Translations under genes and position numbers: made by a program
Part shown: in pieces, positions 1-64,000 of the stretch
Layout: each line of letters opens with the position of its first letter
How positions within the stretch are numbered: the stretch's first letter is position 1
Assembly: GCA_963734535.1 (NCBI GenBank)
Contig: CAVTHS010000003.1
Location: forward strand, 288,001 to 352,000
Length of the DNA stretch: 64,000 nt
Direction of reading: 5' to 3'
Source: an uncultured Chloroflexia bacterium
GTDB taxonomy: Bacteria > Chloroflexota > Limnocylindria > Limnocylindrales > CSP1-4
The notes under the pieces: generated by a model
What the model was told of the DNA's origin: nothing
The model's input: only the letters and a program-made list of their open reading frames with translations
Database searches by the model: none

Positions 1-909
1 GACGGCCCGCCATATGACGGCACCGGGTCGTCGGGCATCACGCTCGCCCGTACGACATCGACGATGCCCGGGGAGGGGACGGGCAGGGGTGGCCGGTTGG
101 ACGACGTGGCCCCGCCGAGCATCGGCGTCGCGCTCGCGACCGCGGAGCTCTTCGACCCCGCGACCGGACAGTGGTCCCCCACCGGCTCGATGCGCTTCGC
201 GCGGGCCGGCGCGGCGGCAGCGACCCTTGCGGATGGCCGGATCCTCGTCGTGGGGCCGAGCTCGTCGGGAAACGGGAATGGGGATGCCAGGATGGACCCG
301 AGCGTCTATGGCACGGCCGAGGTGTACGACCCAGCGACGGGACGCTTCTCGCTCGTGGGCAGCCTGCCGCCGATCGACCGTGCCGCCATCTCGGCTGCCG
401 GCGTCAGCGTCCCGACCTCCGATCCGTCGTGGACCCAGATCGGGACGCTGGTTGCGCTGCCGGACGGGGGTGCGCTCCTGGTCGGCCACAGCGACGAGTG
501 GAAGCACGAGGGCTCGGTCACGCGCAGCTTCCGGTTCGATGGGCAGACCGGGCACTGGCGGCAGGTCGGCCCGGCCAGCGCGGGCGTCAACGACTGGAAT
601 GCCGGGACGTGGCACCAGACGCCGGGCGTGGACCTGGCGGGCGCCTTCGCCGCGGCGCTACCCGGCGGGCACGTGCTCGTGGCCGGCGGCACCCTGTACA
701 ACGGGACCGACAGCTGGCAGGCGTCGCGGGTCGCCCGCCTCTACGACGCTGCGACGGACGCGTGGTCGAGCCTGCCGTCCATGCCGACCGGGCGACAGGG
801 CGGCGTGACCGTTGCCCTGGCAGACGGGTCGGCTCTCCTCGTCGGCGGGAACGAGACCTCGGCGGACTCCGAGGCCTCGACCACGGTCCGATTCATCCAG
901 TCTCCGTGA
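1..909 (+). CDS. Kelch-repeat beta-propeller protein, 5' truncated by window edge
   Basis: Frame open from base 1; repeated kelch motifs (AELFDPATGQWSPTGSMRFAR, AEVYDPATGRFS, LYDAATDAWSSLPSMPTGR, LADGxxLVVGG). Confidence 0.85.
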   Translation, partial: DGPPYDGTGSSGITLARTTSTMPGEGTGRGGRLDDVAPPSIGVALATAELFDPATGQWSPTGSMRFARAGAAAATLADGRILVVGPSSSGNGNGDARMDPSVYGTAEVYDPATGRFSLVGSLPPIDRAAISAAGVSVPTSDPSWTQIGTLVALPDGGALLVGHSDEWKHEGSVTRSFRFDGQTGHWRQVGPASAGVNDWNAGTWHQTPGVDLAGAFAAALPGGHVLVAGGTLYNGTDSWQASRVARLYDAATDAWSSLPSMPTGRQGGVTVALADGSALLVGGNETSADSEASTTVRFIQSP

Positions 910-975
910 TCGGGCGCGGACCCCTGGAAACGCGCTCCCGGGTACGATCTGATCGTCGGAAGCACGAGGGTCGTC

Positions 976-1743
976 ATGCGTTCGAAATACCGCCGCCGAC
1001 AGCCGCCCCCGCAGGACCTGCGGCCGCACGCCGGCGGCCGCACGGTCCCGATCCTTGTCGGGCTGGTCCTCATCGTCTTCGGAGCGGCGCTGGCCCTGAC
1101 GGTCGAGCGTCTCATCCCGGGCACGCCCGGCCAGGCGGCGCGTGTCTCACCAGCTCCGTCCGCCCCGCCCCAGGTGTCCTCGAGCCCGTCCGCGAGCGCC
1201 GAGGCCGTCGCGAGCATCGCGCCGACGGCCGAGCCGAGCCCGGCCGCGCCGGCCCTGGAGGCACAGATGCCGCGCACGATCAACGGCACGATCCTCACGA
1301 TCAAGAGCGCCACGAACGCGGCGAGCCTGGGCGGGGACCCGGCGAGCCGCGCGCTCAGCGCGTCGATGACGAGCCTCGGAAAGAAGCCGGACGATCTCGA
1401 GATCGCAGAGGCGTATGACCCCTCCGGAGCGCTGGCCCTGACGGTCCTCGGGTTTCGCGTGCCCGGCGTCGACCCCGTGAAGCTGCGCTCGGTCGTGCTT
1501 GAGGCCTGGTTGTCCACCGGGACGCCGGGCGTCACGTCCTCGAGCGTGACACTCTCAGGTACGCCATCGACCCAGGTCTCCTACGGCGACGCCGGCCCCA
1601 GCAACTACGTGCTCGTCCACGGGGACAGCACGTTTGTCGTCGTGACGAACGACCAGGCCCTCGCGGTCAGCGCCGTCGCCGCGATCGTGGCCCCCGCGCC
1701 AACGGCGTCCCCCGCAGCGTCGCCGTCCCCGTCCGGGGGGTAG
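976..1743 (+). CDS. Membrane-anchored hypothetical protein
   Basis: N-terminal TM (ILVGLVLIVFGAALAL), Ser/Pro/Ala linker, globular C-domain; TACGAT -10 upstream. Confidence 0.7.
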   Translation: MRSKYRRRQPPPQDLRPHAGGRTVPILVGLVLIVFGAALALTVERLIPGTPGQAARVSPAPSAPPQVSSSPSASAEAVASIAPTAEPSPAAPALEAQMPRTINGTILTIKSATNAASLGGDPASRALSASMTSLGKKPDDLEIAEAYDPSGALALTVLGFRVPGVDPVKLRSVVLEAWLSTGTPGVTSSSVTLSGTPSTQVSYGDAGPSNYVLVHGDSTFVVVTNDQALAVSAVAAIVAPAPTASPAASPSPSGG

Positions 1744-1993
1744 GGCAGGCCGTGGCCGGTCGGCACGACGGGCTCCGAGCGCTGGTCAGGGCAGGGGTCG
1801 CCAGAGACTCCCGAGGAGGATCGAGACCGCCGCGAGCAGGGCGCCGAGGGCGACGAACCCGAATCCGATCTCGGTCACCTCGTGAATCGGCGGCCCGCTG
1901 CGCGGCGTCCAAGGGTAGCGGACCGGTATCGCTCACACCGTCCGCCGGGACGAGGCCTCGAACCGGATGACGGCTCAGGCTTCCGCCCGGATC

Positions 1994-3547
1994 CTACGTG
2001 GACACGGCGACGACGGGCGAGGACCCGAGGGTCGCCCCCCGGGCGTCCCGCGCCACGGCCCGGACGAAGGCCGCGGCCCCCGCGACCGGGATGGAGGTCT
2101 CGAAGCCGGTTCGAGGTGCGGAACCGGCGCGCGTCAGCGCAGCCGCGCTCGATCCGGCGAGCACGTCCCAGCTGGCGACCTCCGTGGCGCCGTTCCAGCT
2201 TGCGAACGCGGTGACGACGCCCCCGGGACCGGCGACCGCGGCCGCTGCCGGAACGTCGCCCGGGCGGCCCGTCCATGGCGAGCGGAAGTTCCGGTACGAC
2301 TGGACGGCGGCAGGGTAGGTGGCATCGAAGACGAGCTCGCCGGTCCCCGAGAACTCGCTCACGTAGCCCGCGTCGCCCCACCCCACGAGGTAGTTGCCGC
2401 GCGGAAGGACCTGGAGGTTGCCCTGGCTCCTCGCGAACAGGGGCGTTGGGTGATCGAAGGCGCGCAGGAGGCTCGCCGTCCTGGCCTCTTCGTCGAGCTG
2501 CAGGACGATCGCCCGGGAGTGGGCGGGGCTCGCGCTGTCATCGAAGATCGTCAGCGTCCCGTCCGCCTGGCGGCGCGCGTCATGCTGCCACGAGAAGCCG
2601 GCCCCCGCGCCCATCTCGAAGTCGCTGCGCTTCCCGCCGAGTCGCCAGACGATCTCGCCGGTGGTCCGGTCGATCTTGTAGACGGTCGACGTGTTGCGCG
2701 CCGAGATGAGCAGGCTGCCGTCCCGGTCGACATCGATCGAGTTGGCATGGACGTAGTCGTAGATCGCGGCCGCGTCGGCGGTGAACGGGACGAATGACTC
2801 GTCGATCGCGATGTGGTCAACCGTGTGCCATTCGAACAGGACGGTACCGGTCTGCAGGTCGATCTCCTGGACTGCGCAGTCCAGCACCTGGCCGGACAGC
2901 GCGGCGCCGCCGGGCGCGGACGCCGCGGGAACGCCGGCGTCGGCCAGCAGGAGCGCCGTGCCCTGCGGGGTGAGCTGGAACTCGTGGAGGTCGGCCCGCC
3001 GCCCGTTGCCGGCCCGTACGCGGGCGATCTCGCCGTACGTGTGGTCGGTGAGGACGACGTCGCCCGTCCCGATCCCGCCGTTGACGGACCCTTCCCACCA
3101 CGCGAGGATGGGCTGCCCGCCAAGATCCACCACGTTGAAGTTCGTGACCTGCGTCCCGCTGTCCGGCCGGAGCCAGACCAGGTCGCCCGCGTTGGTGAAG
3201 ATGGCCGGGCCGTCGCTTCCGCTTCCATTCGACGGCGTGCAGAACAGGAGCCCGGGCGCCACGGCGCCCGCGGGAACCTGCACGAGGACCTGCGGCGGGG
3301 TCAGGTCCGGCCGTGAGCGGTAGTGGTGCCGGAACGCCGAGTAGTCAGCGGACGGCCGTGGGGACGTGGGAGCGGGGGTCCCGTCCAGCACTCCCATGGA
3401 CGCGCCGGGCGCGCTCGTGCGGCCCTGCCCGTTGCCACCCTCGAGCGCCGCTGCGGCGACCACGGCCGCGGCGCCGCCGGCCGCTGCAAGACCAAGCGAT
3501 GCAAGGAATCGTCGCCGGCTCAGGCGCGCCTGGGCGGGCTCATCCAC
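1994..3547 (-). CDS. Tat-exported arylsulfotransferase (ASST-family) protein
   Basis: SRRRFL Tat motif; DLHEF, YDYVHANSI, LLISARNTS, WRLGG, FSWQHDAR, SQGNLQ motifs. Confidence 0.85.
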   Translation of the reverse strand: MDEPAQARLSRRRFLASLGLAAAGGAAAVVAAAALEGGNGQGRTSAPGASMGVLDGTPAPTSPRPSADYSAFRHHYRSRPDLTPPQVLVQVPAGAVAPGLLFCTPSNGSGSDGPAIFTNAGDLVWLRPDSGTQVTNFNVVDLGGQPILAWWEGSVNGGIGTGDVVLTDHTYGEIARVRAGNGRRADLHEFQLTPQGTALLLADAGVPAASAPGGAALSGQVLDCAVQEIDLQTGTVLFEWHTVDHIAIDESFVPFTADAAAIYDYVHANSIDVDRDGSLLISARNTSTVYKIDRTTGEIVWRLGGKRSDFEMGAGAGFSWQHDARRQADGTLTIFDDSASPAHSRAIVLQLDEEARTASLLRAFDHPTPLFARSQGNLQVLPRGNYLVGWGDAGYVSEFSGTGELVFDATYPAAVQSYRNFRSPWTGRPGDVPAAAAVAGPGGVVTAFASWNGATEVASWDVLAGSSAAALTRAGSAPRTGFETSIPVAGAAAFVRAVARDARGATLGSSPVVAVST

Positions 3548-3891
3548 CCTTCACCTCCCCGTCGGCGGCGCCGCGTCGCGGGGGCCTGCGGATGGAGGTC
3601 CGCGAATGGGCCGCGAGGCAGCCGGTTGACCGGCCCGATGTGCGGGACGCGCGTCGGCAAGCCGCAGTCTCGCGTGGAACGCTGAAAGGCGTCTGAAGCC
3701 AATCGTCGCCGGCACGAGCGCCGCCAGCAGGCGACGGCTGGATACGACCGCCGTCATCCGGCCGTTCGATGGGGGGGTCGACGGGGACCCGGCCGGCAGC
3801 GCCGGACTCACGGGCGCTGCCCGGGGGCGTGGAAGGCGTCGGACCGTACAATGGCCTCTCCACGCATCACCCTGCCGGAGGACCCGCGTCC

Positions 3892-4282
3892 GTGCCGCCG
3901 ATCGCCGAGCTCACCCGGATCGAGCCGATCCACCGCGAGCGCCTTGCTCGGCAGGGCGTCTTCACGACCGGTCTGCTGCTGGAGGTGTCTGAGACACCGA
4001 CGCGACGGCAGACGCTGGCCGACCAGGTGGACGCGTCGACGAACGACGTGCTCCGCTGGCGCGACGAGGCGCTGCTCCTCAATCTCGCGGGGTTCGGGTC
4101 GCCGGAGCACGACCTGTTCGCGTTCGCGGGATTCGAGGGGCTGGGCGCGGTGCTGAAGGTCGGACCTCGCCACGTTCCGCGCGGCGATCGCCCGCGCCGC
4201 CGGGCGACTCCAGGTCGTGCCGCCCACCGATCTCGTGGTCGAGACGTGGTGGGAGCAGGCCCGAACGCTGCAGGACGAATGA
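3892..4282 (+). CDS. DUF4332-like HhH protein (frameshift ~4160)
   Basis: IAELTRIEP..RLARQGVFTT..LL..RRQTLA..VLRW pattern; continues in another frame to ..ETWWEQARTLQDE*; GGAGGA SD. Confidence 0.6.
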
Positions 4283-4957
4283 CGCTCGTCGCGGCGGCGT
4301 CGTCACGGGAACGCACCTGGCGCCTGCCGGCCGGACTCGTCGTCGGGACCGCCACGATCCTCACGCTCGTGGGGATCGCGATCGGGCTCTTCTTCAACCC
4401 CGTCTGGGTCTCGTTCGAGCAGGGTCGCACGCGCGCCGACCTGTGGACGGGTTACACGCCCGAGACCGTACGCACGGTCACGGACTCGGTCCTCGCCGAG
4501 GTCTACCTCGGTCCCGGCACGTTCGCCCAGTCCGTCGACGGCACGCCCGTCTTCAACGAACGAGAGCGCGCCCACATGGCCAACGTGCGCGGAGTGGTCG
4601 TCGTCTTCTTCGGGCTGGTCCTCGTGGCCGCGGCGGTTCTGCTGGTCGGCGGGTTCCGATCCCGTGGCGCGGCCTGGTACTGGCGCGCAATTGCCCGTGG
4701 GTCGGCCGTCCTGGCCATCGGCGCGGTGGTCGTCGGCATCGCGTTCGCGCTCGCCTTCGAGCAGGCGTTCACCGCTGTTCCACGACCTCTTCTTCGCCCC
4801 CGGGACGTGGAGCTTCGACCCCGCCACCGACCGCCTGGTGCAGCTCTTCCCGGACGCGTTCTGGACGGAGACGAGCGTCGCGATCGCGATCGCCGGCCTC
4901 GTGCTCACCCTCGCCACCTGGGCGTTCGCGCGACACCGCGCGCTCGGGGAGGCCTGA
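4279..4957 (+). CDS. DUF1461/TIGR01906-type integral membrane protein (frameshift ~4770)
   Basis: FNERERAHMANVR, then FHDLFFAPGTWSFDPATDRLVQLFPDAFW in shifted frame. Confidence 0.8.
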
Positions 4958-4958
4958 C

Positions 4959-6108
4959 GTGCTGATGCGCGGGATCCCGGTGGCGCGGATCCTGGGCACG
5001 GAGATCAGGGTCCACCTGTCGTGGACCCTGATCGCGGCATTCCTCGTGGCGTCGCTCGGGGCCGTGGACCTGCCGGGGCGCTATCCGGCGTGGCCGAGCG
5101 GCCTGGCGTGGGCCGTGGCCGTGGCGGCCGGGGCCGGCTTCTTCTGCGCGGTGCTGCTCCACGAGCTGGCCCACCTCGCCGTCGGGCGCCGCGCCGATGT
5201 CGCGCCGGCGTCGGTGACGCTCCTCCTCTTCGGCGGCGTCGCCGCCGCGGAGCGTGGCGCGCGCTCTGCCGCCTGGGAGGCCGCGATTGCCGTCGCCGGG
5301 CCACTGGCGAGCATCGTGATCGGGGTTGCCGCGCTCAGCCTCGCGGGCATCGTCGGGGCTCCAACCACCCCGAGCGTCGCGGGCCAGGCGCTCGGGGAGG
5401 CCCTCGCGGTCGTTGGGCTGCTGAGCTGCTTCGTCGGGCTGGTGAACCTGGCACCGGTCTTCCCGCTCGACGGCAGCCGTCTGCTGCGCGCGCTGGCCTG
5501 GCAGCTGACCGGGGAGGAGGGACGCGGCACGCGGATCGCCGGCGCCGCCGGCCGCCTGATCGGCCTCGGGATGATGGGCGGCGGCGTGCTGCTGGCGTTC
5601 ACCGGCGACCTCGTCGACGGGTTCTTCCTGGGCATGCTGGGCTGGTTCGTCCGGGGTTCCAGCGGTGCCCAGGCTCGCCAGGAAGCCCTCGAGGGACTCA
5701 TCGCGGACGCGACGGTCGGTGACGCGATGGAGCGCGATCTCCCGATGGTCCCGCCGCAGGTGACGCTGGACACGTTCGCGGCCGTGCTCTCCGGCCCGGA
5801 GCCCGTCTCCGTGGTCCGGGTCATGTCCGGCGAGCACCTGGTGGGGCTCGTCGGACGGCGCGAGCTCCGGCGCGCGGGACGATCCGCGTGGGCAGCGGAC
5901 GCAGGCGGCGGTCGCCATGACGCCCGCCGACCTGCTCCCGGCGGTCGCCACCGGCGACGGGCTGGGCTCCGCCATCGAGCGGCTCCAGGCGTCCAACGTC
6001 GAGGGCCTGCCCGTGGTCGACGGCGGCGAGCTCGTGGGGATCCTCACCCGGTACGGGATCGGCCGGCTGGTCCACGAGCGATCGCGGCAGGCGCGGCTCC
6101 CGCGATGA
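4959..6108 (+). CDS. Site-2 protease (M50) with CBS pair (frameshift ~5895)
   Basis: GTEIRVHLSW, LLHELAH, AVAGPLAS, NLAPVFPLDG; CBS motifs (LPVVDGGELVGILT). Confidence 0.85.
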
Positions 6109-7440
6109 ACGAGCTGCTTCCGATCGAGGTTGCGCGGGCCCAGGTGCTGGCCGCCATCCCGGCCGCGCTGCCTCCCGAGACGGTGGCGCTCGCCGACGCC
6201 CTTGGCCGCGTGCTGTCCGAGGACGTTTCGGCCGCCACCGACCTGCCGCCGTGGGACAACTCGGCCATGGACGGGTACGCGATCCGTGCGGCGGACGTCG
6301 CCGGCGCGACCGAGATCTCGGCGGCGATGCTGCGCGTGACCGGCGAGGTCGCCGCGGGCGCCGCGGCCGACGCGGCCGTTCTCGCGGGAACCGCCATGCG
6401 GATCGCGACCGGCGCCCCGATGCCGCCCGGCGCGGACGCGGTCGTTGCCGTGGAGCAGACGACGCCGATCGCGGCCGACGGGTCGGCCGGGCTGCGCGGC
6501 CGCGAGGCCACCGGGCCTCTGCCGGCGCGGATCCGCGTCCACGAGGCGACCCAGCCGGTCCGGAATGTCCGGCTCCGCGCGAGCGACCTGCAGGCGCGGG
6601 CGCCGATCCTCGCGGCCGGCCGCGCCATCGGCCCGGCCGAGCTGGCGATCATCGCTGCCGGCGGCGTGGCGCACGTGGCGGTCCATCGCCGGCCGCGGGT
6701 GGCGGTGCTCTCAACGGGGGACGAGCTTCGACGGGCCGGCAGCGACCTTGGGAGTGCCGGGATCCCGGATTCGAACGGGCCGGCGCTCGTGGCCCTCTGC
6801 GCGGCTGCCGGCGCCGATGCGCGCCACGTCGGCATCGCCCCGGACCGCCTGGAGCCCACGCTCGATCTCCTTCGCGTGGCGCTCGAGGATGCGGACCTCG
6901 TGATCGTCAGCGGCGGCGTCTCCGTGGGACCGTACGACGTGGTGCGCGGCGCCTTCGCCCGAGGTCGGCACGGTTGACCTGTGGCGCGCGGCGATCCAGC
7001 CGGGCAAGCCGTTCGCCTTCGGCACGGCCCCGCGCCCCGGCGTTCCGTCAGGCCCGGCGGTGCTCCTGTTCGGGCTGCCAGGAAACCCGGTCTCGGTCTT
7101 CGTGACCTTCGAGGTGTTCGTCCGGCCGGCCCTGCGTCGCCTGGCCGGCCGCGCCGACGATGCCCTGTTGCGGCCGGTCGACGCCGCCGTTCTCGAGGAA
7201 CCGGTCACCAAGTCCATCGGTCGGCGGACCTTCCTGCGCGTGGCGGCGCTCCGTGACCCCGTCACCGGGACGCCGATCCGCGACGCGATGGGCCGCGTCC
7301 GGGTCTCGCTGGCCGGCGGGCAGGAGAGCCACCAGCTGTCGGCGCTCGCGGCCGCCGACGCGCTCGCGGTCGTGCCAGAATCGGTCGCGGGCCTGCCGGC
7401 GGGCGCCGGGGTCGATCTCTGGTGGCTCGACCGCGCCTGA
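6105..7440 (+). CDS. moeA: Molybdopterin molybdotransferase (frameshift ~6960)
   Basis: PPWDNSAMDGYA, RIATGAPMPPGADAVV, STGDEL, SGGVSVG, GLPGNPVS. Confidence 0.92.
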
Positions 7441-7503
7441 CGGTCCGCACAGGAGCCGGCCGGCCGGCACGCCGACCGGGCGGATTCCCGGGACGGAGGT
7501 GGC

Positions 7504-8164
7504 ATGGACGAGCGATCGCAGCCCCGGGCGGGTCGCCGCCGGCTGACCCACGTGGACCGCGGCGGCCGGCCGCGGATGGTGGACATCTCGGCCAAGCCGA
7601 TCACGGCCCGCCGGGCCGTGGCCGAGGCCGAGGTCGTCTGCAGCCAGGAGACGCTGAGCCTGGTCATCGACGGCCGGGGACCGAAGGGCGATGTCCTGAC
7701 GGTGGCGGAGATCGCGGGCGTCATGGGCGGCAAGCGGACGTCCGACCTGATCCCGCTCTGCCACCCCCTGGCGCTGACCGACCTGGTGGTCTCCATCACC
7801 CCGGATCGCGCCGCGTCCGCCCTGCGGATCCGGGCCGAGGCGGCGACGGTCGGGCCCGACCGGGGTCGAGATGGAGGCGCTCGTCGCCGCGAGCGTCGCG
7901 GCCCTCACGGTCTACGACATGGTGAAGGGCGTCGAGAAGGGCGTCGAGATCCGGCATGTCCGCCTCGTCAGCAAGGTCGGCGGCAAGTCCGGCGAGTGGC
8001 GGCGCGAGGGATCGGACCTGCCGCAGGCACCGGCCGCCCCACCGGCTGGCGTGCCCATGAGCGGGTTCGTCCCGAGCGCCCCGCCCGTATCCCGGCCGAA
8101 GGGCGTCCGCGGCCCGGCGCGCGCCGGTGGAATCCGTCGGCCGGGGCGCAGGCCGGGGCCCTGA
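7504..8164 (+). CDS. moaC: Cyclic pyranopterin monophosphate synthase (frameshift ~7858)
   Basis: [25 protein letters not shown]; [14 protein letters not shown] and KVGGKSG in shifted frame. Confidence 0.92.
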
Positions 8165-8167
8165 TCG

Positions 8168-8677
8168 ATGGCAGCCGGCGCCCGGACCGCCTTCGTCCTC
8201 ACCGTCAGCGATCGCGGCTCGACGGGCGATCGGGCGGACACGTCCGGCGACGGGCTGGCCGCGCGCCTGGCCTGCTCGGGTTCGCCGTCGAGCGCGAGAT
8301 GGTCCCCGACGAGCGCCGGCGGATCGAGTCCATGCTCGTGGCCGCGGCCTCACGGCACCCGCTGGTCGTCACGACCGGCGGGACCGGCCTCACGCCGCGC
8401 GACGTGACGCCCCAGGCCACCCTCGCGGTGATCGACTACCAGGTGCCCGGCTTCGCGGAGGCGATGCGCGCCGACGGACGCGCGAAGACGCCGATGGCGA
8501 TCCTGTCGAGGGCGGTGGTCGGCGTTCGTGGGCAAGACGCTGATCGTCAACCTGCCGGGCAGCCCGCGCGCTGCGCTCGAGTCGCTTGCCGTGCTCGAGC
8601 CGGTCCTGGATCACGCGCTCGAGACGCTGCGAGGCCCGCACGAGCACGCCGGGTGGGGGAGCGAGGCGGGCGGCTGA
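8168..8677 (+). CDS. mog: MogA/MoaB molybdopterin adenylyltransferase (frameshifts ~8270, ~8530)
   Basis: VLTVSDR..DTSG; TTGGTGLTPRDVTPQAT; LIVNLPGSP in three successive frames. Confidence 0.85.
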
Positions 8678-8750
8678 CGGCAGACGTTCGGGCGCTCGCC
8701 AGGTGCCACGCACGCATCGCCGGCACGGCGGCCGGTGCTAGGATCGGCGC

Positions 8751-9917
8751 GTGACGGCAGCCCCCGCCCTCGGCCGGCTCACCGACGACCAGCGCGCCAT
8801 CCGTGACGCGGTTCGGACGCTCGCCCGTGACCGGGTCGCGCCGCGCGCCGCGGAGATCGACCGGACGGCCACCTTCCCGGAGGACCTGCGGCTGCTGCTC
8901 GCGGAGCAGGGGATCCTGGGCCTGCCCTTCCCGGAGCGATTCGGCGGGCTGGGGGCGGATCTGCTGACGGTCTGCCTGGCGATCGAGGCGCTCTCGGCGG
9001 CCTGCGCCACGACCGGCCTGATCCTCGCCGTCCAGGAGCTCGGCGCGCTGCCGCTGCTCCTCGCCGGGACCGAGGAGCAGCTCGCTCGGTTCGTACCGGG
9101 GCTCGCCGCCGGGAGCGACCTGATCGCCTTCGCCCTGACCGAAGCCGATGCCGGCTCGGACGCGGCGGCCGTGCGCACCCGCGCGGTCCGCGACGGGGAG
9201 ACGTACCTGATCTCCGGCACGAAACGCTTCATCAGCCACGGGAGCGTCGCGAGCCTGGTGACCGTCTTCGCCGTGACGGACCCGGAGGCAGATCGCCGCC
9301 GCCGGCTCTCCGCGTTCGTCGTCGAGACGGCCAGCCCGGGCTTCTCCGTGAGCCGGCTCGAGCACAAGATGGGCATCCGCGGCTCGCCCACCGCGGAGCT
9401 TGCCTTCGACGAGGTGCGGGTGCCGATCGCAAACCGGATCGGAGCCGAGGGCGACGGGTTCGGCCTCGCGATGCGCACGCTGGATCGGTCGCGGCCCGGG
9501 ATCGCGGCCCAGGCGGTGGGAATCGCGCAGGGAGCGCTCGAAGCGGCCGCCGCGTACGCGGGCCAGCGGCGCCAGTTCGGCAAGTCGATCGGCGAGTTCC
9601 AGCTGGTCCAGGGGCTGCTCGCGGACATGGACGCCCGGACCGAGGCGGCGCGGCAGCTCCTGTACACCGCCTGCGAGGAGATCGAGCGCGGCGCACCCGA
9701 CGCGGGGCGGTGGTCGGCGCTGTGTAAACTCGTGGCGGGGGACGCGGCGATGGCCGTCACCACCGATGCGGTCCAGGTCTTCGGCGGCTACGGTTACCTC
9801 GATGACTTCCCAGTGGAGCGGATGATGCGCGACGCGAAGATCACCCAGCTCTACGAAGGGACGCAGCAGATCCAGCGGCTCGTCATCGCCCGAGCGCTGC
9901 TCGCCCGCGACGCCTAA
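8751..9917 (+). CDS. Acyl-CoA dehydrogenase
   Basis: FALTEADAGSD, GTKRFIS, KMGIRGSPT, RRQFGK, QVFGGYGY, RDAKITQLYEGT. Confidence 0.95.
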   Translation: MTAAPALGRLTDDQRAIRDAVRTLARDRVAPRAAEIDRTATFPEDLRLLLAEQGILGLPFPERFGGLGADLLTVCLAIEALSAACATTGLILAVQELGALPLLLAGTEEQLARFVPGLAAGSDLIAFALTEADAGSDAAAVRTRAVRDGETYLISGTKRFISHGSVASLVTVFAVTDPEADRRRRLSAFVVETASPGFSVSRLEHKMGIRGSPTAELAFDEVRVPIANRIGAEGDGFGLAMRTLDRSRPGIAAQAVGIAQGALEAAAAYAGQRRQFGKSIGEFQLVQGLLADMDARTEAARQLLYTACEEIERGAPDAGRWSALCKLVAGDAAMAVTTDAVQVFGGYGYLDDFPVERMMRDAKITQLYEGTQQIQRLVIARALLARDA

Positions 9918-9957
9918 TCGCCACCCGTTCGCTTCACGCCAGGGAGAGATCCAGATC

Positions 9958-10734
9958 GTGCGGATCGTGGTGCTCATGAAGCCGGTGCCCGACCCCGGCG
10001 AGGAACGCCTCGGCGACGATGGGCGGCTGGATCGCTCGGTGAGCGCGGTGATCAACGGCAACGACGAGTACGTCCTCGAGGCCGCGCTGCAGCTCGTGGA
10101 GGCGCACGGGGGCGAGGTGACCCTCCTCTCGATGGCGCCGGCCGGCATGACCGATCCCATCCGCAAGGCCCTCGCGATGGGCGCCGTGCGCGCGGTCCTG
10201 GTGACCGATCCCGCGCTCGCCGGCGCCTGCACCTGGTCCACCACCCAGGTGCTCGCCGCCGCGCTTCGCACCCTCGAGTACGACCTCGTGCTGGCCGGGG
10301 CCGACACGTCCGACGGCGGCGGCGGGGTGGTCGGGTCCGCGATCGCAACCCTGCTGCACCACCCCTATCTCTCCCACGCGCGGAAGATCGAGCCATTCGA
10401 GGGCGGCGTCCGCGTGGAGCGCATCAGCGCCGTCGGCCACGACGTGCTGGAGGCGGCCCTGCCCGCGGTCGTGGCCGGGACGCAGCTCCTGGGGGAGCCC
10501 CGCTACCCGTCACTGCGCGGGATCATGGGCGCACGCTCGAAGGAGATCGCGATCCGGACGCTCGAGGAGATCGGGCTCGACGACAAACCCGTCGGCGGTG
10601 CGCACGCCACGACGACGCTGCTCGACACTCGCGCACCCGCCGCACGCGGCTCGACGCGCGTGGTTCGCGACCTGGACCCCGCCGCCGCCGCCGCGGCGAT
10701 CGTCGACTTCCTCGTCGAACGGCGGGCCCTGTGA
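9958..10734 (+). CDS. etfB: Electron transfer flavoprotein beta subunit
   Basis: MRIVVLMKPVPD, ALAMGA, EPRYPSLRGIM. Confidence 0.92.
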   Translation: MRIVVLMKPVPDPGEERLGDDGRLDRSVSAVINGNDEYVLEAALQLVEAHGGEVTLLSMAPAGMTDPIRKALAMGAVRAVLVTDPALAGACTWSTTQVLAAALRTLEYDLVLAGADTSDGGGGVVGSAIATLLHHPYLSHARKIEPFEGGVRVERISAVGHDVLEAALPAVVAGTQLLGEPRYPSLRGIMGARSKEIAIRTLEEIGLDDKPVGGAHATTTLLDTRAPAARGSTRVVRDLDPAAAAAAIVDFLVERRAL

Positions 10735-11741
10735 TGGGGGGCATCTGGGTCGTCGGCGAGGTCGACGCGGCCGGCGCGCTCACGAAGCTCTCCGGCGAGG
10801 CAGCGACGGCGGCTCGGGCCCTCGGCGAGGCCGGGGGTCGTCGACGTGCGCGGGGTGATCGTGGCTGCCGAGCCCGATGGCGCGGCGGCGAGCCTGGCGA
10901 CGTTCCTCCCGGTCGTCCTGGCGGTGCGCTCCCCGGAGACGCTGGAGCTGACGGCGGCGGCAGCGATTGCCGCGCGGGTCGCGGCGCTGGTCGACGGCGG
11001 CGGCGGAGCCGCCGTCGTACCTCGTGGTGGGCGCGACACCCGATGGCCGCGACATCGCGGGGGCGCTCTCTGCCCTCCTGGGGGTCGGGGTGCTCGTGGG
11101 CGCCACGGGCCTTGCCTGGGGGGACGCGATGCCGGGGGCGTGCCGGCCGGTCCGCGGGTGCGAGATGCAGCCGTTCGGCGGGCGGATCGTGACCACCAGC
11201 GCCTTCACCGGGGAGCGGGGGATCATCCTGCTCCGCCCGAACATGGTCACGGCGGAGCCGCTCGGCGGCCCCCGGCCGGGTGGAGGCCGGGGCGGATGTC
11301 GAACGCCTCGACGTGGCGCCCGTCCGCGTCGTCGAGCGCGTCGTGGCCCCGTCCGCCGGCCCGAGCATCGAGGAGGCCAGCGTCATCGTCTCCGGCGGCC
11401 GGGGCGTGGGCGGGCCGGAGGGGTTTGCCGGCCTGGGAGAGCTCGCGGGGCTGCTCGGCGGCGCGGTCGGCGCCACGCGCGCCGCGGTCGACGCCGGCTG
11501 GGTCGACTATTCCATCCAGATCGGCCAGACCGGCAAGACCGTGAAGCCGGCCGTCTATCTCGCGTTCGGGGTCTCAGGGGCAATCCAGCACAAGGTCGGG
11601 ATGCAGACCGCCGAGACGATCATCGCGGTCAACCGCGACCCGGATGCCCCGATCGGCGAGTTCGCGGACCTGTTCGTGGTGGCGGACCTGGCGGCCGTGG
11701 TCCCTGCGCTTGCGGCCGCGCTTCGCGCGCGGGCCGGATAG
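10734..11741 (+). CDS. etfA: Electron transfer flavoprotein alpha subunit (about three frameshifts, ~10840, ~11005, ~11280)
   Basis: IVSGGRG, VGATRAAVDAGW, QIGQTGKTVKP, GVSGAIQHKVGM, AVNRDPDAPI; N-terminal half split across frames. Confidence 0.88.
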
Positions 11742-11752
11742 GGCGACCGACA

Positions 11753-12319
11753 ATGACGGAGACGCTCCTCTTCACCATCCCGCTCCTGCTCTTCGCCCTG
11801 CTGGCGGTCAGCTTCGTGCTGGTCCTGCGCCGTGCCGCACGCGTCGTGGCCCAGACCCGGGAGCTGGACGGCTTCCGGCTGTCGGCGGGCGATCTCGCCA
11901 CCCGGATCGCGGCGAGCCTGCTTGGCGCCGCCGAGCGGATCGACGCCGTGCGCCGCGGGCAGGTCGCGGCGGACACGATCGTCGAGACGCTCGAGGCCGC
12001 CCGAGACGGGATGGCGCGCTACCGCTCGGAGACGGAGGCGCTCGTCGCGCCGGCCGGATACGGGCTGCTGCGGGACCGGCTCGGCGAGGAGCTGGATCGC
12101 GCGGCGCGCGCGTTCGACATGGTGGACCACGGATGCGCGATGCTCACCGCCGCGAGCGTCGGCCGGGCGCGCAGCGCGGAGGGGCAGACGGCGATCAAGC
12201 GCGGCTATCTCAACATCCTCCACGCCCGCGAGGCGATCGAGGAGATCGCGACGAACCTGCGCTCGCCGCGGCCCTCGAGGAGCGCGCCCCGCTGGTTCAG
12301 CGGCCGATCGACCGAGTGA
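11753..12319 (+). CDS. Hypothetical protein with N-terminal TM and helical domain
   Basis: MTETLLFTIPLLLFALLAVSFVLVLRR, GC3-rich codons. Confidence 0.7.
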   Translation: MTETLLFTIPLLLFALLAVSFVLVLRRAARVVAQTRELDGFRLSAGDLATRIAASLLGAAERIDAVRRGQVAADTIVETLEAARDGMARYRSETEALVAPAGYGLLRDRLGEELDRAARAFDMVDHGCAMLTAASVGRARSAEGQTAIKRGYLNILHAREAIEEIATNLRSPRPSRSAPRWFSGRSTE

Positions 12320-12418
12320 CGGCGATTCGGCGGATTCGCGGCGGTCGTGGAGCGCGGCGTCGCCGGCGCCTCCACGGCCTCCGATGGGCCGCTATGTCGT
12401 GGTATCGTGGCCCAGGCA

Positions 12419-12434
12419 CCACAAGATGTAGTGG
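12419..12434. promoter_or_regulatory. NrdR box
   Basis: CCACAAGATGTAGTGG matches acaCwAtATaTwGtg; lies downstream of a TGgTATCGT extended -10 and upstream of nrdR. Confidence 0.8.
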
Positions 12435-12455
12435 TCACGAGCGGAGGAGTGGCCG

Positions 12456-12935
12456 ATGCACTGCCCGCAGTGCGAGTCGCGTGACTCGCGGGTGGTGGAC
12501 TCCCGCGACCTCGAGGACGCGGCGACGATCCGCCGGCGGCGCGAGTGCCTGGCCTGCGGGACGCGCTTCACGACCTACGAGCGGATCGAGGCCGCCAGGC
12601 TCGTGGTGATCAAGCGCGACGGCGTCCGCCAGGAGTTCGATCGCGAGAAGCTCGCCGCGGGGCTGCGCAAGGCGCTCACGCGGCGGCCGGTCCCCGACGG
12701 CGCGGCCGAGCGGGCGGTCGACGAGATCGAGGTCGCGCTCCGTGCGGGCGGCATCTCGGAGGTCGAGTCGGCGCGAGTTGGCGAGCTCGCCATGGAGAAG
12801 CTCCGGGCGTTCGACCACATCGCCTATATCCGCTTCGCAAGCGTCTACCAGAGCTTCGAGGACCTCGCCACGCTCAAGCGCGAGGTGGACTGGCTCTTCG
12901 CCCAGCGCGAGATCGACCCGGAGCTGGCGCGGTGA
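12456..12935 (+). CDS. nrdR: Transcriptional repressor NrdR
   Basis: [29 protein letters not shown]; ATP cone; AYIRFASVY. Confidence 0.97.
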
Positions 12936-13531
12936 GCGTCCTGGCCGACCGCGACATCCGCGCCGAGCTGGAATCCGGCCGCGTGCGGATCGAGCCATAC
13001 GATCCGGTCGACCTCCAGCCGAGCTCGGTGGACCTTCACCTGGACCGGAGCTTCCGCGTCTTTCGCAACAACCGCTACGCGTTCATCGACGTTCGCCAGT
13101 CGCAGCCTGACCTGACCGAGCTCCTCTCGATCACCGACGACGAGCCGTTCATCCTTCACCCGGGCGAGTTCGTGCTGGGCCAGACCGTCGAATGGGTGGA
13201 GCTGCCCGACGACCTGGTCGCCCGCCTCGAGGGCAAGAGCTGTCTTGGCCGTCTCGGCCTGCTGATCCACTCGACGGCGGGGTACGTGGACCCGGGCTGG
13301 AAGGGCAACCTGACCCTCGAGCTCTCGAACGTGGCGAGCCTCCCGATCGCGCTCTACCAGGGGATGCGGATCGGCCAGATCAGCTTCTTCCGGATGTCGA
13401 GCCCCGTCGAGCGGCCGTACGGCAGCGCCGGGCTCGGGTCCAAGTACCAGGGCCAGAGTGAGCCCACGGCGTCGGCCTTCCACCGCGACTTCGCGGCAGG
13501 TCGCCGGCGCGGCCCCGACGCGGCGGGCTGA
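12932..13531 (+). CDS. dcd: dCTP deaminase
   Basis: [58 protein letters not shown]; GTG overlaps nrdR stop. Confidence 0.95.
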
Positions 13532-13540
13532 CGGGTCTCC

Positions 13541-14401
13541 GTGGCGCTCAACGACGCCGTCCACTGGTCGGCCGATCTCGGCGCAGGGGTGCGTGTCGCG
13601 CTGGTCCAGGCGGGGACGTTCCGCTCCGATGCCGGCGCCCTCTTCGGGCCGGTCCCGCGCGTCCTGTGGGGGAGGCTCGTCGCCGACGAGCTCGACGCCG
13701 AGAGCCGGCTCCTCCAGGCCCTCAACTGCCTCCTCATCGAGACGCCGGCCGGCCGGGTGCTCGTCGAGACGGGCATCGGGGAGCGACTCGACGAACGCGG
13801 CCGAACCTGGCGTGGCCTTCTCGGCGATCCGATCGTGCCGACGCTCCATCGGGCGGGCTTCGACCCGGCAAGCGTCGACATCGTCGCGATGAGCCATCTC
13901 CACTACGACCATGCCGGCGGGCTCCTGCGGGCCGACGGGACGCGCGCCTTCCCCCGGGCGCGAATCGTGGCGCAGCGGGCCGAGTGGGAGATCGCCCTGG
14001 ACGCGAACCCGCGGATCGTGGCCTCGTACGATCAGCCCGAGCTGCGGCTCGTCCGGGAGTGGGGGAGCGCGGGAGCAGCCGACGGCGAGGTGGAGCTGCT
14101 GCCGGGCGTCTGGGCAGTCCCGACCGGCGGCCACACGGCCGGCCACCAGGCGGTCGTGGTACGGTCGCCGGGCCGGACGCTCGCATTCCTGGGGGATATC
14201 GCGATGCGGCCCTGGTCGGCGAACCCGCGCTGGATCCCGGCCTTCGACGACTTCCCGCTCGACTCCGTGGCCTGCAAGGCGACGCTCTTCGCGCGCGCCG
14301 CCGAGGAGCGCTGGACGGTGGTCCTCTCGCACGAGCGGGAGCGGCCGGTGGGACGCCTGGTGCCGGATCGGGATCGATTCGCCTGGGAGCCGCTCGTCTA
14401 G
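13541..14401 (+). CDS. MBL-fold metallo-hydrolase (YtnP-like)
   Basis: DAGALFGPVPR, SHLHYDHAGG, GGHTAGHQ, LGD, SH. Confidence 0.88.
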   Translation: MALNDAVHWSADLGAGVRVALVQAGTFRSDAGALFGPVPRVLWGRLVADELDAESRLLQALNCLLIETPAGRVLVETGIGERLDERGRTWRGLLGDPIVPTLHRAGFDPASVDIVAMSHLHYDHAGGLLRADGTRAFPRARIVAQRAEWEIALDANPRIVASYDQPELRLVREWGSAGAADGEVELLPGVWAVPTGGHTAGHQAVVVRSPGRTLAFLGDIAMRPWSANPRWIPAFDDFPLDSVACKATLFARAAEERWTVVLSHERERPVGRLVPDRDRFAWEPLV

Positions 14402-15132
14402 GGCTGCGATGTCGGAGGCCCGCCGCTCGGGGCGTCCGACGAGCCGGCGCCCGCGGGTGGAAGCCCCGCGAGCGCGAGGCTAGCGGCGGCGATCGCGGTG
14501 TCGACCGGTCCCTGGACGATTGCCCGGATGATCCCGTCGGCATCCAGGAAGATCTGCGTGGGGAGCCCGTAGACCCGGTAGCGGCGGAAGACGTCGCCGG
14601 CCAGGTCGGCCGCGACCGTGTAGTCGAGGCCATACTTCGCGGCATACGCCCGCACGTCGTCGACCGTCGATTCCTGGACGCTGACGGCCACGAGCGCGAG
14701 GCCCCTCGGCCCGTACGCGGCGAAGGTCTCGCGCAGGACCGGCGTCTCGGCCTGGCACGGCGGGCACCAGCTGGCCCAGAAGCTGATCCAGACTGGATGA
14801 CCGCGAAGGTCGGCGAGCCGAACCGGGGCGCCCGCCAGGTCCCGGAGCGGAGCCGCCGCCCCGTCGGCGCCGAGGACCTCCAGCTCGGGGGCGCGGTCGC
14901 CCACCCGCAGCCCGTCGACAACCGGCCCGATCGCGAACTGCGTCGGCTGCGCGGCGATGCCGGGGGCCGGCACGGAGGCCAGCGGCGCGGTCGCCACGAC
15001 CAGGATCGCGGCGGCGATCACGACCGTCCCGAGCGCGGCGGCGAGCTGGCGACCAGTGAACGGCCCGACCAGGCCGCGGCGCGGGTCGGCCGTCGCCGGC
15101 GTTTCGCGTTCCTCTGGCGACGGGGACGGCAT
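14398..15132 (-). CDS. TlpA/ResA-family thiol-disulfide oxidoreductase
   Basis: TM then FWASWCPPCQAETP, YRVYGLPT. Confidence 0.9.
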   Translation of the reverse strand: MPSPSPEERETPATADPRRGLVGPFTGRQLAAALGTVVIAAAILVVATAPLASVPAPGIAAQPTQFAIGPVVDGLRVGDRAPELEVLGADGAAAPLRDLAGAPVRLADLRGHPVWISFWASWCPPCQAETPVLRETFAAYGPRGLALVAVSVQESTVDDVRAYAAKYGLDYTVAADLAGDVFRRYRVYGLPTQIFLDADGIIRAIVQGPVDTAIAAASLALAGLPPAGAGSSDAPSGGPPTSQP

Positions 15133-15137
15133 CCCGG

Positions 15138-15968
15138 TTAGACGCCCGGCGCCAGGCGCGCGAGCAGCGTCAGCACGTCGAAGACCATGGCGAGGCCGAT
15201 TGTGACCACCAGGAGCCCACCGATGGTGCTGACGGCGCGCCCGTGTCGGACCAGCGGCCTGATCACGGCCGGTGCCCGGTCGTAGATGATCGCGAGCGCA
15301 ATGAACGGGAGGCCCAGGCCCAGGCTGTAGGCGAAGAGGAGGAGGCCGCCCTGGAGCGTCTGCCCGGACGACGCAGCCACCGTCAGGATCCCCCCCAGGA
15401 TGATCCCGATGCAGGGGGTCCAGCCCACCGCGAAGACCACCCCGAGGCCGAACGACGCGAGCCACCCGCCGCGCCCGCCGACGAGCCTTCCGCCCACCCG
15501 TTCGCCGAAGCCCCGGCTCCCGTCGCGTTGCGAGCCGAACGAGACCGTGCCGCTCGACCGGGCAAGCTGGCCGGCGGCCCCCGACTCCAGCGGCCGCCAT
15601 GTCCGCTGGAAGACGCGCTGGATGGCGGGAAGCGTCAGGATGCCGGCCAGGTTAAGGCCCATGACGATCAGGACGAGGCCGCCGATCGTGCGGAGCGTCG
15701 GCAGCAGGTCGTAGAGGCCGCCGCCGATGAACGACGCGCTGACACCCAGGAACGTGAATACCGAGGCGAACCCCACCACGTAGGCCAGCGAATGGCGGAC
15801 TGCCAGCCAGCGCGACGAGCCGGCCGCGGCCGGCCCTTCGCCGCGGACGACGGCCACCACCGTCAGCTGCCCGATGTAGGCGGGAACGAGCGGCAGCACA
15901 CAGGGCGAGACGAAGCTGATGATGCCGGCCCCGAACGCGAGCAGGAGCGTCAGGTCGGACGCGGGCAT
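15138..15968 (-). CDS. ccdA: Cytochrome c biogenesis protein CcdA
   Basis: AGIISFVSPCVLPLVPAY; GWTPCIG; YSLGLGLPF. Confidence 0.92.
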   Translation of the reverse strand: MPASDLTLLLAFGAGIISFVSPCVLPLVPAYIGQLTVVAVVRGEGPAAAGSSRWLAVRHSLAYVVGFASVFTFLGVSASFIGGGLYDLLPTLRTIGGLVLIVMGLNLAGILTLPAIQRVFQRTWRPLESGAAGQLARSSGTVSFGSQRDGSRGFGERVGGRLVGGRGGWLASFGLGVVFAVGWTPCIGIILGGILTVAASSGQTLQGGLLLFAYSLGLGLPFIALAIIYDRAPAVIRPLVRHGRAVSTIGGLLVVTIGLAMVFDVLTLLARLAPGV

Positions 15969-15972
15969 GCGG

Positions 15973-16338
15973 TCAGCTGTCCCGGCCGGAGCGCGGCTCC
16001 AGGTGGCCGGCGATCTCACCATCGTCCATCGCCCCGGGGCCGCCGGTGGCTGGGCCATCGAGGGCCGCGGACAGGAAGGCGCGGACGGCGCCGGCCCGGA
16101 TGGCGAGTGGCAGCCGGTGGTCGCCGTAGTCCAGGACGGGGATCTGCTCGAGGAGCTCGCGCTCGACCGCGGGATCGTCTGCGATGCGGCGCTCCACGAG
16201 GGCGGGTGTCCGGCGCCCGGCGGCCGCGCGCTCGGCGAGCAGCGCCGTCACGAGGATCCGGGCGTCGTCGCACAGGTGGCATCCGTCGCCGCGCCACAGC
16301 ACGAGCTCGGGGAGCGGGTTCGGGGAGGGCTGATCCAT
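15973..16338 (-). CDS. Glutaredoxin-like protein (DUF836 type)
   Basis: GCHLCDDAR, IADDP..L..IPVL. Confidence 0.8.
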   Translation of the reverse strand: MDQPSPNPLPELVLWRGDGCHLCDDARILVTALLAERAAAGRRTPALVERRIADDPAVERELLEQIPVLDYGDHRLPLAIRAGAVRAFLSAALDGPATGGPGAMDDGEIAGHLEPRSGRDS

Positions 16339-16448
16339 CGCGCGGCATTCTACGGCGCGCCCGGGCTGGGAGTGGCCGGCGTCCCAGGTCGACGCCACGG
16401 GCCCCGGGCGTCGCGGCGCCGCAGGGCTGCTGTACGATCGATGCCCAC

Positions 16449-16524
16449 GCCCCCGTAGCTCAGTGGATAGAGCGAGGCCGTCCTAAGGCCTGCGTCGGCG
16501 GTTCGAGTCCGTCCGGGGGCGCCA
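16449..16524 (+). tRNA. tRNA-Arg(CCT)
   Basis: Cloverleaf: GCCCCCG/CGGGGGC acceptor, D arm GCTC-AGTGGATA-GAGC, anticodon stem AGGCC/GGCCT with loop GTCCTAA, TTCGAGT T loop, encoded CCA. Confidence 0.93.
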
Positions 16525-16610
16525 CTTCGTGCCCAACCCACGAGCATCCGCGACGCGTCCCGGTGCCTGCGCCTCCGCAGCCCTCCTCAACCCGTGCGAT
16601 GCTACCGGGC

Positions 16611-16994
16611 GTGGCCGGTCCCCCGAACACGGACGAGACCCGCATCGACCGCTGGCTGTGCGCGGTGCGCCTCGTGAAGACGCGCCCGACGGCGACGCAG
16701 CTATGTGACGCTGGCCACGTCCTCGTGAACGGGAACGCCGCGAAGCCCTCGACGAAGGTCCGGGCCGGCGACCGGGTCAACGCGCTGATCACCGGCCGCG
16801 AGCGCATCGTCGAGGTCGTGCGGCCGATCGAGTCGCGGGTCGGTGCCCCGGTCGCCGTGACGTGCTACGTGGACCACAGCCCGCCGCCGGTGGTGACGGA
16901 GGTCCGGCCGGGGATCATGGCTGTCCGGGGCGAGGGCCGGCCGAGCAAGCGCCTCCGCCGGGAGCTGGAGCGCCTTCGCCGGGCCGACGCCTGA
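16611..16994 (+). CDS. hslR: S4-domain RNA-binding protein (Hsp15-like)
   Basis: TRIDRWLCAVRLVKTR..GHVLVNG..KPS..VRAGD; GEGRPSKR.RR. Confidence 0.85.
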   Translation: MAGPPNTDETRIDRWLCAVRLVKTRPTATQLCDAGHVLVNGNAAKPSTKVRAGDRVNALITGRERIVEVVRPIESRVGAPVAVTCYVDHSPPPVVTEVRPGIMAVRGEGRPSKRLRRELERLRRADA

Positions 16995-17101
16995 GCGCCG
17001 ACCTGCCGCGGCTTCCACGGGTGACGGCTGAAGGCTTGAGAGGGAGAGCGCCCCGGGGAGTTCGCGTGGCTCGCCGAGCCCGACGACCGCGTGGGCACCG
17101 G

Positions 17102-17320
17102 TCACGCTTCCCCGGCGACGCGGCCTGTGCCGGCATCGGCGAGGGTGGTCCGTCCCGGCACCACATCCTCGAGCAGGATCCGAAGCAGACGCTCCGGCTC
17201 CTCGTAGATGGGGCTGTGGGCCGAGTGCTCGAACGAGTAGAACCCCACGATCGGCGCCCGCAGGACCGCCGCGTACCTCTTGGCTTGGCCGTAGGAGACC
17301 GTCCAGTCGTGGCGCGCCAT
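17102..17320 (-). pseudogene. C-terminal remnant of an alpha/beta hydrolase
   Basis: HDWTVSY..LRAP..FYSFEHSAHSPIYEEPER resembles the catalytic Asp/His end of a hydrolase; no N-terminal part upstream. Confidence 0.65.
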
Positions 17321-17327
17321 CGAACGG

Positions 17328-18351
17328 CTAGCGCCAGCCGAGCTCCGGGGCGACGTACCTGAGGATGCTCTCGATCGCGTGAGCGTTGTACTCGACCCCG
17401 AGCTGGTTCGGGACCGTCAGCAGGAGCGTGTCCGCCGCCTGGATCGCCGTGTCACCGGCGAGCTCCTTGACGAGGACGTCCGGCTCCGCGGCGTACGACC
17501 GCCCGAAGATCGCCCTGGTCTGCGGCGTCGATATAGCCGACCTTGTCCGACGCCTGGTTGCCGCGTCCGAAGTACGCTCGGTCGCGGTCGTCCACCAGCG
17601 CGAAGATGCTCCGGCTGACCGACACCCGCGGCTCGCGCTCGTGCCCGGCAGCGGTCCATGCATCGCGGTACCGCCGGATCTGTTCGGCCTGGAGCTCATG
17701 GAACGGCACGCCGGCATCCTCGGTCAGCAGCGTTGACGACATCAGGTTCATGCCCTGTTTCCCCGCCCATTCGGCCGTGGTGCGGGATCCCGCGCCCCAC
17801 CAGATGCGGTCGCGCAGCCCGGGCGAATGCGGCTCGGGGCGAAGGAGACCGGGCGGGTTCGGGAACATGGGGGAGGGGTTCGGCTCGGCAAACCGGGTGC
17901 CGGCCAATGCCCCGAGGAGCACCTCGGCGTGCCGGCGCGCCATGTCGGCGTCCGTCTGGCCATCGGACGGCGCGTACCCGAAGTAGCGGAAACCGTCGAT
18001 GACCTGCTCGGGCGAGCCCCGGCTGATCCCGAGCTGCAGGCGGCCACCCGCGATCAGGTCCGCGGCACCCGCATCCTCGACCATGTACAGCGGGTTCTCG
18101 TAGCGCATGTCGATGACGGCCGTCCCGATCTCGATGCGCGTGGTGCGGGCTCCGATTGCGGCCAGGAGCGGAAACGGCGAGGCAAGCTGCTGGGCGAAGT
18201 GATGGACCCGGAAGTAGGCGCCGTCGCCTCCGATCTCCTCGACCGCCTCGGCGAGCTCGATCGATTGGATGAGCGCGTCCGCCGCCGTGCGCACCTGCGA
18301 GTGGGGCGACGCCGACCAATGTCCGAATGACAGGAAACCGATCTTCTTCAC
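17328..18351 (-). CDS. LLM-class flavin-dependent oxidoreductase (frameshift ~17520)
   Basis: MKKIGFLSFGHW, YFRVHHFA, IEIGTAVIDMRYENP, GISRGSPE; C-terminus FGRSYAAEPD..LLLTVPNQLG..VAPELGWR in shifted frame. Confidence 0.9.
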
Positions 18352-18455
18352 TGGCCGAGTCTAGGGCCTCCGCGCATGCCGTCTTGCGATGCGTCCTCAG
18401 CCGAGGGTCCCGAAGGTCCCGCGGCCGGCCGGTCGACTGGTCCGGATCGTCGTGC

Positions 18456-19608
18456 TCAACCGAGCGCGGCCCGCAGGGCTCCGTCGAGATCGGACCAGAG
18501 ATCCTCGACGTTCTCGATGCCGACCGAGAGGCGGCACAGGGTGGGGCCGACGATGGAGGCGTCGCCGGAGTATCGCGCGCGGCGCTCGATCAGCGACTCG
18601 ACGCCCCCGAGGCTGGTCGCGTGCGTCAGCAGGCGCAGACGCGCCAGGAATCCCTCCGTCTGCTCGACGGTGCCGGCGACCTCGAAGGAGAGCATCGACC
18701 CACGACCCGTTCGGCAGCACCCGCAGGGCGCGCTCGTGCTGCGGGTCGCCGGGCAGGCCCGGGTAGTTCACCGTCGACACGTGGGGGTGCGACGCCAGGC
18801 GGCGGGCCAGCTCGGCCGCCGATGCCTCGGACCGGTCGAGCCGGACGGCCAGCGTGCGCAGCCCGCGCAACGCGAGGAACGCCTCGAGGCCGCCGGGGAT
18901 GGCGCCATGGTCGTGGCGGTGGGCTGCCAGGAAGTCCGCGTGCGCGTCGGCCCGGCACACCGCCGCGCCCAGCAGCAGGTCCGAGTGGCCTGCGATCAGC
19001 TTCGTCGCGCTGTGCAGGACGATGTCCGCGCCGAGGTCGAGTGGACGCTGGCGCAGCGGCGTCGCGAACGTCGCGTCCACCACGGTGATCGCGCCCCGCT
19101 CGCGCGCACCCGCGGCGATGGCGGGGACGTCGGCGACCACCATGAGCGGGTTGGCGATGGACTCCACCCATACCATGTCCGCCCCGTCTGCCGCGGCGAG
19201 CACGGCGGCGCTGTCGTCCGCAGGGGTCATGCGGAGGTGAAGGCGGCCGCGCGCCGCCATCCGCTCGAAGATGTTCCGCACGCCGTAGTACGTCACCGAG
19301 GACAGGACCACGGTCCCGCCCGGCGGCACGAGGTCGGCGATCGCGGTCGCCGCGGCGAGGCCCGACGCGAACGTCACGGCCCGGCCGCCGTCGAGCGCGC
19401 CGAGCGCGGTCTCAAGCACGGCCCACCCGGCGTTGCCGTCCCGGCCGTACTCGATGCTGGCGTCGTGGACGTACGTCGAGCTCAGCGTGATCGGCGCGTT
19501 CACGGGGGCACCGGGCACGCGCGCGGGTCGGCCTGCCTGCACGGCGACGGTGTCAGCCGTCCACTCCGGGTCCAGGGTCAACGCGGCGGAGTACCCCGAC
19601 TCGCTCAT
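18456..19608 (-). CDS. Cystathionine gamma-synthase/lyase family PLP enzyme (frameshift ~18700)
   Basis: YGRDGN, FASGLAA, ESIANP, VVDATFATP, HSATKLIAGHSD, ATSLGGVESLI, RLSVGIE. Confidence 0.9.
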
Positions 19609-19817
19609 GAGTGGCTCTCCTTCAGGCGCGGGGTGCAGTGAGGACGCGTGCCGCCGTCTCGACGGCACCGTCCGGATCGCGAAGGCTACATCGCCGGACG
19701 TGCACGGGCGGTCCTGACCATCGCGATCGCCCGGTGCTCGCCGTTCTCGGATTGGGAAGCGCACCTGGCACTACGGGCGTCGTCCGCCTCTCGACAGCCC
19801 GACGACGTCGCGCCCAT

Positions 19818-19833
19818 CCTGACGCTGGTCACG
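19818..19833. promoter_or_regulatory. CRP/FNR-like box (CCTGA-N6-TCACG)
   Basis: Same half-sites with a different 6-nt spacer at 45052-45067, at the same distance from a paralogous ATG. Confidence 0.35.
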
Positions 19834-19854
19834 AAGTGCGGGAGGTGGCGGGAC

Positions 19855-19980
19855 ATGCAGGACGCAGATCTGTTCCTGTCGCTGGCGGGGATCGCCGGCG
19901 TGTTCGTCGGCTTCGGGGCGCTCATGAGCGTCAGGAGCGGCGGCCCGAGGGTGGCTGACGAGGTCTCGAGCATCCGCTGC
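19855..19980 (+). pseudogene. 5' fragment of the membrane-protein family at 43789-45030
   Basis: MQDADLFLSLAGIAGVFVGFGALMSVRSGGP..EVSSIR nearly identical to the 44506-45030 N-terminus; similarity stops after about 41 codons. Confidence 0.8.
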
Positions 19981-20193
19981 TCTGAGTCAACGGGTCGGTA
20001 CCCCGATCCAACTCTGCTACAACGCGTCGCGGTCGTAGCCCGAGGATTTCAGCGCGGCTGGTGCCGGGACGCACAAATCGCGACCAACGCCTGACGTGCT
20101 CGGTACTAGCGAGTGAGGTTCCGGGCACGCCGGCGCGGTTAAGGTCAACGTGCCGCGCAACCGCCAGTCGATTGCGCCATTGTCGAGTGCAGC

Positions 20194-21344
20194 GTGGAAA
20201 TCGGAGCCCAGTTCTGCGAACGCTGCGGACGGGACGGCAATTCCTTCGCGTCGGCTGGCATCTCGTTCCACGCCTGCTCACGGTGCGGCGTCGCGAGCTG
20301 TTCCGATTGCTGGAACCTCGTCGACGATGCATGCCTACGGTGCATGCCCTTCCGGCTGCTCGACCCGTTGAGCCAGCCTCCCGTCCCCATCCAGCGGGAA
20401 CCAGGCCTCACGGGGCACGTCAGGACGGGTCGCGCGATCACCGGTTCCGAGGTCGAGGAACAGCTCGTGGTGCGGGCGGTGCCGAGGATTCGTCAGGCAG
20501 ACGCGTGGTCGTCGGACCGCGCGACGCCGACGGCGGTTGCGGCGCACCGTGGCGAGCCCAGCGGAACGACGGTAACGGACACGGCCCCGGTCGGGGGTAG
20601 GCCCGGCCCACGCCGGGGGGCCCGGGGCGGAGGGGTCATCGCGTCGTCCGCGTTGGTCGTCCTGGCGGCCCTCGCGGTCGTGGCCTCTGGTGGATCCCCG
20701 AAGCTACCGGCGCCACTCGCAGACACGCCCCTCTCGGCACTTCCGTTCCCCGCCGACGGCCAGATGACCGTGCAGGCGGCCTGGAGGCACGACCACACCC
20801 TCGTCCGGGACGATGCCGCCTGCAGGTGCAGCGATCGGCCCGGACGAGCGGCACGCCGCGGCAATCGCGCCCAACCCACCGAGGCCTGGCCCCGGAAGCT
20901 CGTGGGTCATGGTGACGCCGGCGCCTCGCGCGGGCGTGTCTCCGTCTGCAGCTCCTCCGTACGCCTCGACACCGACTCCGGGTCCGGTGGGATCGCCGAT
21001 CGCGTCCCCGCCGCAGGGTTGGGGGCCGTGGCCGACGCCATACGAACCACCGTGGGCAACCCCGACCCCGGCGCCACTCCCGACGCCCGCGCCGACCGCG
21101 ACGCCGACAGCTGAGCCCAGTCCGACGGCGGAACCGACCGCGACGCCGACGGCGGAGCCGACCGAGACGCCGACGGCGGAGCCGACCGAGACGCCGACGG
21201 CGGAGCCGACCGAGACGCCGACGCCTGAGCCCAGTCCGACAGCCGAACCGACAGCCGAACCGACGCCTGAGCCCACTGCGACGCCCGAGCCGAGCGCCGC
21301 CACGACACCGGAGCCGAGCGGACACGCCGACGTCCGCGCCCTGA
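20194..21344 (+). CDS. Cys-rich (Zn-finger-like) N-domain, TM and Pro/Thr-rich stalk protein (frameshifts ~20760, ~21320)
   Basis: CERC..CSRC..SCSDC..CLRC; TM VIASSALVVLAALAVVA; PTAEPTET repeats in shifted frame. Confidence 0.55.
21095..21300 (+). repeat. Coding tandem repeat, 24-bp unit (CCGACGGCGGAGCCGACCGAGACG), PTAEPTET
   Basis: Three exact units plus degenerate flanks. Confidence 0.85.
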
Positions 21345-21381
21345 CGGGACGAGCCCCGCCGGCTTCGCCGCCTCCGTCGAC

Positions 21382-22446
21382 CTACCTCGCTTCGGGCTCG
21401 ATCACGCTCATGGCTGCCCGAGCGCGTTCGGTGGCACCGAAGAGGCGGAGCCGTCGCGCACACCAGAACCCGATCGCGACAGGGATCCACACGTTGAGGA
21501 TCCGGTAGGCCAACGTCACCAGGATCGCTGTCGTCGGCGGCATCCCGAGTTGGACGAAGACGAGCGCCATCGCCCCCTCGACCGCTCCGACCCCGTCGGG
21601 AACGATCGCGATGATGAAGAACACGATGCTCATGCCGAATCCTGCGGCGAGGGCAGCCAGGTCCAGGCCCTGGCCGAAAGCGAGGAACACGGCACCGAGG
21701 CCCGCAAGATTCGCGAGATGGAGCAGCACGCCGTAACCCGACGCGATCGCGATGTCGCGCGGATGGTCGGGAATCGAGGTGACCGCCGCGGCGAGCGTGT
21801 CCGTCGTGCGGCCCGCCCACGCGCCCGGTACAGGCGCGGAACGTCTGAGGAGGACCGCCGAGCGGTTCACCGCGGCACCGCACGCTGCCAGCAGCCGTTC
21901 GAGCAACGGGGGTCGGCGAGCCGACAGGACGAGCAACAGGAGCACCGCACCGGTGAACGCGACGAAGAGCGCCGTACCGACCACCGCGAACGCGACGAGC
22001 CGGTCCCGCAGGACGAGTGCGACAGTTCCGGCAAGCACGAAGGGCAGCGCCGTCAGCAGGTCCACGACGAGCACCACGACCACCCCGACCGCCGTCCGCG
22101 GGCCGGACTCGCCTCGCGCCATGGCGTCGTCGATGAAGACCGCGGCCGCAGGCGCCGCCGTGAACGGGACGACGGTCTTCGCGAAGATCGACGCGAACAT
22201 CACCGGGATCAGCCGCAGCGTCCGGCTGGAGACCCCGACCGCGCGGAAGCCTGACTGGTACAGACCTCCGTACAGCAGGAAGAACGCCCCGTGCAGGAGG
22301 AGCGCGACCGTCGCCCACCACGGGTTCGCCTTCGAGAGGTCCACGCCGAGTGCCTCGGCCGAGGTGAACTGGCCGGCCACGATCGTGAGCAGGACGACCA
22401 GGAGCAGGAGGAAGAGCAACCGTCGCCACCCGAACCTTCGTCTCAT
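21382..22446 (-). CDS. Lysylphosphatidylglycerol synthase TM / flippase-like (UPF0104) protein
   Basis: Multi-TM; IVPDGVGAVEGAM, LAYRILNVWIP. Confidence 0.85.
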   Translation of the reverse strand: MRRRFGWRRLLFLLLLVVLLTIVAGQFTSAEALGVDLSKANPWWATVALLLHGAFFLLYGGLYQSGFRAVGVSSRTLRLIPVMFASIFAKTVVPFTAAPAAAVFIDDAMARGESGPRTAVGVVVVLVVDLLTALPFVLAGTVALVLRDRLVAFAVVGTALFVAFTGAVLLLLVLSARRPPLLERLLAACGAAVNRSAVLLRRSAPVPGAWAGRTTDTLAAAVTSIPDHPRDIAIASGYGVLLHLANLAGLGAVFLAFGQGLDLAALAAGFGMSIVFFIIAIVPDGVGAVEGAMALVFVQLGMPPTTAILVTLAYRILNVWIPVAIGFWCARRLRLFGATERARAAMSVIEPEAR

Positions 22447-22741
22447 CGCCGGCCCGACCATTCCGTGGACGACCAGAGCCGGGCCGGCCGGAAGGCTGCG
22501 CCGGGTCGCCGTGGGCCCCAACGACGGCTGTCCAGTCGAGCGGCCGCGCGTGATCGTTCCATCGCTCGCGGATCATCGCCCAAAACCGCCGGGCGGAGGG
22601 CCGCCGGCCTCGGACGCAACGTCCCGTACCTGCGTCAACGCGCCGCGACGTGCGGCTGGGGCCGCAGCGGCGCTTCCCCGGACGCGTCGCGGCGCAGCTG
22701 CGCCGAGGCGATCGCCCAGACCGAGACCCTGTTGTCCGGGG

Positions 22742-22969
22742 CTATTCGACCGGCCGGGACACGAGCTGGTAGGTGCTCCCGTCGCGGTGTTCGATCCGCA
22801 CCCCGGCAACCAGTTGTGGGCGAGCATCGACGACGCCCTCGCGTGTTCCAGCGGCGCGGACTGCGGCAGCGTCAGTCGAGAAGTACGCGATCCACCCGCC
22901 GAAGTCCGCACGCACCGGCGTGCACGGAGTCCAGCGGTTGAGGATCGGCTTCCTGAGTAAGGTCGGCAT
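22742..22969 (-). CDS. Small hypothetical protein
   Basis: 75-aa ORF with ordinary composition, possible AGAAGG SD; no recognised motif. Confidence 0.35.
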   Translation of the reverse strand: MPTLLRKPILNRWTPCTPVRADFGGWIAYFSTDAAAVRAAGTREGVVDARPQLVAGVRIEHRDGSTYQLVSRPVE

Positions 22970-23194
22970 GGGCGTTTGACTACCTTCTGCGGTGATTGCG
23001 CCGACGGTAGCCACCTGACCAGGCGGGAGTCAGAGCCAGTCGGCCCTCGGACGCCGGTGCATGACCCGTCCTCCGGAGAGGCCGGAGCGAGCGCCTGGGC
23101 CATGCCGACCGGGTCCGGCACGTCATCGGCGACTTCGTCACGCTCGCGGACGAGATCGCGCCGGCGGACCTCGTCGGGCCGCTACCAGTCCGGT

Positions 23195-24175
23195 TCAGCT
23201 GCCCGCACCCGCCGCGAGCCGGATCCAGACCGCGTCGGCGCGGAGGGCAGCAGCTCCACGCTCGAATGCCTCCCGCTGGGCCAGCAGCCGGCCCCGGGCA
23301 GCCTCGGGTGTCTCGGCCTCGAACCGGATCTCGTCGCCGGGGCGGAGCTGCCCGAGGCGAGGCAGGTCGACGGTCGGCACCACGCCGAGGACCGGATAGC
23401 CGCCGATCGTCGGGCCGTCCACCAGCATGACGATCGGTCGTCCGTCGGCCGGCAGCTGGACCGCTCCGGGGACGAGCGGATGGGACACGATCTCGCGTCC
23501 CGATCCGAGAGAGGGGCCGTCGAGGCGCAGGCCCATCCGGTCGCTGGACGTCGAGACGCGCCAGGGCGTGGACGCGAGTCCGGTGAGGGCGCCGTCGGGG
23601 GCGGCATCGAGATCCGGCCCAGGCACGATCCCGACCGGCCCGGTCCGCTCGTCCGGGTGCGGGGCCAGCCTCGAGGGCCATCGTCCCCCGACGCCGTCGA
23701 GATCGCCCGGACGGCGGGCAACAAGTCGATCGCCGGCCTGCAGCGGCCGGCCGTCCTCGAACCCGAGCCGCCCGGCCGCGAACGTCGACGCGGATCCCAT
23801 CGAGGTTTCGATCGCGATCCCGCCGGCGAGCGCGACGTACGCGCGCATTCCGCGCAGCGCCCCCGCGAAGCGGATCCGGGCCCCCGCCGGGATGCGGTGG
23901 GCGGTCCCCGGCGGAAGACGTCGACCGTCGTCCCGCTCCGCGCCGAGGTCGGCGCCGCCGAGCCCGACGGCAGTCGTCTCGAGCGCCTCGAGCAGGCACC
24001 CGCCGAACGTGACCTCGAGCGCTGCGGACCCTGGAGGAGCACCGACCAGCAGGTTCGCGACGCCGAGGCCCCACGCATCGCAGGCACCCGACCGCGGCAC
24101 GCCGAGGCGGCCCAGGCCCGGGCGTCCCGTGTCCTGGATGGTCAGGAACGGACCCGGCTCGATGACCTGGAGCAC
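23195..24175 (-). CDS. pxpC: 5-oxoprolinase subunit C
   Basis: PGPFLTIQDTGR, GVPRSGACD, ANLLVG, SDRMGLRL, GAVQLPADGRPI, PTIGGYP. Confidence 0.92.
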   Translation of the reverse strand: MLQVIEPGPFLTIQDTGRPGLGRLGVPRSGACDAWGLGVANLLVGAPPGSAALEVTFGGCLLEALETTAVGLGGADLGAERDDGRRLPPGTAHRIPAGARIRFAGALRGMRAYVALAGGIAIETSMGSASTFAAGRLGFEDGRPLQAGDRLVARRPGDLDGVGGRWPSRLAPHPDERTGPVGIVPGPDLDAAPDGALTGLASTPWRVSTSSDRMGLRLDGPSLGSGREIVSHPLVPGAVQLPADGRPIVMLVDGPTIGGYPVLGVVPTVDLPRLGQLRPGDEIRFEAETPEAARGRLLAQREAFERGAAALRADAVWIRLAAGAGS

Positions 24176-24179
24176 CGCC

Positions 24180-24932
24180 TCAGGCCCGCACGAACCGGAC
24201 CCGCGCGCCCGGCTCGAGAAGGGCGGGCGGGTCACGGTGCGGGTTCCAGGCCACGAGGTCGGTCCGCCCGATGACGTGCCATCCGCCCGGGGTGTCGGTC
24301 GGGTAGATGCCCGTCTGGCGCCCGGCGATCGCCACGCTCCCGGCAGGCACGCGGAGGCGCGGCGTCGGTCGTCGCGGGAGGGCAAGCTCTTCCGGAAGCA
24401 TCCCGAGGTAGGGGAAGCCGGGCACGAATCCCACGCAGAAGACGCGGTATTCGGCTCCGGCGTGCAGGCGAACCACGTCGTCCTCGGCGAGTCCGGTCCT
24501 GGCCGCGACCTCGGCGAGGTCCGGGCCGCCCGCGCCGCCATAGCGGACCGGGACGTGGATCAGGCGCCCGGGATGGGAGGGGGCGGCCGGCTCCTCGGCC
24601 GTGACCGCCTTACCGGCGTCGGCCGGCTCCGTGGTGGCGTCCGCTTCCTTGGCCGTGCCCGCCTCACCGGCCGCCCTCAGCGCGTCGCCGATCACGCCGC
24701 GAACAGCGGCTTCTGTGAGCACGGAGGGGTCGAACTGGACGAGGACGCTCGCGTATGCCGGGACCGTGACACCGAGGCCGGGCATCCGGGCGGCCCGCAC
24801 GTCGAGCCCGAATGCCAGCCGGTGGACGCGGTCGTTGACAGCCCGATCCACGAGGTCGCCGAGCACCACGAGGAGCGCCGCGTCGCCGAACGGCTCGACG
24901 CGGACGCGCTCGGTTCCGATCCGTTCAGCCAT
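24180..24932 (-). CDS. pxpB: 5-oxoprolinase subunit B
   Basis: [57 protein letters not shown]. Confidence 0.92.
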
Positions 24933-25689
24933 CCGCCGCGCGAACCTCGATCCCCGCCGCGGCGAACGCGACGCGAATCGCCGTCGCCGTGGCGGCGGCG
25001 CCCGGCGAGTCCCCGTGGATGCAGAGCGTGGCCACCGCGAGCTCGAGGATCGTGCCGTCGAATGTCGTGACCCGGGCATCCCGCGCGATCCCGACCGCCT
25101 GGGCGGCGGCCTGCTGGGGGCCGTCCAGGAGCGCGCCCGGCAGGCGGCGCGAGCGGAGCCGGCCGTCCGCCTCGTACGCACGGTCCGCGAACCCCTCCGC
25201 GACACAGGTGAGGCCCGCCGCCGTTCCCGCGGCGAGCAGCGCGGACCCGGGTGGCCCCACGAGCCGCAGACGCGCATCGAGGCTCGCGACGGCCGCGGCG
25301 ATGGGGCGAGCCACGTCCGGATCCAGCGCGGCCCGGTTGTACAGCGCGCCGTGGGGCTTCACGTGGACGAGGCGACCCCCCTCCGCGCGGACGATGCCGT
25401 CGAGCGCGGCGACCTGGTAGAGGACGGCCGCTTCCAGCTCCTCCGCCGTGAGACCCATCTCGCGGCGGCCGAACCCGACGAGGTCCGGATATCCCGGGTG
25501 GGCGCCGACGGCCGCCCCGGAGTCGAGGGCGAGACGCACGGTCCGCCGGATCGTGAGCGGATCGCCCGCATGGAATCCGCAGGCAACGTTGACCGACGTG
25601 ACGAGCGGGATCAGGTCCGCGTCGGCACCCATCCGCCACGGACCGAGGCTCTCCCCAACGTCCGCGTTCAGGTCGATCCGGGTCGGCAC
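24925..25689 (-). CDS. pxpA: 5-oxoprolinase subunit A (LamB/YcsF)
   Basis: [59 protein letters not shown]. Confidence 0.95.
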
Positions 25690-25775
25690 CGGGCCACTCT
25701 ACGCCGCCGGCGGCAGGCCGATGATCCCGCCGGCCTCGTGCAACCCGCGCGCGGCCCGACCTGTACGATCGCCGC

Positions 25776-26651
25776 GTGGACCCCGGCTTGTCGGACTATG
25801 CCCTGCTCGACTTCGGCGATGGGCGGCGGCTCGACCGGTTCGGAGCGGTGATCGTCGATCGACCGGCGCCCGGCGCAGCCGACATCCCGCTCCTCGATCC
25901 CGGCGCGTGGACCGGGGCGGCCGCGCGGTTCGGCCGCGCGGCGGGAGCCGACGACCTGGCCGGCTGGGACACGGCGGACGCGCTGCCCCCGAGATGGGAG
26001 GTCGTGATCGACGGCCTCCGCCTGGAGCTGCGTCCGACCCCCGCCGGCCAGGTGGGCATCTTTCCCGAGCACGCGGAGCCCGCGGCGTGGGCCGAGGGAC
26101 GCGCCCGGGAGATCGGGGCACGACTGGCACGGCCGCTGGACGTGCTCAACCTGTTTGCCTACACGGGGCTCGTCACGCTCACGCTCGCGCGGGCCGGGGC
26201 GCGTGTCACCCACGTGGACGCTTCGCGGCCCGCGGTGGCGTGGGCCCGGCGGAACGCATCAGGGGCAGGCCTCGCAGACGCGCCGGTCCGGTGGATCGTG
26301 GAGGACGCCCGGGCGTTCGTGGCCCGGGAGGCGCGCCGGGGCCGTCGGTACGACGCGGTGGTGCTGGATCCGCCGACCTATGGACACGCGCCCCGCGGCG
26401 GCGCGGCGTGGCACCTGCAGACGGACCTCGGGGAGCTGCTCTCGGGTTGCGCCGCGCTCACCGGCCCGGCACCGGCGTTCTTCGTGCTGACCGCGCACAC
26501 GGCCGGGCTCGAGGCTGCCGAGCTGCGTGCCCGGATCGCCGGCACCTTCGGGTCCCCGATCGCGAGCCACGCCGAGGTTGTCGCGCTCGGCATGCGTCGC
26601 CCCGACGGCCGCCAGCTGCCGGCGGGCTACGCAATCCGGTGGAGCGCATGA
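25776..26651 (+). CDS. SAM-dependent methyltransferase (RlmI/RlmK-like)
   Basis: YALLDFGDGRRL, GIFPEH, VLNLFAYTG, HVDAS, LDPPTYG. Confidence 0.88.
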   Translation: MDPGLSDYALLDFGDGRRLDRFGAVIVDRPAPGAADIPLLDPGAWTGAAARFGRAAGADDLAGWDTADALPPRWEVVIDGLRLELRPTPAGQVGIFPEHAEPAAWAEGRAREIGARLARPLDVLNLFAYTGLVTLTLARAGARVTHVDASRPAVAWARRNASGAGLADAPVRWIVEDARAFVAREARRGRRYDAVVLDPPTYGHAPRGGAAWHLQTDLGELLSGCAALTGPAPAFFVLTAHTAGLEAAELRARIAGTFGSPIASHAEVVALGMRRPDGRQLPAGYAIRWSA

Positions 26652-27484
26652 CGCAGGGTCGCCCCGTACGCCCGGTCCTGACGAGCGCAGCCAACCCGCG
26701 GCTCCGCGCCGCGGCCGCCCTGCGCGATCGGCGCGCCCGCATCCGGACCGGCCTGCTCCTGGTCGACGGGGCCCGCGAGGTGGCTCGCGCGCTCGACGGC
26801 GGCGTCACGCTGGTCGAGGCGTACGTGGCGGCCGAGGCCTCCGGTGAGGCCGACGTGGCGGCAGTCGCGGGGCGCGTGGCGGCGCTCGGCATCCCGCTCG
26901 TGCCCGTGGCCGCGAAGCTCCTCGGCCTGCTGGCATACGGCGAGCGCGCGAGCGGGATCGTCGCCGTCGCGACCGCCCCCGACACATCCCTCGTGAGCCT
27001 GCGCCTGCCTGCGTCCTCGCCGATCGTCGGGATCCTGGAGGACGTGGAGAAGCCGGGCAACCTGGGCGCGGTCTGCCGGAGCGCGGACGGCGCCGGCCTG
27101 GATGCGATGATCGCGGCGGTCGGCTCGGTCGGTTCGGTGGATCCGTGGAACCCGAACGCGGTGCGAGCGTCCCTGGGGACGGTCTTCACGCTGGCCCTCG
27201 CAGTCGCGACCACCGCAGACGTCCTGGCATGGCTCCGCGCGACGGGCCTGCGGGTCGTGGCGGCACGCGTGGACGGGAGCGTGCCCTACACCGAGGTCGA
27301 CCTGACGGGCCCGGTCGCGCTGGTCCTCGGCAGCGAGGCGCGCGGCCTGACCGCCGAATGGTCCGGAAGCGACGTGATGGCGGTGCGCCTGCCGATGCGC
27401 GGCCGCGCTGACTCCCTGAACGTGGCGGCCGCCGCCGCGATCCTCTTCTACGAGGCACGGCGTCAGCGCGACGCGGGCGCCTGA
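26648..27484 (+). CDS. TrmH/SpoU RNA methyltransferase
   Basis: TSAANP, EKPGNLGAVCRSAD, LVLGSEARGL, LPMRGRADSLNVA. Confidence 0.93.
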   Translation: MTQGRPVRPVLTSAANPRLRAAAALRDRRARIRTGLLLVDGAREVARALDGGVTLVEAYVAAEASGEADVAAVAGRVAALGIPLVPVAAKLLGLLAYGERASGIVAVATAPDTSLVSLRLPASSPIVGILEDVEKPGNLGAVCRSADGAGLDAMIAAVGSVGSVDPWNPNAVRASLGTVFTLALAVATTADVLAWLRATGLRVVAARVDGSVPYTEVDLTGPVALVLGSEARGLTAEWSGSDVMAVRLPMRGRADSLNVAAAAAILFYEARRQRDAGA

Positions 27485-27711
27485 CGCGTCCGGGGTCGGG
27501 GGCCGGCGGCAGGGACACGCGGGTCCTCGCGGGCTGCGCCGAACGAGTCGCCGCCCGGGTCGTCAGCCGGGCAGCGGCTTTGCGCGACGAGCAGCGTTCC
27601 CCCGGCGGTGTCTGCCGCGAAGGCCCCTCCTGCTGCCGCGGAGCCGCCCCGCACCGGACGGCCCGGCCCGAGACGGCCGGGCCCGCCGCGGGCCGACCTA
27701 TACTCCGCGCG

Positions 27712-29331
27712 ATGGTCTCCCTGCACGGCCGTACAGGCCGGATCCGCCCGTCCCGGGGCGCTGCGATCCTCGGTGTCGTCGCGCTGGTTGCGCTTGCCGG
27801 CACGCTGCCGCTCGCACCTGGCAGCGGGGCCCGGGGCGCCGACCGCGAGACGCGAATCGCCATGTCGGCGCCGGCCACCATCGATCCCGCCGCGGCCGGC
27901 GACGCGGGCAGCGCCGCGGTGATCGCCCAGCTCTTCGAGGGCCTCACCGCGATCGACGGCAGCCTCGCGCCGCGGCCGGCGCTCGCCGCGAGCTGGGCCT
28001 TCACGGACGGCAACCGGACCGTCGACTTCACGCTCCGCGATGGGCTCACGTTCTCGGATGGGACGCCGATCAGCGCCGAGGACGTCGTGCGGAGCTGGCT
28101 CCGCGTCCTGGACCCGGCCGCTCCATCGCCGCTGGCGGCGCTCCTGTACGACGTCGTCGGGGCGCGCGCGTACGCCACCGGGGCATCGCCCGACCCGGCG
28201 ACCGTCGGCCTGCATGCGAACGGGCGCGTCCTCGAGGTGCAGCTGACGCGCCCGGCCGGTGACTTCCCGGCGATCGCGGCCAGCCCGTCGCTCGCGGTGG
28301 TCCCGCCCGGGGTCGTGCGCGGAGGAGCGGGTCTCGGGGCGGGAGCCGGTTTCGTGGCTTCGGGTGCCTATGTCCTCTCGGCGAAGACCCCGACGGAGCT
28401 CCAGCTGACGGCGAACGATCACTACTGGGCGGGCGCACCGTCGCTCACCCGCGTGACGCTGGTCACGGACCTCGGCGGGAAGTCCCCGGTCGATGTCTTC
28501 GGGGCGGGGACGCTGGACTGGACCCCGGTGGGACCCGAGGACGCATCCTGGATCGGCTTCGACCGGACGCTCGGCCCGCAGCTGCGCTCCTCGGCGGACC
28601 TCGCGGTGACCTACTTCGGGTTCGACACGCGCCGGGCGCCCTTCAACGACCCGCGGGTCAGGCGTGCCTTCGCGCAGGCGGTGGACTGGCGCCGGGTCGT
28701 GCGCCTCGCGGACGGCAGCGACGCCCTGCCGGCGACCGGGATGGTCCCGCCCGGGATCCCCGGCCGCAGCGATGCGGACCTCCTGCCGACGTTCGATCCG
28801 GCGGCCGCGAAGCGTCTCCTCGCGGACGCGGGCTACGCCGACCCGGCCGCGTTCCCGGTGATCACGCTGGTGGACGCCGGGACCCCCTACGACGCAGGGA
28901 TCCTCGACCAGCTCCATGCGAACCTCGGGATCACCGTGCGTTACGAGTCGCTCGACTTCACGGACTTCTTCACCCGCCTCGCCGGGACCGATGGGCCGCG
29001 CTTCTGGGCGCTCGGCTGGGTCGCCGACTACCCGTCGCCGTCCGATTTCCTGGGGATCCTGCTCGGGAGCGGCCAGCCGAACAACTACGGCGGCTGGACA
29101 TCCGCGGCGTTCGACGACGCGATCGCCCGCGCGGCGGCGAGCCAGGATCCGGCGACCGTGCGCGCGGCGTACGACCAGGCCGAGGCCATCGTGCGCGACG
29201 AGGTACCCGTTGTGCCCGCCGCCTACAGCACCAGCTACGCGCTGAGCCGGACCGGGCTCCTCGGTGCGCAGACGAACGGCCTGGGCATCCTGCGGATCGC
29301 CGGGATGGCGTGGGCCCCGGGGACGCCGTGA
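27712..29331 (+). CDS. Peptide ABC transporter substrate-binding protein (family 5)
   Basis: TIDPA, QLFEGLT, PALAASW, FTLRDGLTFSDGTPISAEDV, PFNDPRVRRAF, GWVADYP. Confidence 0.9.
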   Translation: MVSLHGRTGRIRPSRGAAILGVVALVALAGTLPLAPGSGARGADRETRIAMSAPATIDPAAAGDAGSAAVIAQLFEGLTAIDGSLAPRPALAASWAFTDGNRTVDFTLRDGLTFSDGTPISAEDVVRSWLRVLDPAAPSPLAALLYDVVGARAYATGASPDPATVGLHANGRVLEVQLTRPAGDFPAIAASPSLAVVPPGVVRGGAGLGAGAGFVASGAYVLSAKTPTELQLTANDHYWAGAPSLTRVTLVTDLGGKSPVDVFGAGTLDWTPVGPEDASWIGFDRTLGPQLRSSADLAVTYFGFDTRRAPFNDPRVRRAFAQAVDWRRVVRLADGSDALPATGMVPPGIPGRSDADLLPTFDPAAAKRLLADAGYADPAAFPVITLVDAGTPYDAGILDQLHANLGITVRYESLDFTDFFTRLAGTDGPRFWALGWVADYPSPSDFLGILLGSGQPNNYGGWTSAAFDDAIARAAASQDPATVRAAYDQAEAIVRDEVPVVPAAYSTSYALSRTGLLGAQTNGLGILRIAGMAWAPGTP

Positions 29332-30809
29332 CGCTGCCGCGCCCACGGCGCTCGATGCGGTCGCTCCTGGCGGTCGTTGCCGCGCTCGGCATCGCCATGG
29401 GGCTTGCGGCGCCCGGCGTGCGGGCCGCGGACGTCACCTTCGGCACGCCGTCCGCGACAGCGACGTTCGGCACGAGCGTCACGTTCGTGCAGCCGGTGAC
29501 CGTCGGCGGGACGATCAGGCGGGCCGAGCTGTTGATCACCTTCCCGACCGCGCTCGGGCCGCTCGTGCACGAGGTCCCGGTCCCGTCCGGCAGCGGCGCG
29601 CTCGTGCTGCGGGGCGGCTGGTCGGTCGCGACGGACGGCCACCTGGTGCCGAACACGCCGCTCGTGGCGCGCTGGCGCATCACGCCAACCGTCGGCGACC
29701 CGGTGGAAGGCCCGCCGGTCAGCGTGCTCTACGAGGACACCCGGTTCACCTGGCAGACGTTGACCGGCCCCCTGGTCCGGATTCACTGGTACGAGGGCGA
29801 CGAGGCGTTCGCGCGGCGCGCCCTGGCGGTGGGGGAGAAGGGCGTCAAGCAGGCGGCAGACCTGCTGGGCGTGAAGGAGACGCAGCCGATCGACTTCTAC
29901 GTCTACGCGGCCCAGGCGCCGTTCTACGACGCGCTGGGTCCCGGCACGCGCGAGAACGTCGGCGGCGAGGCGCACGCGGACATTCGAACGCTGTTCGCGC
30001 TCATCGAGCCGAGCGCCGTCAACGACCCCTGGGTGGGCGTGGTGATCCCGCACGAGCTGACCCACCTGGTCTTCGACACTGCCGTCCATAACCCCTATCA
30101 CTTCCCGCCACGCTGGCTCAACGAGGGGCTGGCGGTCTACCTCTCCGAGGGCTACACGACGTCATGGCGCGCTGCCGTCGAGGGGGCGATCGGCGGGGGC
30201 ACGCTCCTCTCGCTGGCCGCGCTGGACGGCCAGTTCCCAACGACGGCGGACGGGTTCCTCCTCGCGTACGGCGAGAGCGTGTCGGCCGTCGACTACTTCG
30301 TCCGCACGTACGGCAAGGCGCGCCTCGTCTCGCTGATCCGCTCGTATGCGTCGGGCCGCACGGACGACGAGGCGTTCAAGGCAGCCATCGGCCTGGACGT
30401 ACCCGGTTTCGAGGCGGCCTGGCTTGCCGCCCTCGGGGCGACGGCCCCCCGCCGGTATGGACCCCAGCCCGCGCCGACCGGACCCGTGCCGCCCGGCTGG
30501 AGCGGCGCGGCCGTTTCGGCGCCTCCCGGCTCGCCCTCGCCGGCGCCGCCGTCGCTCACCCCCGGTGCATCGGCCCCGGGTGTCGCGGCCTCTCCCGCGG
30601 GCGCAACCGGGGGCGCGACGACTGGTGACGGTGCACCCACCGGGCCGATCCTCCTCGCGATCGCGGCCGCGGGGCTCGGCGTCGGCGGGGTGCTTGGGTA
30701 CCTCCGCCGCAGGCGCAGCATGCGGGCCACCAGCCGCCGCGACATGCGCACGGGCGACGATCCCGACCCTGGCCCCTGGGACCTGGGCCCACCGACGCAA
30801 ACCCCGTGA
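29328..30809 (+). CDS. Peptidase MA-family (gluzincin) exported protein with C-terminal TM
   Basis: Signal peptide; IPHELTH..PRWLNEGLAVY; AYGES. Confidence 0.85.
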   Translation: MTLPRPRRSMRSLLAVVAALGIAMGLAAPGVRAADVTFGTPSATATFGTSVTFVQPVTVGGTIRRAELLITFPTALGPLVHEVPVPSGSGALVLRGGWSVATDGHLVPNTPLVARWRITPTVGDPVEGPPVSVLYEDTRFTWQTLTGPLVRIHWYEGDEAFARRALAVGEKGVKQAADLLGVKETQPIDFYVYAAQAPFYDALGPGTRENVGGEAHADIRTLFALIEPSAVNDPWVGVVIPHELTHLVFDTAVHNPYHFPPRWLNEGLAVYLSEGYTTSWRAAVEGAIGGGTLLSLAALDGQFPTTADGFLLAYGESVSAVDYFVRTYGKARLVSLIRSYASGRTDDEAFKAAIGLDVPGFEAAWLAALGATAPRRYGPQPAPTGPVPPGWSGAAVSAPPGSPSPAPPSLTPGASAPGVAASPAGATGGATTGDGAPTGPILLAIAAAGLGVGGVLGYLRRRRSMRATSRRDMRTGDDPDPGPWDLGPPTQTP

Positions 30810-31570
30810 GCGGCATCGCTGCCCGGATGCGGTCGATCCCCACCTGGGAGATCACCCTCTTCCTGGCGCTCGTCTCGCTGGGGTTCCTCATCGCGGCCCA
30901 GGTCCGCTCGGAGGCGCCGCGGGTGCGGTACACCTCGCAGGAGCGCGCCCCGCTCATCGAGACGGCGCTCGGACTCCAGGCGCAGCAGAAGTCCCTCCAG
31001 GCGCAGATCCTCGACCTGCGCAGCCGGATCGCCTCCACCGAGGTCGCCACGCAGGGCAGCAGCGCCATCGCCACGCAGCTCAACGACGCCCTCTTCCAGG
31101 CTCGGCTCTCGGCCGGCCTGACGGCCCTCGAGGGCAACGGCCTCGTCGTCCAGCTCGAGGATGCCCTGCAGGTGTCCCAGGCGGCCGGGAGCGCCGATCT
31201 GCTGGTCACGGGGCGGGACGTCCGGACGGTCGTCGAGGAGCTCTGGCTGGCGGGCGCGGAGGCCGTGGCCGTCAACGACGAGCGTGTCGTCTCGGCCACC
31301 TCGATCATCGACATCGGGGGATCGCTGCTCGTCAACTCCGCCTACGTCGCGCCGCCATACCAGGTGAAGGCGGTTGGCCCGGCAGACATGTACGCGCAGC
31401 TGGCGGAATCGGCAAGCTGGGTCGGTTTCGTCGCGTCGCGCGCGGGCCAGAATGGGATCCGGCTTGCGATCGCGCAGCCGGCCAGCCTCCTGGTCCCTGC
31501 CTACGCGGGCTCCGTGACGATCCGCTACGCGCAGCCGCCCGCCTCTTCGGCCCCCTCGGCGAACCCGTAG
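30806..31570 (+). CDS. DUF881 protein
   Basis: TM, coiled coil, AGLTALEGNGLVVQLED, VEELWLAGAEAVAVNDERV, PPYQVKAVG. Confidence 0.88.
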   Translation: MSGIAARMRSIPTWEITLFLALVSLGFLIAAQVRSEAPRVRYTSQERAPLIETALGLQAQQKSLQAQILDLRSRIASTEVATQGSSAIATQLNDALFQARLSAGLTALEGNGLVVQLEDALQVSQAAGSADLLVTGRDVRTVVEELWLAGAEAVAVNDERVVSATSIIDIGGSLLVNSAYVAPPYQVKAVGPADMYAQLAESASWVGFVASRAGQNGIRLAIAQPASLLVPAYAGSVTIRYAQPPASSAPSANP

Positions 31571-32245
31571 ATGCGAAGCCGCGGCAGCCAGGTCGCCCTC
31601 GCCGTCGTCGCCCTGGTGCTCGGATTCCTTGTCGTCACGCAGGTCCGCAGCCAGGCCGGCGGGACGGGCCTGGAGAACCGCTCGGCGCAGGACCTGACGC
31701 TGCTCGTCGCGAATCTCAACACGCGCAACGACCAGCTTCGCGGCGAGGTGGCCGATCTCGGCCGCCAGCTCGATTCGATCGCGGCCGCGCAGGCGCGCGG
31801 CGACACGTCGGCCGGCCAGCTCCGTGACGACCTGGTCCGGGTTCGGATCTGGTCGGGAGTGGGTGCCGCCGTGGGCCAGGGCGTTCGCGTGGTGTTGCGC
31901 GGACCGGTCACGGCCGTCGTCCTCGAGGACCTGGTCAACGAGCTCCGCAACGCGGGCGCCGAGGCGATCGCCGTCGGCGGCGTGCGCGTCGTGCCGGCCA
32001 CGATCGCCGGCGGCACACCCGGATCCCTCTCCGTTGAGGACACGCCGCTCTCGGACCCGGTCGAGGTCGTCGCGATCGGCAACGCGGCCACGATGACGGG
32101 GACGCTCACCCGGGCCGGGGGGCTCGTGGCGCAGGAGATGGCAACGAACCAGGGCCTCGCGATCGAGGTCACGCCGGCGGACCGGGTCCAGGTCCCGGCC
32201 ACGGCGCGCGACCTCACGCCGCGGGTCGCCAAGCCCCGCCTTTGA
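31571..32245 (+). CDS. DUF881 protein
   Basis: LGFLVVTQVRS, GQGVRVVL, VNELRNAGAEAIAV, EVVAIG. Confidence 0.88.
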   Translation: MRSRGSQVALAVVALVLGFLVVTQVRSQAGGTGLENRSAQDLTLLVANLNTRNDQLRGEVADLGRQLDSIAAAQARGDTSAGQLRDDLVRVRIWSGVGAAVGQGVRVVLRGPVTAVVLEDLVNELRNAGAEAIAVGGVRVVPATIAGGTPGSLSVEDTPLSDPVEVVAIGNAATMTGTLTRAGGLVAQEMATNQGLAIEVTPADRVQVPATARDLTPRVAKPRL

Positions 32246-32389
32246 GCCGGGACCTCCGGGTGTTCCAGCGGCCGACGTCCGGGCCCCGGGAGATCGCTGC
32301 ACACGTCAGGCTGCCCCCATGTCCGGCGGCCGGGCGCCCCGCGTCCGGCTGGTGCTACCCTCGCGGTCGATGCACGCGATCCGCACGCC

Positions 32390-32602
32390 ATGACCCCGCC
32401 CATCCCATTCCGCCTGGGTGATCGGATCGAGCTCCGTCGACCGCACCCGTGCGGGGGCCGAACGTGGGACGTCGACCGCCTGGGAGCTGACCTGGGACTC
32501 CGCTGCGCCACGTGCGCCCGGCGCATCCTCCTCGAGCGCCGCCAGGTCGAGCGCCGCCTGGTGGCATTCGTCGTCCGCGGAGCCGAGGACGGCGGATCAT
32601 GA
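32390..32602 (+). CDS. DUF951 protein
   Basis: LGDRIELRRPHPCGG..W.V.RLGADLGLRCATC. Confidence 0.9.
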   Translation: MTPPIPFRLGDRIELRRPHPCGGRTWDVDRLGADLGLRCATCARRILLERRQVERRLVAFVVRGAEDGGS

Positions 32603-33984
32603 TCGAGCTCCCGCGCCCGACCGAGGCACCGGCGTCGGCGATCGCCGTCTTCGGGAACCGCCCCTTCCTGATCCTGTGGCTCTCGCAGGTCGCGACGCAG
32701 GTGGGCGGCAACATGGTCCTCTACGGCCTCACGGTCCTCGTCTTCACCGCGTCCGGCTCGAACAGCGCGGTCTCCATCCTGCTGATCAGCTTCCTGGCGC
32801 CTGCCGTCATCTTCGGCGCCGTCGCGGGCGTCTACGTGGACCGCTTCGATCGTCGCCTCGTGCTCGTCGCGACCAGCCTCGTCCGCGCGGTCCTGTTCTT
32901 CTTCCTCGCGCTCGTGGGCACGAATGTGGGCGTGATCCTCCTGCTGAACCTGATGGTCTCCATCGCCACCACGTTCTTTGCCCCGGCTGAGCTCAGCGTG
33001 ATCCCGCGGGTCGTCCCCCGAAGCCAGCTCACGGCGGCGAATGGCATCTTCACGCTCACGCTCAACGCGGCATTCGCGATCGGCTACACGGTCCTCGGGC
33101 CCCTGGTGGTCTCGATCGCGGGCCCCACGATCCTCATCAGCGTGGTGGCCGTCCTGTACCTGGTTTCGGCGGTTCTCTGCTGGACCCTTGCGCCGGCACC
33201 CCCGCTGCCGCTGCCCGCCGGTCACGCCACGCTGCACGACGCGGGGGTGGCGGTGAGCTCCGTGTTCGGCCAGTTCCGCGAGGGCATCCTCTACGTGCGC
33301 GCAAACCCGACCGTCTCGTGGGCGCTGACCTACCTGGGAGTGGCGGCATCGATCGTCGGGGTCCTCGGCGCGCTCGGGCCCGGGTTCGCGGTCCACGTCC
33401 TGGGCCTCACGTCGAAGGACTTCGTGGTCGTCGTGCTGCCGCTGGGGTTCGGCGTCGTCGCCGGGGTCCTCCTCGTGAACGCGATCCGCAGCATGATCCC
33501 GCGCCGGCGGGTCATCGAGATCGGCCTCGTCACCCTGGGGGTCTGCCTCGTCCTCATCACGATCGCGAACCCGATCAGCCAGCTCCTCCAGCGTGTCAGC
33601 GCAGCCCAGCCGGTGGTGGACGCATCGGCGCTCGTCTCGGTGATCTCGGTCGTGGTGTCGATCGCCTTCATCGCCGGGATCGCCTACGCGACGATCGCGA
33701 TCCCGGCCCAGACGGAGCTCCAGGAGGTGATCCCGGAGGATGTCCGCGGCCGGGTGTTCGGGATCCTGAACACGCTGGTCTCGATCGCGAGCTTCCTGCC
33801 GATCATCATCGTCGGGCCCGTCTCGGACGCGTTCGGCCCCGCGCCCGTGCTCCTGGCCGCCGCGGGCCTGGTCGGCCTGAGCGGCGTCGGCTCGATCGTC
33901 TTCAGGGGGCGCCCCCCACGGACGCCACCGGCCACCCCGGACGACGAAAGCCAGGTTCCCGGCCCCTCGCCCGACGAGCCTTGA
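32599..33984 (+). CDS. MFS transporter
   Basis: NRPFLILWLSQ, AGVYVDRFDRR, FFAPAE, DVRGRVFG; about 12 TMs. Confidence 0.92.
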   Translation: MIELPRPTEAPASAIAVFGNRPFLILWLSQVATQVGGNMVLYGLTVLVFTASGSNSAVSILLISFLAPAVIFGAVAGVYVDRFDRRLVLVATSLVRAVLFFFLALVGTNVGVILLLNLMVSIATTFFAPAELSVIPRVVPRSQLTAANGIFTLTLNAAFAIGYTVLGPLVVSIAGPTILISVVAVLYLVSAVLCWTLAPAPPLPLPAGHATLHDAGVAVSSVFGQFREGILYVRANPTVSWALTYLGVAASIVGVLGALGPGFAVHVLGLTSKDFVVVVLPLGFGVVAGVLLVNAIRSMIPRRRVIEIGLVTLGVCLVLITIANPISQLLQRVSAAQPVVDASALVSVISVVVSIAFIAGIAYATIAIPAQTELQEVIPEDVRGRVFGILNTLVSIASFLPIIIVGPVSDAFGPAPVLLAAAGLVGLSGVGSIVFRGRPPRTPPATPDDESQVPGPSPDEP

Positions 33985-34985
33985 TCCGGACGAGGACCCC
34001 GATCCCGCGGGTCGCGGTGATCTTCACCGGCGGGACGATCAGCATGCGCTTCGATTCCGCGGCCGGCGGGGCCGTCCCGGTGCTCGGGGGCACGGACCTC
34101 CTTGCCCTTGCTCCCGGCATCGAGGCGATCGCGGAGATCGACCCGGTCGACCGCGGGCGGACCCCCGCCAGCCACTTCTCGTTCGCGGACGTCCTGGCGA
34201 TCGGCGCCGCGGTCGAGGCGGCCCTGGTGGATCCGAGCGTCGCCGGCGTGGTGGTGGTCCAGGGGACCGACACGCTGGAGGAGACGGCCTTCGCCTGGGA
34301 CCTTTGCCACGGGGACCCACGGCCGGTCGTCGTGACGGGCGCGATGCGCAACGCAAGCGATGCCGGCTGGGATGGTCCGGCGAACCTCCGCGGTGCCGTG
34401 CGGGTCGCGGTCCACCCGGCGGCCCGGGGCGCAGGCGTGCTCGTGGTCCTTGCCGGGCGGGTCATCGCGGCCGACGACGTGGCCAAGCGCCACAGCACGG
34501 CGCTCGATGCCTTTGCGAGTCGTGCCGGCCGGCCACTCGGAAGGGCAGGGGAGCGGCGCGTCTCCCTCGGCCCGCGGGGACCCCGACGCCACCTTGACCC
34601 CGTGCCGGCCGCGCCCGGTGGCCCCGTCGAGATCGTGACCGCTGCCCTGGACACGGACGGCCGCGCCCTCGATCGTGCGGTCGCGGCCGGGGCGCGCGCC
34701 GCGGTGGTCGCGGCGACCGGGTCCGGCAACACGCACCCTGACCTCCTGCGCGCCGCCGTCGACGCGATGTCCGCGGGAATCCCGGTGGCCCTCGCGAGCC
34801 GGACGGGCGCCGGTCCCGTCGGTCCGTTCTACGCGTTTCCGGGGGGCGGCACAACGTGGCAGCGCGCCGGCATCCTCATGGCGGGCTCGCTCACCCCGAT
34901 CCAGGCGCGCGTCGCGCTCGCGCTGGGCCTGGGGGCCGGGCTGCCGATGGAAGGGCTCCGGGCTCTCCTGGCGGACCCTGCCTGA
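33981..34985 (+). CDS. Asparaginase
   Basis: FTGGTISM, VVQGTDTLEETA, VTGAMR, DGPANL, GSGN. Confidence 0.92.
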   Translation: MIRTRTPIPRVAVIFTGGTISMRFDSAAGGAVPVLGGTDLLALAPGIEAIAEIDPVDRGRTPASHFSFADVLAIGAAVEAALVDPSVAGVVVVQGTDTLEETAFAWDLCHGDPRPVVVTGAMRNASDAGWDGPANLRGAVRVAVHPAARGAGVLVVLAGRVIAADDVAKRHSTALDAFASRAGRPLGRAGERRVSLGPRGPRRHLDPVPAAPGGPVEIVTAALDTDGRALDRAVAAGARAAVVAATGSGNTHPDLLRAAVDAMSAGIPVALASRTGAGPVGPFYAFPGGGTTWQRAGILMAGSLTPIQARVALALGLGAGLPMEGLRALLADPA

Positions 34986-35050
34986 CGCCGCCCACGGGAC
35001 GAGCGCGGCACGCTATCCTCGCCCCCGAGTCTCACCCCAGGAGGACCCAC

Positions 35051-35386
35051 GTGACCAGCGGCATGACCCCGGCGAAACACGAGCTGAACCACCGCCTCGA
35101 GACCATCAGCTGGGGCCTGTTCCTGATCATGCTTGGCGGCTTTGCGCTGCTCCCGTCGGTGAAGGAGGGCACCTGGCTGATCGGCGCGGGCGTGATCATG
35201 CTGGGCCTGAACGCCGTCCGCCTCGCGCTCGGCATCCGGACCAGCGGGTTCACGGTGATCCTGGGGACGGTTGCGCTCCTGGCCGGCATCGGGAGCGTCT
35301 ACGGCGTCGACATCCCGGTCGGACCGCTGCTCATCATCCTGATCGGGCTCGCGATCATCGTCCGCGCGCTCGACCGCTCGCGCTGA
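35051..35386 (+). CDS. Small 4-TM membrane protein
   Basis: GGAGGA SD; ISWGLFLIMLGG..WLIGAGVIMLGLNAVR..LLIILIGLAII. Confidence 0.75.
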   Translation: MTSGMTPAKHELNHRLETISWGLFLIMLGGFALLPSVKEGTWLIGAGVIMLGLNAVRLALGIRTSGFTVILGTVALLAGIGSVYGVDIPVGPLLIILIGLAIIVRALDRSR

Positions 35387-35452
35387 CGGACCCGCTGACG
35401 GTCGCGCCCTTCCCGGGCGGACCGGCGATGTCCGGCGCGATCGCGGATGGGC

Positions 35453-38203
35453 TCAGCGAGGCAGCGGCAGCTCGATCCGGATCTTCGCGTCGATCACGAC
35501 CGCACCCTGCTCCAGCACCATCAGCGGGCTGCAGTCCATCTCGACGATCTCGGGGTGCGCCTCCACCATCGCGCTGACGCGGAGGAGCGTCTCCTCGAGG
35601 GCGGCGACATCGGCGCGCGGCGCGCTCCGATAGCCGTCGAGCAGCGGGAACGTGGCGAGCGACCGGATCATCTCCCGCGCGTCCCGGTCGGTCAGCGGGG
35701 TGATGCGCACGGCGACGTCCCGCAGCAGCTCGACCTCGGCACCGCCTGCGCCGCACGCGATGACCGGTCCGAACAGCCGGTCGTGGACGACGCCGACGAG
35801 CATCTCCACGCCGCCGGCCACCATCTGCTGGACGAAGAAGCGCTCGACCGGGTGCCCGGCGGCGGCGAGCGTCGCCGCCATGCCGCGCGCAGCCTCCTCG
35901 ACCGCGGCAGCTCCCTCGAGGGAGAGCATCACGGCGCGTGCCTCGGCCTTGTGGACGATCCCGGTCGCGACGGCCTTCAGGGCGACCGGCCCGCCGATCT
36001 CGGCCGCCGCGCGCCCGGCATCCTCGGCCGTGTCCACGAGACGCCAGCTCGCCGTGGGGATCCCGTAGCACTCCAACAGGCGGGCGACCTCGTCCGGTCG
36101 CAGCCAGCGCGAACGGCCGTTCCCCGGGGTGCCTGCGATGGACGAGCCGGCCAGCGTCCCTCCCGCGCCGGGCTCGCCCGGGTCGATCTGCGCCAGGGCG
36201 GCGGCCAGCGCCGCTGCTGCCTGGTCCTCGCGGAGGTCGGCGAAGTGAGGGACGCTGCCGAGCGGCGCCGCCCGCCATTCGGCGTAGCGCACGGCGTGGG
36301 CGAGCGCCCGGGCCGCCTCCTCCGGGTAGCTGTACGCGGGCACCTTGACGGGGCCATCGCGAAGGGCGCGCGGCCCCCCTTCGGCCGACATGAACACGGT
36401 GAGCACGGGGACCGGCCGCGGAAGGTCCAGCACGGCGTCGCGGATCGCGGCCGCCACGTCCTCGGTCTTCGTGACCAGCGGGGGGACGAACAGGACGATG
36501 ATCGCGTCGATCCCCTCCCAGGCGGCGAGGACCTCGATGGCGCGGCGAAACGCGTCCGGTGTCCCTTCGATCGTGTCCACGGGATTGCCGAGGGCTGCCT
36601 CGGCGGGCAGGAACTCCGCGAGCGCAGCTCGGACCTCGGCGGGCAGCGCCGGCACGACCAGGCCGTCCGCGTCGCAGGCATCGGCGGCCAGGATCCCCGG
36701 GCCGCCGCCGTTCGTGAGGATCGCGACCCGCCGCCCGGCGGGAAGCGGCTGGTTCGCGAGCAGGGAGGCCACGTCGAAGAACTCGCCCAGCGTGTCGGTT
36801 CGAACGACGCCTGCCTGGTGGAAGAGGGCCTCGACGGTCACGTCCGACGCGCCGATCAGCGCCCCGGTGTGCGAGGACGTGGCCCGCGCCCCGGCGGCCG
36901 ACCGGCCGCTCTTGACGGCGATGATCGGTTTGCTGCGCCCGACCCGTCGCGCGATCCGGGCGAACTTGCGGGGGTTTCCCACCGACTCGAGGTAGAGGGC
37001 AAGGACCGCGCTGGCCGGGTCGTCCTCCCAGTACTGGAGGAAGTCGTTGCCCGAGAGGTCGGCCTTGTTGCCGATCGAGATGAAGCTGGAGAGGCCGAGC
37101 CCCAGGCGGTTGGCGTGCTCGATGATCGCCAGGCCGAGGGCGCCGCTCTGCGACAGGAAGCCGACCCGGCCGCCGATCGGCGCGGTCGGCGAGAACGTCG
37201 CGTTCATGCTCACCGACGGCGCGAGGTTGATGACGCCCATGCAGTTCGGCCCGACGAGGCGCATCCCCGCCTGGCGACAGACGGCGAGGAGCTCCCGTTG
37301 CCGGGCGATGCCCTCCCCGCCGATCTCCGCGAACCCGGGCGAGACGACGACGATCGTCTTGACGCCCTTGCCTGCGCAGCCGCGGGCGACGTCCACGGCC
37401 GAGGTCGCCGGGACCACGAGCACCGCGAGGTCCACGGGGCCGGGGATGTCGCCGATCGCGCGGTAGGCTGCCACCGACTGGACGACGTCGGCATTGGGGT
37501 TGACGGGATAGACCGGCCCGGTGAAGCCGCCGCTCAACAGGTTGTGGAAGAGCTCGCCGCCGATGGTCCCGCGGCGGCGCGACGCCCCCACCACGGCCAC
37601 CGAGGCGGGGTAGAGCAGGCCGTGAACCGCCGCGGCGGCCGCGATCTGCTCGCGGCGCTCGAAGCGCTCGCGTGCCGGGCCGGTGAGCGCGGTCGGGAAC
37701 TCCACGAGGACGGCCCCCGGCTCGGCTCGCAGGCGCGTCGGGAAGCCGCTCTCGTGGAAGACCCGGAGCATCCGGCCGTTCTCGGCCAGGACGTCGGCGG
37801 AGAACGTGGAGATGCCCGCCTCCTGCGCCCGCTCGGCGAGCTCCTCGAGCAGCAGCGTCGCGATGCCACGGCCCTGCAGCTCGTCGGCCACGATGAACGC
37901 GACTTCCGCCGAGTCCGGCCCGATCCGGTCGTAGCTGGCGTGGGCGATGATCCGGTCGGCGATCCCGGTCTCGGCAACCAGCGAGCAGCCTGCCGGGTCG
38001 GCAGGAGCTGCCCACCGGAGCGCCTGGGCCTCCAGGTCCGAGACAAGGCCGGCGAAGCGCATGCGGCGCGACTCGGGGGCAAGCCCGGTGAGGAAGGCCA
38101 CGAGCGCCGGCTCGTCCTCCGGGCGCGCCGGGCGAATGCGGATCGCCGACCCGTCCCGGAGGATGGTGTCGCGCGCGCGGTCCCGTGAAGTCGCGGTGCT
38201 CAT
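35453..38203 (-). CDS. GNAT / NDP-forming acyl-CoA synthetase fusion (Pat-type protein lysine acetyltransferase)
   Basis: N-terminal GNAT (LRDGSAIRIRP, AEVAFIVADELQGRGIAT); CoA-binding (VAVVGAS, YPVNP, RLVGPNCMG, SQSGALG, SIGNKAD, SHTGAL); C-terminal ATP-grasp. Confidence 0.92.
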   Translation of the reverse strand: MSTATSRDRARDTILRDGSAIRIRPARPEDEPALVAFLTGLAPESRRMRFAGLVSDLEAQALRWAAPADPAGCSLVAETGIADRIIAHASYDRIGPDSAEVAFIVADELQGRGIATLLLEELAERAQEAGISTFSADVLAENGRMLRVFHESGFPTRLRAEPGAVLVEFPTALTGPARERFERREQIAAAAAVHGLLYPASVAVVGASRRRGTIGGELFHNLLSGGFTGPVYPVNPNADVVQSVAAYRAIGDIPGPVDLAVLVVPATSAVDVARGCAGKGVKTIVVVSPGFAEIGGEGIARQRELLAVCRQAGMRLVGPNCMGVINLAPSVSMNATFSPTAPIGGRVGFLSQSGALGLAIIEHANRLGLGLSSFISIGNKADLSGNDFLQYWEDDPASAVLALYLESVGNPRKFARIARRVGRSKPIIAVKSGRSAAGARATSSHTGALIGASDVTVEALFHQAGVVRTDTLGEFFDVASLLANQPLPAGRRVAILTNGGGPGILAADACDADGLVVPALPAEVRAALAEFLPAEAALGNPVDTIEGTPDAFRRAIEVLAAWEGIDAIIVLFVPPLVTKTEDVAAAIRDAVLDLPRPVPVLTVFMSAEGGPRALRDGPVKVPAYSYPEEAARALAHAVRYAEWRAAPLGSVPHFADLREDQAAAALAAALAQIDPGEPGAGGTLAGSSIAGTPGNGRSRWLRPDEVARLLECYGIPTASWRLVDTAEDAGRAAAEIGGPVALKAVATGIVHKAEARAVMLSLEGAAAVEEAARGMAATLAAAGHPVERFFVQQMVAGGVEMLVGVVHDRLFGPVIACGAGGAEVELLRDVAVRITPLTDRDAREMIRSLATFPLLDGYRSAPRADVAALEETLLRVSAMVEAHPEIVEMDCSPLMVLEQGAVVIDAKIRIELPLPR

Positions 38204-38331
38204 GGCGTTGCCTGCCATTCTCCGGCAGCGCGACCCATCTCGCTATAGTCTCGCGACATCGGTCGAGGCGCTCCGCTCGCGGTGGCCGACCCCGGTCCGC
38301 ATGGCCAGCGAAGGAGCGAAACCGAGCGCCC

Positions 38332-39510
38332 GTGCACGACACGAATGCAGAACGTGCCCAGCCCCTGGTGGTCTACGGCGCGGCTTCTCTCCACTACGAT
38401 TTCGGCAGCCACCACCCGCTGACGCCGCGGCGATTCGGTCCCGGGATCGACCTCCTGCGCGTCCTCGGCGCCGACCGCTTCCTGGCCCCGGCGGCGGTCC
38501 CGGACTCCCAGCTCGAGCGCGTGCACGACCCGGAATACGTGGCGACGGTGCGGATGCTGTCCGAGTACCCCGACGTCGGCCCGCAGGCTGGCTTCGCATC
38601 GTGGGGGGACGATCCGCCCTTCTACGGCATGCACGAGGCGGCGGCCGCAGTGGCCGGCGGATCGCTGGCCGCGATGGAGCGGATCCTGGACGGGGAGGAG
38701 GTCCACGTCTTCCATCCGGGCGGCGGCCTCCATCACGCGATGCCCGGTCGTGCCAGCGGGTTCTGCATCTACAACGACGTTGCGCTGGCCATCGGTCGGG
38801 CCAGGGACGCCGGTCACCGGGTGCTCTACGTGGACCTCGACGTCCACCATGGCGACGGCGTCGAAGCGATCTTCTGGAACGACCCCAAGGTCCTGACCGT
38901 CTCGCTCCACGAGACGGGCCACTCGCTCTTCCCGGGAACCGGCTTCGTCGACGACCGTGGCGGTCCCCGGGCGCACGGGGCCGCCGTCAACGTTCCCCTC
39001 GAGCCGGGCACGGCCGACGCGTCCTGGCTCGAGGCGCTCGAGATGCTGCTCGCGCCGCTCGCCGCCGCGTTCCGGCCGACCATCCTGGTCAGCCAGCACG
39101 GCTGCGACAGCCACCTCCTGGATCCGCTTGCACACCTGCGCCTGGGCACGGGGGCGATCTCTCGTGCCGCCCGGCTGCTCGACGGGCTCGCTCACGAGCA
39201 CACATCAGGGCGCTGGCTGGCGACCGGCGGTGGGGGTTACGACGTCTATCGCGTCGTCCCGCGCGCCTGGGGGCTGGTCTGGCTGGCACTGGCCCATCGG
39301 GACGTCCCGTCCGGCACGCCGGGGGCGTGGCGATCACGCTGGGCCGCCGACGCGGCGTCGCATCGGCAGGGTCCGCCGCCGGAAGCATGGATCGATCCGC
39401 CGGGGCTCGCGCCCCTGGAGTCGCCCGACCTCGCCGTGCGTAATCGCGAGGTGGCCCGGTCCGCGCTCGCCGGGGCGCTCACTGCCCTCGCCGCCTCGGA
39501 CGCCGGCTGA
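38332..39510 (+). CDS. acuC: AcuC / Zn-dependent HDAC-family deacetylase
   Basis: [58 protein letters not shown]. Confidence 0.93.
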
Positions 39511-39595
39511 GGCCGAACTCCGCCCGCAGCGACCCGGCACGCGCAGCCGGTCCGCGTCCTGCGCGCGGCGTCATCCATGCGTGCGTGCGCACTTC

Positions 39596-39623
39596 TTGAC
39601 ATGGCGACCCGACGGGCTAGTCT
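39596..39623 (+). promoter_or_regulatory. Sigma70-type promoter for acs
   Basis: TTGACA-16 nt-TAGTCT. Confidence 0.6.
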
Positions 39624-39715
39624 TTCGGCGTGGCGCGTCCCGGCGCCCGCGTGCGACGCGTCCCGGCCGCCGGGCCGCGACCCCCAGATCCAGGCCCGTT
39701 GTCGGAGGCGGCTGC

Positions 39716-41683
39716 ATGAGCGCGATCCAGCCCGAGATCGAGGCCCTCTTCGCCGAGCAGCGAGAGTTCGCCCCGCCGCCCGACTTCGCGGCGCAGGCCA
39801 ACGCAACATCCGAGCTCTACCAGCGGGCAGAGCAGGACGTCGAGGCGTTCTGGGCGGCCGAGGCGGAACAGCGCCTCAGCTGGTCGCGCACGTGGGATAC
39901 CGTTCTCGAGTGGGACCTGCCGTACGCGAAGTGGTTCGTGGGCGGCCATCTCAACGCCGCCTACAACTGCGTCGACCGTCACGTGGAGCGCGGCATCGGA
40001 TCGAAGGTCGCGTATTACTGGGAGGGCGAGCCCGGTGACACGCGGACCATTACCTACGCCGAGCTCCAGCGCGAGGTGAACCGCTGCGCCAACGCGCTGA
40101 CGGGGCTCGGCGTGAAGGCTGGCGACCGCGTCGGCATCTACATGCCGATGATCCCGGAGCTGCCGATCGCGATGCTGGCCTGCGCGAAGATCGGCGCTCC
40201 GCACGTCGTCGTCTTCGGCGGGTTCAGCTCCGATGCGCTCGAGGGCCGGATGATCGACGCGGAGGCAGTGGCGCTCATCACCGCGGATGGTGGCTGGCGC
40301 AACGGCAAGGTCCTGGACCTGAAGACGGCCGCGGACGTCGCGGTGAGCAACGCACCCACGATCGCAAGCGTGATCGTCGTTCGGCGGACCGGGCACGCGA
40401 TCCCCATGACCGAAGGCCGGGATCACTGGTGGCACGACCTGGTGGAGCGCCAGTCGGACCAGTGCGAGCCGCTCGCCGTCGATTCCGAGCACCTGCTCTA
40501 CCTGCTCCACACCTCGGGAACGACCGCCAAGCCGAAGGGAATCATGCACACGACCGGCGGCTACCTGGCCGGCGTGAGCACCACCCACCACTACATCTTT
40601 GACCTCAAGCCGGACGACGTGTACTGGTGCGCGGCCGACATCGGCTGGGTCACCGGTCACTCGTACATCGTCTACGGGCCGCTCGCCAACGGGACCACCG
40701 GCCTGCTCTACGAGGGCGCGCCCCAGTTCCCGGATCCCGATCGGTGGTGGTCGATCGTGGAGAAGTACCGGGTCTCGATCCTGTACTGCGCCCCGACGGC
40801 CATCCGCGCCTTCATGAAGCATGGCGACGCATGGCCCGCCAGGCACGACCTCACCTCGCTGCGCCTGCTTGGAACGGTCGGCGAGCCCATCAATCCGGAA
40901 GCCTGGCTGTGGTATCGACGCACCATCGGCGGGGATCGCTGCCCCGTGGTCGACACCTGGTGGCAGACCGAGACCGGGATGATCCTGATCACCCCGCTCC
41001 CGGGGGTCACGACCCTGCGGCCGGGCTCCGCGACGCGACCGTTTCCCGGGGTCGGGGCGAAGGTCGTGGACGCCGATGGGAATGACGTCCCGGACGGATC
41101 GGGTGGGGGATACCTCGTGCTCACGCAGCCGTGGCCCGCCATGGCGCGCGGGATCTACAAGGATCCCGAACGTTTCATGAGCACCTACTGGCGCCGATTC
41201 CCGGGGATGTACTTCGCGGGCGACGGCTGCAAAGTCGATGCCGACGGCTACTTCTGGCTCCTCGGCCGCGTCGACGACGTGATGAAGGTGTCGGGCCACC
41301 GGATCAGCACGATCGAGGTCGAATCGGCGCTCGTCGACCACCCTGCCGTCGCCGAGGCGGCGGTGGTGGGGCGGGCCGATCCGGTCACCGGCGAGGCGAT
41401 CTCGGCGTTCGTCATCCTGAAGTCGCACATCGAGGCGAGCGAGGGGCTCGCCGCGGAGCTCCGCGAGCATGTCGCCCACCGGATCGGAGCAATCGCCCGG
41501 CCGAAGATGCTGCTGTTCACCCCGGAGCTGCCAAAGACGCGGTCCGGCAAGATCATGCGGCGGCTGCTGCGGGACATCGCGGAGCATCGGGCCCTCGGCG
41601 ACGTGACCACGCTGGCGGACGCGGGGATCGTGGAGACGATCCGGGTGAAGGCCGACTCGAAGGACGCCGACCAGCTCGTCTGA
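39716..41683 (+). CDS. acs: Acetyl-CoA synthetase (AMP-forming)
   Basis: [68 protein letters not shown]. Confidence 0.97.
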
Positions 41684-41949
41684 CCGGGGACGGCGCCGGT
41701 GGTCGCGGCCAGGCGTGACCACCTTGATGGGCCACCGGGATCGAGCCGCGTCCCGCTTGCTGGCCGTGCACCGGGTGAGCCCTCGGACCGCCGGGGCGTC
41801 CCGGAGCGCCTGACCTGCGTCACGACGTGTACCGCGCGACCGCTGGGCGGTCGTTCGGGTCACGCGGTGAGCAATTTCATCCTGATTGGGGTCCCCGCCG
41901 GTCGCAGGGGTCACTCGGTGCACGCGTCCTCTCGCCGCGCGCCGGCTCT

Positions 41950-42360
41950 TCAACTCAGCAGGCCCGGGCTCATCCCTGACAATTCCACTGGTGCTCGGCG
42001 TTGTCGGAACCTACGGCGAGGCCACCGCGAACGCCCACGAGGTCCCCGGTGCGATAGCAGCCGACGCCGGGAACGTGATCTGCCCTTGAAGCCGTTCTCG
42101 TCGCCTGTGCCGGTCCACGGGACCCGCTTCAGGTCCTGAGGCGGGATCGCGGTGATGTTGGCCCCGGTCTTCTCGCAGCCCTGGACCGACCCACGCAACG
42201 TCAGCGACGCGGTGCCCTTGAAGCTCGTCTTGCCGGGTGCCGCCTGGGCGCCGACCAGGTCGCCCCGCACCTCGGTCGTGGTCGTGCACCCTCGCAGCTG
42301 TCGGGCATCGGCGATGGGTCGATGCCGAGTGCCCCCTGGCCCACGGCGGAGTGAATGGCG
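41950..42360 (-). pseudogene. Probable degraded remnant of an exported protein gene
   Basis: Coding-like segments (..KTSFKGTASLTLRGSVQGCEKTG..WTGTGDENGFK / QITFPASAAIAPGTSWAFAV) split across frames with no clear start. Confidence 0.3.
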
Positions 42361-42369
42361 CTGGACCCT

Positions 42370-42882
42370 TCACTTTGCGGCCAGAGCCGTGCAGAGGTTG
42401 ACGACCTTTCCCTTGAACGAGTGCGTGACGGTGTTGAAGCCGGCGTCCAGCGTGTCGTGAGTGTGGCCAAGTGCCCACGACAACGACGGACCCGGCGAGT
42501 CCGTCGGGTACAGGTACCCGACGACGACGGTCCCGTCGATCCACACGTCGAGTGTCTTGTCCGCGTGGGTGACGAAGGTCTGGAGGGTTGGCCCTCCGAC
42601 GATCATCGAGGCGCCGGAGGTGATGTCCGTCACGGTCGACCATTGGGGTCCGTATGCGATGACCAGCAGGTCGCCGTTCCGCTGCACGGGAAACGTGAGG
42701 ACGTCCATCCTCGAGCCGTCCTCGACCCACCGGACTGGGAACGTGCACAGGACGCCCGCGTTGAACATGGAGTCGAAGGTCGTCCACCCTTTGGTGTGTG
42801 TCGGCCCGGCGGCGGCCGCGGGTGTGGCCAAGGTGACGACCAGCAGCAGCGCGCTGAGGCCAGCGGCGAGGAAGCGACGCAT
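42370..42882 (-). CDS. Secreted hypothetical protein (170 aa)
   Basis: Sec signal MRRFLAAGLSALLLVVTLATPAAAA; two Cys (LCTFPV, VNLCTAL); GGAGG SD. Confidence 0.8.
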   Translation of the reverse strand: MRRFLAAGLSALLLVVTLATPAAAAGPTHTKGWTTFDSMFNAGVLCTFPVRWVEDGSRMDVLTFPVQRNGDLLVIAYGPQWSTVTDITSGASMIVGGPTLQTFVTHADKTLDVWIDGTVVVGYLYPTDSPGPSLSWALGHTHDTLDAGFNTVTHSFKGKVVNLCTALAAK

Positions 42883-42905
42883 GGGGACCTCCCGGGACGC
42901 CGTTC

Positions 42906-42978
42906 ACGGGTCGGTCTCGCCAGTGGCTCGGCGCGGTCCCGGCGGCCAGAATGTGGGCCGCGTGTCCAAGCCTCCCGC
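42906..42978 (-). ncRNA. c-di-GMP-II-like riboswitch, copy 1
   Basis: GCGGG-A-GGC-TTG-GA-CACGCGG..TGGCCGCC..CCGCGCC-GA-GCC-ACTG-GCG-AGA-CC-GA-CCCGT: P1, K-turn, P3 and pseudoknot; 23 nt upstream of ATG; TGgGATAAT -10 upstream. Confidence 0.8.
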
Positions 42979-43162
42979 AGGCCTTCATTATCCCACCGAG
43001 GGGTAGTCACTCAGTGCACACGACCACCCCCCCCGGTCGCCCGGTGCGCCTCCCATCGTCCGGGCGGAGCGGAGCGCCCAGTGCGGAGCCGAGGGCCTGG
43101 GTCGTCGATGACCCATAGGCGTCTCGAGCGCCCGTCGGGCGGCTCCCGTGCTGGTCCGGCTG

Positions 43163-43790
43163 TCAACCGACGGCGACGGCCTCGTCTGCCCTCACGTCGT
43201 CCGCGGGCCGTACGGACATGGGCTTCACGGCCGCGACGATCGTCATCTCGTCAGTTCCCATCAGGAGCCGGCCCAGGAAGTTGTAGAGGCGGCTGTCGCC
43301 GAGGCGACCGTAGGAGTCGAGACATCATCGAACCCTGCTGCCTCCGTCATCCGCCGCACCTCGGCCTCGTTCCACACCCGGACCGTGCCGAGGACCTTGT
43401 GGGTCGCGGTCGCCTCGGCGACCGTCCGCCCGATCTGCATCGCGGCGCGCCCGCCGGGACGGAGTACCCGGCACATGTCGGACAGGACGCGTTCAGGATC
43501 GGCGAAGAGCGTGAAGGCGTCCATGGACGTGACAGCGCTGAAGCGAGCGTCCTCCCACGGGAGTGCCCCGGCGTCGTCCTCGACACCTCCGCTGTCCCCG
43601 CGGCGATGCGGTCGGCGAGGCGTCGTCGGGCCAGACCGACCTTGACCGCCGAGAGATCCACGCCCGCCACGTCTCGCACCCGCGAGGCGTGCTCGGCCAG
43701 GAAGGCTCCCTCCCCGCAGGCAACATCGAGCAACTCGTCCTCCGGCTGGGGGTCGAGCGTCGCGGCCATCCGCCGGTAGGGCGGGCAATC
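43163..43790 (-). pseudogene. Class I SAM methyltransferase paralog, N-terminally truncated, two frameshifts
   Basis: YRRMAATLDPQPEDELLDVACGEG / LPWEDARFSAVT..RVLRPGGR..AGFDDV / ..TIVAAVKP..EAVAVG*. Confidence 0.75.
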
Positions 43791-44346
43791 AGCCTCCGGA
43801 CGCGGGCGGCCCTCCACGATCAACGGCAACCGATGGATGTCGTTGCCAGAAGACCGCGACGAAGAGGTTGAGCGCGCCCATGAGCAGGCCGAGAGCGACC
43901 GCCGTGAGGTAGAGCGCCCGCTCCTGGTCCGGGAAGGGTCCGAGCACCACGAGCGCGAGGGCGAGGACGGCGAGCACGAAGGGCAGCCAGAAGGTGGGCC
44001 CCATCACCAGCGCTATCTTCGCCCGTGGGATGGTGGCAAGGTTGACAGCCAGCTCCGCCCGATTCTCGGGTGTCCGCGCGAACACGACGATCATGACCAC
44101 GAGGAGGGCGAGAGCCAGGAGGCTGCCCACGAGCCACAGCTCGTGGCCGGTGATGCCATAGCTGCTGATGATGACCGGCGCGAGGGCGGCGATAACCACC
44201 CAGATCGCGGTCGTCACCACCCAGCGGATGTCATTGACCTCGCTCACCTCGAGCGTTGCGCCGCTCCGCACGGCGATGAGCGCACCGAAGCCCACGAACA
44301 CGCCAGCGATCTCAGCAAGCGAAAGGAACAGACTGGTGTCCTGCAT
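43789..44346 (-). CDS. Hypothetical integral membrane protein (about 5 TM)
   Basis: MQDTSLFLSLAEIAGVFVGFGALIAVRSG; paralog of 44506-45030. Confidence 0.8.
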   Translation of the reverse strand: MQDTSLFLSLAEIAGVFVGFGALIAVRSGATLEVSEVNDIRWVVTTAIWVVIAALAPVIISSYGITGHELWLVGSLLALALLVVMIVVFARTPENRAELAVNLATIPRAKIALVMGPTFWLPFVLAVLALALVVLGPFPDQERALYLTAVALGLLMGALNLFVAVFWQRHPSVAVDRGGPPASGG

Positions 44347-44435
44347 GTCCCGCCATCTCCCACGCGTGTCACGGCCTTCGTGAAGGAGGGGAGTCTGGGT
44401 CGCGCCTGCGCCCGCTGAACAGAGGCATCGGTCGT

Positions 44436-44473
44436 GAAGGAGCCCCCAGCCAGCGAAGGAGCCCCCAGCCAGC
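44436..44473 (+). repeat. 19-bp perfect tandem duplication
   Basis: GAAGGAGCCCCCAGCCAGC x2 in the intergenic gap. Confidence 0.9.
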
Positions 44474-44505
44474 CGTCCCTGGGCTGGCCGGAGTCGCGAT
44501 GATCG

Positions 44506-45030
44506 TCAGGCGCTCGCGGGCCGTCGCTGCATGTAGACGAGCGAGAGAAGGGTCCACCCGGCCCCCAGCAGGATCAGCACGGTGTACGTGAAGTAGAGCG
44601 CCGCCTCGAGGTCCGGGGCCACGCCCAGCATGATGATGATCGGCGCGAGCACCATCACGAGCATGTAGAGGACATAGAACGCCCATCCGACCAGGTCGCC
44701 GGGCGTGAGCCTGGCCGCCGCGACGCTTGTCGCCCAGCCCGCCCTGTACTCGGGGGTCCGGGCGCTGACGGCGATCATGCCGAGCAAGCCGACGAGCGCG
44801 AGCGCGCTGCCGAGCGCCCAGACCTGGTGGTCGGTGAGGGCATAGCGGCCGAGGGCCACCGGGGCGAGGGCCGCGACGACCGTCAGCATCCCCAGCGCCA
44901 CCACGGTGCGCATGTACGCAACCTCCTCCACCTCGCTCGGGCCTCCGCTCCGCACGGCGATGAGTGCCCCGAAGCCGACGAACACGCCGGCGATCCCCGC
45001 GACCGAAAGGAACAGATCGGCGTCCTGCAT
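44506..45030 (-). CDS. Hypothetical integral membrane protein (about 5 TM)
   Basis: MQDADLFLSVAGIAGVFVGFGALIAVRSGGP; AALAPV, ARTPE, ALY motifs shared with neighbour; GGAGG SD. Confidence 0.8.
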   Translation of the reverse strand: MQDADLFLSVAGIAGVFVGFGALIAVRSGGPSEVEEVAYMRTVVALGMLTVVAALAPVALGRYALTDHQVWALGSALALVGLLGMIAVSARTPEYRAGWATSVAAARLTPGDLVGWAFYVLYMLVMVLAPIIIMLGVAPDLEAALYFTYTVLILLGAGWTLLSLVYMQRRPASA

Positions 45031-45051
45031 GTCCCGCTACCTCCTGCACTT

Positions 45052-45067
45052 CGTGATCGGGGTCAGG
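45052..45067. promoter_or_regulatory. CRP/FNR-like box (CGTGA-N6-TCAGG)
   Basis: Half-sites conserved and spacer diverged relative to 19818-19833. Confidence 0.35.
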
Positions 45068-45172
45068 ATCGGCCGCAGGGCCCGCTCCAGCTCCTGGGCT
45101 GTCAGCCGCGACCGAGCCATCGACGCGAATGCACTTCGGCTCCCACGATGAATGCCTGGCAGAGGCGCTGGT

Positions 45173-45976
45173 TCAGGCGGGCGCGGCGCTGCCCGTCAAC
45201 TCGCGCTGGCCGCCGACGCCAACGGCGGTGTTCCGCGGCGACGCGGCCGGCTTGCGGCAGCTCAGGACCAGCGCGGCCTCGTACAGCGGTTTGAGGCTCT
45301 CGTGGCGAACGGTGACGTCCGTGAACCCGGCGTCCTCGAACATCCGCAGGTAGTCGGCCTCGTCGCACCACCGGACCCCCCAGCTCACGGCCGGCTGCTT
45401 CGGCGACCGCCGTGGGTTGTAATCCACGAACACGAGGCGACCGCCCGGCCGCAGCACCCGGAATGCCTCGGCGTGCTTGATCGGCGCGTTGATCGCAGTC
45501 ACCGCGGAGAACCCGCCGTCCTCGAAGGGCAGCTCGGCGGCGCTGCCGGTGACCAGTTGGGCCGTCCCGGTGGCGATCCGGTCGGCGAGGCGCCGCTCGG
45601 CCGCCCGCAGCATGACCCGCGAGAGATCGAGGCCGACGACTCGGCGCACATGCTGCGCCTTCGCGCCCAAGAACGCCCCCGGCCCGCAGCCGATGTCCAG
45701 CAGCTCGTCCTCGGGCTGGAGGTCGAGCATCTCGGCGACGGTCTGGTACAGGCGAGCCTCGATCCACGGCATAACCTTGGCCATCACCCACCCCGTCGGC
45801 CCGTTACAGAAGAAAGCGCACTTCCCCCCGGGCGCGAACACCGTGAACATGGCGTCATCGTTGGGCGGCATGGCCTCCGATGCGCGCCCCCCGAGCCGGC
45901 CGCGGAGGATAGCGCCACCTGCCGCGGCGGCCGTGGCGCCGCCGGCGAGGAGAGCGAACGTGGTCCGTCTGCGCAT
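45173..45976 (-). CDS. Class I SAM methyltransferase with N-terminal signal/anchor
   Basis: MRRRTTFALLAGGATAAAAGG; LLDIGCGPG, GLDLS, LPFEDGGFSAV, RVLRPGG. Confidence 0.9.
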   Translation of the reverse strand: MRRRTTFALLAGGATAAAAGGAILRGRLGGRASEAMPPNDDAMFTVFAPGGKCAFFCNGPTGWVMAKVMPWIEARLYQTVAEMLDLQPEDELLDIGCGPGAFLGAKAQHVRRVVGLDLSRVMLRAAERRLADRIATGTAQLVTGSAAELPFEDGGFSAVTAINAPIKHAEAFRVLRPGGRLVFVDYNPRRSPKQPAVSWGVRWCDEADYLRMFEDAGFTDVTVRHESLKPLYEAALVLSCRKPAASPRNTAVGVGGQRELTGSAAPA

Positions 45977-46004
45977 GGCGCTATCCTCCCTGGGACGCCT
46001 GCGC

Positions 46005-46074
46005 GCGGGTCGGTGTCGCCAGTGGCTCGGCGCGGTCCCGCGGCCGGGGTGTGCCGCGTGTCAGAGCCTCCCGC
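46005..46074 (-). ncRNA. c-di-GMP-II-like riboswitch, copy 2
   Basis: GCGGG-A-GGC-TCT-GA-CACGCGG..CGGCCGC..CCGCGCC-GA-GCC-ACTG-GCG-ACA-CC-GA-CCCGC; TACAGT -10 at 46084-46089. Confidence 0.78.
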
Positions 46075-46202
46075 CAGTCCGTGACTGTAGGCGTCGAGTT
46101 CGCGTCCGTCGAGGGCCGGTCGGCAGGGACCCGGCCCGGGAACCCCGGCGCCGCCGCGAGCGTCCTCCTCGGCTCCCCGGGGAACGCACGCCGGGCGCCG
46201 AC

Positions 46203-47006
46203 TCAGGCGGACGCGGCGCTGGCGGTCAGCTCCTGCTGGTCGCCGACGTCGATCGAACGGCTCGGCGGCGCCGCCGCCGGCCTTCGGCAGACGGCGATCC
46301 GGTTGTCGGCGAGGAACAGGACGGGCTTGTAGCGGACGGCCACGTCCACGAAGCCCACATCCTCGAGAACCCGCTGAGTATCGGCCTCGGTCCAGTTCCA
46401 GGGGGGACCGGCAGTCCGCTCGCTCGACGGCTTCCTCGGGTCGGGGATGAGCTCGTCCACGAACACGAACCGTCCTCCGGGACGCAGCACGCGGAAGACC
46501 TCGGCCATGTTCGCCGGCGCCGTGATGGCCGTGACCGCGGAGAACTCGCCGTCGTCGAAGGGCAACACGGCCGAGCTGGCGGGCACGAGCCGGGCCGTCC
46601 CGCCGGACAGCCGGTCCGCAAGCCGCCGCTCGGCCTCGCGCAGCATGGTCCGCGAAGGATCGAGGCCGACGACCCGGCGAACGTGGGGAGCCTTGGAGGC
46701 CAGGAACGCCCCGGACCCGCACCCGATGTCGAGCAGCTCGTCCTCGGGCTGCAGGTCGAGCATCTCGGCAACGACCTCGTACACGCCCGCGTGACCGATC
46801 GGCTGGAGCTTCCCGAACGCCCAACCGATCGGCCCGTTGAAGAAGAAGCCCTGGGGTCCACCGGGCGCCCACTGCGTGAACTGCAGGTCCTCCTCTGACG
46901 ACGGCGGCGTCTCTCGCCCCTGGATCCTTGAGCGGGCGACCGCTGCGGCCGTGACGACGGCCAGCGTCCCGCCGCCGATGACAGCAAGGGTGGTGACACG
47001 GCGCAT
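46203..47006 (-). CDS. Class I SAM methyltransferase with N-terminal signal/anchor
   Basis: MRRVTTLAVIGGGTLAVVTAAAVA; LLDIGCGSG, GLDPS, LPFDDGEFSAV, RVLRPGG; paralog of 45173-45976. Confidence 0.9.
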   Translation of the reverse strand: MRRVTTLAVIGGGTLAVVTAAAVARSRIQGRETPPSSEEDLQFTQWAPGGPQGFFFNGPIGWAFGKLQPIGHAGVYEVVAEMLDLQPEDELLDIGCGSGAFLASKAPHVRRVVGLDPSRTMLREAERRLADRLSGGTARLVPASSAVLPFDDGEFSAVTAITAPANMAEVFRVLRPGGRFVFVDELIPDPRKPSSERTAGPPWNWTEADTQRVLEDVGFVDVAVRYKPVLFLADNRIAVCRRPAAAPPSRSIDVGDQQELTASAASA

Positions 47007-47036
47007 GGTGCGACCCCTCCCCAGGGACGCCTGCGC

Positions 47037-47110
47037 GCGGGTCGGTCTCGCCAGTGGCTCCGCGTGGTCAGTGGCGGCCGGGGTGGGGATCACGCATCAG
47101 AGCCTCCCGC
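47037..47110 (-). ncRNA. c-di-GMP-II-like riboswitch, copy 3
   Basis: GCGGG-A-GGC-TCT-GA-TGCGTG..CGGCCGCCA..CACGCG-GA-GCC-ACTG-GCG-AGA-CC-GA-CCCGC; P3 sequence differs from copies 1-2 but still pairs. Confidence 0.82.
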
Positions 47111-47366
47111 GTGGCTGTCAGGGTCGTGGTCCATACCACCGGCCGCAAGGGGCATTGGATGTGTAGTGCCCCGGTCGCCCGACCGTCGACTCGTCACCAG
47201 CAGGCGAGATCGTCCGGCCGGCGCGGAGCCGGGTGCGAGCAGGCGGTGCGGACTTGACCTTCGAGGAACCCGCACCCAAGCCGGGCTCAGCGGCGCCGGC
47301 TGGACTCCTCAAGTCAGCGGCATCCCTTCGCGGACGCTGGCCTTTGCGGCCCTCGGACTGCCAGCG

Positions 47367-48752
47367 TCACCGGAGGAAGGTCTTGAGCTGCTCCCACCAG
47401 GCGTAGAGGGCGGCGTAGTTGGAGTCATCGCGGGTCGCGAAGGCGAGGTAGCGTCCCTTGCCGAAGGTGAAGTAGATCCAGGGCCGCCCGTCGTACGGGT
47501 TCATGCAGGCGAGCTGCCCGCTTCCGCTCGGGCTGCTCCACAGCTGGTAGGCTCGCGCGTCGGTTACGCACGATCCGAAGGCGAGCTTGTGGAGGCCGGC
47601 CAGGAAGCCCAGATACTCATCGCCGGCGGTCGAATCTCTGGACGCGCCGGACAGGATCGGGGGGTCCGTGGAACTCGTGGGTTCCATGACGTACAGGCGG
47701 GTCGCGCCGGTCGCCGGGTGACACGTGACGCCGCCGCGTGAGCCGGTTGGTGTCACAGCGAGCAAGGTGTCAGGGCCGACCACCGGCATATGCTGGAGGA
47801 TGTACCCGGAGAAGCCCGCCAGGCTGGCATCATTCGGTGTCCCGCCGCGGACGCACGTGCGTGCAAGGTCGGGCGGCAGCGCGGCAAGGATCGCGGCCTC
47901 GGCCGCGTTGGGGAAGGGCCCGGGGCTCGCCGAGGCGGTGGGCGCGGCGGACGCCGAGGCCACGGCTGCCAGTGAGCCACCCGCGGACGCCCCGGGCGAT
48001 GCCGACGGGCCTGCCGGGCTCCCCGCCACGGAAGGGCCGGGCGTCGGGGTCGCGGCCCGGCCTCCACCGAGGAGGACGACCCCGACCGCAGCGACCACGA
48101 TAAAGGCGGCGAGCCCGAGGCCCGCGGCGATGAGACCGGACGGACGGCGCCCAGCCGGAGACGCAGCTGGAGCGCCGGCACCGGCGGTCCCCCGGGCCAC
48201 GACCCGGTAGCAGGCGACCGGCTCGGGGACGCCCTTGAGGCGGCGCAGGCCGAGGGGCTGGAACTCGACCTCGATCTGCGTTCGGGTCAGGCTGCGGACG
48301 GTCTCGGATACGACGAGCTCGCCGGACTTCGCCTCGGCACAGAGGCGGGCTGCGATGTTGACCGCCGAGCCGACGAAGCCTTCGGCGGTCTCGACGGTCT
48401 CCCCGGCGTGCACCCCCACGCCCACGTGGATCGGGTCGGGGTCGCCTGCCGTCACAACGGCTGCCGCGATGATCGCGAGGCCGCAGCCAACCGCGGCGCT
48501 CACCGAGTCGAAGACCACGTAGAAGGAGTCGCCCTCGGTCCGGATCTCGGCCCCCGCAGCGGCCGCCACGACCTCGCGGACGAGGGCGCGGTAGCGGGCA
48601 AGGAGGGCCGCCCCGGCGCGGTCCCCGTGGGCCTCGACGTAGCCCGTGTAGTCGCGCAGGTCAGCGAACAGGAAGCCGCGGGTCAGGTGGGGCGCATCGA
48701 CACCCGGCGCCGCGACCGGCAGTGGATACGCCGCAGGACCCGGTTCGGCCAT
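47367..48752 (-). CDS. Membrane-anchored class III nucleotide cyclase with C-terminal extracytoplasmic domain
   Basis: FLFADLRDYT, RTEGDSF, GVGVHAGE, GSAVNIAARL, LKGV; one TM; S/P/A linker; Cys-containing domain ending LYAWW; GGAGG SD. Confidence 0.88.
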   Translation of the reverse strand: MAEPGPAAYPLPVAAPGVDAPHLTRGFLFADLRDYTGYVEAHGDRAGAALLARYRALVREVVAAAAGAEIRTEGDSFYVVFDSVSAAVGCGLAIIAAAVVTAGDPDPIHVGVGVHAGETVETAEGFVGSAVNIAARLCAEAKSGELVVSETVRSLTRTQIEVEFQPLGLRRLKGVPEPVACYRVVARGTAGAGAPAASPAGRRPSGLIAAGLGLAAFIVVAAVGVVLLGGGRAATPTPGPSVAGSPAGPSASPGASAGGSLAAVASASAAPTASASPGPFPNAAEAAILAALPPDLARTCVRGGTPNDASLAGFSGYILQHMPVVGPDTLLAVTPTGSRGGVTCHPATGATRLYVMEPTSSTDPPILSGASRDSTAGDEYLGFLAGLHKLAFGSCVTDARAYQLWSSPSGSGQLACMNPYDGRPWIYFTFGKGRYLAFATRDDSNYAALYAWWEQLKTFLR

Positions 48753-48898
48753 GGGGAGCGACCTCCGCCCGAAGGTTCCGGCTGGCGGGACACAGCCGCC
48801 AGAGGCGTTCGTCACCAATTCGAGCCTGCGGCCCCCGGGCGTCCGGAGTCAGTCGCTGACTTGATCCCAGCACGGCGGTCGCACCATCGAGGGCGCCC

Positions 48899-49050
48899 CG
48901 TTTGCGCCATGCCGTGACGTGCTCGTCTCGGATCCCGTCGTGCGCCGTCGGGTAGCCGCGCGCCAGGAGGACGTCGGTGAACATGCGCAGCGCCGCGCCA
49001 TGGTCGAGATCGTGTTGGGGCCCCTCGTCGCCCGGGTCGCCCGGTGTCTC
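48899..49050 (-). pseudogene. Remnant of a tyrosine-recombinase N-terminal (SAM-like) domain
   Basis: RATRGPNTIST / ALRMFTDVLLARGYPTAHDGIRDEHVTAW across a frameshift resembles SPxTxxxY..L..F..FL...G.P.....I.REHV.AF. Confidence 0.5.
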
Positions 49051-49179
49051 GATCTCTGGTATCGTCTCGATGCTCCAGGGGCCGGACTCCCAGCAGCGGT
49101 ATGCGCGACTGCGAGAACGGGCTCGAAACGGTTGACGGGTGGGACCCGGGCCGCTTCCTGCTGAGCCTGAGCACACAAC

Positions 49180-49256
49180 GGGCGGTTAGCTCAGTTGGTT
49201 AGAGCGCATGCTTGACATGCATGAGGTCAGAGGTTCAAGTCCTCTACCGCCCACCA
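49180..49256 (+). tRNA. tRNA-Val(GAC)
   Basis: GGGCGGT/ACCGCCC acceptor, CATGC-TTGACAT-GCATG anticodon arm, AGAGG-TTCAAGT-CCTCT T arm, encoded CCA. Confidence 0.96.
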
Positions 49257-49261
49257 TCGAG

Positions 49262-49507
49262 ATGAACGCGTTGAGCGGGACGCGCCTCCCGGGCCCGGGA
49301 CCCCAGAGAGTGGCAGGCATCGGCTGAAACCTGCCACGGCACCCGGCGGACGAGGTACCACCCGCGAGCGGCCGGCGAACCGGTCCGGGATCCGCCCGTT
49401 AGCGCGGCAACCCAGAGCGCGCGACGCGGCAGTCGCGAAATCGGGTGGAACCGCGGGAGGCCGCAGCGGCCCTCTCGTCCCGTGTGGACGAGAGGGTTGT
49501 TCGTTTT
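49262..49507 (+). promoter_or_regulatory. T-box riboswitch (Thr)
   Basis: Stem I with AGAGAG bulge and GCTGAAA loop, specifier ACC, T-box AAATCGGGTGGAACCGCG (49438-49455), antiterminator CGTCCC. Confidence 0.92.
49470..49507 (+). terminator. T-box attenuator terminator
   Basis: CCCTCTCGTCC-cgtgt-GGACGAGAGGG followed by TTGTTCGTTTT. Confidence 0.88.
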
Positions 49508-49523
49508 CAGGAGGCAGACGGCC

Positions 49524-51383
49524 ATGGCGGACCAGCAGCGACCCGGCGACGCGGCCGGACCCGGCGTCATCGAGGGTGACGATCTCGCCCTGGAGGCGCC
49601 TGATCGGGGCTCTGCGGACGAGCTCCTCGACGCGGGCGCTCATGCCCCGCTCGACCTGATGCGTCACTCGGCGGCCCACGTGATGGCAGAGGCGGTCCTT
49701 GGCCTCTTCCCGGGGGCGCGCCTGGGAATCGGACCGGCCGTCGCGGAGGGGTTCTACTACGACTTCGAGCTTCCGCGGCCGCTCACCCCGGATGACCTCG
49801 CGGCCGTCGAGGAGCGGATGCGGACGAGCATCGCGGCGGACCATCCGTTCGTCCGGCGTGAGCTGCCGTTCGACGAGGCGCGAACGCTTGTTGCCGCCGA
49901 CGACCAGTCGTTCAAGGTGGAGATCCTCGACGACCTGGCCGCGAAGGCCGCGGCGGCGGGGGAGCCGCTGCCCGTCACGACGTTCTACGAGCACGGCGCG
50001 TTCCGCGACCTCTGCCGCGGGCCGCACGTCGAGTCGACCGGGCGGATCGGCCCCTTCCGGCTCCTCGCGGTGGCCGGCGCCTACTGGCGCGGGCAGGAGT
50101 CCAGGCCGATGCTCCAGCGCGTCTATGGCACGGTCTGGGAGAGCCAGGAGGACCTGGACCGTTTCCTGTGGCGCCGCGAGGAGGCCAGGAAGCGCGACCA
50201 TCGCCGCCTCGGCGTCCAGCTCGACCTGTTCAGCTTCCACGACGTCAGCCCGGGATCCGCCTTCTGGCACCCGAAGGGCCAGCGCCTCTGGCGGACGCTC
50301 GAGACCGCCATGCGCGAGCTCCAGGAGCGCCACGGGTACGAGGAGGTCTCCACGCCGATCCTGGTCAACCACCGGCTCTGGGAGCAGTCCGGCCACTGGG
50401 ATCACTACCGCGACAACATGTTCGTCCTCGACATCGAGGACCAGGCCTACTCGCTCAAGCCGATGAACTGCCCCGAGAGCACCTTCATCTACCGCTCCAA
50501 GACGCGTTCCTACCGCGACCTGCCCCTCCGCCTCTCCGAGTTCGGCCGGCTCCACCGCAACGAGCGAAGCGGCGTGCTCCACGGGCTGACGCGGGTCCGG
50601 CAGTTCGTGCAGGACGACGCCCACGTCTACGTGCGGCCCGACCAGCTGGCGGACGAGATCGGCCGGCTCATCGCGATGGTCCGCGAGTCGTACGGCTGGT
50701 TCGGCCTCCAGCCCCGCTACACGTTCGCGACCAAGCCCGACGGCGCGATCGGCGACGACGCCCTGTGGGAGCGGGCCGAGACGATGATCCGGTCCGCCCT
50801 CGACGACGCGGGCGTGACCTACACGGTCAAGCCCAAGGACGGCACGTTCTACGCGCCGAAGATCGACATCTACATCGACGACGCGCTGGGGCGCGAGTGG
50901 CAGATGGCGACGATCCAGGCCGATCTCACCATGCTGCCCGAGCGCTTCGATCTCACCTACATCGACGAGCACGGCGCGCCGCAGCGCCCGATCGCCCTCC
51001 ACCGGGCCATCTACGGCTCGCTGGAGCGGTTCATCGGCATCCTGATCGAGCACTTCGGAGGCGCCCTCCCGCTCTGGGTGGCGCCCGTCCAGGTCGCGCT
51101 CATCCCGATCGCCGACCGGCACGCAGATCCGGCCGACGAGCTCGCCACGCTCCTGCGCGGGCGCGGGCTGCGCGTCGACGTGGACCGCACGGACAGCCGG
51201 ATGCAGAACAAGATCCGGCTCGCCCAGGAGCAGAAGGTGCCCGTGATGGTGATCCTGGGCGACCGCGAGGTGGAGGCCCGCACCGCGTCCGTTCGCCGGC
51301 GCGACGGCAGCCAGGAGCAGGGCGTGGCGTGGGACGACCTCGCCGCGCGCCTCGCCGAGGAGGCCGCCGCTCGCGCCGTCTGA
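49524..51383 (+). CDS. thrS: Threonyl-tRNA synthetase
   Basis: MRHSAAHVMA, GFYYDF, DLCRGPH, RDHRRLG, KPMNCP, SYRDLPLR, FYAPKID, HRAIYGSLERF. Confidence 0.97.
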   Translation: MADQQRPGDAAGPGVIEGDDLALEAPDRGSADELLDAGAHAPLDLMRHSAAHVMAEAVLGLFPGARLGIGPAVAEGFYYDFELPRPLTPDDLAAVEERMRTSIAADHPFVRRELPFDEARTLVAADDQSFKVEILDDLAAKAAAAGEPLPVTTFYEHGAFRDLCRGPHVESTGRIGPFRLLAVAGAYWRGQESRPMLQRVYGTVWESQEDLDRFLWRREEARKRDHRRLGVQLDLFSFHDVSPGSAFWHPKGQRLWRTLETAMRELQERHGYEEVSTPILVNHRLWEQSGHWDHYRDNMFVLDIEDQAYSLKPMNCPESTFIYRSKTRSYRDLPLRLSEFGRLHRNERSGVLHGLTRVRQFVQDDAHVYVRPDQLADEIGRLIAMVRESYGWFGLQPRYTFATKPDGAIGDDALWERAETMIRSALDDAGVTYTVKPKDGTFYAPKIDIYIDDALGREWQMATIQADLTMLPERFDLTYIDEHGAPQRPIALHRAIYGSLERFIGILIEHFGGALPLWVAPVQVALIPIADRHADPADELATLLRGRGLRVDVDRTDSRMQNKIRLAQEQKVPVMVILGDREVEARTASVRRRDGSQEQGVAWDDLAARLAEEAAARAV

Positions 51384-51490
51384 CGAGGGGCATGTGGTAT
51401 TCTCCGCCGGCGAACCGCGCCCGCTGGCGCGCGTGCTCCTGCACGCCGTCGACGGGCGCATGATGACTCGAAAGCACGAAGGGGTCGACG

Positions 51491-52183
51491 ATAAGCCGAG
51501 AGCTGCGTGTCAACCAGATGATCCGGATCAGCCAGGTGCGGGTCATCGACGAAGAGGGGACTCAGCTCGGCGTCATGGCGACGGGCGATGCTCTTCGACT
51601 GGCACAGGAGCGCGGCTACGACCTCGTCGAGGTTGCGCCGACCGCGTCGCCTCCCGTGACGCGTCTTCTCGACTACGGCCAGTACAAGTACGAGCTGGCC
51701 AAGCGCGAGAAGGAAGCCAAGCGGAAGTCCCGGTCGGTCGAGTTCAAGGAGGTCCGCCTCAAGCCGAAGATCGGCGTGGGCGACTTCGACACGAAGGTCC
51801 GACGGGCAATCGAGTTCCTGGAGGATGGCGATCGGATCAAGGTGGCCGTCCAGTTCCGCGGTCGAGAGCTGACCCACCCGCACCTTGGGCGGGAGCTGCT
51901 CGCGAAGTTCGCGGACCAGATCAAGGACCATGGCGTCCTCGAGCGAGCGCCGCTCCTCGAGGGAAAGTCGATGCATATCACGATCGCGTCGACCCACAAG
52001 CCGAAGCCGCGCGAGGCGACCGGCGGGGCAACCGCCCCGGACGACGCACCGCAGCCGGCGGAGACGGAGGGTGCTGCACCAGCGGCACCTGAGGGTGTCG
52101 CACCGGCGGCACCCGAGGGTGTCGCACCGGCGGCCGCGGTCGACGCAGCGGGCACCATGCCCGCCGCACCAGCGGGAGAGTGA
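51491..52183 (+). CDS. infC: Translation initiation factor IF-3 (ATA start)
   Basis: GAAGGGG SD then ATA-AGC-CGA-GAG-CTG-CGT-GTC-AAC (ISRELRVN); DLVEVAP, KEVRLKP, FRGRE. Confidence 0.93.
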   Translation: MSRELRVNQMIRISQVRVIDEEGTQLGVMATGDALRLAQERGYDLVEVAPTASPPVTRLLDYGQYKYELAKREKEAKRKSRSVEFKEVRLKPKIGVGDFDTKVRRAIEFLEDGDRIKVAVQFRGRELTHPHLGRELLAKFADQIKDHGVLERAPLLEGKSMHITIASTHKPKPREATGGATAPDDAPQPAETEGAAPAAPEGVAPAAPEGVAPAAAVDAAGTMPAAPAGE

Positions 52184-52190
52184 GTCGGGC

Positions 52191-52397
52191 GTGCCGAAGC
52201 TGAAGACCCATAAGGGAGCCCAGAAGCGGATCGGGGTGACCGGGAGCGGGAAGCCGATCCGTGTCAAGTCGTGGCGCGGCCACCACCTGGAGCTGAAGTC
52301 GTCGCGGCGAACCCGCCGCTACGACGGCAAGGCTGTGCTCGGCAGCGAGCATGCGCGCCAGATCCAGCACCTCCTCCCGTACCTCAAGAAGGGCTGA
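52191..52397 (+). CDS. rpmI: 50S ribosomal protein L35
   Basis: PKLKTHKGAQKR..TGSGK..HHL..KS..LLPY. Confidence 0.95.
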   Translation: MPKLKTHKGAQKRIGVTGSGKPIRVKSWRGHHLELKSSRRTRRYDGKAVLGSEHARQIQHLLPYLKKG

Positions 52398-52400
52398 CCC

Positions 52401-52751
52401 ATGGCTCGCGTCAAGCGGGGCGTCACCGCCCACAAGCGCCACAAGCGGCTCCTGAACGCGTCCGAGGGCCGCAAGGGGACGCGCTCGAGGCTGATCAAGC
52501 CGGCCCACGAAGCGCTCCTCCACGCCCTCGCCTACGCGACCCGCGACCGCAAGGTCCGCAAGCGCGACTTCCGCCAGCTCTGGATCATCCGGATCAACGC
52601 CGCGGCCCGGATGCACGGCATCACGTACAGCGCCTTCATCCAGGGCCTCAAGAAGGCCGAGATCGAGATCGATCGCAAGATCCTTGCCGACATCGCCGTC
52701 CGCGACGACGGCACGTTCGGCCGGATCGTCGAGGTTGCCCGGGGCGCCTGA
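52401..52751 (+). CDS. rplT: 50S ribosomal protein L20
   Basis: [39 protein letters not shown]. Confidence 0.97.
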
Positions 52752-52757
52752 CGGGAC

Positions 52758-53801
52758 GTGGACCTTGCCACGCTGACCAGCCAGCTCCACGCGCTCGGCG
52801 AGGAGGCGCTCCCGAAGATCGCCGCGGCGCCGGACGTCGCGACGCTCGACGATCTTGATATCGCCTACCTCGGCCGCAAGGGCGGCGCGCTCTCGAGCCT
52901 CATGCGCGGCATCGGACAGCTGCCCGCCGACGATCGGCCGCGCGTCGGCGTGGTGGTCAACGAGGTTCGCCAGGCCGTCGAGACGGCGCTCGAGGAGGCA
53001 CGCCGGCGAACCGCCGACGCGGCCCTGACCGCGCGCCTGGTGGCCGAAACGGTCGACGTCACAACGCCCGGGCGGCCGCTCGCGCGCGGGAGCCTCCACC
53101 CGATCGTGGAGACCATCGGGCGGATCGCGGAGATCTTCGGCCAGTTCGGGTTCGTGACCTACGAAGGGCCGGAAGTCGAGAGCGACGCGACGAACTTCCA
53201 GATGCTCAACATCCCGCCGGATCACCCCGCCAGGGACCTCTGGGACACGATGTACGTCGACATCGAGGGCGGGCTCCTCCGCACGCACACATCGCCGGGC
53301 CAGATCCGGGTGATGCACACCGAGAGCCCGCCGATCCGCGCGCTCCTGCCGGGCCGCTGCTTCCGCTACGAGGCGGTCGACGCGTCGCACGCCTCCGAGT
53401 TCTTCCAGGTCGAAGGGCTCATGGTGGACGAGGGGACGAACCTCGGCGACCTTCGCGGGCTCCTCGACGAGTTCGCCCACGCGATGTTCGGCGCGGGGCG
53501 CGCCACGCGGTTCCGCCCGGGCTACTACCCGTTCACCGAGCCGTCGGTGGCGTTCGACGTGGGGTGCCTCGTGTGCGGCGGCATCGGTTGCCCGGCCTGC
53601 GGGCGGACCGGCTGGATGACGATCCTCGGGGCCGGCATGGTCCACCCGGTCGTGCTGCGGCACGGCGGCATCGATCCGGAACGCTACCAGGGGTTCGCGT
53701 TCGGGATGGGCGTGGAGCGGATCGCGATGCTCCGCCACGGGATCGGCGATATCCGGGTCTTCCTCGACAACGACCTCCGCCTCATGGAGCAGTTCCGGTG
53801 A
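52758..53801 (+). CDS. pheS: Phenylalanyl-tRNA synthetase alpha
   Basis: LNIPPDHPARD, LLRTHTSPGQIR, YPFTEPS, GAGMVHP, GFAFGMGVERIAM. Confidence 0.97.
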   Translation: MDLATLTSQLHALGEEALPKIAAAPDVATLDDLDIAYLGRKGGALSSLMRGIGQLPADDRPRVGVVVNEVRQAVETALEEARRRTADAALTARLVAETVDVTTPGRPLARGSLHPIVETIGRIAEIFGQFGFVTYEGPEVESDATNFQMLNIPPDHPARDLWDTMYVDIEGGLLRTHTSPGQIRVMHTESPPIRALLPGRCFRYEAVDASHASEFFQVEGLMVDEGTNLGDLRGLLDEFAHAMFGAGRATRFRPGYYPFTEPSVAFDVGCLVCGGIGCPACGRTGWMTILGAGMVHPVVLRHGGIDPERYQGFAFGMGVERIAMLRHGIGDIRVFLDNDLRLMEQFR

Positions 53802-56302
53802 GGGTGCCGCTCGAGTGGCTGCGCGACTACGTGGACCTCGACCTGGACCCGGAGGCGCTGGCCGAGCGCCTGACGCTCCTGGGGTTCGAGGTCAGGAGCC
53901 TCGAGCGATGGGGGTCCGAGTGGCGCAACGTGGTCGTGGGCGAGCTGCTGACGGTCGAGAAGCATCCGCGCGCGGACCGCCTCTCCCTGGCGACCGTTCG
54001 CGTGGGGGCGGGAGAGCCGCTCCAGATCGTCTGCGGCGCGACCAACATCGCACCGGGCCAGCGAGTGCCCGTCGCGTTGCCGGGCGCCCTCCTTCCCGGC
54101 AACCGCGCAATCGAGCGCACCGAGAAGATGGGCGTGGTCAGCAACGGGATGCTCTGCTCCGGCGACGAGCTCCGCCTGAGCGTCGACGGCGAGGGGATCC
54201 TGATCCTTCCGGCAGGGACGCCGCTCGGGGCCGCCCTCACGGACCTCTACGGCGACTGGGTCCTGGACGTGGATGTGAAGCCCAACCGCGGCGACGCCCT
54301 CTGTCTCGTCGGCCTGGCGCGCGAGGTGGCCGCCGCGACCGGGGTGCCGGCGCGCTTCCCGCAGGTCACTCTGACCGAGGACGGTGCGCCGATCGACGAG
54401 CTCCTCGCGGTGCACGTCGAGGACCCGGGGCTCTGTCCCCGGTTCGTCGGCCGCGTGGTTCGGGGCGTCGGCGTGGCCCCCTCGCCCCAGGACGTCCAAC
54501 GGCGCCTCCTCGCCGCCGGGATGCGGCCCGTCAGCAACGTCGTGGACGCCACGAACTACGCGATGCTCGAGCTGGGCAAGCCGACCCACGCCTTCGACGC
54601 CGCCGCGGTCGCGCGGGACGCCTCGGGGCGGGCCGGGCTGGTGGTCCGGACGGCCGCCGCGGGCGAACGCCTCGAGACGCTCGATCACGTCGAGCGTTCG
54701 CTGTCCGGGGAGACGCTCCTCATCGCCGATGCGAACGGACCGCTCGCGATCGCCGGGGTCATGGGCGGAGCCGCGTCCGAGGTGGCGGAGTCGACGGCAG
54801 AGGTGATCATCGAGTCCGCGGTCTTCGACCCCGTGAGCATCAGGCGAACCGCGTTTCGGTATGCGCTTCGATCGGAGGCCAGCCTCCGCTTCGAGAAGGG
54901 CCAGGAGTCCCGGCTGGCCAGGATCGGCGCGGACCGCGTCGCCGGCCTCATCGCCACCTGGGCCGGCGGGAGCGTGGTCGCGGGCCGGATCGACACGGCG
55001 CCCGATGAGCCGGCCCCCGCGCGGGTCGGGTATCGGCCGGCGCGCGTCAATCGACTCCTCGGCACGAGCCTCGATCCTGCTGCACAGGCTGCGCTCCTCG
55101 CGCGGGTCGGCATCGAGAGCGACCCGGCGGCCGCCGGGTCGAACATCCTGATCGCGGCGGACCCGACCCCGCACGACGTGCTTGTCGGGCCCGGCGAGGC
55201 ACGAGACGCCATCGTGCCGTCATGGCGGCGCGACCTGGTCGTCGAGGCGGACATCGCGGAGGAGATCGTGCGCCTTGCCGGCTACGAGACCGTGACCGGG
55301 AAGACCCCTGACACGTCGATGCCCCACGTGCGACCGAACCCGCTGGAGCTCCGCGACGGGCTGCGACGCGCCCTCGCCGCGGCGGGCCTGGTGGAGGTCG
55401 TCACGCCGGCCCTGGTGCCGGCGTCGCAGACAGCGGCGCTCGGGTGGCCCGTCCGGGCGGCGGACGGCGTGCCCGGCGAGCGGGCGGTTGATGGCCCCGT
55501 CATCACCGTCACGAACCCGCTCTCGGAGCGACATTCCGTGCTGCGGCGGGGCGTCGTGGGAAGCCTCCTCGACGTCCTTGCCTTCAACGAGCGGCACGGC
55601 CGAGCGGACGTCGCGATCTTCGAGATCGGGAAGGGCTACGCGAAGGCGCCGGACGGCAGCCCGGCCGAGTGGTGGCGCCTCGCGTTCCTCCTTGCCGGCA
55701 CCGCGGGCCCCCCGGCATGGAACCGCCCCGCACGCCCGTTCGACCTCGACGACGCGAAAGGGATCGTGGAGCTGGTCGGCCGCGTCCTTGGTTTCCCCGA
55801 GCCGCTGTTCACGCTCCACGCCGACGGCGCGCCGCTGCATCCGGGCCGCGCGGCGCTCGCGACAGCCGGCGAAGGGTGCGCCGGGCTCGTCGGCGAGCTC
55901 CACCCGTCGGTCGGAGCCGCGTGGGACCTCCGAGCCGAGCGTGTGCTCGTCGCGGAGCTCGCGATCGCCGGGCTGGCAGGCGGCCAGCTGGCCCCGGTCA
56001 GGATCGTGCCCGTGGGGCGCTTCCCACCGCACGAGCGGGACATCGCGCTCGTCGTGCCGGAGTCCCTCGCCGCCGCGGAGGTGCGCGCGACGCTCCGCGC
56101 CGCCGGGGGCGCCACGCTTCGGCGGATCGGGCTCTTCGACATCTACCGCGGGACGCCGCTTGCGGCGGGGGAGAAGAGCCTCGCCTGGCGGGTCGTCTTC
56201 GCCGCCGAGGATCGGGCGCTCGCGGACGATGAGGTCGACGCCGAGGTCGGCCGGCTCGTCGCGGCGGCCGCGTCCGCGCACGGAGCCCGGCTTCGAACCT
56301 AG
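53798..56302 (+). CDS. pheT: Phenylalanyl-tRNA synthetase beta
   Basis: RVPLEWLRDYV, IVCGATN, SNGMLCS, PNRGDAL, VDATNY, AGVMGG, RFEKG, FDIYRG..KSLA. Confidence 0.96.
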   Translation: MRVPLEWLRDYVDLDLDPEALAERLTLLGFEVRSLERWGSEWRNVVVGELLTVEKHPRADRLSLATVRVGAGEPLQIVCGATNIAPGQRVPVALPGALLPGNRAIERTEKMGVVSNGMLCSGDELRLSVDGEGILILPAGTPLGAALTDLYGDWVLDVDVKPNRGDALCLVGLAREVAAATGVPARFPQVTLTEDGAPIDELLAVHVEDPGLCPRFVGRVVRGVGVAPSPQDVQRRLLAAGMRPVSNVVDATNYAMLELGKPTHAFDAAAVARDASGRAGLVVRTAAAGERLETLDHVERSLSGETLLIADANGPLAIAGVMGGAASEVAESTAEVIIESAVFDPVSIRRTAFRYALRSEASLRFEKGQESRLARIGADRVAGLIATWAGGSVVAGRIDTAPDEPAPARVGYRPARVNRLLGTSLDPAAQAALLARVGIESDPAAAGSNILIAADPTPHDVLVGPGEARDAIVPSWRRDLVVEADIAEEIVRLAGYETVTGKTPDTSMPHVRPNPLELRDGLRRALAAAGLVEVVTPALVPASQTAALGWPVRAADGVPGERAVDGPVITVTNPLSERHSVLRRGVVGSLLDVLAFNERHGRADVAIFEIGKGYAKAPDGSPAEWWRLAFLLAGTAGPPAWNRPARPFDLDDAKGIVELVGRVLGFPEPLFTLHADGAPLHPGRAALATAGEGCAGLVGELHPSVGAAWDLRAERVLVAELAIAGLAGGQLAPVRIVPVGRFPPHERDIALVVPESLAAAEVRATLRAAGGATLRRIGLFDIYRGTPLAAGEKSLAWRVVFAAEDRALADDEVDAEVGRLVAAAASAHGARLRT

Positions 56303-56449
56303 CTCGCCGAGCACGACCCGCGCGAGTCGCCGCAAGTCCGGGTTACATGCGCCCCGACCGCCGACGTATTCTTGCGTGCGGTCCACCCAGCGCGCGCTCG
56401 GGAGGGCCGGAGTCGGCGCCGCACGCGCGCCGCGACACCGGGAGAATGC

Positions 56450-57031
56450 GTGGACATCGTCGGCGCGATCCGGAGCCTGGACCTCTTCGACCTGCTGTTC
56501 GTCTTCTTCGTGTGCGGGTTCTTCCTCGCCGGCTTCGTGCAGGGGACCCTGCGCCGCCTTATCGGCCTGGCGATCCTCCTGGTCTCCATCCTCTTCGCCC
56601 TCAACCTGCGGGACCCGCTCGGGTCCTGGCTGGGCCAGTACTGGACGCAGTTCCCGAAGGAATACTCGACGATGCTCGCCTTCGGGATCAGCTTCGTCGT
56701 GATCTACCTTGGCGCGTCCATCGCGGCGCAGGTGTTCTACAGGCGGACCCAGCTGTTCAGGCGGTCCACCCTGGTGGACGAGCTCATCGGGGGAGCCCTG
56801 GGCGTGCTCCAGGCCATCCTGCTGGTCGGTGCCATGATCATGATCCTGGACTCCTTCTTCCGGGTCCCGGGGATCGCGCCGAGCCCGAACGAGCTGGGGT
56901 TCCTGCGCGACATCTTCCGGTTCTACGATCTGTCGCAGGCGGCCATCCTCTTCCGCGACGTGCTGATCCCGGCGTTCCTGACGCTCTTCGCCTGGATCAC
57001 GCCGGCCAGCCTGCGAGCCTTCTTCGCCTGA
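56450..57031 (+). CDS. cvpA: CvpA-family membrane protein
   Basis: DLLFV..GFVQGTLR; DELIGGALG; position between pheT and mutS2. Confidence 0.8.
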   Translation: MDIVGAIRSLDLFDLLFVFFVCGFFLAGFVQGTLRRLIGLAILLVSILFALNLRDPLGSWLGQYWTQFPKEYSTMLAFGISFVVIYLGASIAAQVFYRRTQLFRRSTLVDELIGGALGVLQAILLVGAMIMILDSFFRVPGIAPSPNELGFLRDIFRFYDLSQAAILFRDVLIPAFLTLFAWITPASLRAFFA

Positions 57032-57054
57032 CGAGCGGCACGCGTTCGAGGTCC

Positions 57055-57744
57055 GTGGGAACGAGGGACGACGCGTCGGCCGACCTCCCGCGGCTGCTCG
57101 CCGGTTCCGTGCTGGACGCCGCCCGCGGGCTGCTGGGCGCCCGCCTGGTCCGCGACGGCGGGGTCGACGCGCGAGTCGCCCGCATCGTCGAGGTGGAGGC
57201 ATACGGCGGCCCGGATGACCTGGCCTCCCATGCCCGCTTCGGGCCGACGGCGCGCAACGGCTCGATGTTCGGCCCGCCCGGGAAGGCGTACGTGTACGGT
57301 GTCTACGGCATGCACACCTGTCTCAACGTCGTCTGCGGACCCGCGGGCACGGCATGGGCGGTCCTCGTCCGGGCAGTCGAGCCGCTTGCGGGCGTTGCCG
57401 CGATGCGGGAGGCGCGACACGTGAAGGCGCTGGCGACCCGGCGGGCAGAGCGCGACGCCCCGGGCCGCGCGGCCGCCCGGATCGCGGCGATCCCCGTGAT
57501 GCGCCTCGCGAGCGGACCCGGCAACGTCGGCGCGGCCTTCTCGATCGTGCCCGCCGACGACGGCTGCGACCTGCTCGACCCGGCGGGCCGGCTCCGGCTG
57601 GAGGCGCGGCCCAGCACGGACCCGTTCCCGGCGCCGGCTTCCGGGCCACGGGTCGGGGTGGGCTTCGCGGGCGCGTGGGCCGAGCGGCCGTGGCGGTTCT
57701 GGGTCGCGGACAGCCCTGCGGTGTCGGGACGGCGGGGACGCTGA
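57055..57744 (+). CDS. mpg: DNA-3-methyladenine glycosylase (AAG/MPG)
   Basis: ARGLLG, RIVEVEAY, ASHA, MFGPPG.AYVY..YGMH.CLN, VLVRAVEP, SGPG, GPRVGV, PWRF. Confidence 0.92.
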   Translation: MGTRDDASADLPRLLAGSVLDAARGLLGARLVRDGGVDARVARIVEVEAYGGPDDLASHARFGPTARNGSMFGPPGKAYVYGVYGMHTCLNVVCGPAGTAWAVLVRAVEPLAGVAAMREARHVKALATRRAERDAPGRAAARIAAIPVMRLASGPGNVGAAFSIVPADDGCDLLDPAGRLRLEARPSTDPFPAPASGPRVGVGFAGAWAERPWRFWVADSPAVSGRRGR

Positions 57745-60107
57745 TGGACGCCAAGTCGATCGCCCTCCTCGAGTTCCCGCTCATCCGCGAACGCCTCGCG
57801 GCCGCGGCCGGGTTCGGGCCGGGCCGGAGGCTCGCGGCGGCGATCGCTCCGTCCGCGGACCCCGTGCTCGTCGAGATCGGCCTCGACGAGACGTCGCAGA
57901 CGCGCGAGCTCCTCGCCGAGAAGCCCCAGGCGGGAATCGGCGGCGCCGCGGACATCGGACCGGCCGTGGAACGCGCCGCCCGGGGCGGCCGCCTCGACGC
58001 CGCCCAGTTCGCCTCGATCGCCACGACGCTCGAGGCGGGCTCGCGGCTCCGCGACGCGCTCGCCGGCGACCGGCGGCCCCTCCTCGGCGCGCTCGCCCGC
58101 GATCTCCACGGGCTGCCCGCCCTGCGCTCGACGCTGGAGCGCAGCTTCGACCCGGTCGGCGAGCTTCTCGACACGGCGTCGGCGCGGCTCGGCGGCCTGC
58201 GCAGGGCCACCCGGCATGCCTACGAGCGCCTCCGGAGCCGCCTCGAGCAGCTGGTCCACTCGACGGATGTCGGGGCGGCTCTCCAGGACCCCATCATCAC
58301 CCTCCGGAACGGCAGGTACGTGGTGCCGGTCCGGGCCGACTCGCGAAGCCGCGTCAAGGGAATCGTCCACGACGCGTCGGGGAGCGGCCAGACCCTGTTC
58401 GTGGAGCCGCTCGTGGCCGTCGAGCTGGGGAATGCATGGCGGGAGGCACAGGTCGCGGAGCAGCAGGAGATCGAGCGGATCCTCGACGAGCTCTCGGCGC
58501 TCGTCGGCAGCCAGGCGGGGCCGCTCCTGGAGCTGCTCGGCGCGCTCGCCCGGTTCGACCTGTGGAGCGCCAAGGCGCGCCTCGCCGAGGAGATGGACGC
58601 GACCCGTGCCGAGCTGGGAACGCGCACGGAGATCATCCTCAAGGGCGCCCGCCATCCCGGGCTGACCGGACGCGTCGTCCCCATCGACGTGGAGCTCGGC
58701 ACCGACTTCCAGGCGCTCCTCGTCACGGGCCCCAACACGGGCGGCAAGACCGTGACGCTCCGGACGCTCGGCCTGCTCGCGCTCATGCACCAGGCCGGCC
58801 TGCACGTCCCCGCCGATCCCGGGAGCCGCCTGCCGGTCCTGCGCGACGTGTTCGCCGACATCGGCGACGAGCAGTCCGTCGCCCAGTCGCTCTCGACCTT
58901 CTCGGGGCACCTCCGCTCGATCGTCCGGATCTCGGAGGAAGCCGGTCCGGGCACGCTCGTGCTGCTCGACGAGCTGGGTGCCGGGACCGACCCGACCGAG
59001 GGTTCGGCGCTGGCGCAGGCGCTCCTGGACCACTTCCTGCGGGCGGGCGCGCTCGTGGCGGCCACGACCCACTACGCCGAGCTGAAGGTCTACGCGCACA
59101 CGACGCCGAAGGTCCGGAACGCGTCGGTCGAGTTCGACCTGCAGACGCTGAGCCCCACGTACCGGCTCCGGATCGGCCTGCCGGGCGGCAGCCAGGCGTT
59201 CGCGATCGCCGAGCGGCTCGGTCTCGCGTTGTCGATCGTCGACGAGGCGCGCGGGCGGCTGACCGAGGGCCAGAAGGCATTCGAGGAGACCCTCGCATCC
59301 ATCCGGGAGGCCGACACGGCCGCCCAGACGGCGCTCGACCGGGCCCGGGCCGCGGAGATCAGGGCCACCGAGGCGCAGCGGACCGCGGACGAGGAGCGCC
59401 GGCGCGCCCGCAAGGATCGCGATGCGGCGGTGGCATCCGCGCGGGCTGACGCGGAGCGGATGGTCGACGACCTCCGGTCGGAGATCCGCGGCGCCCGGCG
59501 CCGCCTGGAACGCGAGACGGTCACGGCACCCGCGCTCGACGAGGTCATGGAACGGGCCGAGGCGCACCTTGCGCGACTCCCCGAATCGACGCCCGCGCCC
59601 GTCGCTCCCGAGCCCGGCGAGCCCGTCGATTGGCGCGTCGGCGCCCGCGCACGGAGCCTCAGCCGCGGCTGGGAAGGGCGGATCGCTGCCCTGGAGCGGG
59701 GTGGCCGCCGGGCGACGCTCGAGGTCGGGGGCATGCGCGTCACGGTCGGCGTCGAGGATCTCGTGCCGGCCCTCGTCGACGCCGCTTCCGGCGGCCCGGG
59801 TCGACGGGAGCAGGCCGAGGAGGCCGCGTCGGGGATCACGGCCCTGCGACTGGACCGCGCCCGCTCCATCGCGTCATCGCTGGACGTCCGCGGCGCACGG
59901 GTGGACGAGGCGCTCGAGGTGGTGGGGCGCTACCTCGAGGACGGCGCCCTGGCTGGGCTGTCGAAAGCCACGATCATCCACGGGCATGGGACCGGAGCGC
60001 TCCGTGACGCGGTCCGTTCGATGGCCGCGGCACACCCGCTGGTCAGGTCCGCCCGGCCGGGCGAGCGCGGGGAGGGCGGCGACGGGGCGACCGTCGTCAC
60101 GTTCTAG
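57744..60107 (+). CDS. mutS2: Endonuclease MutS2
   Basis: GIVHDASGSGQTLFVEP, TGPNTGGKT, DIGDEQS, STFSGH, LDELGAGTDP, TTHY; Smr domain LDVRG..IIHGHGTG. Confidence 0.96.
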   Translation: MDAKSIALLEFPLIRERLAAAAGFGPGRRLAAAIAPSADPVLVEIGLDETSQTRELLAEKPQAGIGGAADIGPAVERAARGGRLDAAQFASIATTLEAGSRLRDALAGDRRPLLGALARDLHGLPALRSTLERSFDPVGELLDTASARLGGLRRATRHAYERLRSRLEQLVHSTDVGAALQDPIITLRNGRYVVPVRADSRSRVKGIVHDASGSGQTLFVEPLVAVELGNAWREAQVAEQQEIERILDELSALVGSQAGPLLELLGALARFDLWSAKARLAEEMDATRAELGTRTEIILKGARHPGLTGRVVPIDVELGTDFQALLVTGPNTGGKTVTLRTLGLLALMHQAGLHVPADPGSRLPVLRDVFADIGDEQSVAQSLSTFSGHLRSIVRISEEAGPGTLVLLDELGAGTDPTEGSALAQALLDHFLRAGALVAATTHYAELKVYAHTTPKVRNASVEFDLQTLSPTYRLRIGLPGGSQAFAIAERLGLALSIVDEARGRLTEGQKAFEETLASIREADTAAQTALDRARAAEIRATEAQRTADEERRRARKDRDAAVASARADAERMVDDLRSEIRGARRRLERETVTAPALDEVMERAEAHLARLPESTPAPVAPEPGEPVDWRVGARARSLSRGWEGRIAALERGGRRATLEVGGMRVTVGVEDLVPALVDAASGGPGRREQAEEAASGITALRLDRARSIASSLDVRGARVDEALEVVGRYLEDGALAGLSKATIIHGHGTGALRDAVRSMAAAHPLVRSARPGERGEGGDGATVVTF

Positions 60108-60123
60108 GATCCGTGAGCGCGCC

Positions 60124-62859
60124 TCAGGGCGACGGGCTGGGACGCCCGTGGCCGCCGCCGTTCGGAGGCGACGGTGAGGGTTGGGGCGGGGGTGACGGCG
60201 GGAAGGAATCGAGGGGTCCGAGGCTCGGGCACGGGTTGAACGGGTCGAGCGGGTCACACGACGGCCCGGGGGACGGGGACGGGACGAAGAGGTCGCAGGT
60301 CTTCGACGGCGGGAACGGGGCGCCCCAGGTCAGGCCGTACGGGTTCCAGACGCCGGTCTCGTAGAAGTAGCTCGTCCGCGTCTTCTGCGGCCCACCGGCA
60401 ACGCCCGAGCCGCGCCGGGCACGGGCGATCCAGCCGTCGTTGAACGTCTTCCACGCCGGGAAGTCCGTCTCGATGGCGCTGAGATCCAGGAAGCCCTTCA
60501 CCTCGGGCGGGCCTTCGCAGCCGTCCTGCCAGAGGTCGCCCGAGACCGAATCGACCTGGATGCCGACCTTGGTGTTGTCGACCTGGGTCGGGACGGTCCC
60601 GTCGATGAACCACTCCTTGACCGTCCTCGACGAGAAGGGCCCGGGCTTCATCCCGGAGTAGGCGTCGACGGTTGCCTGCACGACGCCCGGCGGCGACTGG
60701 AAGTCCGCGATCGGCTGGCCCTTCGTGGCCGCGGTCAGGAAGGACTGCCAGAGCGAGGCGGCCGATTCCAGGGAGACGACGCCGGCCGGCGGAGCGGAGT
60801 TGTCGGAGTTGCCCATCCAGGCCCCGACCACGAACGCCGGCGCCTTGGGGTCCTCGGGCGGGGCCAGGAAACCCATCGCCGTCAGGTCCTTCGTGTCGTT
60901 CGTCGTTCCCGTCTTGAGCGCCGCGGGTCGGCGGGTCGTGCCGTCCAGGATCGCGCGCTTGCTCCAGAACGGGTTCTGGGCCGGATCCGTGTTCCCGGCG
61001 AGGATGTCGGTCATGATGAACGCGGCCTGCGGGCTCACCGCGACCTTGCCCAGGGGGAGCGCGCCGGCCGGCGGCCAGATCTTCTGCCCGCTCGGGCTGC
61101 GGACCTCGAGGATCGTCGTGCGCGGCATGAGGACGCCGCCGTTCGCGATCGCGCCGTATGCGCTGATGAGGTCGATCATGTGGACCTCGAGGGTGCCGAG
61201 CGCGATCGAGGATCCGGCCTTGAAGGTCGATGACTGGTAGCGGAGGCCGAAGTCCTTCGAGCGCTGGAACACTCGTTCGGGCCCGATCTCGATCGCGGCC
61301 TTGACGGCCGGGATGTTGATCGACACGTGGATCGCGTCGCGCATCCTGACGGGCCCTCGCTCGAGGAGGTCGGCGTCGGTCGGCGTGTAGCCGCCCCCGA
61401 AGTCGGTCACGACGTCCATGAACAGCGACGCGGCGGTGAGCGAGTGGTCCTCGAGCCCCACGAGGTAGTTGATCGGCTTGAAGGCGGACCCGGGCTGCCG
61501 CCAGCCGTCCTCGAGCACGTCGAACTGAGGCTGGAACTTCTTGTTGCCCGGGAGGTAGAAGCCGGCGCTGCCCGTGTACGCGTAGACCTGGCCGGTGCGG
61601 TAGTCGATCGCCGCGAGCGCCCCGTTGTTGACGCCCGCGCCCACCAGGTGCTTGATCCAATCCTGGTAGGGGACGCCGACGGCCTTGACGTATGCCGCGG
61701 GATCCTTGGCATTCGGGCCCTGGGCGCCGGCCTGGGTCCACTTCTCGGCGAGTCGCTGCATCCGCCAGTCCAGCGTCGTGACGACGGTGAAGCCGCCCGT
61801 GTCGATCGCGGGGCAGTTGTCGGCGAGGGCGGCCGTACACAGGATCTCGCCGAGCTGGTGCCGGACCTGCAGCACGAACTGGGGAGCCAGCCAGCGCTGG
61901 TTGGCGGGTGGCGTGACCACCACCGGCTCCTGCATGGCCGCGTCGTAGTCGGCAGCCGAGTAGGTGCCCACCGTCAGCACGGCCCGCGTCCTCATGAGGC
62001 CCAGGATGTAGTTTCGCCGCTGCACGATCGGTGAGTCGGGGGGAACGACCAGGTGGACCTTGCCGTCGGCCCCGGTCTGCTCGACCGCGTTCTGGACCAG
62101 GTCGAACTCGGAGGGGGACTGCGGGATCGCGGCGAGGATCGCGGCCTGGGCCAGGGTCAGCTTCTTCAGGTCGCTGATGCCCCAGTAGCCGCGAGCGGCC
62201 GCGGCGACCCCGTAGCTGCTGTTTCCGTAGAAGTTCTGGTTCAGGTAGGCGGTGATGATCTCGCGCTTGCCCTCGACGCCGGGGAACTCCTGCGTCAGGC
62301 GCACCGACTGGATGATCTCGCGGATCTTCCGCTCGTATGTCGAGCCCTTGAACGCCGAGGCAGGCAGGAGCCGTGCCCGGACGAGCTGCTGGGTGATCGT
62401 CGAGGCGCCACGGGAGTTGCCGCTGAGCGTGTCCAGCCCCGCGGAGATGATCCCGGCTGGATCGAACCCGGCGTTGTCCCAGAAGGTCTTGTCCTCGATG
62501 GACGTGGTGGCGTCGACGATCGCGGGGTTGAGCTGGTCGAAGGTGACCACGTCGCGCTGCTCGCGCGCGAATGAGGCCAGCTGCACCTTCCCGCTCCGGT
62601 CGAGGACCGTCGTCGCCTGGTTGAAGACGAGGTTGCTGAAGACGTCCTTCGGATTCGGGAGGCCCTGGCTGTAGTAGCTGAACGCGGTCACGGCGCCCGC
62701 AAAGCCCACGATCCCGGCCACCAGGAAGGAAGCGAAGAGGAAGATGGGAAGCGCGATCGCGATCCGTGCGACGTTCTGATCGCCCGAGGACCGGCGGCCT
62801 GCGCCGTTCCGGCGGCGTCGTTGCCGTCGGGCAAGGCTGGTCTGCATGGCGTCCGTCAC
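60124..62859 (-). CDS. Class A penicillin-binding protein (transglycosylase/transpeptidase)
   Basis: IEDKTFW, GASTITQQL, RKIREI, YLNQNFYG; QPGSAFKP, SIN, KTGT. Confidence 0.93.
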   Translation of the reverse strand: MTDAMQTSLARRQRRRRNGAGRRSSGDQNVARIAIALPIFLFASFLVAGIVGFAGAVTAFSYYSQGLPNPKDVFSNLVFNQATTVLDRSGKVQLASFAREQRDVVTFDQLNPAIVDATTSIEDKTFWDNAGFDPAGIISAGLDTLSGNSRGASTITQQLVRARLLPASAFKGSTYERKIREIIQSVRLTQEFPGVEGKREIITAYLNQNFYGNSSYGVAAAARGYWGISDLKKLTLAQAAILAAIPQSPSEFDLVQNAVEQTGADGKVHLVVPPDSPIVQRRNYILGLMRTRAVLTVGTYSAADYDAAMQEPVVVTPPANQRWLAPQFVLQVRHQLGEILCTAALADNCPAIDTGGFTVVTTLDWRMQRLAEKWTQAGAQGPNAKDPAAYVKAVGVPYQDWIKHLVGAGVNNGALAAIDYRTGQVYAYTGSAGFYLPGNKKFQPQFDVLEDGWRQPGSAFKPINYLVGLEDHSLTAASLFMDVVTDFGGGYTPTDADLLERGPVRMRDAIHVSINIPAVKAAIEIGPERVFQRSKDFGLRYQSSTFKAGSSIALGTLEVHMIDLISAYGAIANGGVLMPRTTILEVRSPSGQKIWPPAGALPLGKVAVSPQAAFIMTDILAGNTDPAQNPFWSKRAILDGTTRRPAALKTGTTNDTKDLTAMGFLAPPEDPKAPAFVVGAWMGNSDNSAPPAGVVSLESAASLWQSFLTAATKGQPIADFQSPPGVVQATVDAYSGMKPGPFSSRTVKEWFIDGTVPTQVDNTKVGIQVDSVSGDLWQDGCEGPPEVKGFLDLSAIETDFPAWKTFNDGWIARARRGSGVAGGPQKTRTSYFYETGVWNPYGLTWGAPFPPSKTCDLFVPSPSPGPSCDPLDPFNPCPSLGPLDSFPPSPPPQPSPSPPNGGGHGRPSPSP

Positions 62860-62936
62860 GATAGCATAGGTGGCATGACCTCCCGATCGACCTCGCCGGC
62901 CCGGTTCGACGTGTCCGAGCCGCGAGATCGAAGCTC

Positions 62937-64000
62937 GTGAGCGCCCCCGGCCTCGCCGGCCTGCTCCCGGATCTGCGCTGGCGCGGGCTCGTCCACGCCA
63001 CGACCGACGGTCTCGAGGCGCGCCTCGCTTCGGGCCGGCCGCTTCGCGCCTACAACGGCTTCGATCCCACGTTCCGGTCGCTCCACGTGGGGCACCTGAT
63101 CCCGATCTTCGGGCTGGTGCGGCTCCAGCGGTTCGGGGGCCAGCCGGTTGCCGTCGTCGGTGGCGGCACCGGCATGATCGGCGACCCGTCGGGGCGATCG
63201 GCCGAGCGGCCGCTGCTCGATCGCTCGGCGATCGCGGCCAACCTCAACTCGATCCGGGATCAGCTCGCCCACTTCCTGGATTTCGCGCCCGGCCCGACGC
63301 AGGCGCTCGTGGTGAACAACCTCGACTGGCTCGGGGATGCCCGCCTGCTCGACTTCCTGCGCGATGTCGGCAAGCACTTCACGGTGCCGTACATGCTGGC
63401 CAAGGACTCGGTCCAGGTGCGCATCGAGAAGGGGCTCTCGTACACCGAGTTCAGCTACATGCTGCTGCAGGCAACCGACTTCCTGCACCTCCATCGGTCC
63501 TACGGGGTGGAGCTCCAGTGCGGCGGCGCGGACCAGTGGGGCAACATCACCGCGGGCCTCGAGCTGATCCGTCGCACGACGGGCGCGCGCCACGCGGAGG
63601 CCGACGGGGAGTCCGAGCCGGCCCACGGCCTTGCCTACCCGCTCCTGCTGAACGCCTCGGGCGCCAAGTTCGGGAAGAGCGAGTCCGGCGAGTCGATCTG
63701 GCTCGACGCCGGGCTCACCTCTCCATACCGCTTCTACCAGTACTGGCTCGACGCCGAGGACCGGGACGTCGGCACCTACCTGCGCTGGTTCACGCTCTTC
63801 GACCGCGTCCGCATCGAGGAGCTCGACGCCGAGCTCCTCGCGCATCCCGAGCGGCGCGAGGCCCAGCGCGCCCTTGCGCGTGACCTCACGGAGCGAACCC
63901 ACGGGCGCGGCGCGGCCGAGCGGGTGCGGCGCGTCAGCGAGCTCGTCTTCGGCGGGGACCCTGCTGCCGCCGATGCCCAGACCCTCGCCGACCTGGCCGC
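62937..64000 (+). CDS. tyrS: Tyrosyl-tRNA synthetase (3' truncated by window edge)
   Basis: Manual translation: DLRWRGL, YNGFDPT..SLHVGHL, GGTGMIGDPSG, SYTEFSYMLLQ, GGADQWGNI, KFGKS. Confidence 0.95.
   Translation, partial: MSAPGLAGLLPDLRWRGLVHATTDGLEARLASGRPLRAYNGFDPTFRSLHVGHLIPIFGLVRLQRFGGQPVAVVGGGTGMIGDPSGRSAERPLLDRSAIAANLNSIRDQLAHFLDFAPGPTQALVVNNLDWLGDARLLDFLRDVGKHFTVPYMLAKDSVQVRIEKGLSYTEFSYMLLQATDFLHLHRSYGVELQCGGADQWGNITAGLELIRRTTGARHAEADGESEPAHGLAYPLLLNASGAKFGKSESGESIWLDAGLTSPYRFYQYWLDAEDRDVGTYLRWFTLFDRVRIEELDAELLAHPERREAQRALARDLTERTHGRGAAERVRRVSELVFGGDPAAADAQTLADLA

What the first reader, a model, noticed from the sequence alone, without database searches (positions are those of the whole stretch)
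42906..47110. Three c-di-GMP-II-like riboswitch aptamers within 4.2 kb
Seen: minus-strand elements at 42906-42978, 46005-46074 and 47037-47110 share GCGGGAGGC-NNN-GA..GGCCGC..GAGCCACTGGCGA(G/C)ACCGACCCG. They give P1 GCGGG/CCCGY, a K-turn (GGC, 3-nt bulge, GA / GA-GCC), a P3 that changes sequence yet pairs (CGCGG/CCGCG vs GCGTG/CACGC) and a pseudoknot GG-C-CGC / GCG-NNA-CC. Established: this matches class II c-di-GMP aptamer architecture (clostridial GGAAAC..UGA..GGGCAC..GAGUUAGUAGUGCAACCGACC, recalled from memory). I am not aware of SAM methyltransferases as typical targets of this class.
Basis: partly seen in the sequence, partly recalled or inferred. Interest (0 to 1): 0.85.

Follow-up and report, generated by a model that had tools for sequence, protein, structure and literature searches.

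The report
Three variant c-di-GMP-II (GAG) riboswitch leaders
The three elements are real members of a catalogued riboswitch family, a variant of the class II cyclic-di-GMP sensor whose ligand-reading base is changed, and they belong to a large set of such leaders that this group of Chloroflexota bacteria places in front of exported proteins and methyltransferases.

Summary
Observation confirmed. The shared pattern occurs 3 times in the window against 0 in 100 shuffles. Rfam places all three in RF03169, c-di-GMP-II-GAG, at 76.1, 72.7 and 45.3 bits against a cut-off of 40. All three fall below the cut-off of the canonical c-di-GMP-II model: 41.2, 38.1 and 16.4 against 53.5.

The variant changes nucleotide 69, the adenine that reads one guanine of c-di-GMP in the solved structure (PMC13715770), to G. 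Copy 2 alone has C there and also a broken pseudoknot pair.

Each element lies 25-32 nt before a Shine-Dalgarno site and start codon, with no terminator, so control is probably translational. The direction of the switch is unresolved.

The genus carries 2-47 matches per genome in 23 of 24 genomes. It also carries one canonical c-di-GMP-II riboswitch per genome in 22 of 31. Downstream genes are mostly exported or membrane proteins (64 of 87). SAM methyltransferases are the commonest Pfam class among them (9 of 87).

I found no paper that names a ligand for this variant. This is a new member of a known kind; the interest lies in the unassigned ligand and the size of the regulon.

The parts
47031..47116 (-). 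Aptamer copy 1, RF03169 c-di-GMP-II-GAG. Nucleotides 67-69 are GAG at 47049-47047.
   Evidence: 76.1 bits, E 1.6e-13; 41.2 bits on RF01786, below its cut-off; 61.3 bits on RF03170.
47007..47030 (-). Linker and ribosome-binding region of copy 1: GCGUCCC at 47030-47024, G-rich Shine-Dalgarno at 47022-47014, ATG at 47006-47004.
   Evidence: Sequence read. GCGTCCC is present in 35 of 78 genus linkers.
46203..47006 (-). MT1: 267-aa class I SAM methyltransferase with an N-terminal hydrophobic anchor.
   Evidence: Methyltransf_25 6.5e-15, Methyltransf_11 3.4e-14; no NCBIfam model above its cut-off.
45999..46080 (-). Aptamer copy 2, a weak and atypical RF03169 member. Nucleotides 67-69 are GAC (C at 46015). 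It has a G.G pseudoknot mismatch and a P3 region 4 nt shorter.
   Evidence: 45.3 bits; 16.4 bits on RF01786; the only GAC among 132 distinct copies, and among all fetched loci plus the own genome.
45977..45998 (-). Linker and ribosome-binding region of copy 2: GCGUCCC at 45998-45992, GGGAGG at 45990-45985, ATG at 45976-45974.
45173..45976 (-). MT2: 267-aa paralogue of MT1, 55% identical.
   Evidence: E 1e-88.
44506..45030 (-). Membrane protein 1 (174 aa, no Pfam or NCBIfam family). Its family recurs in aptamer clusters of the genus.
   Evidence: tblastn hits to copies in L036, L046, L048, L049, L052, L047 and L007.
43789..44346 (-). Membrane protein 2 (185 aa), 49% identical paralogue of membrane protein 1.
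43315..43817 (-). Relic of a third methyltransferase paralogue. It matches in two frames with a shift near 43584, lacks the first ~63 residues, and has no aptamer of its own.
   Evidence: tblastn 50-53% identity over residues 64-141, then 30% over residues 141-224 in another frame.
42900..42984 (-). Aptamer copy 3, RF03169. Nucleotides 67-69 are GAG at 42918-42916.
   Evidence: 72.7 bits; 38.1 bits on RF01786; 61.4 bits on RF03170.
42883..42901 (-). Linker and ribosome-binding region of copy 3: GGCGUCCC at 42901-42894, GGGAGG at 42893-42888, ATG at 42882-42880.
42370..42882 (-). 170-aa protein with a signal-peptide-like N terminus and no known family.
   Evidence: 98% identical fragment in L041 behind an aptamer.
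46084..46112 (-). Promoter-like pattern of copy 2: TCGACG, 17 nt, TACAGT. It would put the transcript start 3-4 nt before P1. Pattern match only.
   Evidence: Read. The same pattern class is seen in 56 of 133 genus flanks. The strict consensus scan found none.
42987..42995 (-). Extended -10-like TGGGATAAT before copy 3. Pattern match only.
   Evidence: The GGGAYAAT type occurs in 7 of 133 flanks.
47367..48818 (-). Neighbouring gene, probably not part of the unit: 483-aa protein with a class III nucleotidyl cyclase domain. It ends 250 nt before copy 1.
   Evidence: PF00211, 4.6e-10. The neighbourhood is not conserved.

Best explanation
The three elements are the aptamer domains of c-di-GMP-II-GAG variant riboswitches (Rfam RF03169). 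Each sits at the 5' end of its own transcript and controls translation of the gene that starts 25-32 nt after the conserved core. The genes are two paralogous membrane-anchored SAM methyltransferases and a small exported protein. The fold is that of the class II c-di-GMP aptamer: P1, a kink-turn between P2 and P3, and a pseudoknot between the P3 loop and the 3' tail. Nucleotides 70 and 73 of the binding pocket are kept. The adenine at position 69, which reads one guanine of c-di-GMP in the canonical RNA, is G. Inferred, not shown: the RNA binds a cyclic dinucleotide or a close relative. My odds are about 0.75 for that class, about 0.3 for c-di-GMP itself and about 0.45 for another dinucleotide such as 3',3'-cGAMP. 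Ligand binding would lock P1/P2 against an alternative pairing of the aptamer's 5' strand (GGGAGGC) with the linker GCGUCCC that abuts the Shine-Dalgarno site. The direction of the switch is unresolved; I put ON with ligand at about 0.5 and OFF at about 0.35. Copy 2 is either a decaying copy or one with changed specificity. The three belong to a genus-wide regulon of exported and envelope proteins. The confidence given is for family membership and a cis-regulatory role in translation, not for the ligand or the direction of the switch.
For: Family: RF03169 scores of 76.1, 72.7 and 45.3 bits against a cut-off of 40. These exceed the scores on RF03170 (61.3, 61.4, 35.2) and on RF01786 (41.2, 38.1, 16.4, cut-off 53.5). 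Structure: on 132 distinct genus copies, 81.4% of cells pair, against 27-39% when the partners are slid by 1-3 columns. 17 of 29 pairs show changes on both sides, and 0 of 500 shuffles reach the observed values. The pseudoknot pair formed by nucleotide 68 reads C.A 109, U-A 14 and C-G 5. Pocket: positions 67-69 are GAG in 120 of 132 copies; A70 is kept in 122 and G73 in 122. In the canonical RNA, A69 reads G-alpha, G73 with the A70 ribose reads G-beta, and A70 intercalates (PMC13715770, whole text read). Cis-regulatory position: of 132 distinct aptamers, 114 had a downstream ORF pick. 87 of those have a Shine-Dalgarno motif and a start within 60 nt of the model's end, most at 10-25 nt. There is no terminator-like site between any aptamer and its gene. 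Switching element: the aptamer 5' strand is more complementary to the linker than to shuffled linkers, with mean z -1.09; 26 of 77 fall below -1.65 and 0 above +1.65. Six SRPBCC-gene leaders have GGGUC or GCGGGUC before the AUG, complementary to the P1 3' strand, which is ON-switch logic (read by eye). Regulon: 23 of 24 congeneric genomes hold 2-47 matches, 289 in all including the window's genome. 64 of 87 downstream proteins have an N-terminal hydrophobic segment, against 19.8% of 2506 crudely called background ORFs. Signalling capacity: the own genome holds 19 GGDEF matches and 9 EAL matches (some split across frames), plus 1 DAC and 1 SMODS domain.
Against: No ligand was tested, and I found no paper that assigns one. 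The defining paper, Weinberg et al. 2017 PNAS, is not held. Within the genus the sequences are so alike (84% mean column identity) that covariation is limited and partly reflects relatedness. Thermodynamic modelling gave no consistent effect of aptamer formation on Shine-Dalgarno accessibility: mean unpaired 0.45 with the aptamer enforced against 0.42 free, across 85 leaders. Three other candidate pairings were not enriched: P1 3' strand and tail with the Shine-Dalgarno region (mean z 0.16), linker with the start region (z -0.29), and 5' flank with the Shine-Dalgarno region (z 0.40). The linker is equally complementary to the Shine-Dalgarno site itself, so the partner I name is an inference from geometry: only 0-3 nt separate them. 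I saw no compensatory change between the linker and the 5' strand (by eye). Copy 2 barely passes the cut-off.
Confidence: 0.8

Rival explanations
1. They are ordinary c-di-GMP sensors. The GAG change only tunes affinity, and the elements respond to the same c-di-GMP pool as canonical class II riboswitches.
For: The fold and clan are the same. A70, G73 and the pseudoknot are kept. The genome is rich in GGDEF and EAL domains. The targets are exported and surface proteins, typical of c-di-GMP regulons (the typicality is from general knowledge).
Against: The nucleotide that makes three hydrogen bonds to G-alpha (A69) is G in 127 of 132 copies (PMC13715770). All three window copies miss the RF01786 cut-off. 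22 of 31 genomes of the genus also keep exactly one canonical GCA-A riboswitch. It has a different, terminator-type platform, before an HD-GYP-type gene in the two loci checked. Two classes maintained side by side suggests two different functions.
Confidence: 0.3
2. They are not ligand sensors. They would be a repeated structured leader, spread together with its promoter as a cassette, that acts constitutively or binds a protein, for example at the kink-turn.
For: Copies are very alike (84% mean column identity) and numerous. A promoter-like module travels with many of them: 44-56 of 133 flanks. No ligand is in print in the library I searched.
Against: Conservation is concentrated on the pocket and pseudoknot positions of a known ligand-binding fold. 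The family also occurs in 37 of 151 genomes across the phylum, and in the control genome Deinococcus radiodurans. Position and strand relative to start codons are fixed.
Confidence: 0.1
3. Copy 2 alone (45999-46080) is a decayed aptamer that no longer switches, which would leave MT2 constitutively expressed or silent.
For: It has the lowest score, 45.3 bits, and 63.3 against 78.8 and 86.0 on the genus model. It is the only GAC, it has the only G.G at pseudoknot pair 51-74 of 132 copies, and its P3 region lacks 4 nt.
Against: P1, P2, the kink-turn, A70 and G73 are intact. The linker and Shine-Dalgarno region match those of copy 1. MT2 is intact with GC3 of 0.91. The score is still above the Rfam cut-off.
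Confidence: 0.45

Closest known systems
c-di-GMP-II-GAG riboswitch aptamer (Rfam RF03169; as I recall, from Weinberg et al. 2017 PNAS 114:E2077, which I could not read)
   Same: Full-length matches over the cut-off. Same helices, pseudoknot and GAG at positions 67-69 in copies 1 and 3.
   Different: Copy 2 has GAC and a pseudoknot mismatch. In this genus the outer half of the model's 11-bp P1 is not conserved, with 55-65 of 132 copies unpaired there. Pseudoknot position 68 mostly faces C (C.A), where the Rfam consensus has U.
Canonical c-di-GMP-II riboswitch (RF01786; structure 3Q3Z as described in PMC13715770)
   Same: Three-helix junction, kink-turn, pseudoknot, A70 and G73.
   Different: C68 and A69 are replaced by A and G. 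The scores are below the cut-off. The platform here is at the ribosome-binding site, whereas the genus's own canonical copy has a terminator-like hairpin.
c-di-GMP-II-GCG (RF03170)
   Same: It shares G at position 69. Copies 1 and 3 also pass its cut-off, at 61.3 and 61.4 against 47.9.
   Different: Position 68 is C there and A here. RF03169 scores higher for all three copies.
GEMM-I riboswitches that sense cGAMP in Geobacter, and the engineered c-di-GMP-II-Bh RNA
   Same: Both are precedents that small changes in a c-di-GMP aptamer re-aim it at another cyclic dinucleotide. The engineered RNA binds 3',3'-cGAMP at 11.1 nM (PMC13715770). Geobacter also has many leaders per genome (recalled).
   Different: No binding data exist here. 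The Bh RNA keeps adenine at the position equivalent to 69.

Membership tests
RF03169 c-di-GMP-II-GAG | Covariance-model score at or above the curated cut-off (40 bits) | tested here: met
   76.1, 72.7 and 45.3 bits. It is the best-scoring model of the clan for all three.
RF03169 c-di-GMP-II-GAG | P1, P2, P3 and the kink-turn (3-nt bulge, tandem G.A) | tested here: met
   cmscan alignments. In the genus, P2 is 97% paired, P3 84%, core P1 pairs are standard in 121-125 of 132, and the kink-turn G and A are conserved in 128-129 of 132.
RF03169 c-di-GMP-II-GAG | Pseudoknot between the P3 loop (GG..CGCC) and the 3' tail (GGCG..CC) | tested here: met
   Copies 1 and 3 pair at all positions apart from the usual C.A at nucleotide 68. 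Copy 2 has one G.G mismatch.
RF03169 c-di-GMP-II-GAG | GAG at positions 67-69, where the canonical RNA has GCA | tested here: met
   Met for copies 1 and 3 (47049-47047, 42918-42916). Not met for copy 2, which has GAC with C at 46015.
RF03169 c-di-GMP-II-GAG | Sense orientation in the 5' leader of a gene | tested here: met
   Start codons lie 25-32 nt after the conserved core, each with a Shine-Dalgarno motif.
RF03169 c-di-GMP-II-GAG | Ligand-dependent gene control | not testable with these tools
No ligand was found in print.
RF01786 canonical c-di-GMP-II | Score at or above the cut-off (53.5 bits) | tested here: not met
   41.2, 38.1 and 16.4 bits. A true canonical copy in the same genome scores 61.4.
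   G in copies 1 and 3, C in copy 2. The role of A69 is taken from PMC13715770.
RF01786 canonical c-di-GMP-II | A70 (intercalating) and G73 (reader of G-beta) | tested here: met
   Both are present in all three copies and in 122 of 132 genus copies.

The most novel reading that the evidence does not exclude
The GAG variant is a separate sensor for a second cyclic dinucleotide, for example 3',3'-cGAMP, or another nucleotide signal. In these Chloroflexota it would run a second and much larger regulon of up to 47 leaders in a 3-Mb genome, mostly exported and envelope proteins and membrane-anchored methyltransferases. That regulon would sit beside a single canonical c-di-GMP-II riboswitch that controls an HD-GYP-type phosphodiesterase. 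Copy 2 (GAC) would then be a further specificity variant.
Probability: 0.3. Interest if true: 0.7.

Novelty: new member of a known kind. Interest (0 to 1): 0.4.

Why it matters
As far as I could find, the family has no assigned ligand. This genus offers hundreds of natural copies with a clear target set, mostly exported proteins. In most genomes searched (22 of 31) it also offers a canonical c-di-GMP-II copy in the same genome as an internal control, and natural pocket variants at positions 68-69 (GAG, GGG, GAA, GAC). That makes the ligand question directly testable by binding assays. If the ligand differs from c-di-GMP, it would reveal a second dinucleotide signalling channel in a poorly studied soil phylum. 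As an annotation the result is ordinary: three hits to a curated Rfam model.

Tried and rejected
1. Canonical c-di-GMP-II membership is rejected: all three copies score below the cut-off.

2. Folding 85 leaders with the aptamer enforced or free gave no consistent change in Shine-Dalgarno accessibility (0.45 against 0.42). I draw no direction of switching from it.

3. Three other pairings were tested against shuffles and were not enriched. P1 3' strand and tail with the Shine-Dalgarno region: z 0.16. Linker with Shine-Dalgarno to AUG+15: z -0.29, and local fold: z -0.02. 5' flank with the Shine-Dalgarno region, which would extend P1: z 0.40.

4. The class III cyclase next to copy 1 is not a conserved neighbour, so I rejected it as the source of the ligand. 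Among the fetched loci, only L026 and L090 show a 32-33% identical cyclase domain near an aptamer.

5. A Rec-GGDEF protein in the own genome (C2:292029-293054) has Thr at the position that is Ser348 in Hypr GGDEF enzymes (passages of PMC6456294), with an intact GGDEF motif. Its orthologues were found in only 9 of 31 genomes of the genus, counting the window's own. They were not found in the three genomes richest in aptamers: G021, G015 and G011. This gives no support for cGAMP.

6. Public runs: only assembled contigs were available. Contigs of one RNA-library run (X14) pile up on the aptamer bins, with summed depth 739 at 42813-42983 against 0-9 beside it. They also cover parts of MT1 and MT2 with 3-7 differences. 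Contigs cannot show transcription starts, strand or level, and DNA can be present in such a library, so I draw no conclusion on expression.

7. The strict sigma-70 scan found no promoter. It found one terminator-like site inside the MT1 ORF, at chance level.

8. NCBIfam gave no specific name for the methyltransferases, the membrane proteins or the secreted protein.

9. Literature: no paper in the searched library names a ligand for the GAG variant (passages read). Weinberg et al. 2017 PNAS and Smith et al. 2011 PNAS are not held. Their text and supplements, which I could not see, may contain gene associations or binding tests that bear on the ligand and novelty claims. What I say about their content is recalled.

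Full report
THE OBSERVATION. The three minus-strand elements exist as described. It matches none of 100 dinucleotide-preserving shuffles of the window. A gathering-threshold scan of the whole window against Rfam 15 gives three hits to RF03169, c-di-GMP-II-GAG: 47116-47031 (76.1 bits, E 1.6e-13), 42984-42900 (72.7 bits) and 46080-45999 (45.3 bits), against a cut-off of 40. The only other Rfam hits in the window are two tRNAs.

WHICH FAMILY. I scored the same places with the two related models over the whole genome. On the canonical c-di-GMP-II model (RF01786, cut-off 53.5) the three reach 41.2, 38.1 and 16.4 bits. A fourth element elsewhere in the genome (C14:279173-279258) reaches 61.4 and is a true canonical copy. 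On RF03170 (c-di-GMP-II-GCG, cut-off 47.9) the three reach 61.3, 61.4 and 35.2. RF03169 is therefore the best model for all three. The canonical family is excluded by its own threshold.

WHAT THE VARIANT CHANGES. Comparing the two Rfam consensus lines, the canonical 3' tail GUGCAACCG reads GGCGAGACCG here. Positions 67-69 are therefore GAG instead of GCA. I read one paper in full, PMC13715770. It describes the canonical structure 3Q3Z as follows. G-alpha of c-di-GMP makes three hydrogen bonds to the sugar edge of A69. G-beta is read by G73 and the ribose of A70. A70 stacks between the two bases. The same paper shows that an engineered class II RNA binds 3',3'-cGAMP at 11.1 nM and 2',3'-cGAMP at 460 nM, so this pocket can be re-aimed.

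COPY 2 IS ATYPICAL. I built a covariance model from 23 copies and searched 475 kb of fetched loci from the window and 24 genomes of the same genus. That gave 153 hits, of which 150 were aligned and 132 are distinct. Positions 67-69 read:
- GAG in 120 copies
- GGG in 4
- GGA in 1
- GAA in 2
- GAC in 1, which is window copy 2
- four degenerate forms.
Nucleotide 68 faces a loop base as C.A in 109 copies, U-A in 14 and C-G in 5, and every G68 copy has the C-G pair. Copy 2 also has the only G.G at pseudoknot pair 51-74, and its P3 region is 4 nt shorter. A pattern search of all loci and the whole own genome found its GAC-A only at this place. It is either decaying or differently tuned.

SUPPORT FOR THE STRUCTURE. 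With the pseudoknot written in, 81.4% of cells pair, against 27-39% when partners are slid by 1-3 columns. 17 of 29 pairs show changes on both sides, and none of 500 shuffles reaches the observed values. The copies are close relatives (84% mean column identity) and the alignment was fitted to the model. This supports the Rfam structure but does not establish it independently.

ANATOMY OF THE THREE UNITS.
- Copy 1 is followed by GCGUCCC (47030-47024), a G-rich Shine-Dalgarno site (47022-47014) and ATG 47006. The gene is a 267-aa protein with a hydrophobic N terminus and a class I SAM methyltransferase domain.
- Copy 2 has the same linker (45998-45992), GGGAGG, and ATG 45976. Its gene is a 55% identical paralogue.
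- Downstream of MT2 lie two paralogous membrane proteins of no known family. After them is a frameshifted, 5'-truncated relic of a third methyltransferase at 43817-43315.
- Copy 3 has GGCGUCCC (42901-42894), GGGAGG, and ATG 42882. Its gene is a 170-aa protein with a signal-peptide-like start and no family.
No terminator-like site lies between any aptamer and its gene. Promoter-like patterns lie just upstream: TCGACG-17 nt-TACAGT before copy 2 and TGGGATAAT before copy 3. They would start the transcripts 0-6 nt before P1. Similar patterns occur in 56 of 133 genus flanks, and a longer shared CTCTCGCC-type motif in 44. These are pattern matches, not evidence of function.

HOW IT MAY SWITCH. The short distance to the ribosome-binding site and the absence of terminators point to control of translation. 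I tested several possible switching helices against shuffled controls. Only one was enriched: the aptamer's 5' strand (GCGGGAGGCU) with the linker. Its mean z is -1.09; 26 of 77 leaders fall below -1.65 and none above +1.65. GCGTCCC is present in 35 of 78 linkers. The linker is equally complementary to the Shine-Dalgarno site, but it lies 0-3 nt from it and so cannot hairpin onto it. I therefore infer that the linker competes with P1/P2 for the 5' strand. In six leaders of SRPBCC-domain genes, GGGUC or GCGGGUC before the AUG is complementary to the P1 3' strand, which is classic ON logic (by eye). Constrained against free folding and three other pairings gave nothing. The direction of the switch is not established.

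THE WIDER SET. RF03169 matches were found in 23 of 24 other genomes of the genus, at 2-47 per genome. Counting the window's genome, that is 289 matches at E up to 0.001. They were found in 0 of 16 genomes of the small-genome sister family. Across the phylum, 37 of 151 sampled genomes have a match over the cut-off, mostly 1-6 copies; this becomes 36 of 150 without the unpublished G184. Record titles of the closest methyltransferase relatives label them Chloroflexia, Chloroflexota or Ca. Limnocylindrales MAGs, so the phylum is Chloroflexota. Copies often cluster, for example five within 7 kb in L037.

TARGET GENES. Of the 132 distinct aptamers, 114 had a downstream ORF pick and 87 met my reliability rule: Shine-Dalgarno motif, start within 60 nt, at least 60 aa, GC3 of at least 0.8. 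The other 45 were left out of the counts. Pfam finds the following among the 87:
- 9 class I methyltransferases
- 8 SRPBCC/polyketide-cyclase-like proteins
- 4 alpha/beta hydrolases
- 4 SnoaL-like proteins
- 3 family-3 solute-binding proteins (SBP_bac_3) and 2 Peripla_BP_4 periplasmic binding proteins
- 2 GDSL lipases
- one RCC1-repeat protein and one subtilase.
Few other families match more than one protein. 64 of the 87 have an N-terminal hydrophobic 12-mer, against 19.8% of 2506 crudely called ORFs of the own genome. Of 24 loci encoding relatives of MT1 (at least 37% identity), 9 have the aptamer directly upstream and 6 more have it 600-1100 nt upstream on the same strand. None of 22 more distant loci from other phyla has one. 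Methyltransferases are therefore regular targets here.

COEXISTENCE WITH THE CANONICAL CLASS. In 22 of 31 genomes of the genus there is one match over the RF01786 cut-off (59-69 bits). G001 has a second, at 54.2 bits, which scores better as GAG. The 13 canonical copies I read all have GCA-A. Most are followed by a terminator-like hairpin (GACCGAC...GGUCGGUUU, with small variations) that overlaps the aptamer's 3' end. In L163 and L164 the next gene encodes a membrane protein with an HD_5 (HD-GYP-type) domain. In the window's own genome no intact ORF was seen there. All 14 contigs have 71-73% G+C, so that copy is not obvious contamination. Two classes kept side by side, with different platforms and targets, is what one would expect if they answer to different signals. 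It does not prove it.

CANDIDATE SIGNALS. The own genome has 19 GGDEF and 9 EAL matches (some split across frames), 6 class III cyclase domains, one DAC and one SMODS domain. No cyclic dinucleotide is excluded by that. The cyclase next to copy 1 is not a conserved neighbour. A Hypr-like Rec-GGDEF does not track the aptamer-rich genomes.

VERDICT. The elements are new members of a catalogued family, so the novelty of the three copies themselves is low. What raises the interest is threefold. I found no ligand in print for the variant. The regulon in this genus is large and has coherent targets. Natural pocket variants and an in-genome canonical control are available.

Noticed in passing
Own genome C14:279173-279258 (-), locus L004; orthologous loci L153-L164: There is one canonical c-di-GMP-II riboswitch (GCA-A) per genome in 22 of 31 genomes of the genus. 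It has a terminator-like hairpin overlapping the aptamer's 3' end. In L163 and L164 the downstream gene encodes a membrane protein with an HD_5 (HD-GYP-type) domain, which could form a feedback loop. In the window's own genome no intact ORF follows it.
   Followed up: partly
5' flanks of aptamers; window 46084-46112 (-) and 42987-42995 (-): A shared promoter-like module lies upstream of many genus copies: CTCTCGCCAGAT..17 nt..TACGGT in 44-56 of 133 flanks, and a GGGAYAAT type in 7. It is often preceded by a GGGGC..GCCCC inverted repeat. Promoter and aptamer may spread together as one cassette.
   Followed up: partly
window 43315-43817 (-): Frameshifted, 5'-truncated relic of a third methyltransferase paralogue, directly after the second membrane-protein gene. 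It has no aptamer.
   Followed up: partly
Own genome C3:286069-286152 (+), locus L005, 1.85 kb left of the window; C7:266433-266523 (+), locus L006: Two sub-threshold RF03169 matches, at 38.3 and 34.7 bits. L005 has broken P1 and P3 pairing and looks like a decayed copy.
   Followed up: partly
window 19855-20001 (+): A 47-49 residue stretch is 59-68% identical to the N terminus of the two membrane proteins of the cluster. It may be a fragment or a further family member.
   Followed up: no
window 47367-48818 (-): A gene encoding a protein with a class III adenylate/guanylate cyclase domain (PF00211) ends 250 nt upstream of aptamer copy 1. The neighbourhood is not conserved in the genus loci I fetched.
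   Followed up: partly
Own genome C2:292029-293054 (-), locus L142/L143: A Rec-GGDEF protein has Thr at the selectivity position that is Ser348 in Hypr (cGAMP-making) GGDEF enzymes, with an intact GGDEF motif. Orthologues were found in only 9 of 31 genomes of the genus.
   Followed up: partly
L045:3706-3790 (-) and L064:176-260 (+): These leaders have the GCGUCCC linker motif duplicated, or set 12-13 nt from the Shine-Dalgarno site. There it could hairpin onto the site, unlike in the window's copies.
   Followed up: no
window 42813-42983, 45891-46061, 46917-47087: In soil metagenome and metatranscriptome contig sets, the bins that hold the aptamers collect far more contig depth than the genes beside them. 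This fits many near-identical copies in related organisms.
   Followed up: partly
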